Shown here: piece after piece, positions 1 through 64,000 of the stretch
Numbering within the stretch: position 1 is the stretch's first letter
How the letters are laid out: each line of letters opens with the position of its first letter
Origin: Octopus vulgaris
Lineage: Eukaryota
Reading direction: 5' to 3'
Assembly (NCBI GenBank): GCA_951406725.2
Contig: OX597818.1
Location: forward strand, 17,980,001 to 18,044,000
DNA length: 64,000 bases
The notes under the pieces: generated by a model
Database searches by the model: none
What the model saw: only the letters and a program-made list of their open reading frames with translations
What the model was told of the DNA's origin: nothing
Position numbers and translations under genes: made by a program

Positions 1-1
1 C

Positions 2-170
<169 letters not shown>

Positions 171-1046
171 GCTTTGATTGGTTCAGAGTTAAAGTAATTG
201 CCCAAAGTTGAACTGAACTCAAAACCCAATGGCTATGAAGCAAACTTCTTAAGACCTCTGTAACTAGATATATTTGTTTCTATGTGTGTGTGTATAAGTA
301 TTCCCTTAAATTCAACTCAATTACATTATTTCAATTTTACCTGGCATTTTGTAATTTGTTTTAAAGTATTTTACACACAGAAGGAATAATTTATTTTAAA
401 ATATTGGCACTTTTCATAATTGTTCTCAATAATTCCCCACTGTTTTTCCCAGCAGTATTTTTCTTTATTATTATTCTGGTGGTGCACAACAATTCTTTAA
501 ATTGCCAAACAAAATGCATTTGTGTTTGGTTGCATATTTTATAGTTTGAGTATCATTCCTGCACAAGTTGATCTTGTCTTTCAATATTTCAAGGTTGATA
601 AAATAAAGTGCTAGTAAATTACTAGAAATGTTAGTTCATTAATAAGCCTTACACCAAAATTTGTGGCCTTCTGCCTAAATTCAAAATTATTAATTAATAT
701 TGCTGTGGACTCCTGAATTAGCAGAATTTTTCAAGTTATTGACAAAATACCTAGAGGTACTTGTTCCAGCTCTTTATGTTCAAACCCTGTTGAGATCAAA
801 CAATGCTTGTCATCCCCCCCAGAGTTGACAAAAAAAAAAAATACAGGGTTCAGTTTAATCAATCAACCACTCCCACAAAATTTCAGGCCTTGTGCTTATA
901 GAAACCATTGTTGTGGTGGTGGTGTAAGATTTGTAGAATTGTCAAAGTCTCAAACAAACTAACTGGTGGTATATTTTTTGGCTTTACCTTTCATTCTTCC
1001 AGGGTCCATTACCTAAAATACTTGTCATTTACTGTGGCTGATAATA

Positions 1047-1231
1047 ATCTTTTCTACTCTAGGCACAAGGCCCGAAATTTTTGGAGAGTTGGGGGCAGTC
1101 AATTAGATTGACCCTGAAAAGAAGAAAGGCAAAGTCGACCTCAGCGAAATTTGAACTCAGAATGTAAAGACAGACAAATTACCACTAAGCATTTTTCCTG
1201 TCGTGCTAATCTTTCTGCCAGTTTGCTGCCT
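1047..1231 (-). mobile_element. tRNA-derived SINE, family B (core gtcgactttgcctttcatcc...aagtaccag)
   Basis: Minus strand reads ggcagcaaactggcagaaag (A-box-like) ... gagttcaaatttc (B-box-like) ... gtcgactttgcc ... ttgtgcctagagtagaaa. The same family recurs many times in the window; more decayed copies lie at ~700-905 and 1310-1430. Confidence 0.8.
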
Positions 1232-3065
1232 TTGTGGCTGATAATATTGGCTAAACCTATCTCTTTGAAATTGCTAGCCTTGTACCAAAATCAGAAATGT
1301 TGTCATCATTATCATCAACAGGATGATAGAGTGGAAGTATGTCTGAAAAAATGCCTTAAGGTATTTTTCTGGCTCTTTATATTCTGAGCTCAGTCTTACC
1401 AGGCTCAACTTTGACTCTCATCTTTTCTCATTTGATTAAATATCAAATATCATTATTATTGTGGTAGAAATATTATTCTTTCAGAATTTAGTTCTAGATG
1501 TCAACTTTCAGTGTTCAAATCTTTTGCTAATGGATTTGACTCTACACCTTCCCACCTGAAGTTCAGCATAACAACTACCATTCATGTATTGAGAAGGGGA
1601 AGCCCATATCCCTTTTCGTAGACCAATGGATTAGAGCAAACTATTGAAGTTTAGTTGTTAGAAGCCAAAGCGAAACAGAAACAAGAAAAATCTAACAGGG
1701 AGCAAGGTCAATTTGAGAAGGAAAGATTGAAAAAAAGATTTTTATCTGAGATCTGTAAGATAGAGAGGAACTTAGCATAGAGTTAGCCACTCAGAGGAGC
1801 ACTGGTTAATGAAGATAAAACAGAGAGGAGAGACAGCTGGACCAAATTTGGTCAAAATTTGAAGAACATCAAGTCATGTTTATGCTATCAGACAGATAAA
1901 TTTCCTCTTATGAGTGGTAGCTGTGATGGTCAGTACCATAAACCAATGGCTCCTAGGGATAGCACAAAAGACTCTATTTCCTGTAGTACATATAAGGAAA
2001 GCAAGTAAGGTTGCATTCACCAACTACTTACAAGGAACCGAATTCACCTCAGCAAGCTTATGAAACAATCATTTGCTGTAGTCAACATCAATGTTTTTAA
2101 GCTTGTTTTTTCCATACTTGCATGGGTTAGACATGACTGCAGAAATATTCTATATCAGGATACCCTTCCATTCACCGGCCATTGATTTAAGAGTGAAGCA
2201 TTTTCGTTCTACTGCTCATCATGCATGAAAACCACCAAATTTCAGGCTACATTGATAGATGTAAAGATAACATCACCATTGCCCAAATAGTGTCAAAGTA
2301 AAGATACACACAAATAAACAATCACAAATGCTCAAATATGTAGATGGATATACACAATTCTGAATTATGTCCAGTCTGTTCTTTATATCATGCATGCTTT
2401 TTCTGACCTCCTCAGACAAGCTAGATAGACTGACAGATTATAGACATACACATGGATGATGATAAGAGAAGGGGGGGGGGGATTAAAGATCAAGAGAAAA
2501 CACAAGTGAAAAGGGTCAATGAGTAAAATCTCATCTACATTATTATTGTTGTTTCATCTGCCAACATCTTAAGCTTTTTATCTTTTTTTAATCTACCAAA
2601 AACATATTACAACTAAATGCAATTCACATATAGTTCCACTTGGCATGCCATTCCAGCTGTGAACATCTCCCATTTTCTTTCTAGCATATAATAAATAATG
2701 ATGAGTTCGTTATATACAGTGCTCAGGTGCACTACAACTCATTGGGAAAGAGTGAAAGTAGAAAAAAAAAAGATGAAGACAAATAGTAGCCATAAATCAA
2801 AAAAAAAAAAGAAGACTAATGATAATCTAAAGTGCATGCAGAGTACACAGGATACAACACAAGACAGAGAAGTGAAAAAGGTACATAGATATATCAGTAG
2901 TGCTGGAAAATTTTGCTAATACTATTAGTAATCGATAGGATAGGTTCATCCAGTAAATTAAATATTTTGTAAGATGGTAGGGTGAAATTTGAAGAGTTGA
3001 ATGACTGCTTTTTTTTTCTGGCAGACCAAGCAATTATGCAGAGGTACACACACATCAGTATCAAG

Positions 3066-3254
3066 TTTCGCATTGCTCTCCCTATTTAGGGTCTAGAATG
3101 AAAGTGGGAGAACATTCCATTAGTGGTTACATGAATTTTTGGAGTATAATAATCCAAAATGTCTTTGGTAAGGAAGATATCAAAATATTTCCAAACTTCC
3201 TTTTAAAGAAAAAAAGTTATATATGTGTAATATATGTGTATATATATATATATG

Positions 3255-3305
<51 letters not shown>

Positions 3306-3560
3306 ATATATATATATATATGAGTGTACATCTAGAGAAAGAAAGACAGACAGACTTTGAATGGCTGTTTTTTTTTCCAGCAGGCCAAATCTCACAAATC
3401 TGTATTAAACTTCACATTGCACTCCCTATTTAGGACTAGAATGCAAGTGGGAGAACATTCAACCACTGATTACATGAATTCTTGGAAGATAAAAATCTAA
3501 AATGTCTTTTGTAAAGAACATGTCAAAATATTTCTGAACTTCCTTTTAAAGAAAAAAAAA
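3066..3560 (+). repeat. Local direct duplication of ~150 bp (3066-3215 and 3410-3560)
   Basis: cattgctctccctatttagg...agtgggagaacattc...aacttccttttaaagaaaaaaa occurs twice, each copy followed by TG/TA microsatellite. Confidence 0.8.
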
Positions 3561-4355
3561 TGTGTGTGTGTATATGTACACATATACATATTTACATATG
3601 TATATAAGACAGAGGTGTATTTATGACCATGTAATTAAGATATTTTCTTTGTAACCAGATGATCCTGAGTTCAATACCACTGTGTTAGCCTTGGATAGAT
3701 AAACACTTTGTGTGTTTATGTTTACACTACTCTAAAAATCAATATAATTTTGTGTGTCAGATTTTTGTTCCACAACTTAGTGGTTTAACAAAGAGAAATC
3801 AATAAAATAAGCAACCAACTGAAACATGTAATAAGATTAATACCATCAAGTAAAAGCTTCTAAAGATGGTGCACCAGCATGACCACAGTAAAAATGTATG
3901 TACGTATGTCCTGGGTATGACATTAAACTGTATCTGACGATACAGATCCAGTTTGGGAGTTCTGGGGCACATGGAGTCACCCCTGAATTACCATTACTCT
4001 CAATAGTACTTGTCTGGGTCCCATCTGTGGGTAAAACAGATTTCCCAGGTGTAGAGGAAGCTCCCATTATTTTAGAAGGCAGTTCTTCTAGGAGAGAGAT
4101 ACTCTGATATAAGACTTGCAGTCAAATTAGTACCAGTCATCTTGCAATACTTGTCATTAAGACCTACTATGGCAACTGAGTTGTACAAGGTTTTGTTACT
4201 TAAATTCAATGACATACAGATGTCTATCATTTTTAAATGTGAGACAGCTATCATCTCACAAAGCAAGACAATCATGTGTGTGTGTGTGTGTGTGTGCATT
4301 TGTTATCCATTTGCTTTATGGCTATTTGCCTTTAGTAAATATTCAAAATGTATCA

Positions 4356-4460
4356 ACCCTTTAGTATTCTGATTATTCAGTCAAATGTGGTGTTTGTTTA
4401 TTCATATTGTTTTAAATTAGTGATTGTTTAGTTTTAGACTGACATTGTAGAGACAAAGTG
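4356..4460 (-). mobile_element. Partial piggyBac-like MITE end (family of 18117-18559)
   Basis: aaccctttagtattctgattattcagtcaaatgt... is the reverse complement of the right end of the 18117-18559 element. Confidence 0.55.
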
Positions 4461-7054
4461 AGCTCAGCACTTTTATGATAACCTGTGACATGACATCCCA
4501 TAATCTTGGAACAGCAGACTGTTCTAAACAGACTCAGTCACTCACAAGTTGCTACTCTTCACTGGCGAGTTAGCAGTAGAGTTTGCTTTTTCTGAGCGAA
4601 GGAGTCCAGGCACCATATTTAATTGTACAGACAGACAATACATTTGATCTTTGCATTACAATGACAAATATCAATCACAATCACTAGACAGAATTGATTA
4701 ATTTTGCTGAATTAATTAAGCTACAACAAATAAGTTACTGAGTTTTCTGTGGTTCTTGTTATATCACTAATCCCAGACTTTGGAAAACTAGCATCATCAA
4801 ACCAAATATCAATTATGTAAAAGCAATTTAAATTACTTAAACCAGAGATGCACTGAAAAACTTTAAAACCCAAAGATGGTCTATGTCAAGTATAGGAAGC
4901 TTTCTTTGAGAAGTAGGTCACATGAGACATAGCTTATCATCAGCAGGGCTATACTACTAAAGAAATCAAGGTAAGTTTTTGCTGGCACATCATTCAGAAA
5001 GTCCTCCTATCTGCAATTTGCCAACGGCTGGTCTATGTTGACAAGTTTACAAAATCGAATAAATTTGCATGCCATGAGAGTTTAATTAGGTTTCAGTTGA
5101 AGATCCTTTGTGGGAGTAAAAGAACGAAATGAAATAGTAAAAAAAAAACCCAAAAAATACTAAACAATTCAAACTGGTTGCACTGGGTCAAGTACATCAG
5201 TTATTAAATTAATTAATTAAACTAAAAGAAAAGGCATTATTTGGATTATGAATAAATTATGCAATTAATGAATGATAAGATTGTAATTTTTGGCAAATGG
5301 CAGGTCCGGACTATAATTCACTTAATAGCACCGCTTGGTGGTTCAAACTTTTATTGGATCATCTTTTTAGTGTTTTTATTTTTATTACAAAGTCCTAGAA
5401 ATAAGAGCAGAACCTATAAACTTTTCAGGCCTTCCTGGCTAGATGAGCTTCATGGAGATGATGTTTAACTCTTGTAGGTTGAGGCTTGTAGAGAAAGAGT
5501 TCCAGTGAGATATCGGTTCCGGAGGTGAGAGGATTGTGAAAGGAGGTGTTTATTGCAGGGTATAGTGGGATGAGGCACTGTAGGAATTATGGGAAGAGGA
5601 AAAGCAGGTGCATTGTGCGTGCTTAGTGGAGATGGTGCATAGTTTGCTAGATTAGAAGTGCAGGGGTCAATGCAATAAAAGTAGAAAGGAATGGGGGGAA
5701 AAAAAGAGGAGCAAAAGGAATATATACTTATGCTTTTTCAATTTTGCTATATATATATATATATATATATAGTAAAATCGAGAAAGTAGTACAGAGAGCT
5801 TGCCATGAGGAGTAGAAACAGAGTCCTTCTTGAAGGAAAAATTGACAAATGTAAAATTAAAGAGAGACAGCAGAGTTTTGCAACTTAGAGAATGTAAAAC
5901 TCTATTATATCTCTTTAGTTTTACTCATCAACTTTTCTCTGATGAAAGACTGAAATGTTAGATTAACTCTCCACGCCAAACTCACTGTACTCTTCTTGTT
6001 GATACTACTAAAGAATATAACTTTTTTTGACACAAACCAACACCAGTCACTTTGGATTCTGTTCTATCATGTATGTGTGTGTGTGTGTGTATATATATAT
6101 ACGGAGAAAGAGAGAGATATACTGATGCTTATAGTGTATTGGTGAATTAAGGGTTATTAATCAGTCAGATGGCCTTGTTTGTGATGCAGTCTAAAAAGTT
6201 CATGTGTATTCAGCTGTTCCTTCACAAATGTCTGAGAAATATTCCAAAATGCATTGATTCTGTACCCTGCATAGGTCAACTACTTGTTGGAGTTAAACTA
6301 GTTTTCTGATCTCAATAGGAAAACTCAGCTCTCCAGATACAGTTTTGGCATTCTTATAGATGTGGGAATACTACAGAAGGTGTTCAAGTATAGCAAAGCA
6401 TGTGAAAATTGCTATTCTGATTAATGCTTTTAAGTAGGTAAAAGACTCTTCAGGGACAATTCAGAAAACTAAATAAAGCTCGAAACATTTTGGTTACAAT
6501 TAATGTTCACTATCAAGTTGTCTACATGAAAGTGTGTGAAAGTGTGCATAAAGAAAATTAATTTGTACACACATATAGACAAGAAAATTATTCTGCACAC
6601 ACACACACATATATATATATATATAATTATAATTATAATAATAAGGGTTTTTTGCGACAAGTTGCTTAAACCACATACCGAAAATATTAGAAATAGCAGC
6701 CAAACGACTACTATTTCCTTTTACTACAAAAATAAGTCTCCACAGACAACAATATTTGTAACTCACATATGGCAAGAGAAGAAAAACAATGAAACCACAG
6801 TCTTCAGATTAATTATGGACGTACGTTTCTGGATTAGAATCGTAAGGTTCATTTCCTTATCAACATATTTCCCATAAATCTAGAAATGCTAGGAAAAACT
6901 TACCTTTTATATTTTCGATCAAGCGACATCGAAAGATACAAAAGTCAACTAGCATATCCACATTTATATAGACAAGTGAATTCGTATTTCCCTCCAAAAT
7001 CCTACCACGTGAGGTAGTATATATATATACACACACACGTTTGTGTGTGTGTGT

Positions 7055-7368
7055 GAAGGTGAGTGACTAAGTGGTTAGGGTATTTGACTCACAATGGTAA
7101 GGCCATGAATTTCAAAACTGGTTGTGTGTTGTGTCCTTGAGCAAGATGCTTTATTTCATGTTGCTCAGGTCCACTAAAATGGTTAAAATGAATTGTACCT
7201 GCAATTCAAAGGGCCAGATTCGTCACACTGAATCTCTCCGAGAACTATGTTAAGGGTACACATGTCTGTGGAGAGCTCAGCCACTTGTACATTTATTTCA
7301 TGAGTAGACTGTTCTGTTGATCAGATCAACTGGAATCCTCATAACCATAATCTATGGAGTGCCAGTTT
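7055..7368 (+). mobile_element. tRNA-derived SINE (C/D-type head)
   Basis: A-box-like tgactaagtggttagg and body gtgtccttgagcaagatgctttatttcatgttgctc, shared with the copies at 12620-12955 and 56880-57388. Confidence 0.7.
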
Positions 7369-9847
7369 ACAAATACAAATACACACACAAAATATATTTG
7401 CTCAAATTTAAGTGCACAGTATGTCATCTCATGAAAATAAATGGTTAAATTTAGTGCTATATTAACTTCATTTGTTCTTCAAGGATAAAATAAATTTATG
7501 AGTTCATGATAATTTGAGTTCATATAATGATATAATGATTGCCAAATTATTGTAGTAGTGTCAAGTTTGTTTTCAAAAAATCAGCAATTACATTTTTTTT
7601 AATTAATAGTAATAAAGTTACGAAAAAAATGTTGGTGCACACAAACATTTTATCTTAAGCTAGTAGGAAAATTAATTTGGTGAATCACTGAGCTAAATTC
7701 TTGATATGCAACTAAATTAAAAAGGTATACCAGTGTGCATGTAACTGTGTATGTGTGCATGCATATATCGGTGGTTTGAAGTCATTGATTCTGCAAAAAG
7801 AAATTTTTAAAAAATCAGTGAAGAAGAGGATTTTTAAAGATTTTTTTTTTTAATAATGAAATAATGGACATCTTGACACAGTATGATATGACACATTGCA
7901 TGAGATGACAATTCAACAACTAAGAAATAACAAACAATACCAACATAAAAAGAAAAATATCAACTGAAATTAAAAAAAAAAATTTTTAAACCTAAGGAAA
8001 TATCAATGAATTCTTGACATTTTTTAAGGATTGTGAAAGAATGGGAATGGAGAGGCTAGCAGGTGTTAGTGGGCAAGGAAGTTGGAATGAGGTAGAGCAG
8101 AAGAGGATTGAAGATGAACCAATACATTAGAATCTGGCAATAGACAGATAATTGAACATTATCATGGAAATTAGAAATTTTTTAAAAAATAGCTTTAACA
8201 AAAACCAAAAAAAGAAAAACGACAACAAAATAATATTAAAACAATGTTTACATGTTTGTGATAAAAACATAAGAGAACCAACATAAATTTCCTTCAATAA
8301 ATCTCTCCACCACCATTTTCCAAAATGGAAAATACATGTTTCAAGTACTAAGTCTCAGAACACGGAATTGTCTTCTTAAGTCTGGTATTTGGTTCTGATT
8401 TCATAGCATGAAACAGATTAGCAATAAATCTCACCTTGGATAAAACAGTGATCTATTTCAGGCAACATTCAAAGATAATCTGCTACTTATTTCTGACAGC
8501 TATATCAACTGAAACAATGTAGAATTGGGTGTACTATGCAAATACACAACACAATGGCTGCACTTGATTTCAATTCAACACTGCTAATCTTGTAATCCAA
8601 TATTTTATCCACTTCTTTTACATAAGGACAGAATAAAGTAGACAATACAATGAAGTTAGTAGACCCAAACTGTAACACTACATATCTTATCTATGTGTGT
8701 GTGTGTATATATAAAATATAAAAACACACAATCATTTTAATTCTAAGTCATCAGACTGCAGCCATGCTAGGGTACTGTCTTCAGAGCTTTACTCAGTCAA
8801 ATCAACCCAGTACTAATTATTTTTAAGTCTTCTATTTACATTGGTATCTTTCTGCTGAGCTGCTAAGTTACAAGGACATTAAAAAAAACCCATCAACAAA
8901 CTAGTTGTCAAAGGATAACACAAAATTAAAGATGCATACTGCTACACCTGTGTGTGTGTGTACAGATATTGTTGTTCAATGTGTTCTTCCATTTTTAAGA
9001 CAATGGTGATTAACTGAAGTGGGATGTGGCTGGTATTTCTGGAATGTCAAGTGATCTCATGGAAATTCCACTGTTTGCAGCTACACAAATATATGTATGC
9101 ATGTGTGAGTATATATATACATATATATATTTGCACAAAGGTATACATATGTGCCTGTACTAGTATCTGTTGTTATGTACATATCAGATAATTACTAAAG
9201 ATATATCTGTATTGATGGCCCTATATATTTGTAATATTTTTACATAAACATGTATTTATGCCAGTTGGTATTTTATACATGCATCTATATATGTACATGT
9301 GTATATCTTTCACTCATTCTCTGTGTGTGTACACATACAGCTATATTTCCTTTGTTCCCACCTCCCACCAACGTTTTTAAACATCTGCTAGTGTTCCTTT
9401 TATTTACTCCTCGCTCTGACCATTGATTTTTCCCTCAACATGTTACTTCTTCCTTCTTTCTAAACCTAATTTATTTATCCTTCAATATCACTTGACATTT
9501 TTCTCTCCAACACAAAGGGTTGTTTTTCACAGTATAAAAATATATTCCACTGTTTGAATTATTTATATTACTTTTTGCCAACACAAAACATCAGTAGTTT
9601 CCTTAGGCTCCACTGTTATATTATGTCCAACTGTTTTGTGACATTATCCTTAAGCTACTTCTTCAATTGACTCTTCCCCTCTCCCTCAGAAGAAACCAAA
9701 TTTATAGAGCATTGGGTAACTGTTTAGAGAAACATTAGTTTATATAGAGGCAGGGGTGGTGGTGTAGTAAGAAGTTTGATTCCTAATCTCATGGGTCCTG
9801 ATTCATTACCACTGCATGGCACATAGGGCAAGTATCTATTACTATAG

Positions 9848-10055
9848 TCGTTCAAGAATTTGGACCTGGAGATCTCCATCTCCAGCGACTTCGAGCCCCC
9901 TCGGTGGTGTCGAGTGTCAACGAAGAGCCCTCGACTACAACAAGACCAAAGTTCCTCCCCCACTTTTCCAAGGTCTGGGGTCTCCCGCCCCTAAGCCCTA
10001 GATCATCACCTAATCACCCTTACCCGTCTTGTTGCTTAACAACAACAACAACTAC
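9848..10055 (+). mobile_element. GC-rich 5'-truncated retroelement 3' end with (AAC)n tail, inserted in a family-A SINE
   Basis: Flanked by tactatag on both sides (~9840-9847 and ~10056-10063). Ends in aacaacaacaacaac and splits the SINE at ~9750-10310. Confidence 0.6.
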
Positions 10056-10371
10056 TACTATAGACTCTGGCTTATAATAGAAGACACTTATGAGTGGATT
10101 TGGCAGATAGAAACTACAAGCATATCATATATGTGTGTGTTTTTAGTTCACTACCACTGCTTAACAACCTCTGTTGGTTTGTTTACAAACCCGTAATTTA
10201 GCATAAGAGACAAGCTTAAAAAAAAAGGGCAGGGATCAATCTGTTTGATTAAAACCCTCCAAATCAGTGCCCAAAATGGCTGCATCCCAATTAATTTTAA
10301 CAAGCAAAGCATTTTTGCCCATGAACCAACACAAAACTCTCACTGGATGTAAATAGATAGGAATATATAAT

Positions 10372-10549
10372 CATTTCTACTAAAGGTACAAGATCTGAAA
10401 TTTTGGGGGAGGGGACTAGTTAATTACATCAACCCCAATGTTTCACTGGTACTTAATTTACCGAACCTGAAAGAATGAAATGTAAAGATGGACAAAATGC
10501 CACTAAGTATTTTACCTGGCATGCTAATGATTCTGCCAGTTCACCACCT
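10372..10549 (-). mobile_element. SINE family B
   Basis: Same head and tail as 1047-1231 (gattctgccagttcaccacc; tttctactaaaggtacaag). Confidence 0.7.
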
Positions 10550-12619
10550 TAACAGCAATATATAATGACCATAATTTTGCAGTGCCAAGCACAAAACACC
10601 CTGGCCTGACACTCGGCAAGCCTAGGTTATAGGTCATGACTGAAGGTTCCACACTTGGAAATTTATCAATGACATTGGCAGCCTTAGTGAAATCACTGCC
10701 ACAAATTTTATATCAGCTTTTTCATGTGGACATGGAAAAGCTGATATAATATTTTATTAGGCAATACTCCATAGCTGGATGCTCTTCCTGTTGCCAACCG
10801 TTGTTTTCAAGTAAGTTACTCTATTCTACTTTGCAAGCTGAACCATTGAGCTTCGAGACATTTTGATTCTGAGAGACGTAAATGTTACCACTACTCAAAA
10901 ACTGTTAAGGCAAAGACATGGGGAGACAAACACACTTATGTATATAAATATGTGTGTATATGTATATATGTGTGAGTGTGGACTGGATGGGATTGGATTG
11001 CCTATGTTCAGTCCAGTGTAGGACAAAGGCCTTGGCATGTTCTCTCCACCAACTACAGTTTCATATGGAGGCTGTGAATTTGAGCTTGAGATCACGCTGG
11101 TTTGGTGAGCCTCCTCTGCCACACTAGCTCAACATGGCTTGGCAGAAGGGGTGCAGTTTTTATCCTCTTACTCATGAGTAGTTGATTATATTGACCCCAG
11201 TGCTCAATTGACATTTAGCTTATTGACTCCAAAAGGATTAAAGGCAAAGCCAACCTTGGTGGGATTTGAACTCAGAACATAAAGACAGATGAAAACCCAC
11301 TGAACATTTCATCCAGCATGCTAATGATTCTGCCAAACACATATACACACACACATATATATATATATACATAGACACACAAATACATTTGTATGTAGCA
11401 GGCTTCCTTACAGTTTTAGTCTACAAAATTACATTCACAAGACATTGGTCAACCCCAAAATACAGTAAAAGTCACTTGCCCAAAATGTCATATAGGGGAT
11501 CACATCCCGCTCCCGAAATCCTATAGTTGCAAGTCAAACATCTTAATCACACAGAAATACCCTCATCTCTTAATTTTAATTTTTTACGCTTTCCCTTCAT
11601 CATCGTATGTTTATATAATCTCTGTGAATATCACCTAGTGCCTCATGTGCCATAGACTAACCACCAATGATATAAGCAATTGTTGTGGCTATATTAGTCA
11701 AATTGATGTAGAGGTCTCTGATGAGAATCCAATAAGGTTTGGAAATCTATTAAGTATGTTCATCACTTTTACAAGCAGGACTCTAGCATGGCTACAGCCT
11801 TTGGACTGAAACATATAAAAGAATATATGACACCATATAAGTGCCACTCTCTTACTGAGGCATAAAATAATTTTTGTACAACAATGGTGGTGCCCCAGCA
11901 TGGCCACAGCTCATGAGCTGAAACTAGATAAAATAAAAAAAAAATGCATAAAAAATACTGACTTAGGATATTACTGTTACTTATATGATCAAACCTGGAA
12001 GGAACAATAAGTAAATTCTACTCCAGCAGGTTTAAAACTCATGAGCAAGAGAACAGAAACTCAAGACTCTGATATGTTTGGAATATATTCCACTGTGTCA
12101 ATGGTTACCACTGTCTTTATGACATTTATAATCTTTCTTACATTGGTACAAGTCCACAAATTTTAGTGAGGAAAGTGTAGTCAATCTAATGAACCCTAGT
12201 ACTTTACTGCTACTGAAGAACAATAATAAGCATAGATGGTATTGGAGGAATTAGTAGTCAGAATGTAATGAAATATAAGTAATATGTAGTTATTTATTCA
12301 TTCTATAAGGTATGCTTATCGTTACTATTTCATTATTGGTATACAATGTATATTATGTGTATGTGTGTGTGTATATTCATTCATTTTTATGTGTATTTTT
12401 CATTGCTGACATGGGTTAGATGAATATGTTATTATGACATGGTTTTACAGCCAAATATCTTCCCTGATACTAAGCCATACCTGTTTTTCAAGTAAGAGGT
12501 CTGATGTTCTACATGGCACAAAACAAATAAAGGATTTAACAGACGTGACAACACTGCTTAAAAGTCACAGTGTTCATAGAAGCAAGCACAAATGTAAACA
12601 AAACCACACACATAGATAG

Positions 12620-12955
12620 GAGGAGGAGACCCCCTTCGGTCATAAATGACCATGGGATTGCACCTAGAAAGTTACCTTCCGAGGTACAAGTTTGGGCAAG
12701 GTTGTTTGTGGAAGGCCAGCAGTCGCCCATGCATACCAGCCTCCCCTCTCCACACCAATGATGTTATCCGAGGGAAAGGCAAAGGCTGATACAACTTGCA
12801 CCAGTGATGTTGCAACTCATTTATACAGCTGAGTTAACTGGACAATGTGAAATAAAGTGTCTTGCCCAAGAACACAACATGCAGACTGGTCCAGGAATCG
12901 AACTCACCTCACGATTGTAAGCTCGATGCTCTAACCACTGAGCCATGCACCTTCA
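12620..12955 (-). mobile_element. tRNA-derived SINE family D
   Basis: Minus strand gaaggtgcatggctcagtggttagagc (A box) ... gagttcgattcc (B box); collinear copy at 54745-55068. Confidence 0.85.
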
Positions 12956-14470
12956 TGTATGTGTATATATATATATATATATATACATACACACACACAT
13001 ACATGATAGGCTTCTTTTCAGTTTCCATCCACCAAATCTATTAACAAGGCTTTGACTGGCCAGGAGCTATAGAAGACACACCCTCAAGGTGTCACACAGA
13101 GGGACTGAACCTAAAACCACAGGGTTGGGAGGCAAACTTCTTAACTACACAATCACACATGAGACTTCTGAAATTATGAAGTTGGGAAGCATGAAGACAT
13201 TTCTACCTGAAGACTTCAAATAATGAATCAAAAGATATGAATCAAGTAAATTTAATAGCTATGCTCAACATGTATTGATCATTTTTATCTCGTTCATTAT
13301 AAACACAATGAAATATATTATATATATATATTGGTACTCATTTTATAGACTCTGGAGGGAACAAATACAAAGCTAGCATGGCAGAAGCCAATAAAAAAAT
13401 ATTTTCATATGTGTATTGATATATATTATTATATCATATTATATTATATATTTATTTATATGTATGTATGTATACATACCATACATGGACACACAAACTT
13501 TATAAGCCAGAATGATAAAGGTCAAAGTCATTATGGATCCAAATGGACTTTCTTTTAAATTTTTGTTGTCATTTTTATGCCATGAATGATTCAAATGATA
13601 TCTTCCTCTCTTCATTCCACCAGCCTCAGAGGCTTAAACAAAAAAGTCATGACTGTAACCATTCCTATTCTGATTTGACATTAAAAGTAGAAACAGAAGT
13701 TAATCCTAGTGCAAGAGTCCAGAACATTGATTTAGGAAAAGAAAACGAGAAAATTTTTTTAAAAACTTGAGAGTATGTGTGTGTGAGTTCTCATGTCTGT
13801 ATCATCTTTTGGAAATTGAGAATTTCAAGCTAGAATCAAAGTTAATCTTCTTCTGAACCATGAAGATTCATATGATTGTGAGGGTTTAACTTCGGTTTCT
13901 ATTGTGCTGATTGGATGAGAGATAGAAATTTCCTGGGATAGGACAGTGGTCTATTCGCAGGTAGCTTTTTCCCACAAGAGGAACCGAACTTGGCACTGCA
14001 AAATAATAAATCATTTGTTGAGTCGACAGTAATACTTCTTGGAATAGAAAGTTGTTCCTATATTAGTTTCAAAGTTTCGTACAAAGCCAGTAAGTTTAAG
14101 AGATGGGTTAGTTGATTAAATTGACCCATATTTCATCAGCTGTGAAAAAAAAAAGTCAACCTCGGTGGAATTTGAACTCAGAACATAAAGATGGGCCAAA
14201 TGCCATTTAGCATTTTGCCCAGCATGCTTATGATTCTGCCAGTTTGTTGGCCACTTTTTGCTGTTCCTCTATTGCTGAAGTTAATTACAGCGAGTTGAGC
14301 TTGGTTATTTGAGAGCTTAAGTGACCTGATCAAGGACAGATATATTGCAGTGTTGTGGATAGGGTATGAATGAACCATCAGCCACTAATCAACTATTACA
14401 GCCACTTAACATCTACCATTGAAATTGTTTTACAACCAAGGAATTCACTTATTTAAATTTATTTTCCTAT

Positions 14471-14815
14471 AGGTGCAGGCATGGTTGTGTGGTAAGAGGC
14501 TAAATTCCCAACTGCATGGTTGCAGATTCAGTCCCACTGCATGGCACCTTGGGAAGTGTCTTCTACTATAGGCTCAGGCCAATCAAAGCCTTGTGAGTGA
14601 ATTTGGTAGACAGAAACTGAAAGAAACCTGTTATATATATATATATATATATGTGTATATGTGTGTGTGTGTGTTCTTTGTTTCTGTGTGTTTACACTCC
14701 CATAACTTAGTGCTTCAGCAAAAGAAACTGATATAAGTATCAAACTTGAAAAAGTAAGTACTGGGGTCGATTCATTTGACTAACAAATTCTTCAAGGTGG
14801 TGAAACAAGTAAAAG
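14471..14815 (+). mobile_element. tRNA-derived SINE family A
   Basis: ggtgcaggcatggttgtgtggtaag...ttcagtcccactgcatggcaccttggg...internal TA/TG microsatellite...gaaacaagtaaaag; collinear with 38527-38901 and 60408-60818. Confidence 0.85.
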
Positions 14816-15949
14816 GTATACCCTACAGGTTTTTTGAAAAGCCTGTTTACTCAACAAGTTCAGGAACCCCCACTACAAACCAAAATTAGGAACTGCTCCT
14901 TTATCACATGCCCTTGGCAACATCCACATACACAATGACCACATCCTATCAGTCACTATTACATCCACTTGGTCCCTACCAACTGCGTCCTTTGTATTTT
15001 TTTGACCTTATGTGGACATTTTATTTATTATACAAATGAAGATCTTTAAATGAAATGGTTGAACAAGAAGTTACTTATTATTACTATTACTATTTAATGC
15101 ACAAAGTTTTGTGAAAGTACCTAGGGTGCTTCATTCACGATCATTAGATTTTGAGTTTGATTCCCAGACTGGGCAGTGCATTGTGTTCTTGAGCAAAACA
15201 CTTCATTCCATGCTGCTCTGTGATCATTTTGACATCTGACATGTGGCACCCTTGTGCATCTGTACAGACAATATTGATTTGATGGAGGGAGTGAGCTAAT
15301 GTGTACAGCACATACATTTTATCACTATAAACAAATCATTTGTGCAGGTCATTCAGCAAAAACTGACCACTCACATGTTATCTTTGATGGGAGATTCCAT
15401 CATTATCATTCAACAGTTTCAAGCAAATTTCCACTGCATCACCTGGTACACCTCCATGTTCCTGAGATGTATGCAGCATTGTGAGTCCTTCTTTTTGTTG
15501 GTGGAGTACACTCTTCCCATTACTGTAATGCATCAGTTTGCTTTGTTGTGAGGTTTGGCTTGAGTCTTTTGTTGCATTAGTACTGGTATTGCATCTTGTT
15601 ATTATTATCATTATTATTAGTAGAATTAGTAGTGGTATCAGCAGTGACAATAACAATAACAGTAGCAGTGTTCCATTTGAAATTCAGCTATACCAAATTC
15701 CAGGTAATGTTTCTGAGTTACTTCCATACCTTTCTTCATGTGATTTCGCTTTTCTTGTAGAGTTGGAAGCAAGATATAAATGAGTGAGAAGAGTCAATAG
15801 TTCCAACCAACCAACCAACCAGCTAAGTAGCCAGCCAGGAAAGGGATTGGTTCATGAAGTAAAAGAAAAGAGATGGGAGCTGAAGGAAAACAGGAATTGG
15901 TCATGAATAAAAAGTTCTGTGTATACATAAAGAGCTGAATATATGTGTG

Positions 15950-15992
<43 letters not shown>

Positions 15993-16246
15993 GTATGTAG
16001 ATGATACTGCAATAATGAAAATCCAACAAACAAAATACAAAATTAAAACCAAGTATTAATTATCAGAAAGTCATGATAATAATAATAAGAATCAACACTA
16101 GAAAACAACAAATTTTTTTTTTCCCACAATTATTATTATCAGTATTATTTTTTGCAAAAAATATCCTATGTTCTATGAACTTTTCTACAAAGCCAATATT
16201 ATGTATTGTGCAATAATGATGATGATGATGATGATGTTGATAATGG

Positions 16247-16872
16247 TTTCTTATATAATACAAGACCAGAAATTTGAGGGGAGGGGTTAGTCGATTGAAT
16301 CGACTCTAGTACTTAACTGGTACTTTATTTATTGAGTTCCCTATTCCCCACACTGGAAAGATGAAAGGCAAAGTCAACCTTGGCAAAATTATATGAACAA
16401 TTACAAATAATAGCTCTTTCTTGTTCTGGCACAAGGCCAGTAATTTTGAGAGGAAGAATGGGGGAGGGAGTGCAAACTGATTACATTGACCCTGAAAGGA
16501 CGAAAGGCAAAGCTGACCTTGGTGGCATTTGAACTGAGAATGTAAAGCCAGAAGTAATGCTCACTAAGTAGTTTGTCTGGCATGCTAATGATTCTGCCAG
16601 CTTGGTGCCTTAATACAACTATTATTACTACTACTACTACTACTAATAATAATAATAATAATCCTTTCTACTATAGGTACAAGGCTTGAAATTTCAAGGG
16701 AGGGGATTAGTTGATTACATCAACCCCAGTGCTTGACTGGTATTTATTTCATCGACCCTGAAAGGATGAAAGACAAAATGAACCTCGGCGGAATTTGAAC
16801 TCAGAACATAAGGACGGACGAAATGCCACGAAGCATTTTGCCCAGAATGCTAACAACTCTGCCAGATCACTC
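16247..16872 (-). mobile_element. Cluster of three head-to-tail family-B SINEs
   Basis: aaaggcaaag(t/c)(c/t)(a/g)acct-like core repeated at ~16365, ~16505 and ~16775, separated by ATT/ACT-rich tails. Confidence 0.8.
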
Positions 16873-18116
16873 ACTTCTAATAATAATAATGATGATGATG
16901 ATGATGATGATGAGTTCTTAAATAGGCACAAGGCTACACATTTGTAGGGTAAGGGGAAGTGGAGGGCTGTTTCAGTTGGCTCAATCAACCCCCACTCCCA
17001 AGGTGGATAGCCGCCAAAGATGATCTTGGTGAGATCTGAATCAGACTTAGAAGAGATGACACTTCAACACCACAACATGGCATTTAGTTCAACATTTAAA
17101 AAATTCTGCTATTATTAATCAACCTTACAATAATAATAATAATACAATGTGCAACATGCTACTCTAATTCCAAAAGTAACGTTAGCCAACACAGACTAGT
17201 TGAAAAACAAAGAAAAGAAAAAAATATCTACTTGAGGTTGCAAATTATAGGATTTGATATAGCTTTATGGCTAATACCAAGGCCCTGTGATTATTACAAA
17301 GACTCAGTAGTAACGTGGATATTACCAAGGACAAGTGGTTATTACCAAAGCCATGTAATATTACCAAGGCCATGTGATATTATTGCCAGAACTGTGTCAT
17401 ATTATTACCAAGGCTGTGAGATGTAGTTACCAAGACTATGTGATATTGTTACAAGGTTGTGTTATATTATTATCAAGGCTGGGTGGTTATTATTAACAGA
17501 TTTGCATGATGCTAATTATCAAAGCCATGTGATCATTAATAGGGCAGTATCATATTATGAAAATGGTGATAATATTATTTCCATCATTAACATTATTACC
17601 ATCAGCAGTAGCATTACCAGATCTATTTGAAATTACCAAGACTATTATTTACCAAAACTGAGTGATACTGTCAAGATGGTCAAAATAAATATTATTGAAT
17701 TTGTGCGGTATTACCACAGAATATAACTATGAAGTCCATGAAATAATTTGTCAAGGCTACAAAATATTTTACCAAGGCCACAAGATATTATCAAGGCCAT
17801 GAACATTATGAGGTTTTTGCCATATAACAAATATGTTGATATTATCAAATATCTAGTATTTCCAAGGCTGAATGATATGAAAAAGATGTAATTATTGCCT
17901 GAACTATGTGATATTACCAAAGCTGTGTGGTATTTCTGAAAGCTGTGACATTACCAAGACAATGATATAAATAATTATCAAATCTGTATAATATTAAGAA
18001 GGCCATAAGATTCTACAAAGTCTCTGATAATACTAAGACTATACATATTGCCAAATTGCATGGTGTTATTAAGGTCATAGGATATTTATGTGACCATATT
18101 GTAAAGGCCTGTTTAA

Positions 18117-18559
18117 CCATTTAGCATTTAACCCTTTCGCTACCAACCCGGCTGAAACCGGCTCTGGCTTTTTAGTATAAATGTCTTGTTTTCATAAGTT
18201 TTGAATTCAAATCTTCCACCAAATCTTAGTCACAATTTATGTTCCTAACACTAGCTTAATGATAACGATGTTATTTTACTAAATTCTTTGTTATATTTAA
18301 AATAATTGGAAGAAACACAGAGCATCTCAAAATAAATACAGTAACGAAAGGGTTAAACCAGCCACATCCCACCCAAATATTCTACTTGTGTCATGTTCAA
18401 ACCAGCCAGATCCAGCCTCTCACACTTACCCTACAATGTCACTCTAAAAAAACAATCATACCATTGAAATCTCCTAGGTATGAAATAATGCATGATTAAT
18501 TCAAAACAATGTGATTAAATAAGCATTACATTTGACAAAGTAATTTGAAATCTAAAGAG
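18117..18559. mobile_element. piggyBac-like MITE (outer), TTAA-flanked
   Basis: TTAA 18113-18116 + ccatttagcatt ... aaatctaaagag + ataa (degenerate TIR/TSD); interrupted by the inner MITE. Confidence 0.65.
18132..18352. mobile_element. piggyBac-like MITE (inner, 221 bp)
   Basis: TTAA|ccctttcgctac ... gtaacgaaaggg|TTAA; same TIR as the larger piggyBac elements. Confidence 0.9.
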
Positions 18560-19276
18560 ATAATACAACAAAACTGGTGATATTATAACTAAAATTTGTA
18601 GGATTATTATCCAAGTCTGTGTGATATGACCAGTGTTGGTGATGTTATCAAGGTTATTTGATATAACCAACATAGTAACATAAAGAATGTGTAGAATTTA
18701 ATAAAGTCACATTACCATATTTACACTGTATCAACCGGGCTGTATGAATTTATAAGACCTGTTTTATATCAGCAAGGCTGTATTATTCCCAAAGTTGTAT
18801 ATGATATCAACAAGTCTATGATATTATGAATAATGTATGTTATTACAAAGTTTATGTAGCATAATCAATGAAATATCAACCAAACTACATGATATTTCCA
18901 CTGATTTACTGATGAAGTGTAGCTTTATCAATGATGTTTTCAACTGAGATACAATATTACCAATACTATATTATTTAGTATAGCAACATCGTTATATAAC
19001 TATGGCTGTGTGATCTTAGGATGATTGTGATATAACCATAGGAATAACATTATCAAGTCATAAAGTAGTACCAAAATCAAAATACAAGAATGCTACTAAA
19101 GCCCCAGGGTATCATCCATGACCATGAAATTATGCTTGGGGATAGCATCATTGTAGGGTATACATATATATGTAGATACATACACACATGCACATAATAT
19201 ACATAATTTATATTCATGGATTATACGTATATATATATACACACACATATAAACACAAATACAAATATATACATAT

Positions 19277-19323
<47 letters not shown>

Positions 19324-19426
19324 TCATGGGCTTTCTTCTTTTTTTCTTCAGCAAGAAACTAATACAACATTTATCTAAAAACTTGCCCCTACCGTGTTGT
19401 CTTCTCTTTGTGCATGTTGCCTTCTT

Positions 19427-19479
<53 letters not shown>

Positions 19480-19486
19480 CATAATT

Positions 19487-19710
19487 ACAGGCATCTCAAA
19501 AGTAAATAGGTGGTCCTCCTTATACTGTTTTATCTCTGCAGGCACAACTCGTTAGTATCATGCCAAAATGGGTTAAACCATTAAATAGCTGCACAAGAGA
19601 TATCTACTAAATACTTAATTAATTATTTAAACGCATCAAATAACATTATCTTGATTATAGACATAGGTTTTTCAAAAATAGTGTCTATTTACTTTTGATG
19701 TGTGTGTGTA
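19487..19710. mobile_element. Tc1/mariner-type MITE
   Basis: Inverted ends caaaagtaaatag (19497-19509) and ctatttacttttg (19685-19697); begins ta|cagg. Confidence 0.5.
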
Positions 19711-19718
19711 TGTATATG

Positions 19719-19775
<57 letters not shown>

Positions 19776-20218
19776 ACACACACTAACACATATTTTAGTT
19801 ACTATTATGTTAAACTGTCGTATGTCCAAATTTGGCCAAATGTGTTTTTTCCAATATTCAATTTTGCTTGCAATTGCTGGTTCTTTTGGTCAAACTACAA
19901 TATCTCCAGCTGCTTCAGATGAATATTGTCTAAGTGTAGTGCAACAGTTTAGTATTTTTCAAAAGTGTAGTAAGCCCTACATACGATAGTTTTGCAAAAA
20001 TATTTCTGGCTGAAAACACCATACATGCATGTAGTTACGATTTTATGCACACACAAAGTATTATTGGTAAGCTGAAACTGTTGCTAATGTAAAAAGAAAT
20101 GGAATGGTAAAACTATTTTCTAGTTTTCTGAAAAAGAACATTTTGGACTTACGACATGTTTGCATTATAGCAATAATATGTGTGCGTGTATATACACACA
20201 TATATGTATATATGCATG

Positions 20219-20251
<33 letters not shown>

Positions 20252-21924
20252 TACACACACACACATAGTCATGATACTGCTTATCTATGTGATATTAATA
20301 AAGCCATGCCTTTGCAATATGAAAACAATATTACTAAAACCATGACACTACCTAGACAGTAGGATATTACTGCAGACTATGATATCCGTGTCTAACATTG
20401 GTGCATGGCTATATATTTCAGAGGAGAGTACAGTTTATTAAACCACTCTTTGTATTGGACTGGTATTATATTTTATCAACCCAGGAAGGACGAAAGACGA
20501 AGTTGACTTGGCTGCTCCAGTTTTCTGTCAATTCTGCTAATCAACCTACCATGATATCAATGTTACTAAAGCCAAGACAATCTCATAGGCTGTGATAATT
20601 TTATCCTGTGGGCTGTGTGATATTAACAAAGTTATAGATCATATTACCTTAACAACAATGTTATTTAAACCATGATATTACATTGTGTGATATCAATATA
20701 ATCATATTACCTTGACAACAATGTTATTAAAATTATGGTATCACATGGGCTATTTAATATTAACAAGAGCATTATATTACTTTGACAACAATGTTATTAA
20801 AGCAATGATATCATGCTGGCTGTGTAATATTAACAGAAACATGTTATTACCGTGAGATAATCTTATTATTAACACCATGGTTACAAGACAGGTTATGTGA
20901 TATACACAAAACTATATTACCTTCATAACAATGTTATAAAAAAAACATTAACTTGGCAATAATGTTATTAAATCTATTGTATTACATGGGCTGTGTGATA
21001 TTAACAAGACCATGCTATTACCTTCGCAATAAGGTCATTAAAGCTATAGTATCACATGGGCTGTGTGATATTAAGAGAACAATGATATTTCTATGGTGAC
21101 ATTGTCATTAAAATTATTGTATCACATGGGCTGTGTGACATTAACAAGAAATGATATTAACCATGGGATAAACATGAAAACTTGGGTTTCACATGGGCTG
21201 TGTAATATTAATATTAATCAAGACCCATGATAATACTTAACAACAATCTTACTAAGGCCATGATACCATCTAGGTTTTATGATATTAATTAATATAACGA
21301 TGACAATGATTTTCTTAAAGCTAACACATTACCAACAGTCAACAATGGTAGATAGCCCATATGATGTCACATGGACCATGTGATATTTCTGAAAGAGAAT
21401 TGAACAGTGTAATCGATTCAATTAATCAGTGTATTACTGGTATCTATTTTTAACCAAAAAGCAAAGTTGACCCTGCAAGGATTTGAATTTAGATGGGTGC
21501 AACTAAATTATCTACAACATATAGTCCAAATGCTCTACTATTTTTGCCAACTCACTGCCCTCTAGGCTGTGCAATATTAAGATGACCACAATATCACTAT
21601 GACAATGATATTATCGAGACTATAAGGCATTATCAATATTCTGACATTACCGATATCTCGATATTATCAACAGACAACATTAACCAACAACGCCATGATA
21701 CCACTTTAGGCTGTGTGATATTTAACTAGGCAGTTAGTGACATTATATACAAAGGCTCTATAGTATTCACCAGGGCTGTGAAAATAATAACAAGGCCATG
21801 AGATTATTACCAGGGTTGTGTGCGATATTATTACCAAGTCTATAATACCAAAAGTATCACGTTATCATGACAAGAACAAGAAGAAAAACAAAGAAAAAAA
21901 AGAACCAGGATAATTTGCTTTTCT

Positions 21925-22268
21925 TTTGAGATGAGAGGGAGAGAGGAGAGATAGAGAGAGAGAGAGAGAGAAATAGAAAGAGAAACAAAGAGAAATAAAA
22001 ATAAATTCAGAGGGAAAAGTTAGATTTGGTTAAATTCCTTTGAATTGTTGTTTTAAAATCAGTTTGGAGTATAGCAACTCTTTCTCTTAGTTCCTCAAAC
22101 TGTAGGTTCTTTTCTGAAGATGTTCATTATCTAAGACAGAGAAAGTATATATGAAAAATATATGTAGAGTGAGAAAGAGAGCCAGAGAAAAAGAGTGAGA
22201 GAGAGAGAGAGAGAGAGAGAGCAAGAGAGAGAGATAGATAGACAGAGAAAAAGAGAGGGAGAGAGAAG
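21925..22268. repeat. (GA)n-rich simple repeats in the presumptive 3' UTR/downstream region
   Basis: GA runs at ~21925-21995 and ~22170-22268. Confidence 0.85.
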
Positions 22269-22429
22269 AATTGTGGTTATTGTTTTCTTAGTCTTATTGC
22301 AACTCTTCAGATATGTTATTAATTTTTTTTCTCTTTTTTTTTTTTACATTTAGAATAATATGGTTCTTCATTCATACTGTACCCCCCCCATCCCCACACT
22401 TTAGTATTGTTTCCCCCCACTCAGCATTT

Positions 22430-23346
22430 TTATCGTCTTTTTGCTTTGCCATCAGTAACTCGACCCCACTTCTGCAGCCGTTGCACCAACTGTTTGCTGA
22501 CTGGAGGAATAGGATAAGAATCGCGAATGTGCAGGATACCTTTTTGGATGAAGTTGTAAGTGTTGGTTAGAGTTCTAGGGTATTGCATATTAAACACCCA
22601 ATATGCAGAGAAAAGGGCTGCAAATGCAATGGTGAACTCTTCAAATTCTTGGACAATCTGTTCTTCAGCAACAAGGAAGAACTCGTCGCTTTTGAAAATA
22701 GGACCTTTTGAGAGGAGCATAGGTACAATTCGACCTTTAGGGTCAGGCTCTTCCATGCTCCCTATCTCATAGACCATTTCTGTGAGATTTTCTCGCATAA
22801 GCATTGGTAAAAGGCAGAGTGCAGTGACCATGTCCCAATACTGTCTTAGAGCAACGTTCTCTTCTTTGACTTCACTGGCTTGTTGTAAAATGCCACTGGA
22901 TCCCGGGTAGTTACGAGAAAGATCAATAATGCCACTGGCATATTTGACACAATATTCTTGGATGGTATGGTCAATATCCAAATCTGTAACACGCTGAAAC
23001 TCAACGAGCAACTCCTTGTCAATGAACAAACATGGGTAGGTTTCCTTAATCATGGCAATAGTTGGTGCTTCAATAGTAATGAAGGATCGACGGACATCAA
23101 ATGTATTCTCCATATATAGGCGAATGTCACTGGGAGATTTGCTTTCCATTTCATCCCTTGATGACGAGGACGGCTTCATTTTCTTTTCATTTGGGTAGTC
23201 ATTGTTTTGGTCGGCAGAGTCAAGATCTTGTGAGACACTTGTTGATGGAGTTATGTTGTCAATACTACTAGACTTCCGTTTGCCTCGCTGTGACATCATC
23301 GAAGGACTTAAAATTGGCAACTCCAAACTCTCGTTTTGATATTTGG
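22430..23346 (-). CDS. Terminal coding exon of a SAMD3-C-terminal-domain-like protein (upstream exons not identified)
   Basis: Uninterrupted ~305-codon frame ending in TAA at 22430. Polypyrimidine tract and acceptor ttttctttctttgtattttcag at 23347+ (phase 1). Motifs YMENTFDVRRSFI, IKETYPCL, EFQRVT and AFAALFSAYWVFNMQYP resemble the SAMD3-like C-terminal region (recalled, not searched). Basic NLS-like GKRK and EKKMK are present. Confidence 0.85.
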
Positions 23347-24088
23347 CTGAAAATACAAAGAAAGAAAAACAAAAGTAAGCATTGGTAAAAGAAAAAATGC
23401 ATTAGAATTATTAAAAATAGCTTTAAAGAAACTATGACAATAAACAACTGAAGTAAAACTTTTAATTTTTATGATGTGCAAATTGATATTTCAATAGCAA
23501 AGAAGACAGAACTATTCTTATGAGATACAAAATGACAGAAGATATTATTTAAGTGATTTTACAAATGTTTAAACTAATTTTGTATCATACAGTGTTTGTG
23601 GTATAATTTTGAAGTTCAACTTAACTATTCCGACAGCTTTCCATGCACTTACAATTCACCTCTGATATTAAAACATTCCCTAATCCTGTTCTATGCTATC
23701 ACTCAATTTGCTAAAAATAGCAATCAGATCTCAAATCACACTCTTTAACAAAAAGAGAGGTCACATGAGATGATGAAATCCTAGATGAACACTCGCTGAA
23801 CAGTAAAAGGGAAAAAAATAGAATGAACAAAATTTGAGTGTCTTAGTTCGTAAGTCTACTTGTTCAATGTTGGCTCATGAGGGGGCATAGTGACAAAAAC
23901 AAACACTAAAAAAAAAGGATATTAAAAACATATATATATAGCAACACCAAACACATAGAATATCAAGGTTGCCATTGCAACAATAACAACATCAATGTTA
24001 TTCATAACAACAATCAAAATTGGATAGTTTGATGGTTCTCAGTCATTTGGCAATGAGGATTCAGTTGTTTGATTAATGGAAATACCAT

Positions 24089-24518
24089 TGTAACAGGATG
24101 AGAGATCTCCGCACACGATGGGTGCAGCTGGCATCCTTTACAAAAAATATTAATCGAAGAAAGAGTCAAGACTTCTGATTAACTTCAACAGTATAAATAT
24201 TTATTTCTTGATTTGCAATATAAACACTTCCTTCTTCTGGGCGAATTGGCAGCCTAAGAGCTTATCGGCAGTAGACAAATGGAGTGAGTTAATCCTGTCC
24301 ATTCAAGCATAGCGGAGAGGCGCTATGAGGTAGCAGCTTGAGAGAGCTGATGCAGACACAACTGTCTTGTTTAGCTGCTGGCATCCAAGAGGGTGATACC
24401 AGAGAATTTTGCTATGCTAGTTTTCTGCGCATGCGCATGAAGGAACTTCCAGCAGGCCTCCTGGAAGACTCCAACCCTGCGCATGCGTGCTGGAGATTTC
24501 CAAGATGGTGTCACTACA
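24089..24518 (-). mobile_element. Solo LTR (430 bp, Gypsy-like 4-bp TSD)
   Basis: TGTA...TACA termini; CCAT duplicated at 24085-24088 and 24519-24522. AATAAA on the minus strand at 24200-24205; GC-richer than flanks. Confidence 0.8.
24426..24509. promoter_or_regulatory. NRF1-type (TGCGCATGCGCA, TGCGCATGCG) and YY1-type (CAAGATGG) motifs in the LTR
   Basis: tgcgcatgcgca at 24426-24437, tgcgcatgcg at ~24478-24487, caagatgg at 24501-24508; motif match only. Confidence 0.4.
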
Positions 24519-25316
24519 CCATCTTATTAAATTAATGCTTAATTGGCTGAGCATTTCACAGATGTGTAGACCCTTAATGTAATTCTCAGAAAGAATCAGC
24601 AAGACACAGTGAGTGACAGGGCTGTATTTTTGAATTTACAGGTAAAAACCCATCTTATAAGTTTCTTTATAATTTCCATCTACCTAATTTCACTCACAAG
24701 CTATGAACTGAACAAAGGTTATAGAGAATGACACTTGCTCAAGATGCTACACAGTTGAATCAAACCCAAGATCTCAAACACAACAACATTAACTCTTAAG
24801 AGTCTTGTACTACAAGTAATTAAGCTTTGAAACTGCACATAGCAGAAATTCATGAAGCATTATTGTTTGGGGCCCAAAGTCAAGAACTAGTTTAGCCTCA
24901 GTTTAGAAAGAACTTTCGATCAAAAGACTTTCTGTTTACACCATATGTCAGTGTTTTGGGTTTTTTTTTTGTTCTTTTAAAGTTTATTCAGTTTCTTAGA
25001 TTATTTTCTTCTTTTGATTTTCAAGCATCATGGCAAATAATACGTCAAGTGGTGAGTTAGAATTCAGGGATATTTTGATAAATGATATCTAATTTATTAA
25101 TATTCATTAATGATTTAATTAGAGAAAGAGAGCTTGGACTTAAAAATAATCGGTGATTCAAGTTATTCTATCTGGAATTTATATCAGGATTATCAATTTT
25201 GAGCAGGAGTGGTGTGGTTATGTAATTGATCACTGCATTAGTGATGCACACCTGGCAAAACCTTGAATGTAGAAGCAAAAGTCATTCAGTTATTTTCATC
25301 AACATAATCTTGAAGA

Positions 25317-26842
25317 GATCTATCTTGAAGAATCTATCCGGAATCACAGTGTGGCTTTAGAAGAAGCAGATCAACTATCGATATGATATTCTCCATACGC
25401 CAACTTCAAGAGAAGTCCAGAGAGCAGAAAATGCCATTATATATGGCCTTCATTGATCTAACAAAGGCTTTTGACTCGGTAAGCAGAACAGGCCTCTTCC
25501 TCCTGCTCTAAAAAATTGGATGTCCACCAAAGCTGTTGAGGATCATCAAGTCTTTCCATGATGACATGCAAGGCACCATACAGCACAACGCTTCAACATC
25601 AGCCGCCTTCCAAATAAAAAACGGGGTAAAGCAAGGCTGTGTCCTCGCTCCTACATTGTTTGGCATCTTCTTCTCACTCTTACTTTCACATGCCTTTCAG
25701 ACATCAGATGATGGAGTGTTTCTGCACAGTAGAAGTGACGGGAAACTGTTCAATCTCTCGCACTTGCGTGCCAAGACCAAAATCAGAAACGTCCTGATCA
25801 AGGAGATGTTATTTGCTGATGATGCCGCTCTGGTAACACACACAGAAGAAGCCCTCCAAAGGCTCATTAACTGTTTTGAGCAAGCATGTAACGACTTTGG
25901 CTTAGCTATCAGCCTTAAGAAGACCAACATCATGGGCCAGGCTACATCGAACATCCCAAACATACATATTGGAGACCACAGATTACAAGAGGTGGAGAAG
26001 TTTACCTATCTGGGCTCTACCGTCACCTACAACCTATCCCTTGATGCTGAGCTCAATATATGCATTGGCAAGGCAGCTGCTGTGATGGCCCAACTCTCCA
26101 AATGGGCTTGGGACAACAATAAGCTGACCAAGACCACGAAAATGAAAATCTACCAGGCATGTGTACTCAGCACTCTACTGTATGGAAGTGAGACCTGGAC
26201 GCTATACACATGCCAAGAGCGTCGCCTAAACATCTTTCACCTGCGCTGCCTCCGAAAAATCCTCCGCATCAAATGGCAGAATCATATCCCCAACAAAGAT
26301 GTCCTCAGGCAAGCAGGAATACCAAGCATGTTTGCACTCCTCACACAAAGACGTATGAGATGGCTTGGGCATGTTAGCCGTATGAAAGATGGCAGAATCC
26401 CCAAGGACATACTCTACGGAGAGCTTGCTAGGGGTACTAGGTCTGTGGGTAGACCGATCTTACGTTACAGGGATGTTTGCAAAAGGGATATGAAGGCCTG
26501 CAACATCAATATTAGTGGTTGGGAGGCAGTTGCCGGCAACCGTGGAGAATGGCGACGTACAGTAAAAGAAGGAATACAAAAGAGTGACAGAGAGAGAGAG
26601 GAAAAATGGAAAGAAAGGAAGAGACGTAAACAAGAGACTATGGTACTACAACCAGCCAGGAACAGTCTTCGCTACATTTGCGGTACCTGCCAGGGGGAGT
26701 GTTTGTCCAGGATAGGACTACACAGCCACAGCAGGAAATGTATCAGGACATGAAATATAAAAGCCGGACTAGACTGAAAAAAAAAACAAAAAAAAAACAT
26801 GCGCAACTCCATTGTCTCCCGAGACAGAAAGGATGCCAATAC
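25317..26842 (+). mobile_element. 5'-truncated RTE-clade LINE with target-site duplication
   Basis: RT motifs and a 3' stem-loop tgtctcccgagaca (26813-26826). aatcttgaaga flanks the element at 25306-25316 and 26843-26853. Confidence 0.93.
25329..26753 (+). pseudogene. RTE reverse transcriptase, C-terminal part (one in-frame stop at 25509-25511)
   Basis: RIYPESQCGFR, AFIDLTKAFDSV, GVKQGCVLAPTLF, LFADD, FTYLGS, LLYGSETW, RWLGHV and a C-terminal CxxC..H..C motif. No endonuclease domain. Confidence 0.92.
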
Positions 26843-27200
26843 AATCTTGAAGAAATTTGCCAGAATGAACAATGAGACCACAAGGTATATACATGAGCCA
26901 TGTCAAATACTCTGTAACAGGCTAATACCATTTGCCTGTCCAAAGCAGTTTCATAAGTTTGACCTAAACATCCATACTTACTTTCAGACCTATAGTTAGC
27001 CCTTGCTTAACATGTTCTGAGTAATATAAAATTTTCCTTTCATAAGTCCAAAGTTACTCTGGTGGTTGAAAAAAATTAGGAATCTGCATCTCATATATGA
27101 TGTATCAATGCCAGGGAAATATGATCAGTTTATCCTGAGATACACAGGACAAGCAAAGGGGTTAAGGGTACATAGGTCAGTGGAAGGCTCAGTCAATTAA

Positions 27201-28418
27201 CCCTTTCGTGACTAACCCGGCCGAAAAATGTTTTGGTTCATAATACCAACCCAGTCGAGAGAACCTATTGTTATTTAAATGTAAATTTGAACCCAATTCT
27301 CGTTGGTACATTTGTAAAAATACGTGATTTCACTTTGTAAATAGTCGGCTTATAGTATCCGACATTGCTTGACCTGATATCTGAACTCAGTGAATTTTGG
27401 GAGATTTTTTTCCACATTTTTTTCGGCATCGATTTTTCTTCAACTTTGAAAATGGATTGGAGTTTCATGTTATCAAGCATTGATTACGAATTTAAAGCTT
27501 TTTCAACGGAAAATAGGGAGAAAGAATGAATGAGATAAAAAGCACGTGGTGTACGAGAATGAATAGGATATTTCGGTATCCGAAACTGAAAGCAGTGATT
27601 TCGAAGAATGGCGACAGCAAAGACGATTTTACATCAGAATGAAGTAAAACACTTTAAAAATGTTTTTATTAGCAATTTTTCTGAGGAGATAGTTTATCTA
27701 TAGTCTTTCTTAGGAAGCGAAACCATTAGACTTTATTTTTTTCAGCATGCTTGTTTGGAGCGATCACTGTGGAAGCAAATGGTTTCGCAGATTGTAAACA
27801 AACACACAATGGGGGATCAAAGTTTGGAAAATTTGTGAAGCAAATACTGGGTACTGCGTGGATTTAGTTTTTATACAGGGAAAATTATGTTAGTCAGCAT
27901 GGCCTAGGGAATGATGTGGTCTGGAATTTACCCCTTCCATACCATAACTAGGGCCGTATATTATATTTTGACCGATTTCTTTAGTTCGGTCAAACTTGCG
28001 GTGTATTCCAGTATTTCAGTTTATTCCACCTTTATGGTACACCTGTTGTGCATTAAATACAACTGATGATCTAGTGATGTGCACAATTTTTCTTTATCAA
28101 AATTTTGTTGCATACCCATTTGAATATTAGCTGATGATTCATTTTCTATGGCGATGTTTAAACAAAAGTTTAATATTTTTACTTTTTGCTCAATTTACCT
28201 GGATTTACCTGTAATTAAAGTCACTTTGAGACAAAAGTTATGTAATAGAATTGATTAAGAACCCTTTCTTTAATTATGCTCCAAATATCACATTAATATG
28301 TTGATAAGTAAAAAAGTTACAGTTATTTAATGAAGCAAGCCTAAATTCATGATTATTTTAGAATTTAATTGAAACTCATGAGGGGTGTATTTTGATTAGA
28401 AATATAGTAACGAAAGGG
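27201..28418 (+). mobile_element. Non-autonomous piggyBac with transposase remnants
   Basis: TTAA|ccctttcg ... cgaaaggg|TTAA. Remnants read WGIKVWKICEANTGY..YTGK (~27810-27885) and GLGNDVVWNL...ILYFDRF..SSVKL with frameshifts. Confidence 0.92.
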
Positions 28419-28764
28419 TTAAACAGTAATTCAACAAAATGGTGGTTCTATAGATTGAACAACTAAACTGTCATTATCAAATAACAGAGAACCATCCACC
28501 TACCCACCCATCCAGTTGTAATTGTTGCCATAAATGGTATTGATATTGTGTTTATATTGGCTTTATTAATATCCTTGTTGGAAGAGGGAGACCCAGGAAG
28601 ACATGGGATGAAGTATTGAAGGTTTATCTTGAAATGCTAAATCCTATGGAGATGACACACATTTCTGTATTCAAGAAAGCCTGCCAACCACAACAGAATT
28701 GAGATCCTAAAACCAAGGTGCCAACTCACTGTCCACTAGGCTGTGAAATTGTTGTGGGTGGTGG

Positions 28765-28945
28765 TGCCACTTAAAAAGAGCCAGTACACACTGTAAAGTG
28801 GTTGGTGTTAGGAAAGGCATCCAGCCGTAGAAACCAAGCCAAAAGAGATTATGGAAACTGGTGCTCTGACCTTATCAGTTCCTGTCAGGCTGTCCAACCC
28901 ATGCTAGCATGGCAAATGGACATTAAACATTAACGATGATGATAA
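28765..28945 (+). mobile_element. LINE(RTE-like) 3'-tail fragment ending in (GAT)n
   Basis: gtggttggtgttaggaaaggcatccagccgtagaaacc...ccaacccatgctagcatgg...gatgatgat; same family at 39745-39945, 40180-40290, 55930-56208 and 59415-59562. Confidence 0.7.
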
Positions 28946-29880
28946 TGGATGTTGCAATAGCAGCTTTATATTCTGCATGTTCGGTGTTGCTGCTTATATT
29001 CTTCGTTTTTGCAGTTTATTGACATGCAAACCATTCATTAATGGAGAAGATGAAGGCATATCTCAGAATACTTTCTCTGATGATAGCTGTACTGGTTCCA
29101 AGTTACAGAAACTATTGGTAAAAATTCAACTCTGAGACAGGAAATCAATGCCCGGGAATTGATATGTTTGTAAATATATGTGAAAACATCTACATGTAAT
29201 CAACTTACTTGTGTTCAACCTACCTGGACAGGTGACAGTGATATGACAACAGGTAAAAACAACATTCACAACATATACCAACAATCATTACATCATACCA
29301 CCAAGTTTTATCCAAATTCCTGAAATAATTATATTTTTATGATTTATATACTGAACTAACTGGATTCCATCAAAATCTCTGGTTTCTAATAATGGACTGG
29401 AAGAGTTAGAGACATAACACTACAAGAAGTGAAAAAATTACTCGTAACAATAAAAAGACAGTGCAACTAATACAATAAGCAAATACAAACACAATACCCA
29501 CCATCACTGCATAAAAAAGAATATGTGACTCTACATGGCCATTTGACCTGCTAGAAATAGCAACCAAATCTTTCTCAAATTGAATTCTGTTGTTTTATAA
29601 AAGTAAAGGACATAGATAATATGTTGTGAAATTATTATTTTGCATTAATTGGTTTGATTTGAAATAAAGTTCCATGCCCCATGGTTTCTTTGGGGGTGTT
29701 TCAGCTTCATTTGTTATCATTAATATTCTTGAATGGTTAAAACTAAAAAATTATGGTGAGAAAAGGACTGGATGTTGTGGTTTGTAAAGGGGCTTTGGGT
29801 AGCTGTAGATAAAATGTGTCTAAAAAAGGATGGGGTGGTCATGACTGAAATGCCTTCCATCGTAAGTTTGCTCAATCCAA

Positions 29881-30310
29881 CAAGGCTGAAACGGAGTTAA
29901 ACAATAACTAGAGGAAAAGGACCAAAAGTACACATTACACATCTTAAGAAATAATGCAAAGTAACTTGCAGAAACAGGCTTGGGTATGTGGTTAAGCAGT
30001 TCACTTCACAAGCATGTAGTCCCAGGTTCAGTCCCATTTTGTGGCATTTTGAGCAAAAGTCTTTTATGATAGTCTTAGATTGACCAATGCCTTGCAAATG
30101 AACTTGGTAAATGGAATCTGTGTGGAAGTCCCTTGCGTGTGAGTGTGTGTATGCATGTTTCTAAGCCTGTCTTTGTGTAAACACTACAAAGATAAATCCA
30201 TGTTTTGTAACTAGGCAATAGGACAAATAGCAATTGCTAAAATAAGTACCAGGTGTAATGGACTACAAACCTTCAGGATGGTGCTCCTGCATGGCCACAC
30301 TCCAATGAAT
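29881..30310 (+). repeat. Left arm of ~430-bp inverted duplication (partner 34062-34492), containing a decayed family-A SINE
   Basis: ttaaacaataactagaggaaaaggaccaaaagtacac...atgatagtcttagattgaccaatgccttgcaaatgaacttggta is reverse-complementary to 34062-34492. ORFs 29897-30097(-) and 34149-34466(+) share peptide sequence. Confidence 0.85.
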
Positions 30311-30521
30311 GAAATACATAAAAGCATATAAGAGAAAACGAGTAACTAGTTTCCCCACCACCACAAGCCAGAAGGATATAATCATTATTGGTTTAATATA
30401 TCTATCTACCTTAATAATGGTCCTATCACATTTCTTCTCTTTGCCCTTAACTTTACAATGGCTATTTTCTCGTTAAGGATAAGAAGGATACTCAACTGTG
30501 AATAATAAGATAAGAGATAAA

Positions 30522-30752
30522 GATCCTTCCCAAGTCATACAGACTCATAGGCCAGTTTCTCAGTTTCCATGGTACATATATTTTCTCCTTGGATAGGACG
30601 CCAGTCAGTTTCAGGATCACTCGTTTTTGCCAGCTAAGTGAACTGAAGCAACATGAAGTGTTTGCTCAAGAACACAACGTTTCCCTTGGTCCAGGAATCA
30701 AAACCACAATCATGATTTTAACACCCTAACCAATAAGTCATGTGCCCCCATT
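30522..30752 (-). mobile_element. SINE family C
   Basis: tttttgccagctaagtgaactg...tgctcaagaacacaac...ccaggaatcaaaaccac...accctaacc; matches 56880-57388. Confidence 0.75.
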
Positions 30753-30863
30753 CAACCTTTAATGAGAATCTAATTTCCATGTGAACAACTGAATAAAGAA
30801 TAACAAACACTTCAATTTCACATTTTGCTAAATATATTTGACAATTGTCCATCTATCTATTAA

Positions 30864-31928
30864 CTCTTTCGTTACCAAACCGCCCAAAGCCACCCGAAAA
30901 AAATTTTGGTTAATGTGACCAAACCGCCCAAAGCCGCCCGAAAAAAATTTTGGTTAATGTGACCAAACCGCCCGTATTTACCTATTCATATTTAAATGAG
31001 AATATCAGAGCAAATCTCTTTAGTACATTCGTGAAAATACATATTATACTTCGTAAACAGTTCAACTACAGTTTTGTACAACAATCGAAGTGTAATTTTA
31101 ATTCTGTGAATTTTGGGAGATTTTTTTCCGAAATTTGTTCCTATTGTATTTTCAAAATTTGTAATTCTGACAAAAAATGGATACGAATTTCATTATATCA
31201 AGCAGCGAGTCAGAATTCGAAGGATTTTCTACTGAAGACCTTCATAAATCTAACTCTATGACTGAAAAAAAAGCATGTGGTATTTGATAATGAATCTGAT
31301 GTTTCATTTTCCGAAAGTGAAAACAGTGAATCCGAGAGCTCCGACAGCGATAAAGAAAATGAATTGGCACCTGAATGGAGTGAAAATTTAAAAACTGTTT
31401 CTTTCGGTGATTTTTCTGAAGAAACTGGACCAAGCCACAGACTTTCCCAGGAGAGTAAAGCTTTAGACTATTTCTTTTTACTTTTTCGAATGAGCCTATT
31501 TGAAATCAATACGGCGGAAACGAACCGTTACGCTAAATGTAAACAAAGCGAAAGAAAGGATAGTTAGTGGTTTCCCACAACCTTAAATGAAATTAAGACT
31601 ATTTTGACATAAATATTATTATGGGTATCAGAAAGTTACCCAGAATAACAAATTTTATCAGCGATGTTTGAACAAAATTTTAATAATTTAAAATTTTGCT
31701 GAATTTACCTGTATCTACCTGCAATTAGAGTCACTTTGTGACAAAAATTATAGTATAGAATTGGTTGAGAATATTTCATTAAATTATCTTCCAAAAATCA
31801 GATTAATATATTGATAAATAAAAAAGTTATAGTTGTTTAATGAAACCAGACTAAATTAATGATTATGTTAGAAATTAATTGAAACACATAAGGGGTGTAT
31901 TTTGGTCAGAAATATAGTAACGAAAGGG
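30864..31928 (+). mobile_element. Non-autonomous piggyBac with N-terminal transposase remnant
   Basis: TTAA|ctctttcgttac ... gtaacgaaaggg|TTAA; 44-bp subterminal tandem duplication. ORF 31277-31567 has an acidic N-terminus then TGPS...LDYFFLLF...AETNRYA, followed by W.PTT.NEIK..MGI.KLP. Confidence 0.92.
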
Positions 31929-31932
31929 TTAA

Positions 31933-32960
31933 ATGAGAATATCAGAGCAAATCTCTTTAGTACATTCGTGAAAACACGTGATTATACTTCGTAAACAGTT
32001 TATCTACAGTTTTGTACAATGATCGACGTGTAATTTTAATTCCCTGAATTTTGGGAGATTTTTTCGGCATCGATTTTTCTACAACTTTGAAAATGGATAG
32101 GAGTTTCATGTTATCAAGCATTGATTCCGAATTGGAAAATTTGTGAAACAAATACTGGGTACTGTTGTGGATTTAGTTTTTATACAGGGAAACTAATGTT
32201 AGTCAGCATGGCTTAGGGTATGGTGTGGTCTGGAAGTTATTGTTTGAAGCGATCAATGTGGAAACAAACTTACGCAGAATCTAAGAAACACAAAATGGGG
32301 GTTCAAATTTCGGAAAATTTGTGAAGCAAATACTGGGTACTGCGTGGATTTAGTTTTTATACAGGGAAAATTATGTTAGTCAGCATGGCCTAGGGAACAA
32401 TGTGGTCTGGAATTTATCACTTCCATACCATAACCAGGGCCGTATATTATTTTTTGACCGATTTCTTTAGTTTGGTCAAACTTATGGTGGATTCCAGTAT
32501 TTCACTTTATTCCACCTTTATGGTACACCTGTTGTGCATTAAATTCAACTGATGATCTAGTGATGTGCACAATTCTTCTTTATCAAAATTTTGTTGCATA
32601 CCCATTTGAATATTAGCTGATGATTCATTTTCTATGGTGATGTTTAAACAAAATTTTAATATTTTTACCTTTTGCTCAATTTGAAATTTTAATATTTTTA
32701 CCTTTTGCTCAATTTGAAATTTTAATATTTTTACCTTTTGCTCAATTTACCTGTAATTAAAGTCACTTTGAGACAAAAGTTATGCAATAGAATTGATTAA
32801 GAACCCTTTCTTTAATTATGTTCCAAATATCACATTAATATGTTGATAAGTAAAAAAGTTACAGTTATTTAATGAAACAAGCCTAGATTCATGATTATTT
32901 TAGAATTTAATTGAAACTCATGAGGGGTGTATTTTGGTCAGAAATATAGTAACGAAAGGG
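31933..32960 (+). mobile_element. Second piggyBac copy lacking its left TIR, directly abutting the first
   Basis: Starts at the family-internal TTAA (atgagaatatcagagcaaatctc, cf. 30992-31020) and ends gtaacgaaaggg|TTAA 32961-32964. Duplicated ICEANTGY segment and a triplicated ~33-bp unit at 32651-32748. Confidence 0.88.
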
Positions 32961-33261
32961 TTAACTGACACTAAGATTAGTAAATGTTTTTTTCTTCTAA
33001 ACTATTGTAAGTGGCCAACAGAATAACAGGATAATTAAATTTATTTTTATTTTGGGATAAAAGTTGAAATTATCACTAATATGTACAAGTTCAAAGGTAA
33101 TTTTCCCAGTTTGTTGTAAAAAAATTTTCACCAAAATACTTCGAAATTACCACAAAGAAGACACTTTATATATATATATATATATATATATTGATAGAAA
33201 TGGTAAGACAACAAAAGAATGAAAGAGACCTCGATGTTATGTAAATAGAGGAATTTGTCTG

Positions 33262-33471
33262 TAAATATAATATGTGACAATTATTCGGTAGCCATGATAA
33301 AACTCCGATTTTTGGATGTCGGGGCGGAAACCCACGCCGCCATCTCTTCAGTTATCCGCATTTTTTTTGATGGCCGGATAACTGAAGTGATGGCGGCATG
33401 GGCTTCCGCCCCAACATCCGAAACTCTGAGTCTTATCATGGCTACCGAATAACTGTCACATATTATATTTA
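33262..33471. repeat. Long inverted repeat (~97-bp arms) carrying hammerhead-like motifs, Penelope-like terminal repeat
   Basis: 33262-33358 is the imperfect reverse complement of 33375-33471; GC-rich. Confidence 0.85.
33377..33437 (+). ncRNA. Candidate minimal type-I hammerhead ribozyme (mutated)
   Basis: gataa-CTGAAGt-gatg...catc-c-GAAA-ctc t gag-TC/ttatc. The opposite arm supplies CTGAAGA but has a mutated GAAA. Confidence 0.5.
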
Positions 33472-33542
33472 GTATATTCAGTTCAGTATATAAATCATAT
33501 ATATATATATATATATGTATACACACACATACAAATGCATAT

Positions 33543-33599
<57 letters not shown>

Positions 33600-34061
33600 T
33601 TCTGCCTGTTTACATATTTAACTATAAAGACACTTTTATTTTCTTATTGTTTACATTCTTATCTATGAAATACACTTTATATTTTATCCTGTTTACACCT
33701 GTCTATGAATATATTATATATTCTGTTTGTTTACAAAAATATTTGCAGAAATAAAAAAGAAATTTAAATAAAATTTAAAACTCATAAAATTGAGTCTGAT
33801 AAGTTAGAAGGTTAATTCAAAAGAAGTCTTTTTTTTACAGTTTTATAAGCAAATATTCCAGGTGTCGAGTAGTAGTTGCATTTAATGAAACTAAGCCAAA
33901 TGATGTTCTCAGTTCAAATTCTGCTGAGATCAATTTAGCTTTCTTCCTTACAGGGATGATAAAATAAATTATCAGTTGAGGTCTAGGGTTGACTAACTCT
34001 GTTCCCTCAAAGTTGCTAGCCTTGTGCCAAAATTTGAAGCCATTAATAAGAGAAATGGACA

Positions 34062-34492
34062 AAAATTATTTTGAGTGTGGCCATGCAGGAACACCACCCA
34101 GAAGGTTTGTAGTCCATTGTACCTGATAATTACTTTAGCAATCACTATTTGTCCCACTACCAAATTTTAAAATCAGATTTTTCTTTTCAGTGTTTACACC
34201 AAGACAGACATAAAAACAGATGTATAAACTCACACACAAAGGACTTTCACACAGATTCTATCTACCAAGTTCATTTGCAAGGCATTGGTCAATCTAAGAC
34301 TATCATAAAAGATTTTTGCTCAAAATGCCACAAAGTGGGACTGAACCTGAGACTACATGCATGTGAAGTGAACTGCTTAACCACACACTCAAGCCTGTTC
34401 CAGCAAGTTATTTTGCATTATTTCCTAAGATATGTGTATTGTGTACTTTTGGTCCTTTTCCTCTAGTTATTGTTTAATTCCTGTTCAGCCTG
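34062..34492 (-). repeat. Right arm of inverted duplication (partner 29881-30310)
   Basis: Reverse complement of 29881-30310, including non-SINE flank. Confidence 0.85.
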
Positions 34493-34630
34493 GGTATGTC
34501 AGCTTGAGTACCATTGTTTTACATACCGAAATATCCCATACCCTAAAACAGTGATTCCAAAACCGTTTTATATATTTGTGCTCCAGCATAGCCACAACCT
34601 TTAGGCTGAAATGTATAAAAGAATATATCA

Positions 34631-34965
34631 GGTGTGGCTGTGTGTTAAGGAGCTTGCTTCCCAACTACATGGTTCCAGGTTCAGTCCCACTGTATGGCAC
34701 CTTGGGCAAGTGTCTTCTACTATAGACTCGGGTCATCCAAAGCCTTATAAGTGAATTTGGTAGACGGAAACTGAAAGAAGCATGTCATATATGTGTGTGT
34801 GTGACTTTGTATTTATGTCTCCATAACTTGGCAGTTTGGCAAAAGACCGATAAAATAAGTACCAGGCTTAAACTTTAAAAAAAAATTCCTAAGATTGATT
34901 CATTTGACTAAAAATTCTTCAAAACAGTGCCCCAGGATGGTTGCAGACTGAAACAAGTAAAACAT
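34631..34965 (+). mobile_element. SINE family A
   Basis: ggtgtggctgtgtgttaaggagcttgcttcccaac...ggttcagtcccactgtatggcaccttgggcaagtgtcttctactatag...gactgaaacaagtaaa. Confidence 0.85.
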
Positions 34966-35887
34966 AAGAGACGTGTGTGTTTGTGTGTGTTTGTATGTTT
35001 CTGTCTCCTTGCTGTGACTTCACATGATAGTCATAAACAAATTTTACTGACATGCAAGTAGTGTCCTTCATTTCCGATTCTTATGTGAAACATTTCTGAT
35101 CATAAGGAATATTATCTGACTTAGAAACAGGTGAAGGTTGGTGACAGGAAGTGCATCTGGCTACTGAAAATCTGCCTCACCAAATTCTGTCCAACTCATG
35201 CAAGCATGGAAAAGTGAACATTAAAATGCCAATGTCACCAACAATGATGACCTACCAGAAAATCTATTATGGCACACTTTAGAGGAAAATATATTTTGGT
35301 GTATTGCTGTGAATTAGCAAAATTGTTACAGAGTAGAACAAAATGCATTAATGTTTCTTTCTAACTCTCTATGCACCAAGTTCAAATCCCAATGAAGTCA
35401 ACTTTGCCTTTCATGCTTTTAAAGTTTATAAAATAAGGTACTAGTCCGGGGTAGTGGACTAATAGAATTGTTAAGGTGTTTTAGACTTAATACATTTAAA
35501 CCTGGTTTAAAATCATACCTTGGTCTTTTTGTGCCTTTAACAGAATTCATTCCACTGCAAATAACCAGACTATATTTCTAGCTTCAATGAAGAAAACTTT
35601 CCTTCTCACCAATCTTAGAGACTCTGAAAAGTAAAGGGCTTTGCAGGTTGCCATTGCCCTTTTCACTAAATGGTGAAAAAAGTTTCTAAAATGTATTTAT
35701 ATATTTTAACCTATAGGTGTAATTGAAGCTAGCAATGTAACATATAAGCAACTCACAAACTAGTACAACTTGGTAGCATGCATCATGTTTTTACTAATCG
35801 TTTTAGGTATTTATGTAATCGCCTATAGATATAGGTGCCCTCCTGACCGAGCAGAAGATCTATTCTGTGATACAAGAGAAAGATGCA

Positions 35888-36058
35888 AAGTAAATCATAA
35901 GAAAACAAATAAGTGAATTAATGTGAACTTACCTTGTATTCAATATTTTGGGGTTATGAAATTGATGAATGTTCTTGAAAATGGGGTCATAACCCAGATA
36001 TATTGAATACAAGGTAAGTCTACATTAATTCACATATTTGTTTTCTTGTGATTTACTT
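35888..36058. repeat. Hairpin/MITE-like inverted repeat (~72-bp arms, 27-nt spacer)
   Basis: 35888-35959 pairs with 35987-36058. Confidence 0.8.
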
Positions 36059-36129
36059 CACATTGTTTTGGCCTTACCCACTATCTTTTATACAATTATT
36101 ATTATTATTATACTGGTCAAAGTTTTTAG

Positions 36130-37515
36130 TGACATTTCTATCTTTTGAGATCAAACTCCACTGAGGTCAATTTTGCCTTTCATTTTCCTAGGGTTGATGA
36201 AATATATACCAGTCAAGCAATGGGATCAATGCAGACTTACATCCTCCCACCAAAATCTCAGGCCTTTTGTCTATAGTAAAAAGCATTATAATTATTATTA
36301 CTATTATTATTATTATTATTATTATTTATTATAACCATCATCATTATTTTTAAGGCAGCAAGCAGGCAGTATCATTAGCATACCAGGCAAAATGCTTAGC
36401 AGTATTTCATCCATTGTGACGTTCTGAGTTCAAATTCCGCTGAGGTGGACTTTGCCTTTCATCCTTTTGGGGGTCAATAAATTAAGTACCAGTTGCATAC
36501 TGGGGTAAATCTAATCGACTTGCTCCCTACCCAAAAATTTTGGGTCTTGTGCCTAGAGTAGAAAAGATTATTTCAGGGTCAATAAAATAAGTACTAGTTG
36601 AGTACTGGGTTGGTGCAATCGACTATGCCCTCCTCCAAATTTTGGGCCTTGTGCCTGTAATAGAAAGGATTATTATTATGATGATGAACATAATCATTGA
36701 GGTGGTAAGCTGGCAGAATTGTTAGTATGCCAGGCAAAATGCTTAGCAGCACTTTGTCCTTACATTCTGAATTCAAATTCTGCTAAGGTTGACTTTGCTT
36801 TTCATCCTTTCAGGGTTGATGAAATAAGTAGCAGTTACACAATGTGGTCGATGTAATCAACTAGCTCCCTCCTTACAAAACTTGTGCCTATAGTAGAAAG
36901 GATTATTATAATCCTTATCATGATTAAGGCAGTGAGCTCACACAATTGTCAGCATGCTAGACAAAATGCTTATGGAATTTCATCTATCTTTATATTCTGA
37001 GTTCAAATTCTACCAAGGCTGACTGCCTATGATCCTTTCGGAGTTGATAAAATAAGTACCAGTTGAACACTAGGGTCGGTGTAATTGACTTATACCCTAC
37101 CCCAAAATTTCTGGCCTTGTATCAATTTGTGAAACCATTATTATTAATATTATTATGGAAGTAATCTTGCAGAATCATTAGCCAGACAAAATGCTAGTAT
37201 ATTGTTTGTATTTACATTTTGAGTTCAAATTCAGCCATGGTTGACATTGCCTTTCAGTCTTATGTGGACAATAAAGTAGGTACCAGCTAAGCAATGGGGT
37301 TGATGTAATCGGCTAACCTCTTGCCCCCTAAATTTCAGACCTTGTGCCTATTGTATAAAGTATTACTATTATTATTACTATTATTAGGTTGACTTTGCCT
37401 TTCATCCATTTGGGGTTGATAAAGTATGTACCAGTTAAGTACTGGGGTTAATATAATCTACTAGCCTCCCCACTCTCCTAAAATACTTCAAGCCTTGTAT
37501 CAATTGTAGAAAAGG
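36130..37515 (+). mobile_element. Head-to-tail array of about seven family-B SINE copies/fragments
   Basis: gagttcaaattc...gactttgcctttcatcc...aagtaccagtt...ccttgtgccta.agtagaaa repeated with (ATT)n spacers. Confidence 0.85.
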
Positions 37516-37829
37516 CTGCTGTTTTCTTCTTCTTCTTCCAATCAAAACTCATGCCATTAGCCACAAAGAATAATCTCTAATTTGAGCCTACTCTAAGCTA
37601 CTAAGAATGTGTGTGGCAACTTGAAGATCCATCCACCACACGTGATAGACTGGCAGTTGCATGGGCATGAAAGCTATGTTGTTATCGTCATTCCATAAAC
37701 GGTGGCTTTTAATGGGTGGAGAGCTGAACCATCCTGGGGTACAGAGGATTCGCAATCTAGACTAGGGTCTGAAAGTTTACCATACCATAGTGGGTCACAC
37801 CATGGTTCCTCTGCTTTGTAGCAGAAGTG

Positions 37830-38016
37830 GGAAGAAAGAGTGAGAGAAAGTTGTAGTGAAAGCATACAGTGGGGTTCACCACACTCCCCTGCCAGAGCCT
37901 TGTGGAGCTTAGGTGTTTTTGCTCAATAAACACTCACAATGCTCAGACCAGGAATCGAAACCGCGTTCTTACGACCGTGAGTCCACTGCCCGAACCACTG
38001 GGCCATTATGCCTCCA
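37830..38016 (-). mobile_element. tRNA-derived SINE family E
   Basis: Minus strand ggaggcataatggcccagtggttcgg (A box) ... ggtttcgattcc (B box) ... gtttattgagcaaaaacacctaagctccac; copies at 44027-44322 and 60100-60295. Confidence 0.8.
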
Positions 38017-38060
38017 CAGACTGCTGTTGTTGTTGGTATTTTACTATTATCGGTGGTGGC

Positions 38061-38094
<34 letters not shown>

Positions 38095-38526
38095 TCTCTT
38101 TGTGTCTGTATAGACCATGTACGTGTTGATTGACTTACTAGATTACGAAAACAATGTTTCTTTCCAACCAGTTCCGAAGACTTCAGACAGAAAGTGCTTT
38201 TCTTTCAATATTAACAGTTCCAAGCAATGTAGATTTTGGTCTGAAGTTGATGCTTATTTTTATTTGAAGTTATTTGAAGTAGAGTGGAAACTATTGGTAA
38301 ATTAAGCCTAGAGCCTATTATTGATATTATGCTTGTTATCTCCACATTCTTGAGAACACTAACCTAAGTTGGAAGTACTTAACAAATATCTTTAAATTCC
38401 TTTTGGGCAGTATTTATGGTCTCTAGGTATAGTAATATTCATTAAAATCCATTAGTGCTTCCTTATCAAAATCCACACTATCAGATATTTTTATTTAACT
38501 TTCATGGCACAAAAATTATTTTAGAT

Positions 38527-38901
38527 AGGTGTAGGAGTGGCTGTGTGGCAAGTAGCTTGCTTACCAACCACATGGTTCCGGGTTCAGTCCCACAGCATGT
38601 CACCTTGAGTAAGTGTCTTCTACTATAGCTTCAGGCTGACCAATGCCTTGTGAGTGGATTTGGTAGACGGAAACTGAATGAAGTCCGTCGTATGTATGTA
38701 TATATGTGTGTGTGTTTGTCCTACTAACATCACTTGACAACCGATGCTGATGTGTTTATGTCCCCATAACTTAGTGGTTCGGCAAAATAGACTGATAAAA
38801 TAAGTACTAGGCTTACAAAGAATAAGTACTGGGGTCGATTTGTTCAACTAAGGTGGTGCTCTAGCATGGCCACAGTCAAATGACTGAAACAAGTAAAAGA
38901 G
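38527..38901 (+). mobile_element. SINE family A, near full length
   Basis: ggtgtaggagtggctgtgtggcaagtagc...ccgggttcagtccc...tgactgaaacaagtaaaagag. Confidence 0.9.
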
Positions 38902-41900
38902 TATATATATATATATATATATTATATTAAATATATATATTGCAATTAGTGTGTTTTTATGGGCCAATCACTGGTCTTCTGGGGTATATCACATGGGAGT
39001 GTTAGTAAATTGGTGTCGAACAAACACCACATAGGACTTTATTTGATGAACACTTGCATTTTTTTGTGGTTGTTTACTTCCTTCACTGATATATAAAATG
39101 GGAAAATATATGCACATGTATATACACACACATCCTTTTTGCTACGGAAATGGTGAGTTCCAGAAAACATTTTTGTAATGTGGAGTTCTGTTACAAGAAA
39201 CCTGTTTTCACTTTGACTCACATATTAAGTGGAAGTTACTGAACACAGAACACAAAGAGAAATGCATTTCATGCCATAGAACTGCACAATTTTCATAAAT
39301 GCAATGCATCCATGCATAAGGAATGGGTCAGTGTGTGTGTGTATGAATGTGTGCACATGCATAGTTCATTGCATTTGTCCATAAGAATAAGGTTTACAAA
39401 AATGAAATAAAGAACTCAGTACTTCAGGAAAAGCAGTAGTTTTACAAAGTTAAATCTGTTTTGATTCTTAGAGAATTCAAACACAAATTTATAACATTTG
39501 TCTTAGAATTCCAACAGAATTAATTCTGGTCCACCTTGACACTTTATCACCACTATTTTAAATTTTTTCAAGATCCATCATGATCACCACTCTAACTGTC
39601 CCTTCTAAAATGTGAGTAGCTATGTAGCTTCTCTAGAGCATGAAACCTTTCTGCTCTGGCTCCTTCTCTCATATTTAAAACCCTGATATCCTAGCATAAA
39701 GCTACCCCGCAGAGGGTTCATAGTTTTGCAAGCTACATGGAAACCTCTCTTGTGCTGATGGCATGTGGGGAGAAAAAAAAACAACAACCAGTACGTACTG
39801 CCAAGCAGTTGGCATTAGGAAGGGTATCCAGCCATAGAAATCTTGTCAAAGAAGACAGTAGCATACAATGCTGTCCTTGGACACATTAGTTTCTCCGGTC
39901 AAACTGACCAGTATAGAACAGGAATATTAAATGATAATGATGACAGCGTATGTTTGGGTGTGTGTGCAAACATGCATTTGAAAATAGGTTTCCACACAAT
40001 TTATGTCTACAAGATCCACTAATAAGATCTTGGCCAACCAAAGGTTATGGAAGAAGACACTTGCCCTAAGTGCTATGTAGTGGGATTAAACCTGTAACTG
40101 TATGGTTGTGAAGAGAATGTTTCGCCCAAGACAAAGATTGGGATGCGTCTTGATAAAGAAAGCATTTGTATTCCTTTCGGGCATTAGGAAGAGCATCCAA
40201 CCATAGAAACCATGCCAAATCAGACTGGAGTCTGGTACAGCCTTCCAGCTTGCCAGCATGAACAATGAATGTTAAATTATGATGATGAAAGTGGGTTACA
40301 CTCACTGTCTTCTTTCTATAAATTCAATATTGGTTAGACTTTCCAACTTAGAAGATTGTATTGAGAATTTTGTCTTTAGAATCATTTGTAGAGAAGGTGA
40401 GAGAGTGTACTAAAACAATGTTTCTTTGATTGTGGAGTGATTTTGTCTTAGGACTGTTGAAGTACACTAGTTTGCTGTATTCTATTGGAAGACAATTACA
40501 TTGTTTCTTTTCTTAGAAGCACATTGATTCTATTCTTAGAAGCAGAATATATCTGGCCACATTAGTGTAGGTTGTGTATTACTTGTGTGTAGAGATGGCA
40601 TGGTGCAAGAATATGTCTTTGATATATGCTGGGATTATGTCCTTGTTAAAGGAGATAAGGTTGTCATTTTAGATTTTGGTTTTTATGGCAAGCTTCCTAA
40701 GTCCCTGTTTCTGGAAGCAAAGCAGGTCTCATAAAGGTGTCTAGTTTGTTTGTAGATGATATCTATGTGTGTTTAAAGTTGATGAGAAGTGAAGAATGGC
40801 ATAATATGGATTGGAGTACATTGATGTTTCTTAACTCTGAAGGAGTTGCAATAGCAGAAGAAGACATAAAAGGAAGACACAATACCTATGTATGCCAGTG
40901 GTTATTGATGAAAGGAGATTTGCCAATCAGTCAGATGGATTTTGCTTAAGTTGTGGTCTAGAATGTTTATGTTTATGTAGTTACAGTTTCATCAAAGATA
41001 AACAAAGCTGTACACTATCCATGAAAGGTGCTGTTTTATCTTGTATAAGCATAGCAGATATTCAAAGTCAAAGTGGTTTCCTCTTTGAAGAGAAAGCCTG
41101 TTCTTTGAGATGTAGTTTTGTTTATGGGGTCATCATGAGAAACGATTAATCATCAGAGATTGACAAGTTTAACATTTGTAAATTTTGTAAAGGTTTTAGT
41201 TTTGCGCTGTTGAAGAACAGGTAGTCTGAGGTAGCATGTTTTCTTGTTCATGAGAAGGTATATGAAGCAGTAACTGTTAAATGACTTATTCAAGGACACT
41301 GCACCACTGCTAACAACAAAAATATGAAGAGTGACTCAGCTAATAACACCAGTTGAGTCATTTCATTTGCATGTGAGATTTTTTAAAACTATAATTCAGT
41401 TTTAGGTTGTTATAGAAGTTTACTGGAATAAAAAAAAAAAAGGATAAAAAAAAGGAAGAGAATAGGATGGTAGAGAAGAAGATGGAATGGAAAAAACAAA
41501 AAGACTAAAGATGGAAAGAAAGGCAGAAAGAAATGAAAAGGAAGCAAAAAAGGAAATGAGATACAATATGGAGTTTAGAAAAGTTAGAAAAGAAACAGAA
41601 TTTGAAGGAAGACTAGACAGATATAAGCTTGGTTGCAGATTACGTTACTTTTCAGGGATTGCATGCAATTATATTTTTTAATTTGAGCAACGTAAAATGT
41701 TCAGGAGTGTCAATCTATCACTATTCTATTCAATTTGAAAATTTACATTAATATTTTTGGCCAATCAGTAAAATTCATACACATTAAATGGAATTTGCTT
41801 TGTCATATTCTTAAATACTTTGATTGTTATTGTGTTATGAATGCTCAATCTTGGAAAAATAAATCATCGAGAAACTATAATTACAAAAGAATTAAATGAC

Positions 41901-42467
41901 TTGGATACAAAAATACACTGTTGTAGTTCATAAAAGTAATACATAAACTATGAAAAGCGAGTTAGGTGAAATTACACAAACCTACTTTCTGCTGAAATTT
42001 ATGGCATTATTGATCATTTATCACTGTTTTCATCATACAATAGCTGCTACAGCACTACCAATTACTTTACATCTTTTGAAAAAATTGTTCAGGCAATCAT
42101 TATACAAGTCTATTGATATTTTAGAATATTTTTTTCATGAATTCAATAAAAAATTTCAATATTGTTTGATATCAATTTTAAACGCTAAAATATTTTGATA
42201 ATTATAAATAATTAATATATTGTAATGGTATTCACATATGTTACAGAATGATTGTATCCAGGATTAAACATAGACATTCAAGCACTTTTTGGCAAATGCT
42301 TGACTGTAAAGATAGGCTTTACCAGTAATGGTGTATGGCAGGTTTTATTAATAAATTTATAATAGCACTAACATACTGTCATAAAGATAATATGGAGAGG
42401 GGGCTACTGTTTTCAATGTAAACTTTTTTAAACCTGTGAATTGATGTGTATCTAGCTGCTATTTCTA

Positions 42468-42880
42468 ATTTCTTTACTGCCCACAAGAGGCTACACACAG
42501 AGGGGACAAACAAGGACAGACAAATGGATTAAGTTGATTATATTGACCCCAGTGCGTAACTGGTACTTATTTCATCGACCCCGAAAGGATAAAAGGCAAA
42601 GTCGACCTTGGGGGAATTTGAACTCAGAACGTGAAGACAGACGAAATACCTGCTTTTTTACTACCCACAAGTGGCTAAACACAGAGAGGACAAACAAAGA
42701 CAGACAAACAGATTAAGTCGATTATATCGACCCCAGTGTGTAACTGGTACTTATTTAATTGATCTCGAAAAGATGAAAGGCAAAGTCGACCTCAGTGGAA
42801 TTTGAACTAAGAACATAAAGACAGACAAAATACTGTTAAGCTTTTTGCCCGGCGTGCTAACGTTTCTGCCAGCTCGCAGC
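42468..42880 (-). mobile_element. Tandem pair of family-B SINE variants with alternative tail
   Basis: cccacaag.ggcta.acacagag.ggacaaac...gaccccagtg.gtaactggtac...ggcaaagtcgacc...tttgaactc repeated twice. Confidence 0.85.
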
Positions 42881-44026
42881 CTCTGGCTGCTATTTCTAAC
42901 CACAAAGAGGTTCCTTGGTATAATAAAGTGAACTTGGGCATAGTTAGCAGAGCAAAAGTCTAAGCAAAATACTTTTAAATAAATCTTTGTTAGTCTAAGA
43001 CTATACCTATTTATACAATAAGTAATCAAAGTAAAATCAATTTTTTTGTTTAGATTCTGGATACTGGATCCACAATTTTCAAACTAGGATAGAGAAATCA
43101 AATATGATGAATAACATATTGTATAAAGTGTGCCATGATGAAATATAAAGTTATAGAACCAATTTAACAAAGCATGTTTCTTCAGTTAAACATAAAAAAA
43201 GAAATGTAATAATTCATAACAAATATTCAGATCAGGTTTTCCAGTACCACAATAACAAAATTAGAACAACAATTAGCAACATTTGCAGATTGTCATGTAA
43301 GAAGAAATTAGTATCAATTGCACCTGAAGAACAAAATACAGAGCACTTCTTTATTGGGGAAAATTTTCTATGGCAGGATGCCGTTCCTGTTGCCAACCTT
43401 CACTTGCTGCCCAATGGCCAGGAATGTTTACACAGAATACTTGAAAAGAACGACACTGGTTGTATGACAGTGACTCATCTATCATGCAATGTCATGGCAA
43501 GGAGTCATCTACATACATGCATATACATGCCGCCATCACCACCAACAACAACCATCCACTTTACCATATTTGTATGGTTCTGAGAATTTTATGAAGTAGA
43601 TTGTTGCCCAATAGGATTGAAACATAAAAACCATGTGGTTGGGAAGCAATCTTCTTAATCACACAGCCACGCTTGTGCATTTTTATCATATATAAGCATG
43701 AACATAATATATTTAGATACATTTGTGTGTTGCATACCTTTCTTGATATCTAAGGACAACAGATTAATGTCTCACATAGGACTATAAACACAATAGGTAT
43801 AGCAAGGGTTAAATTTGATTTTATAGTTGAATGTCTTCATTTTCATCCCATCACACACGGAAATTGATACTTCAAAGGTATTTAGTCTCTTGATTTGCTT
43901 CGTTAATTCCATTACTAAAATATCTTACTATAGCTGCAATGATGTCACATATTCTCTTTTCAATATTTTTTATAAATAAACATATGCTGTTTAAATAAAT
44001 ATATATATATATATACACACACACGT

Positions 44027-44322
44027 GGAGGCGCAATGGCAGTGGACTCGCAGTCGTAGGATGGCGGTTTCAATTCCCAGTCCGGGCGTTGTGAGTGTTT
44101 ATTGAGCAAAAACACCTAAAGCTCCACGAGGCTCTGGCAGGGGATGGTGGCAATCCCTACTGTATTCTTTCGCCACAACTTTCTCCCACTCTTTCTTCTG
44201 TTGGCCTGCTCGCTTAGCCAGCGGGGTGGCATAATTTGAAGGCTAAAACAATGCGAAGCGCATTGTGACCAGCAATGTGTAGCAACATCTGATAGCCTGG
44301 TCAGTCACGGTGATCACGGTGA
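44027..44322 (+). mobile_element. SINE family E
   Basis: ggaggcgcaatggc...ggtttcaattccc...gtttattgagcaaaaacacctaaagctccacgagg...tcacggtgat tail. Confidence 0.85.
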
Positions 44323-44334
44323 TATACACACACA

Positions 44335-45569
44335 CAGAGGGTGCAATGTGTAAATTGTTGCTGTTTTATAATTTCAATTTTGTGCATTGTTTGTTTTTGA
44401 TTTTGTTGACTACAGTATAGTAAGGTCAATCGGGCACCATCTGTGAGAAAAACAGTACCATGATGCGATTCACTCTGCTAGAAATTTGGAAACAACATGC
44501 TGTACTGCTTGGCATTCATGCTGGAAGCTCCAATATAAGTGTTTCAGAATGTTCAGGTGTCAATTTGAGGACAGTACAGAGAATTCAGAAAGATTTGGAT
44601 GAGTCTAATGGCGATTACGAAAGCACAGCAACTTTGAAAACTCATTCTAATCGTTCTAATAAGAAACGAACTCCTGAATTTGTTGATGAGATCCAGACCA
44701 TAAATGACAACAATTCCTCCAAGTCAATCAGGTCCATCGCCAGGGACATGGGGATGTCTGAGTTTCTTATCAGGCAGGTAGTGCATGAAGACATTTGGTA
44801 TTCCTCATACAAAATGAAGAAAGGACCAATTTTTATCCCAAGCCATCAAGGACAAGAGGAAAGACCACACTACTTAGCTTTTGAACAAACTAAAGCATCC
44901 CCTCCAACTGGACATGCTTTGGTTTTTCTCAGACGAGAAAAATCTCTGCCAGGATCAGATGCTGAACACACAGAACTGTTAGCTTGCCGTATCCCCAAAA
45001 CATGTACCGAGAGTGATAAAAATCAAACATCCAGCCAACATCATGGTTTTTGGAGAGATCACTAGTGATGACGATGTTATGCCTCCATTCATCTTTCTAC
45101 ACAGCCCAAGACTCAATATGGAAGCCTACATCAAGTGCCTGGAGGAGGTGGTGCTGGAAGACTGTCTGGCAACAAGACTCAATCAGGAAAACCCAGTCAT
45201 GGCTGTCAGACAACTTCTGTGACCACTCCACCCGACTCCTAACATCTGGCCACCAACTTGCCAAACTGCAACCCCCTTGATTGTTATGTGTGGGGAGCAA
45301 CAGACCAACAAAATTCCTTGTAACACCAAAGATGAACTGAAGGCAAAGATTATGGCAGCATTCACCAACTTAAACATGGAGACTGTCCAGAAAAGTTGCA
45401 GGAGATTCCGAAGTAGTCTAGAGACCATGCTTGAAGCTAATGGCGATTTTATTGAATAAATTTACTCTTTAGTATTTCAAGATATTTTTATGTAATTTTG
45501 GTAACTATATCTGTCAATGATATTTTCATTTTTGCATAATTCAGACGACAATTTATTCACCATACCCTG
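44335..45569 (+). mobile_element. Decayed Tc1/mariner DNA transposon (maT/DD37D-like)
   Basis: Imperfect TIRs cag(a)gggtg....taaattgttg / cgacaatttattcaccataccctg, inserted in TA/CA microsatellite. Confidence 0.85.
44460..45459 (+). pseudogene. Tc1/mariner transposase, frameshifted
   Basis: HTH segments VNLRTVQRI and SIRSIARDMG; then FFSDEKN, HPANIMVFG, NIWPP..PNCNPLD..VWG and C-terminal FRSSLETMLEANGDFIE across several frames. The middle catalytic D region appears deleted. Confidence 0.88.
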
Positions 45570-45579
45570 TGTGTGTATA

Positions 45580-45625
<46 letters not shown>

Positions 45626-46190
45626 TATATATATATAGGGGGATAACAGGTAAAAATTTGAGAAGTTAGTTAAATCAGCAGTACAGAATAAAATAGATCT
45701 TATTGTATATACAGCTGAGCTGTACATATAAGATTAGTTGAGGATAGTTGATAAAAGATGCAAGCTCATGCATATTAAAACTACTGAAGCCATAAAATAA
45801 AAATAAATGAACAGATAGTCATAGTTACACAACATGCTTCTTTAGTTTCTGTCTATCAAATCCATTCACAATGCTTTGGTCAAGCCTGGGTATATAGTAG
45901 AAAACATTTGCCCAAGGTGCTACATAGTGGGAATGATCATTTGGAATCAGGTGGTTTGGAAGCAAGATTTTCAACCACGCAGTTACTCTTGTGGCTGTGT
46001 GTGATGTATGTATTTTTAGCCAAATGTAGGTCAGCATATTTAAGTAATGAACCAAAAATGATTTTTAACTTAAAATTACCCTGCTGCTTAATGTTAAAGA
46101 TAGTTAAGGGAGGCATGTAAAATACAAATTTGAATGAGTTTGGGAGGAGCAGGGAGGGCGTGCCTGATCACTGATAGCCATGGTGACAAC

Positions 46191-46228
46191 TCGGAACATG
46201 TTTCAGTCTTATTGGACCTCTTCAGCGA
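46191..46228 (-). ncRNA. Candidate minimal type-I hammerhead ribozyme
   Basis: Minus strand tcg-CTGAAGA-ggtc caataa gact-GAAA-catgt-tc-cga: stem I tcg/cga, stem II ggtc/gact, palindromic aacatgtt stem III. Confidence 0.5.
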
Positions 46229-47667
46229 AGCATGGTTCACTCAAGGGCTGCCAAGACTGACAGAACTATAACTGTTTTACATGATGAATATTCACTGATT
46301 AGGAAAATTAAAATTTAAATGATATGGAAAATTTCCTCAGGGCAATTTCTGCAGCAATAATATACAGCTGAGTGCATGCTGGCCATTTGAGGTGGTAATT
46401 TTTCGATTAATCAAAATTACAGAAAAATGTTATTAGTATTAATGAAAATTTGGCTTGATTGATTTGACTTGAATGATTGATTAGATTAAATTGATTGATA
46501 GATTAGATTATACAGGTTAGATAGACTGATAGAGATTGTGTATGAGCGTGTGTGTGCGTCAGAGAGAGAGGGGGAGGGGGGAAGAAGAGACAAAGAGATG
46601 AAGGATGATAAGCAGGAAAAAAAAGGATAATGAGAATAGACTGAATGAGACAAGCAGAATAGACGAGAGAGAGAGAGAGAGAGAGAGAATAAAGACATTG
46701 AATAAAGAAAAAGCATTAAGGAAAAGGGGTTTGAAAGAAAGTATTGAGAGGTAGCAAAGATAAAAGGGAGAAAATATAGAGAGACAGAGAGAGAAGCAAA
46801 GAAGAGTAAAACATTTGTGGGTATCAGTATTAAGAGATTACTGAAATGATCACCACAGTAGGGAGGGAGAAGGAGAGAAAGAAGATGAAGTAGTGAGAGA
46901 GTAAGGGAGTAGATTGAGAGTGTGAGTTAGCAGGAAAGGAGAGACAGGAAGAGGAGTTGAAATTACCCTACATCTATCAAGTTTATAAATACTGCAGTTA
47001 AACCTTTATAATCCTTAGCTATCATAATGATAGTGGTGGTGGTGGTGGTGGCAGTGATGGCAATGAAGTGGACGAAGATTTTGAAAGCAAACCTTGGAAA
47101 GCTAGATCTTAATCTGGGAGTGCAGTGCAGTGCAGAAAGCTTGCTCATTTGGTTTAGCAAGAATTATACAGAAAGTTCTTGACACAAAGCAAGAACAATA
47201 TGAACAGCAGAAATGCATTTTAGAGGAGAAAGGACCAAACACCAAAAAAAAAAAAAAAAAAAAAAAACCCCACCAACTCATCCTCAGACCTCAAGCTGTG
47301 ACTTGACAGAAAACATTCCCTATTTGACAATATATCAGATGCACTTTTTTTTACAAAAATAATGTCTAAAAAATCCCTCCTGCTTCCTGTGAGGTGATGA
47401 TGATGGTGGTGGTGGTGGTGGTAGTGATCATCGTCGTCGCTGTTTGACTGGAGCTGATGAGGCAGAAGATTGCACCATACTTCTGTGTCTATTTTGACAT
47501 GACTTTTATGGGTGGATGAACTTCCTAACACCAACCACCCCGCAGAATGGGCCAAGTGCTTTTTATGTGACACCAGCACAGGCAAGGTCAATTTTAGCAT
47601 TATATGCTTTAATGTACTAATAACTTTTTACTTGAATATGGGCTAGTCCACCTTACTCTGTAAGGAG

Positions 47668-47888
47668 CAATGGGCCAGTTTCCTGATTTCTATGACATAT
47701 ACATTCCTTCTTGGACAGGATGTCGGTCTGTTTCAGGATTACTCTTTTTTTACCAGCTGAGTGGACTGGAGCAACATGAAATAAGGTGTTTTGCTCAAGA
47801 ACACAACATATTGCCTGGTCCAAGAATCAAAACCATGATCTTACGATCATGAGTTCAACACCCTAACCACTAAGCCATGTGCCCCCAC
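47668..47888 (-). mobile_element. SINE family C
   Basis: ccagctgagtggactggagcaacatgaaataaggtgttttgctcaagaacacaac...accctaaccactaagccatg. Confidence 0.8.
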
Positions 47889-48116
47889 TTCTTTTTTCCG
47901 TGGATATACACTTCTGTAATTAGGATGTGTATAATATGCCCATGTGTCTTTTTTGCCATCAAGTAAGTAATTAACATCATTATCATCATTTAAGGTCTGT
48001 TTTCCATGCTGGCATGGGTTGAACAGTCCAACATGAAATAGAGTGCCTTACTCAAGAACACAACACACAGTCCGGTCCAGGAGTTGAATTCATTCATCAA
48101 TGAATGTACCAAATAA

Positions 48117-48310
48117 TGGTTTCAAATTTTCAAGGAAGGCATAAGTTGATTCCATCAACCCCAGTGCTCCACTGGTACTTATTTTATCGACCCTGAAAGG
48201 ATGAAGGGCAGAGTTAACCTCGGTTAGATTTGAACTCAGAACGTAAAGACAAATGAAATATTGTTAAGCATTATGCCCAGCATGCTAACGATTCTTCCAG
48301 TTTGCCATCT
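48117..48310 (-). mobile_element. SINE family B
   Basis: actggtacttattttatcgaccctgaaaggatgaag...tttgaactcagaacgtaaagac. Confidence 0.75.
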
Positions 48311-48591
48311 TTAGTGTACAAAATGGTCCCTTCCTTCAGTTATCTGAGATGTCAACTTGTAAAGGAAGGCTACAGTTGATGAAATTAACAACTCCTATGA
48401 TATATAACTGGTACTTATCTATCAGTCACATGATACTTTGTCAAGGTGATGTAATGAAAACTAGACCCCATAACAAAGCTAGTCAGTGAGCTCCTTGATC
48501 ACTCAAAATTGTAGAAATAGCAATAAAATCACCTTCAAATTGCACCCTACCATTTTGAAATTAGGACTCATTAAATAATGTTGTCCTAGAG

Positions 48592-48792
48592 CAGTGGTTT
48601 TAAACCAGGGTTCCGCCAGTACAGTCCAGGGGTTCCGCAAGAAGATACAAAACTGCTAAAATCGGCAGTAAGTTTTAATTCTCCTGTGCAGATATGTGTG
48701 CATAAGACTATTAAATTATTGCGCAGGGGTTCCTCGAGCCAGTGGAATGTTTCCTTAGGGTTCTGCTCCAGCAAAAAGTTTGAAAAGCACTG
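48592..48792. mobile_element. hAT (Charlie-like) MITE, 201 bp
   Basis: TIRs cagtggttttaaac / gtttgaaaagcactg; perfect 8-bp TSD tcctagag (48584-48591, 48793-48800). Confidence 0.92.
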
Positions 48793-49410
48793 TCCTAGAG
48801 GATACTATTTGATAAAAAGTAAAATGGCCATGGCTGGAACATCTTTGTTTCACAGATCAAAACTTGGGGCTGAATAGCAACATAAAGTAGATACTACCAA
48901 ACAACTTATGATAGTTATTTTAGATATAAACATGTATTAAAAGAAATGCCTTTATCTAATTGAGGTACTTTCCAAATTAATACCAGGTTTATTCTAAAGT
49001 TGATTTAGAAATAACTTGAAGACAAATACCTTTTAGATTTTAGTTGTTTTAGTCATTTGACTGTGACCATTTGGGACATAACTTTGAAGGGTTTATAGTT
49101 TGTATTTTTGTTTTTAAAGCCTAGTACTTACACTGTCACTCTCTTTTGTTGAACTGCTAAGTTATGGGGACATAAATAAACACATACACCCAAAGACATG
49201 CATAGATAGACAGACAGATACACATACACATGTGTACATATACGCATATACACACACATTGAACACTGGGGTCACTGTAATTGACTTACTGCATCCCCTG
49301 AAGTTGCTGGCCTTGTGCCAAAACTTGAAACCATTATTCCCAAATCAAAAGGCTATCTCTAATTCTTGCCTTGTTTACTAGTAAATGGAGAAATCTTCTT
49401 TTTACACATC

Positions 49411-49768
49411 TTTGAGGATGGAAAGTATGATACATTATTTACATTTGACGGATATTTGTCCTCATCTTGTTTGTTGTTAACACAACGTTTCGGCTGATAT
49501 ACCCTCCAGCCTTCATCAGGTGTCTAGGGGAAATTTCGAACCTGGGTTCTCATTCCTAAGGTATTTTTCAATGTTATTATTATTATTATTATTATTATTC
49601 AGGTCACTGCCTGGAATCGAAATCGGAATCTTGGGGTTAGTAGCTCTTAGCCATTACACAATATGCCCGTGGGCATATGGCGTAGTGGTTAAGAGCACAG
49701 GCTACAAACAAGATGAGGACAAATATCCACCAAATGTAAATAACGTACATAATACCTCATCTCTTAAA
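49411..49768. mobile_element. Palindromic element: tRNA-like head + (AAT)n + hammerhead, arms back-to-back (right arm internally deleted)
   Basis: Symmetry centre atatgccc-gt-gggcatat (49661-49678). Outer arms acatttgacggatatttgtcctcatcttgtttg / caaacaagatgaggacaaatatccaccaaatgt. A box tggcgtagtgg on the + arm; B-box-like gatttcgattcc on the - arm. Confidence 0.8.
49479..49524 (-). ncRNA. Minimal type-I hammerhead ribozyme (Penelope-type)
   Basis: Minus strand gacac-CTGATGA-a-ggctg gagggtatat cagcc-GAAA-c-GTT/gtgtt: intact core, 5-bp stem II, stem I gacac/gtgtt, palindromic aacgtt stem III. Confidence 0.7.
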
Positions 49769-50363
49769 TATAGAACTGAGCTAAGTATGATATTTACAGA
49801 ACGTCTGCTGAAGTATAACTGATACCAAGACAAGACACAAAACCATGATGGGAGATGCTGACTTGCATATAGCATGTGAGGATCTCCCCTTTAGTGTGCA
49901 GATGGTTACCCTGGTAAATGATGTTAACTCGTTAGTTGTAAGACATATCTGTATATCTAGGGAAAGTCAGTCTGATCCTAAGAGACTACCATCCTTCACT
50001 TCCTCCTCTTCCAAGCCATACTCTAGGGGCTGGCTTTAAACACTAACAGATGGAAACTGACAGAAACAATTAATATTTCATAATTACAGTTCAATCCAAT
50101 CTCATTCAACACCACAATCATCATTCCTTTCTGCTATTCCCCTAAGTCAAGTGTACCATATTTGATAGTATATAAAATTTTTTTTCTAAAACTGTTTCAA
50201 AAATCATCTCAGGTCCTTCATGAAAAGTTGGGTCTCCAATGTTCTATACTTTGGTGACAGGAAGAGCTCTGGTAGTAAACTATCAGCCTCAATGAATTTT
50301 ATCTGATCCATTACAAGCATGGAAACATGGACATTAAAATGGTAGTGGAAGCAGCAGACGTAC

Positions 50364-50979
50364 GTGAGTGAGTGAGTGAGTGAGTGAGGAGTGAGGAGTG
50401 AGTGAGTGAGTGAGTGAGTGAGTGAGTGAGTGAGTGAGGAGTGAGTGAGTGAGTGAGTGAGTGAGTGAGTGGTGGTGGTGGTGGTGGTGGTGGTGGTGGT
50501 GGTGGTGGTGGTGGTGGTGAGTGAGTGGTGGTGGTGGTGGTGGTGGTGGTGGTGGTGGTGGTGGTGGTGGTGGTGGTGGTGAGTGAGTGAGTGAGTGAGG
50601 AGTGAGTGAGTGAGTGAGGAGTGAGTGAGGAGTGAGTGAGGAGTGAGTGAGTGAGTGAGTGAGTGAGTGAGGAGTGAGTGAGTGAGGAGTGAGTGAGTGA
50701 GGAGTGAGTGAGTGAGTGAGGAGTGAGTGAGTGAGTGAGTGAGTGAGTGAGTGAGGAGTGAGTGAGTGAGTGAGTGAGTGAGTGAGTGAGTGAGTGAGTG
50801 AGTGAGTGAGTGAGTGAGTGAGTGAGTGAGTGAGTGAGTGAGTGAGTGAGTGAGTGAGTGAGTGAGGAGTGAGTGAGTGAGTGAGTGAGTGAGTGAGTGA
50901 GTGAGTGAGTGAGTGAGTGAGTGAGTGGTGAGAGTGAGTGAGTGAGTGAGTGAGTGAGTGAGTGAGTGAGTGAGTGAGT

Positions 50980-51022
<43 letters not shown>
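50364..51022. repeat. Compound microsatellite (GAGT)n-(GGT)n-(GAGT)n-(GA)n
   Basis: Direct reading; explains the THSL/poly-P/poly-H ORFs at 50311-51132. Confidence 0.98.
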
Positions 51023-51026
<4 letters not shown>

Positions 51027-51184
51027 GTTCATCAAGAAAAATAGAACCACTATTTAATGCACAAAATCCCTTGTTTTGCATCAACTGAGACACTTCCTCA
51101 TCACTCTTGCCATCAGGAAAACAATGAACCAAAGAATTTCCTGTTGGAAACCCTTAACCAATGATGCTATTCTTATATCTTTTT

Positions 51185-51552
51185 ACCTTTTACTTGCTTC
51201 AGTCATAACACTGTGGCCATGCTGAAGCACCACCATTAAAGATTTTTAATCGAATGAATCACTCCTAGTACTTATTTATTTTTTAAAGCCAGGTACTTAT
51301 TCTGTTGGTGTCTTTTGCCAAATTAAGATATGAGACATAAATGCACCAACACCAGTTGTCAAGTAGTGGAAGTGGGATGAACAAAGACACAGATATATGG
51401 GCTTCTTTCGGTTTCTGTCTACCAAATCCACTAATAAGGCTTTAGTCAGCCTGAGATTACTATAGAAGGTACTAACTCAAGGTGCCACACAGTGGGACTG
51501 AACCTGGAACCATATGGTTGGGAAGCAAGCTTCTTACCACACAGCCACACCT
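51185..51552 (-). mobile_element. SINE family A
   Basis: ttttacttgcttcagtca...aaggtgccacacagtgggactgaacctggaacc...cttaccacacagccacac. Confidence 0.8.
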
Positions 51553-52544
51553 CCTATTCACAAATGGAATATAAAAATAAAACAAATTGATAATCTGGGA
51601 TAGTCATGGCTGGAACACTTTTGACCATATGGATCAAGGTTTGGCTTAGGGCTAAACGTCAGCAACTATAAATGATACATTGCAAGCTTTCACTCTCAAG
51701 CAGTGGTTAACCTTAAAGTGTCTCTTCTAAAGGGATTCCATGATGCGTTTCCTCAGCAGTTACACAAGAGGCGTGACAGGTATCTATGTGCCATGCCTAT
51801 TGCTTTCTGACATATAAGTTAGTACAGTATATAGTGTAAACATTCAAACATTATCACTGTCTTTCTAAATCCTGCTGCATTTCACATGGCACTTTCAGTC
51901 CTGCAAACTGTCTTGGTGTATAAGTCAACTTACATTGTTTTGGCTTATAAGTTATGGTTTTAAAACTGTAACTTATATGCCAGAAAATATATTTGCATAA
52001 GGATGTGGTGGTGGTGGCAAAGATAAGGAAGAAGAGGTGTAGAAATTTTAAGCAAGCTGGTGTAAGGAAAATGTTTAAATGAAAAAGTTGTATTTGAAAT
52101 ATCATTATCGTTTTTTGCTTTTATACAATGTTGATTCTATAACCAGCAAGTGGTTGGCATTAGGAGGGGCATCCAGCCATCGAAACTATGCCAAAACAGC
52201 CATGGAACCTTGGCAGCTTTTCAGTTGACCAACTCCTGTTAAACTGTTCAGATAACTGAAGCAAGGGATCATTTCGTACACTAAAGAGGGCAAACTGGCA
52301 GAACTGTTAGCACGTTGGGCATTTTCAGTCTTCCATAGTGTCTTGGTGTATAAGTCAACTTACATTGTTGTTTTTCCCTTGGATAATATCGGTGGTGTGG
52401 AGAGGGAGGCTGGTATGTATGGTCGACTGCTGGTCTTCCATAAACTACCTTGCCTGGACTTGTGTCTTAGAGGGTAACTTTCTAAGTGCAATCCCATGGT
52501 CATTCATGACTGAAAGGGGTCTTTAATGATGAATGAATCTTAGA

Positions 52545-52900
52545 TGATTAACTGAATGCAAGAATGGATGGATGAAATGACAAACAGATGGATAAGTAAA
52601 GGTATGGATGGAATAACAAATTGGAGACTCACTGGATAGACAGAATGATAGACAGGATAGAATGAGAGTTGAAAAAGAATGATTGGATGTTATTTAATCT
52701 TAGGTGGATGGAATGGAATGATGGATGGATGGGTGTAATGATAGATGGATGAACAATAGATGGATAGAATGAGAACTGAATAGGAATGATAATTAGAAAA
52801 TTGAAAAATAAATGGAATGATTGAATGGTTGGGTGGATAGATGGGAAGGAAAATAGAATGATAGATGGAAAGATGGATGGAAGAATGGATAGATTGATTC
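52545..52900. repeat. Degenerate (GATG/GAAT)n simple repeat
   Basis: Purine-rich ggatggatgg/gaatga runs. Confidence 0.75.
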
Positions 52901-53840
52901 AAATGAGGAATTTTAAAATGTTAAGACCATGTTATTATTTCAGTCTCTAAATCTGTAGCTCAGTGGAATATTTGCTTAACATTATTTATCTGGTTTTCTT
53001 CTCTATAAGTTATGAAATCTTAAAAGCTATTCTTCCCCATCACTACCAAAAAGAAAAACACGATTAAGAGAGGAATTCTATACAATTGCTTATCTCCAAA
53101 TCTCTTTCAATATCCACTGCTCTTTCCTCTCTCTCACACACACACACCACTCATATATAATATTATTACAACACAACATTAGATACTATCAAAACACACT
53201 TCCTTAGGAAATTTGAAGAAGTTTTCTAGTCCCTATAACACAAAACACCCACCCACTCCCTGATCCCAACTTCCAACAGTTATTGTTTGAATGCTGTTGT
53301 TTAGCCCTGAGTCAGCTGAAACTGAGGAGACATATCATCAAAGATATTTCCGCTACCACCCATGACCATCCCATCATTGGAGGAATATCTAGAACTTCAT
53401 TATCTAATTCATCCTTTGTAATTTTTTTTAAAGATGAAAGATGATTTTAGTTGCTATTTTTAGCAATCACAAAAAAGGCTTCTTTGATGGTTTGAGACCA
53501 TTCTGTGGTAGGAGGTGAAAAGGGATGCAAAAATGGTATCTACAAAAACATCTTCAACATAAAAGATTTTTACGAAAAGCAATAAAAATAATCATTTCCC
53601 ACACAGACACTAAGTCAGAAAATTTAAGCAAGGAGCAATCAAATACTGGCAAGATAAGTCATTTTGTTGGTCCCTCAAGAATGAAAGGCAAAATTAACAT
53701 AGGATGGATTTGAACTCAGGATATAAAAAAGAGCTGGAACAAAGTCTTTTGTCCAATCCACTAATGATTCTGTCAACAACAATAGCAAGAACAACAATCA
53801 TCTAAGCAAATACGATTCAACTTCATGCTATAATCTAAAC

Positions 53841-53945
53841 AGGCATCCAGCAACAGGACCTCCGTAATGCCATGATGGACCGTGAAGTCTGGCGTAGCAT
53901 GGTAAATTCCATTGTCTCGACCACGGTCGAACAATGATGATGATG
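53841..53945 (+). mobile_element. Very short 5'-truncated RTE-like LINE end with TSD
   Basis: Encodes ...QQQDLRNAMMDREVWRSMV...*, has a (GAT)n tail, and ataatctaaac is duplicated at 53830-53840 and 53946-53956. Confidence 0.8.
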
Positions 53946-54744
53946 ATAATCTAAACGGTTCAGTCTTTGTTGTGGTGTGGTTAATTGAGTGCCTTAATGA
54001 CTGATAGCCTGCCAGCAGAGTGATAGCTCCTGATACTTCTCATGCTGAACAGGTCAAAGGATAAAGGCCAAACTAATAAAATCAACCTCTTCCCAGAGAT
54101 AAAATGGGTTTGCATAGGACCAACAACCTATCAAGATAAAAAAAAGCTAAGTTACAGAAACATCTATGACAATTCAAAACTAACAGAACCTGGGATGGTT
54201 CCCTGAAGGAATGACTTTGTTCAGGGAAACATATGACCTGGTGCAGCAAAATTTAATGGAAAGAAGCAGAAAAGACAGCATAGAATGAAGGACTATGGAG
54301 AAAAGTTGTCAATGGCCTATGATTTGCAAGGAGCAAATGGTTAAGTAAGTCATAGTATAATATATGTACACTATGAAAATACAAGGTTATTTTTTCACAT
54401 CACTGATCAACCACTAAATACTATCACCTCCTCAAAATTAAAATATAATAAACCCATGATTAATGGACATATATGAAGGAAGGTTTGTCCATTAATGCCA
54501 AAAGTTAATTATATCGAAGGCAACCTAGATGCTATTTTCATAGCGTTTTTGATGTTAAAAAAGAGCTTCAAATCAAAATACATTATAGCAGTTTAAAATC
54601 CTGAAATTATGATAAAGAATATGTAATTTTTACTTCCCTCCTGACAGTGTAGACTAATAATCTTTTGCCAAGACCATAGATGTAATATAGCATTGAAGAA
54701 ATCATTTTATCCAGTCAGTCAAATAATGTAAAAGGGTAAAGACT

Positions 54745-55068
54745 CTCTTCGGTCATGAATGACCATGGGACTACACCTAGTTACCCTCTGAGGCACAAGT
54801 CTGGGCAAGGTTGTTTGTAGAAGACTAGCAGTCATCCATGCATACCAGCCTCCCCACTCTAAACCACCGATATTATCCAAGGCAAAAAGCAAAGGCTGAT
54901 ACAGCATGACACCAGTGATGTCGCAACTCATTACAGCTGAGCAAACAGGAGCAATGTGAAATAAAGTGTCTTGCTCAAGAACACAACGTACAGCCTGGTC
55001 CGGGAATCAAACTCACTACCTCATGATTGTGAGCCCAACGCTCAAACCACTGAGCAATGTGCCTTCAC
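54745..55068 (-). mobile_element. SINE family D
   Basis: Collinear with 12620-12955. Confidence 0.85.
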
Positions 55069-55460
55069 AAAGTCAGTTAAATAGGCCACTGTTGAGCCAA
55101 TAGGTTACTGTATATCATCAGTTAATGAAGCAGTATCAGTTAATCTTGCAAGACCTTGGATCCGCAAATGCAAAGTCACGGTTTTGTCATGTTGGCAGAA
55201 CAGCATTTACTCTGATTATAGAAACTCACATATGAATGACAGTCATGCACATGTAGGCTCTGTCTGCTAGTCTTGTCAGTGATGTAGCTAGAGTATATGC
55301 TACCCAGGCAGGGCTGGATTAAAACCCATAGAGGCCCTAAGCACTTACAAGATTTTGGTACCTCCGTATATATGTAAATCAAAATATAAATAATAATAAA
55401 ACATAAAATAAATTAATAATAAATCTCTGAACGAGATGTAAACAGTAACTGCTCAACAAC

Positions 55461-55751
55461 GTAAAGTATACTAGCCATCTCAATATGGCTAACCACTAAG
55501 AGTGGGTGTTACTGTAGCTTTTAGCCCCAGGAGATCATCATCTCCAGCTGGCTTTAGGCACACTTTCTGTGTCCTTATGGTATTTGCAAAGGGAGGTCAT
55601 CCCTCTCTCGTAAGACCTCCCTTTGCAAATACCATAAGGGCACAGAAAGTGTGCCTAAAGCCAGCTGGAGACGATGATCTCCTGGGGCTAAAAGCTACAG
55701 TAACACCCACCCTTAGTGGTTAGCCATATTGAGATGGCTAGTATACTTTAC
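55461..55751. repeat. Near-perfect hairpin element (138-bp arms, 15-nt loop)
   Basis: 55461-55598 is the reverse complement of 55614-55751, with three mismatches seen. Confidence 0.92.
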
Positions 55752-55929
55752 ATAAAATAAATTGTTTTTTGAAATGAAACAAAACTAACAGTAAGAAGAA
55801 AAATAAGGTTTATTCTTGTATACTTCCACTTTATATTTGAAAAGTTTTCTCCTACATTTTTTTAATTGTAAAATCTTTGATAATATCCTCACTAGGACAC
55901 TATGAACACTTCAAAATTATATTTCCAAT

Positions 55930-56208
55930 GCCAGCACCGCCTTGACTGGCTTCCGTGATGGCGGCACGTTAAAAGCACCAACCGATCATGGCCGATGCTA
56001 GACTCCCCTGGCACCTGTGCCGGTGGCATGTAAAAAGCACCCATTACACTTGCGGAGTGGTTGGTGTTAGGAAGGGCATCCAGCTGTAGAAACACTGCCA
56101 GATCAGACTGGAGCCTGGTGCAGCCCCTGGCTTCCCAGACCCCGGTCGAACCGTCCAACCTGTGCTAGCGCGGAAAACGGACGTTAAACGATGATGATGA
56201 TGATGATG
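55930..56208 (+). mobile_element. LINE(RTE-like) 3'-tail element ending (GAT)n
   Basis: ggcatgtaaaaagcaccc...ggttggtgttaggaagggcatccagctgtagaaac...aacggacgttaaacgatgatgatg. Confidence 0.8.
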
Positions 56209-56879
56209 ACTTCAAATATTATTTTAGCAAGTTTAAAGTGATTTCTTTTGTGCCGTAAATCATTTACCATTTCTGAGGTACCCCTCTGCTTCCCTTGATG
56301 CCGAAGCACATGCTTATTTTGCTTAATAGTGAATCCAACACAGTACCCAGACAGTTCTTGAGATTGCCAATACCTGTTATCAACATTAGAAACACTTTTA
56401 TTTCAATACAACCTATACAGGCTTAAAACATAAATCCAAAAGTGTCATGCTCATAAAAGTGTTTTCTAGAGTGGACTGCCCATCCCACTCTCTTAGCTAT
56501 GCTACTGAGTTGTTTTGGTGCTGTTCTCCCATCAAATTTGCCTTTCTTTATCAGCAAACCCCATCTTCTCCTCTTGTCATTTTAAACTTGTCTAATCCCA
56601 GTCTCTAGTGAGAGCGATCCTTAGCAATGTCCCCACACTTTTCAGTGTTCATGTTAAGTGCTATATATGTAGTGACATGTATATCACTTAATGTTAACGC
56701 ACATTTTCAATCACATGGAACCTATGTTACTTCCCCCATCTCCATTTCCTCCACCAAGCCCACAAATATGGCTTCTGATCCTAGTAGAGTGGTCAGGGGT
56801 CTTATACTGATATTCTCTCTTCCTAATAACAAAAACAAATGAAAATTACAGAGATGTACTTGCATAAAAAAAATATATA

Positions 56880-57388
56880 TATGTTCTTTCTCGAGCCATG
56901 CTATGCTCATAAGGGCCAGTTCCCCGGTTTCAGCAGTGTAGAAATTCCCCACCTGGACGAGACGCCGGTCTGTCGCAGGATTACTCATTTTTGCCAGCTG
57001 AGTGGACTGGAGCAACATGAAAATGAAGTGTTTTGCTCAAGAACACAATGCATTGCTTGGTCCAGGAATCGAAACCACAATGTTACGATCATGAATTCAA
57101 CACCCTAACCACCAAGCCATGCGCCTCCACAAAAACAAATGTTCCTTCTTGAGCCATGCCAGGCTCATAAGGGCTGGTTTCCCGGTTTCAGTGGTGTACA
57201 AATTCCCCACCTGGACGGGATGCTGGTCCATCGCAGGATTACTCACTTTTGCCAGCTGAGAGGACTGGAGCAACGTGAAATGAAGTGTTTTGCTCAAGAA
57301 CACAACACGTTGCCCGGTCTAGGAATCGAAACCACAATCTTACGATTGTGATACTAGCACCCTAACCACTAATCCACACGCCTCCACA
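56880..57388 (-). mobile_element. Tandem dimer of family-C SINE
   Basis: Two ~250-bp copies (56880-57129, 57138-57387); minus strand ggaggcgcatggcttggtggttagg (A box) and ggtttcgattcc (B box). Confidence 0.9.
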
Positions 57389-58249
57389 GTACTTGCATAG
57401 CAAGTGACCTGATCTGAGATTGTGTGCTGGAACAAAAACAATTGCAGCATGGAAAGTGTTTATAAGCCATTTAAGAAACACACAAAAAACCGCTAGATCC
57501 ACTTCAACATTTAAATTTAATTTGCCAAAATATTTTTGCCACTTTGAGACCGCGACCTAGCACGAAACAAATGAAAAGAAAACAAAAAATTGAACCCCTA
57601 GCTACCATCACAACTTCTGTCCTTAACAACAGTAATAATATGGAGCAATAAAAAGTAGGCATGACTGCGTAGTAATGTAATTTTGCCTAGCTGCCAGATG
57701 GTCTCTGGTTCAGTCCCACTGCCTGACAGTTTGGGCAAGTGTTTGTGAGTGATGTTGGTAGATATAGCGTCATTATGTGGAAAACTGTGTGCGTCTGTAT
57801 GTTATAATTCTACTTAGCCAAAGCAGGATCAGTAACCAGTTGTTAATTAAGGAACAGTATTGTTAAGTTTCAGCAGTAATGTATTGTGATTTCATTGACA
57901 TCTTCAGCTTCATATATAGACATTGATCTGTAAACACAATGGAATATGCTGCCAATGTGTGCATTAACTGTGATGTGCTTAGCCATCTGTATTTAAATTA
58001 TTCCTTTATTTTTTTTAATAAAGTAAATAGCTTAAGGTTTACATGATCCTGAGCAGAATTTGACAGCTTGTAAATGTAGGAGCAGACATATGTCTCACAC
58101 ATTGCTGTGAGTGTATCTATTAAAATGTATATCCTTTTATGTCTCCAAGAGAATGTGGATCTCTTTCTGTGTGTGTATGTATGTGTGTGTGTGTATCTTT
58201 GCTAATATTCATGTATTTGTGCATGTGCATAACTGTGAAAAGATGTAAA

Positions 58250-58582
58250 TATGTAGGTGTGGTAAGAAGCTTACTTCTCAATCACATGGTCTCAGGTTCA
58301 GTCTCAATGTATGGTACCTTGGGCTGAGCAAAGCCTTGTTAGTGGATTTGGAAACTGAAAGAAGCCCATTGTATACATATATATATAAATATCTATGTGT
58401 GTGTGTGTCTTTGTTTGTCTCCCCACCACCTGTTGACGATCAGTGTCAGTGTGTTTATGAACCTAGCAGTTCATCAAGAGAGTCTGACAGAATAAGTACC
58501 AGGCTTTTACAAAAACGTCCCTGGGTCAATTTGTTTGACTAAAACTCTTCAAGGCGGTGCCCAGCATGGCTGCAGTAAAAGA
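58250..58582 (+). mobile_element. SINE family A (internally deleted)
   Basis: gtgtggtaagaagc...aggttcagtc...aaagccttg...agaataagtaccaggc...ggcggtgcccagcatggctgcag. Confidence 0.75.
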
Positions 58583-59161
58583 AATAAATGTGCCTATGTG
58601 AGTATCTATATGTGTAACAATATATTTAAATGTTTTTTTTTCAATCAAGAAACAATGATGAAGCTAAAAGATGTCAAACTGGCACTCATCTCTAGGTGTG
58701 CAAATTCCTTATAACCAAAACAATTGTAAGCTAATTAATATGATTGTGTAATCTTTGCCATTCTTTTATTAATTGTTATTACATTGTACTTTTCTTTAGG
58801 TTCATATATGCATGTATGTGTGTGTGATCCTTCTCTTCTTCATCATCATCACCAATTTAACTTCCACTTTTCCATGTCGGCATGGGTCAGGCAAAATCCA
58901 TTAAAGCAGATTTTCTATGGCTGTCTACCAAATCTACTCACAAGGCCTTGGTTGGCCCAAAGCTATAGTAAAGGACACTTAACCCAAGGTGCCACACAGT
59001 AGGACTGAACTTATAGCCACATGGATGGGGGATGAAGTTCTGAACCACACAGCTGAGTTCTTAACCAAACAAACAGCCACACCACACATGCAGCACTGAC
59101 ACAGTTAAGAGCTTCACTCACCCTGTCCATCATGCTTTCAGTTTAGTCATGTATACAGGCA

Positions 59162-59192
<31 letters not shown>

Positions 59193-59309
59193 CTTTGTGT
59201 TTATGTCTTTGTGTTTATGTCTTGTAACTTAGTGGTATGATAAGTAGAAACTGTTAAATTAAGTGCCAAACTTTTAAATAATAGCAACGTGAAATGAAGT
59301 GTTTTTCAC

Positions 59310-59404
59310 GTGGCACAATCGGTTAGCGCGCAGTACTTATAGACAGTACCTTCGCCGTGCGATAAGGAATGCGGAGGTTGTGAGTTCGTACCTCACCTGG
59401 GGCA
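59310..59404 (+). pseudogene. Intron-containing tRNA-Ile(TAT) pseudogene lacking the 5' acceptor strand
   Basis: gtggcacaatcggttagcgcgcagtact-TAT(59338-59340)-a, 27-nt intron 59342-59368, then atgcggaggttgtgagttcgtacctcacctggggca; matches the eukaryotic Ile-UAU pattern. The 5' end is tttcacg instead of gccccag. Confidence 0.85.
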
Positions 59405-59414
59405 CTGACATTTT

Positions 59415-59562
59415 AGGTTAGCGTTAGGAAGGGCATCCAGCTATAGAAACACTGCCAAATCAGACTAGAGCCTGGTGCAGCCCCTGGCTTCCCAGACCCC
59501 AGTCGAACCGTCCAACCCGTGCTGGCGCGGAAAATGGATGCTAAACGATGATGATGATGATG
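59415..59562 (+). mobile_element. LINE(RTE-like) 3'-tail fragment fused to the pre-tRNA
   Basis: ggttagcgttaggaagggcatccagc...ccgtccaacccgtgctggcgcggaaaatggatgctaaacgatgatgatg; nearly identical to 56080-56208. Confidence 0.85.
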
Positions 59563-59984
59563 AAAGTATTAAAGCTGATATGATTGACAAAAATAATCTT
59601 CAAGGTAATGCCTCTCAATGGTCACAGTCTAATGAGTGAGACCAGTAAAAGAGTACGGACAGCAAAAACAACAAGATAGCCTCTAAAATATCACTCAACT
59701 TGCTAGAAATAGCAACCAAATCTTCAAATGTCAGTCATGAGAACAATGTACCTAGGATAGTCAATGGGACAGTCATGGTTGGACTATTTAATCAGCGTTG
59801 AATAAGAGCTAAACAACAATAATAATGGCAATATTATTAAGTTTAGCAAATGAGGAAACTGCTACACGGTTGCTTGACCTTTTTAAAAATAGCAGTGAAA
59901 TTTCCCTCAGATTACACTCAACTATTATAGGAAAAAAAAGAAGAAAAACAAAGGACACATTAGATAATATAGATATTTTTTTTT

Positions 59985-60295
59985 TATTTATGCACCCTTT
60001 TCAAGCCTAGCCAGGCTCATGGGCCTGGTTTCCCGGGTTCTGTGGCATATGCGTTCCCCCCAGCTGGTTGGGACGCCAGTCCCTTGCAGCATTACTCAAG
60101 AAACCGGAAGAAAGAGTGAGAGAAAGTTGGGGGCGAAAGAGTACAACAGGGGTCGCCACCACCCCCTGCTGGAGCCTCGTGGATCTTTAGGTGTTTTCGC
60201 TCAATAAACACACACAACGCCCGATCTGGGAATCGAAACCACGATCCTCCGACCGCGAGTCAGCTGCCCTAACCACTGGGCCATTGCGCCTCCAC
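59985..60295 (-). mobile_element. SINE family E with C-type tail
   Basis: Minus strand ggaggcgcaatggcccagtggttagggcagctgactcgcggtcggaggatcgtggtttcgattccc. Confidence 0.85.
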
Positions 60296-60407
60296 TATAT
60301 AGATTTATACATCCCTAAAATGTATGTATATATCATGGATAGAATGGCACTGGCCCCCGAAAGGACAAGCCTGTATGTATGGGAGACAGCTATTTTTTAC
60401 CTAGCTT

Positions 60408-60579
60408 AGGCACAGGAGTGGCTTTGTGGTAAGTAGCTTGCTTACCAACCACATGGTTCTGGGTTCATTCCCAGTGTGTGGCACTTTGGGCAAGTGTCTT
60501 GTACTATAGCCTCGGGCTGACCAAAGCCTTGTGAGTGGATTTAGTAGATGGAAACTGAAAGAAGGCCGTCGTATATATG

Positions 60580-60610
<31 letters not shown>

Positions 60611-60818
60611 ATATATTTGTGTGTCTGTGTTTGTCCCCCCAACATCGCTTGACAACCAATGCTGGTGTGTTTACGTCCCCGTAACTTAGCGGTTGGGCAA
60701 AAGAGACTGATAGAATAAGTGCTAGGCTTACAAAGAATAAGTCCTGGGGTCGATTTGCTCGACTAAAGGCGGTGCTCCAGCAAGGCCACAGTCAATTGAC
60801 TGAAACAAGTAAAAGAGT
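60408..60818 (+). mobile_element. SINE family A, full length
   Basis: ggcacaggagtggctttgtggtaagtagc...gactgaaacaagtaaaagag; collinear with 38527-38901. Confidence 0.9.
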
Positions 60819-61514
60819 AAGTACAGCAAATTGCCACATCACCCAGTCCCTTGTCATTTCCTCAGTGGGGCCCAGCATCCTAAGATCCTTTCTCACTGCA
60901 TTGTCCCACATCTTCCTGGGTGTACCCCCTCCACAAGTACCCTCCACAATTAGAGCTCAACAGTGTAAAACAACAGTTTCTTGACTAGCTAATAATAGCA
61001 GCCAAATCTCTCTAAAATTACACTCCCCTGTCTTATAAAAGGACAGAACATATTCAGTATTGTAGTCCTATGAACTGTTAAAAAGACAGGATGGTCACAG
61101 TTGAAATGCCTTTGACCATTAGACTAATCCCAGATCTGTACTGACTGAGCAACAATAACTGCAAAAATAGAGCAACAACAACAAAACTATATAAGAGCAA
61201 CAGCAAAAGAATATATTGTGGCAGGGGTGGCAAAAATAATGACAATAACAATAACAGCTCTATAACTTTTTTGGAAATTATTTTGAATAAATATGGTCAG
61301 AATGTTCAGTCAGATCATATTTCTTAAAGAACTCATATCTCATTGATTAAAACAAAATTGCAGTAATTCACACACATAGCAAGCATTCTTCAAAAAATAT
61401 TCCTTCTCCATTCTATTATTATATAGTAAACTATTATTATATAGTATTATATATTATTATATAGCATTCTATTATTATATAGTAAACTATAATTATATAG
61501 CATTTCATTCATCT

Positions 61515-61880
61515 TTCTGTTCTGAGTTCAAATTCCACCAAGGTTGACTTTGCCTTTCATCCTTTCAGGGTTGATGAAATAAGCACCTAGTTACATATTG
61601 TGGTTGATACAATCAACTAGCCCCCTCCCCACAAAATTTCAGGCCTTGTGCCTTTAGTAGAAAAGATTATTATATAAGGCAGCAAACTGGACAAAATGCT
61701 TAACAGTATTTTGGTACTCTCCACAATTAAGTTCTAAGTTCAAATTCTATTGAAGTTGGCTGTATTTTTCCCTTTCGAGGTTAATGAAATAAGTACTAGT
61801 CAAGTAATATGGTTGATGTAATTGACTAACACTCTCCCCCAAATTTCAGGCCTCGTGCCTATGGCGGAAAGGATTATTAT
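61515..61880 (+). mobile_element. Two family-B SINE copies
   Basis: gagttcaaattccaccaaggttgactttgcctttcatcc...aaatttcaggccttgtgcct, twice. Confidence 0.8.
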
Positions 61881-63349
61881 CATTATTATTAAATCATTAT
61901 TAAACAATGAAAGAAGTCATGCAATAAATCTCTGGAGCAAATTTTTATTTTACTAGATCTTACTGAGAAAAAAAAAAAAATGTGAGGGAAGGAGTAATTT
62001 TGCCAAATAAGGTCTTTAGAAGATTATTTACCCGGGGGTAGAAAAAATCAGGTTTGTTTTAGACATTTAATATATTTTGCAAACATTTGTTTAATCATAA
62101 TTTAATATAACTTCCTCTAGACAAAAAAAAAAAATGGTAACAGATGCTAACAGCAAATATGGTAGCATTTGTATACGCCATCAAAGAAAAACAAAGATTT
62201 TTATTAAAAAATAAAAGAGCAAATAAAAGAACATAAATGATAGCAACAGAACATTGTGAACTCTTTAACAAATGAAAAACTAAAAAAAGATTTAATAATA
62301 TTAATAACTACTGCAACAATGGCAGCCTTGCTGGTGCTGTAAGCCAGAATGAAGTTTTAGATGAGTCAGCTACTAGAGAAAATGTGAGAGAGGTATGTCT
62401 CAAAAGACAGTGTCAAGGATTTTATAACAGAAAGAATAAGGAGGAGTGTGATGTACCTGCTTACTTTTTTTTTTCTTTTCTAAAAACAGAACCAGTTTTC
62501 ATATGCTACCAAAGGAGCAGATTATATAGAAATATTTGCTTGTCTTTGAAACCTAAGATGAGATGAGAGACAGAATTGGTGCACCTTACACCTGCCTGCT
62601 GGCTGGTGCCTCAGCCAGAGATATTGATGTGGTTGTTGACTCTTGGCTCATCATCACTTTTGTAGTACAATATAGACTGATGGGGAACATTGAGGCAATA
62701 GGCAATACACAAGTGGTTAGGTGGAGTCTGTGTATGCATGTTCTGGTGACAATCAAAGGTTATACATTCCAGAGGAATAAATTGTGGGAGCATGAATCCC
62801 AGCTGCTAGAGATATGGGATTAAGAGCCTCTTGCAAGCTTTCTGCCCAGAAGAGTTGGAAGGGCAGAGGCTGATGGTAATGGACAGACAACAACAGATGC
62901 AAGAACAGCAGTGAACCTCAGAAACTGATGTTTCTAGAGCCTTGCTCAGGACAACTTGGAGAATAGCAGAAGAAATAATCTCATCCTTGACATTAAGTAA
63001 TCACAACCTGAGAAAATAAGGTATCTCTCTTCTCAGTATACAGAGTACACTACCTATAGCAACTTTACATTGTCAAGATTATGAAAAGAAAGTGAAGAAA
63101 GGAGCAAGATAATAAACAACCAAGAACAAACATTTGAAAGAAGGTTAACAAAAAGGAAAATGAATATGTTTTTCTATAAAACATGACAGAGGGCTAGTAG
63201 ACCTCAACAGGAAGAATCACCATCCAATTCTAATTTACATACAATTGATGATTCTTTGAGTAACCAAAGAATCTTGTTAAATAACTAGAAGACGGAAATA
63301 ATATGATGATAAAGGATGAGATAGGAAGTAACTGTGTGGTTAAGATTAA

Positions 63350-64000
63350 CTCTTTTGATACCAGCCCAGTCGCAGCTGGCCGAAAATTTTTTTTTTTTTG
63401 CTCAAATGACAAATCCAGCTGTAGCCAGCCAAGCAAACCCATTGTTATTTGAATATGAATTTCAGCACAAATCTCATTAGTACATTCGTGAAAACACGTG
63501 ATTTCACTTTGTAAATAATCGAGTTATAGAATCCTACATTGTTTGATGTGATATCTAAACTGTGAATTTTGGGAGATTTTCTTCCACATTTTTTCTTCGG
63601 GGATTATTTTCAACGTTTAAAATGGATAGGAGATTCATGTTATCAAGCAGTGATTCTGAATTTGAGGACTTTTCAACAGAAGATATGGAGAAATCGAGCA
63701 AAAGAATGAGTGAACAATAAATGCACGTGGTGTATGAAAATGAATTGGATATTTCTGTATTTGAATCTGAAAGCAGCGATTCTTAAGAAATTGAAAGTGG
63801 CGATAGCAACAGCGAGGACAATTTTACACTTGAATGGAGTATGAAGTTAAAAAATAATTTTATCAGCTATTTTTCTGAGGACACTGGATTTACTCATAGT
63901 CTTTCTCAGGAAGCGAAACTATTAGACATTTTTTTCTTATTTTTTCCAGTAAGCTTGTTTGAAGCAATCACTGTGGAAACAGACCGTTATGCAGAATGTA
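63350..64000 (+). mobile_element. piggyBac-derived element running off the window end
   Basis: TTAA(63346-63349)|ctcttttgatac; collinear with the 27201 and 30864 elements; remnant ...FSEDTG...LDIFFL..VETDRYA. Confidence 0.85.

What the first reader, a model, noticed from the sequence alone, without database searches (positions are those of the whole stretch)
49411..49768. Palindromic non-autonomous element coupling a tRNA-like Pol III head to a hammerhead ribozyme
Seen: two arms diverge from a centre at 49669-49670. Each arm begins with a tRNA-like head (A box tggcgtagtgg on +, B-box-like gatttcgattcc on -). The intact minus arm continues through (AAT)n into a hammerhead with a perfect CUGAUGA/GAAA core, 5-bp stem II and palindromic AACGUU stem III, with predicted cleavage between 49484 and 49483. 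Known: minimal type-I hammerheads with palindromic stem III that act as dimers are typical of Penelope-like elements, which often form inverted terminal structures. Inference: a SINE-like parasite of Penelope RT, transcribed from its own Pol III promoter and 3'-processed by self-cleavage (a tRNA-headed retrozyme). I do not know this architecture as a standard SINE class.
Basis: partly seen in the sequence, partly recalled or inferred. Interest (0 to 1): 0.8.

Follow-up and report, generated by a model that had tools for sequence, protein, structure and literature searches.

The report
tRNA-headed Penelope end, inserted back-to-back
This mirror-image insertion, in what is likely an octopus genome, joins a tRNA-type start signal to a predicted self-cutting RNA and bears the end marks of Penelope jumping genes, so it is likely the end piece of such an element copied from an uncut RNA rather than a ribozyme-trimmed SINE, and the tRNA-type start is the unusual part.

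Summary
In detail: one intact minimal hammerhead (0 in 60 shuffles), a tRNA-type head, and two arms head to head. This is the published footprint of Penelope-like elements (PLEs). The arms end 53 and about 84 nt past the predicted cut, so the ribozyme does not make the 3' end. Reads show a high-copy family whose head often sits at a palindromic centre. An Octopus bimaculoides gene model carries centre, head and hammerhead in the same order, so this is not chance nesting. Best reading: the terminal repeat of a Penelope-type element that gained a tRNA-SINE head, likely copied twice from uncut RNA starting at the head. Not shown: Pol III transcription, cleavage, a coding partner, or self-propagating short copies. 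tRNA SINE plus hammerhead is known (schistosome Sm-alpha); a tRNA head on a PLE repeat was not found in my searches. This scan noted the same design elsewhere in this genome (e1-8669850). New variant of a known kind; interest 0.5.

The parts
49423..49432 (+). Left copy of a 10-bp target-site duplication (its last 2 bases overlap the end of the minus arm)
   Evidence: longest shared word near both ends; 16 of 20000 random window pairs share a word this long
49431..49669 (-). Full arm, 239 nt: head, (AAT)8, body, hammerhead, 53 nt past the cut; short end, no tail
49600..49669 (-). tRNA-type head of the minus arm; A box decayed (about 49661-49651), 6 nt missing against the + arm, B box 49624-49613
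49574..49599 (-). (AAT)8 repeat, likely the old tail of the SINE that gave the head
   Evidence: sequence; origin inferred
49525..49573 (-). Body between the repeat and the hammerhead
   Evidence: high depth, laid continuously with the hammerhead
49479..49524 (-). Minimal type I hammerhead of PLE type; predicted cut 49484|49483
   Evidence: features as in PMC4209133
49644..49695 (.). Palindromic head-to-head centre (axis 49669-49670)
   Evidence: most reads that cover 49669 carry the base that makes it a perfect palindrome
49670..49705 (+). 5' half of the head on the + arm, with intact A box 49678-49688
49704..49747 (+). 3' part of the repeat, joined to the head at an AC microhomology; about 167 nt of the element are missing
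49748..49778 (+). 31-nt tail present on this arm only (long end)
   Evidence: family depth falls after 49778 and loose ends before 49431 continue into this sequence
49783..49792 (+). Right copy of the 10-bp target-site duplication

Best explanation
This is a single head-to-head insertion, flanked by a 10-bp duplication, of a repeat made of a tRNA-type head and a hammerhead-bearing end; it is likely the terminal repeat (pLTR) of a Penelope/Poseidon-type element, likely copied twice from uncut RNA that starts at the head. Inferred steps: (1) an old tRNA SINE with an (AAT)n tail fused in front of a PLE repeat and now sets the RNA's 5' end, probably as a Pol III promoter. (2) The PLE protein nicks both strands of an AT-rich target about 10 bp apart. 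(3) Reverse transcription starts inside the RNA at two fixed sites, 53 and about 84 nt past the ribozyme cut, giving one short end and one tailed end. (4) Each cDNA runs towards the RNA's 5' end; when it arrives there the two are joined at the head, giving the palindrome; otherwise an arm is 5'-truncated. (5) The + arm lost about 167 nt at a 2-nt microhomology, during synthesis or later. The ribozyme is not used to make this insertion; it would cut only in dimers or with protein help. By analogy with the anole element, inserted short copies would lack the downstream protein-binding site and would be dead ends made from a longer master RNA.
For: Shown here: target duplication (16 of 20000); one-sided 31-nt tail and ends 53 and 84 nt past the cut. 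Published match: inverted copy plus 30-40-bp tail at one end (PMC8557442); 218-bp pLTR, 31-bp tail, 8-10-bp duplications, palindromes at the inverted junction, microhomology deletion (PMC3846280); internal RT starts, the main one 111-118 nt into an ORF whose cut site is at 26, so 85-92 nt past the cut, with uncut RNA as the main template and ORF nt 20-172 needed (PMC11167929). Family data: pieces run unbroken over 49431-49563 across the cut. Depth at 49669 is 69%, 63%, 43% and 48% of depth at 49676 (X23, X24, X1, X5), and 91%, 85%, 59% and 71% of it has the base that perfects the palindrome. 7 of 15 listed joints and 10 of 12 listed rows of table 5c link a variable break in the body (14 different places, 49448-49542) to the head start in inverted orientation. 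Independent locus: XP_052825882.1 (O. bimaculoides) starts with 9 residues that match the centre plus head (7 of 9, best in six frames of 64 kb; 0 of 300 shuffles reach 7), followed directly by the hammerhead frame (22 of 23). A sister family shows the same two ends: 20 long, 11 short, 16 not scored, of 47 hits.
Against: No RT-coding partner was found: the frame that crosses the hammerhead gave 2 hits among 3 candidates and 47 hits, none long and RT-like (longest 413 aa; no RT domain in the 5 hits scanned); a second frame gave none. Past the long end the hits share no continuation. Continuity of head, (AAT)n and body in other copies is not shown directly: the repeat cut the reads, and a protein query that spans it found 0 of 43 candidates. 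The joints have short sides (22-32 letters), were laid at 85% likeness, and 385 and 246 rows were not shown; SINE insertions into an abundant repeat could give some of them. The body is about 4-8 times deeper than the head, so most copies lack the head. How far the palindrome extends in other copies is unknown (few reads reach 49650-49660). No read data bear on Pol III or cleavage: both directions are equal and no molecule ends pile up. Lack of TTTT in the arms is weak (140 of 946 stretches). Core CpG sites decay as much as flank CpG sites (49487 and 49491 against 49449 and 49538, all about 23-30% in RNA reads).
Confidence: 0.55

Rival explanations
1. A true self-propagating SINE of Penelope: each full short copy is read by Pol III, reads through the uncut ribozyme into flanking DNA, and is itself used as template by a PLE protein in trans.
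For: A and B boxes at 45 nt; no TTTT in either arm; fixed 5' end at the head; no coding continuation found; non-autonomous PLE families exist (MRC1; retrozymes).
Against: In the anole element the template needs about 55-60 nt beyond the long start site, which inserted copies would lack; that is one distant family and in vitro. An earlier unchecked note reports a coding element behind such a repeat (e1-8669850).
Confidence: 0.22
2. The head is a fixed passenger in the repeat: the element is read by Pol II from a start near the head, and the A/B boxes are a fossil.
For: PLE promoters described so far lie in the pLTR and are Pol II-like. Two Octopus gene models use this repeat as a first coding exon. 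A long AT-rich ORF could hardly be read by Pol III (general knowledge).
Against: The family keeps a canonical B box (about 95% of reads at 49622) and exact box spacing, and arms stop at the head's first bases.
Confidence: 0.13
3. One reading: a Pol III RNA trimmed at its 3' end by the hammerhead and then copied (tRNA-headed retrozyme).
For: Intact core downstream of the head; precedent of Sm-alpha. The + arm's 3' piece starts 9 nt past the cut, which a cleavage product could give.
Against: Both arms and the family extend 53-84 nt beyond the cut; no step in depth or pile-up of ends at the cut; only one hammerhead, no head-to-tail array; cleavage was not needed for the anole protein.
Confidence: 0.04
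4. Chance nesting or a one-off template switch: short tRNA SINEs landed in, or were captured by, a Penelope stub at this locus only.
Against: One target duplication encloses both arms; two heads meet at the exact centre; the same order recurs in another Octopus species; many joints end at the head start.
Confidence: 0.04

Closest known systems
Endonuclease-bearing PLEs of the Penelope/Poseidon clade: Adineta Pen2a (PMC3846280), anole Poseidon_Ac (PMC11167929); overview in PMC8557442
   Same: Hammerhead in a repeat of about 200-270 nt, head-to-head inversion with a palindromic junction, 31-nt tail on one end, 8-10-bp target duplication, long end about 85 nt past the cut.
   Different: The repeat begins with a tRNA-type A/B-box head and (AAT)n instead of a TATA/Inr-like promoter; no ORF is present here and none was linked.
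Minimal type I hammerheads of animal PLEs (PMC4209133)
   Same: Full core, extra base between 9 and 10.1, G10.1-C11.1, 5-bp helix I, palindromic 15.2-16.2; opposite-strand pairs 100-700 bp apart are mentioned there.
   Different: Helix II is 5 bp here (7-8 in the schistosome motifs); only one arm keeps the motif; cleavage untested.
Schistosome Sm-alpha / Sj-alpha SINE-like elements (seen through PMC6765202, PMC2770079, PMC8490949; original papers not read)
   Same: tRNA-derived Pol III promoter followed by a hammerhead in a non-coding repeat.
   Different: Those are described as tandem repeats whose ribozyme frees monomers; no Penelope footprint is described in the passages read. Here the motif is the minimal PLE type, the arms are inverted, and the ends lie past the cut.
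Animal non-LTR retrozymes (PMC7229834; bioRxiv 10.64898/2026.07.22.740005)
   Same: Non-coding, hammerhead-bearing, thought to derive from PLE repeats.
   Different: Defined by head-to-tail arrays with a ribozyme in each unit and circular RNA; said to lack promoters (PMC7761336). Neither fits this locus.
Helenus / TRIMp3 (PMC10886601, abstract and passages)
   Same: A tRNA-derived Pol III promoter built into the terminal repeat of a retroelement that is not a LINE, proposed to arise by SINE insertion.
   Different: Those depend on LTR retrotransposons (PBS, PPT, 4-5-bp duplications) and have no ribozyme.

Membership tests
Minimal type I hammerhead of PLEs | CUGANGA and GAAA core with helices I and II and a UH cut site | tested here: met
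Minimal type I hammerhead of PLEs | Extra base between 9 and 10.1, G10.1-C11.1, palindromic helix III | tested here: met
   against PMC4209133
Minimal type I hammerhead of PLEs | Core conserved over flanks, covarying stems | tested here: inconclusive
   core CpG sites decay like flank CpG sites, as expected of dead copies; no DNA alignment of copies could be built
Minimal type I hammerhead of PLEs | Self-cleavage as a dimer or with protein | not testable with these tools
   no pile-up of RNA ends in two RNA-seq runs, which is uninformative
EN+ PLE insertion (Penelope/Poseidon type) | Inverted head-to-head copy | tested here: met
EN+ PLE insertion (Penelope/Poseidon type) | 30-40-bp tail at one end only | tested here: met
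   31 nt; two ends in sister family
EN+ PLE insertion (Penelope/Poseidon type) | Short target-site duplication | tested here: met
   10 bp
EN+ PLE insertion (Penelope/Poseidon type) | Repeat attached to an RT plus GIY-YIG ORF | tested here: inconclusive
   no such protein; no genome held; searches were short-query and weak
tRNA-derived SINE | A and B boxes at tRNA spacing | tested here: met
   box consensus recalled; boxes are split between the two arms in this copy
tRNA-derived SINE | Head recognisable as a given tRNA | tested here: inconclusive
   no call by ARAGORN down to 70% threshold or by Rfam; a likeness to tRNA-Arg is recalled, not tested
tRNA-derived SINE | Many dispersed full-length copies with a fixed 5' end | tested here: inconclusive
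   fixed head start and high depth, one independent locus; full continuity not shown
tRNA-derived SINE | Pol III transcription; short copies act as templates | not testable with these tools
   needs 5'-end mapping and subfamily analysis
Non-LTR retrozyme | Head-to-tail array with a hammerhead in at least two units | tested here: not met
   one hammerhead in 64 kb; arms inverted; definition
Non-LTR retrozyme | Circular RNA from cut to cut | not testable with these tools
   no suitable data
Sm-alpha-like SINE | Tandem units released by the ribozyme | tested here: not met
   ends lie 53-84 nt past the cut

The most novel reading that the evidence does not exclude
Penelope-like elements have their own SINE class: a tRNA promoter fused to the Penelope terminal repeat makes short Pol III RNAs that the Penelope protein copies from two internal starts, and both cDNAs run to the Pol III start and join there, flooding octopus genomes with head-to-head palindromes that form edited double-stranded RNA and supply new first exons to host genes.
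Probability: 0.3. Interest if true: 0.7.

Novelty: new variant of a known kind. Interest (0 to 1): 0.5.

Why it matters
The insertion shape and the ribozyme are known. The tRNA-type head on a Penelope repeat is the new part. If it is a working Pol III promoter, PLEs join LINEs (SINEs) and LTR elements (TRIMp3) in having tRNA-promoted passengers. It also gives a test for an open question: how PLE head-to-head inversions arise. Here the RNA's 5' end is marked by the head and cDNAs stop there, which favours two cDNAs from uncut sense RNA over self-priming on antisense RNA or copying of a circle. That argument is inferred and needs full copies from an assembly.

Tried and rejected
No whole genome is held, so no copy count, consensus or covariation test was possible. 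Pattern scans found 0 matches in viral contigs and 0 in two metagenome scans. A second laying of reads, meant to test head-to-tail linkage, gave no result; that test stays open. Rfam gave 6 chance matches and no hammerhead or tRNA. ARAGORN found nothing in the window, on the minus head or on a composite head. Look-ups of earlier findings by sequence found nothing, so I cannot say that e1-8669850 is the same family. A hammerhead motif was absent from the supplements held for PMC13282606 and PMC8557442; the first holds no repeat library. Protein searches found no RT-bearing continuation. Reading stem II covariation from the translated hits was dropped: the residue changes seen are also what CpG decay gives. 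Rejected: the 113-aa + strand ORF 49481-49822 as a gene (repeat-derived; no homologue for its first 56 residues); the mir-885 match on the palindrome (18.7 bits against 66).

Full report
1. Observation. A descriptor scan of both strands of the 64-kb window finds one type I hammerhead, on the minus strand, core starting at 49519, and none in 60 shuffles. Stem I is 5 bp, stem II 5 Watson-Crick bp, helix III is the palindromic minimal form, there is one extra A after the core, and the predicted cut is 49484|49483. Cervera and de la Pena list the extra base, G10.1-C11.1 and the palindrome as marks of PLE hammerheads (PMC4209133, parts 1-2 of 4 read). A 48-nt piece folds with stems I and II; a 66-nt piece prefers another fold (z -1.25). 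The centre is a strong hairpin (z -5.9, 0 of 200 shuffles). The arms match 21 of 25 in the head and 41 of 44 near the ends. The A box is intact on the + arm, the B box lies on the - arm, and their distance in a composite of the arms is 45 nt, like several SINE heads elsewhere in the window. The box consensus is recalled. ARAGORN and Rfam do not call it a tRNA, so 'tRNA-type' rests on the boxes and spacing.

2. A 10-bp direct repeat flanks the whole unit (49423-49432, 49783-49792); 16 of 20000 random pairs of window pieces share a word that long. The + arm carries 31 nt (49748-49778) beyond the point where the - arm ends. The + arm lacks about 167 nt between head and 3' part, at an AC microhomology. 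The arms end 53 and about 84 nt downstream of the predicted cut. So both arms went in as one event, and the 3' ends are not the cut.

3. The family. No genome is held and the contig collections hold no match. Of 24 listed runs, 20 hold the stretch or part of it, 15 with half of the words or more, under four organism labels plus two small-share metagenomes. Four runs were laid. The part 49431-49563 is very deep and is laid in unbroken pieces across the cut. The head is about 4-8 times shallower (X23 about 2100-2200 against 420-640 per direction; X1 10.2 million against 1.2-1.6 million); edge effects and the skipped repeat inflate this. Loose ends before 49431 continue into the tail sequence, and depth falls after 49778. 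About 95% of reads have the canonical B-box base at 49622. Depth at 49669 is 69%, 63%, 43% and 48% of that at 49676 (X23, X24, X1, X5), and most of it (91%, 85%, 59%, 71%) has the base that makes the centre a perfect palindrome; few reads reach 49650-49660, where this copy is decayed, so the length of the palindrome elsewhere is unknown. Of 15 listed joints 7, and of 12 listed rows in table 5c 10, join a break in the body (14 different places) to the head start in inverted orientation; 385 and 246 rows were not shown, sides are 22-32 letters and likeness was set at 85, so this is moderate evidence. The repeat cut the reads, so head-repeat-body continuity in other copies is not shown. A second laying gave no result.

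4. Independent loci through proteins. The frame that crosses the hammerhead found two named gene models. XP_029651560.2 (Octopus sinensis) starts with 36 residues of body plus hammerhead (32 of 36), with a residue where this copy has a stop. XP_052825882.1 (O. bimaculoides, dystrobrevin isoform) starts with 9 residues whose best match in all six frames of the window is the centre plus head (7 of 9; 0 of 300 shuffles reach 7), followed by the hammerhead frame (22 of 23). That is a second locus, in a named species, with centre, head and hammerhead in the same order; its middle is missing, by deletion or splicing, and I could not see its DNA. A wider search gave 47 hits. Many belong to a sister family; its last unit stops at a long end in 20, at a short end in 11, and 16 of 47 were not scored. 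None is a long RT-like protein, and they share no continuation past the tail. A second frame and an antisense frame across the repeat found nothing. The host is therefore likely an Octopus species.

5. Mechanism. The footprint matches endonuclease-bearing PLEs. Craig et al. describe an inverted 5'-truncated copy and a 30-40-bp tail at one end (PMC8557442, passages). Adineta Pen2a has a 218-bp pLTR, a 31-bp tail and a 9-bp duplication, relatives have 8-10 bp, palindromes at the inverted junction and a microhomology deletion (PMC3846280, passages). For the anole element, reverse transcription starts inside the RNA at two sites that bound the tail; the main one is 111-118 nt into the ORF, whose cut is at 26, so 85-92 nt past the cut against 84 here; uncut RNA is the main template; ORF nt 20-172 are needed; the ribozyme cuts only with protein (PMC11167929, parts 1-2 of 4 read). 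I infer two cDNAs, one from each nicked strand, begun at the two sites on uncut RNA and run to the RNA's 5' end. Arms that stop at the head's first bases need an RNA that begins there; a cut-to-cut circle or a long RNA entered from its 3' repeat would not stop there. A Pol III start is the simplest cause. If the anole rule holds, short inserted copies lack the binding site past the tail and are dead ends of a longer master. That step and the promoter are untested.

6. Evidence against. No coding partner was found. Most family copies lack the head. Core CpG sites decay like flank sites, which fits dead copies but gives no sign of selection. Lack of TTTT in the arms is common by chance (140 of 946). 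The two RNA runs show both directions equally and no pile-up of ends, so they say nothing on Pol III or cleavage.

7. Comparison and novelty. A Pol III, tRNA-derived SINE with a hammerhead is described for schistosomes (PMC6765202, PMC2770079, PMC8490949, passages; the original papers were not read). Retrozymes are head-to-tail arrays (bioRxiv 10.64898/2026.07.22.740005, part 1 of 5 and passages; PMC7229834 and PMC7761336, passages), which this is not. Helenus puts a tRNA promoter in an LTR (PMC10886601, abstract and passages). A tRNA head on a PLE repeat did not appear in the listings, nor in the passages read from them; most listed papers were seen as listings only. PMC13282606 (passages and one supplement) and PMC4824008 (passages) do not describe it in what I saw. 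The library lacks most subscription papers, the octopus SINE paper of Ohshima and Okada 1994 was seen only as a citation, bioRxiv supplements are closed, and Repbase and Dfam could not be searched, so the family may already have a name.

8. Earlier notes. e1-8669850 reports the same design elsewhere in this genome and calls it the end repeat of a coding PLE. It moved me from 'SINE' to 'pLTR' and gave two papers. I confirmed the geometry here but not the coding partner, and could not confirm that it is the same family.

9. Verdict. Real feature, PLE-type insertion, new variant by its tRNA-type head. Interest 0.5.

Noticed in passing
window 49250-49900, runs X23 and X24: RNA reads differ at 26 A>G and 26-27 T>C places against 7-8 and 5-6 in DNA contigs (for example 49533 A>G in about 24% of reads, under 0.5% in DNA). 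This looks like A-to-I editing on both strands; the runs are not from the same individual.
   Followed up: partly
XP_029651560.2 (P0001) and XP_052825882.1 (P0002): Two Octopus gene models use this repeat as their first coding exon and both leave it at the same codon, next to a GT at window 49443-49442 on the minus strand; possibly a reusable splice donor.
   Followed up: partly
P0006-P0051: A sister family (three of its hits looked up are from ENA assemblies) has 43-codon head-to-tail units that restart at the hammerhead, and the same short and long ends. Its 5' part was not examined for a tRNA-type head.
   Followed up: partly
window 49485: About 8% of RNA reads but about 0.3% of DNA depth lack 3 bases in helix III of the hammerhead; a variant subfamily or one highly expressed copy.
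   Followed up: no
P0024: One predicted protein reads through tail and hammerhead in antisense and then in sense, so it is another head-to-head insertion, apparently without the head.
   Followed up: no
window 25512-26753 (+): 413-codon open frame with a reverse transcriptase domain (PF00078, E 3e-14); looks like an RTE-type LINE fragment (type recalled), not a PLE.
   Followed up: partly
window 22430-23401 (-): 323-codon open frame with no Pfam match.
   Followed up: no
window 44424-45065 (+) and 31262-31567 (+): Open frames that look like DNA-transposon remnants; weak HTH_23 match for the first.
   Followed up: no
window 7064, 12945, 38005, 47884, 55057, 57119, 57376, 60283 and 38538, 51547, 60419: Copies of other tRNA-type SINE families with A-to-B spacing of 42-46 nt (47884); the one at 47884 shares 19 of 21 bases with this head but has another body.
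   Followed up: no
window 49250-49338: End of another high-copy repeat that is followed by (ATT)n in other copies; unrelated neighbour.
   Followed up: no
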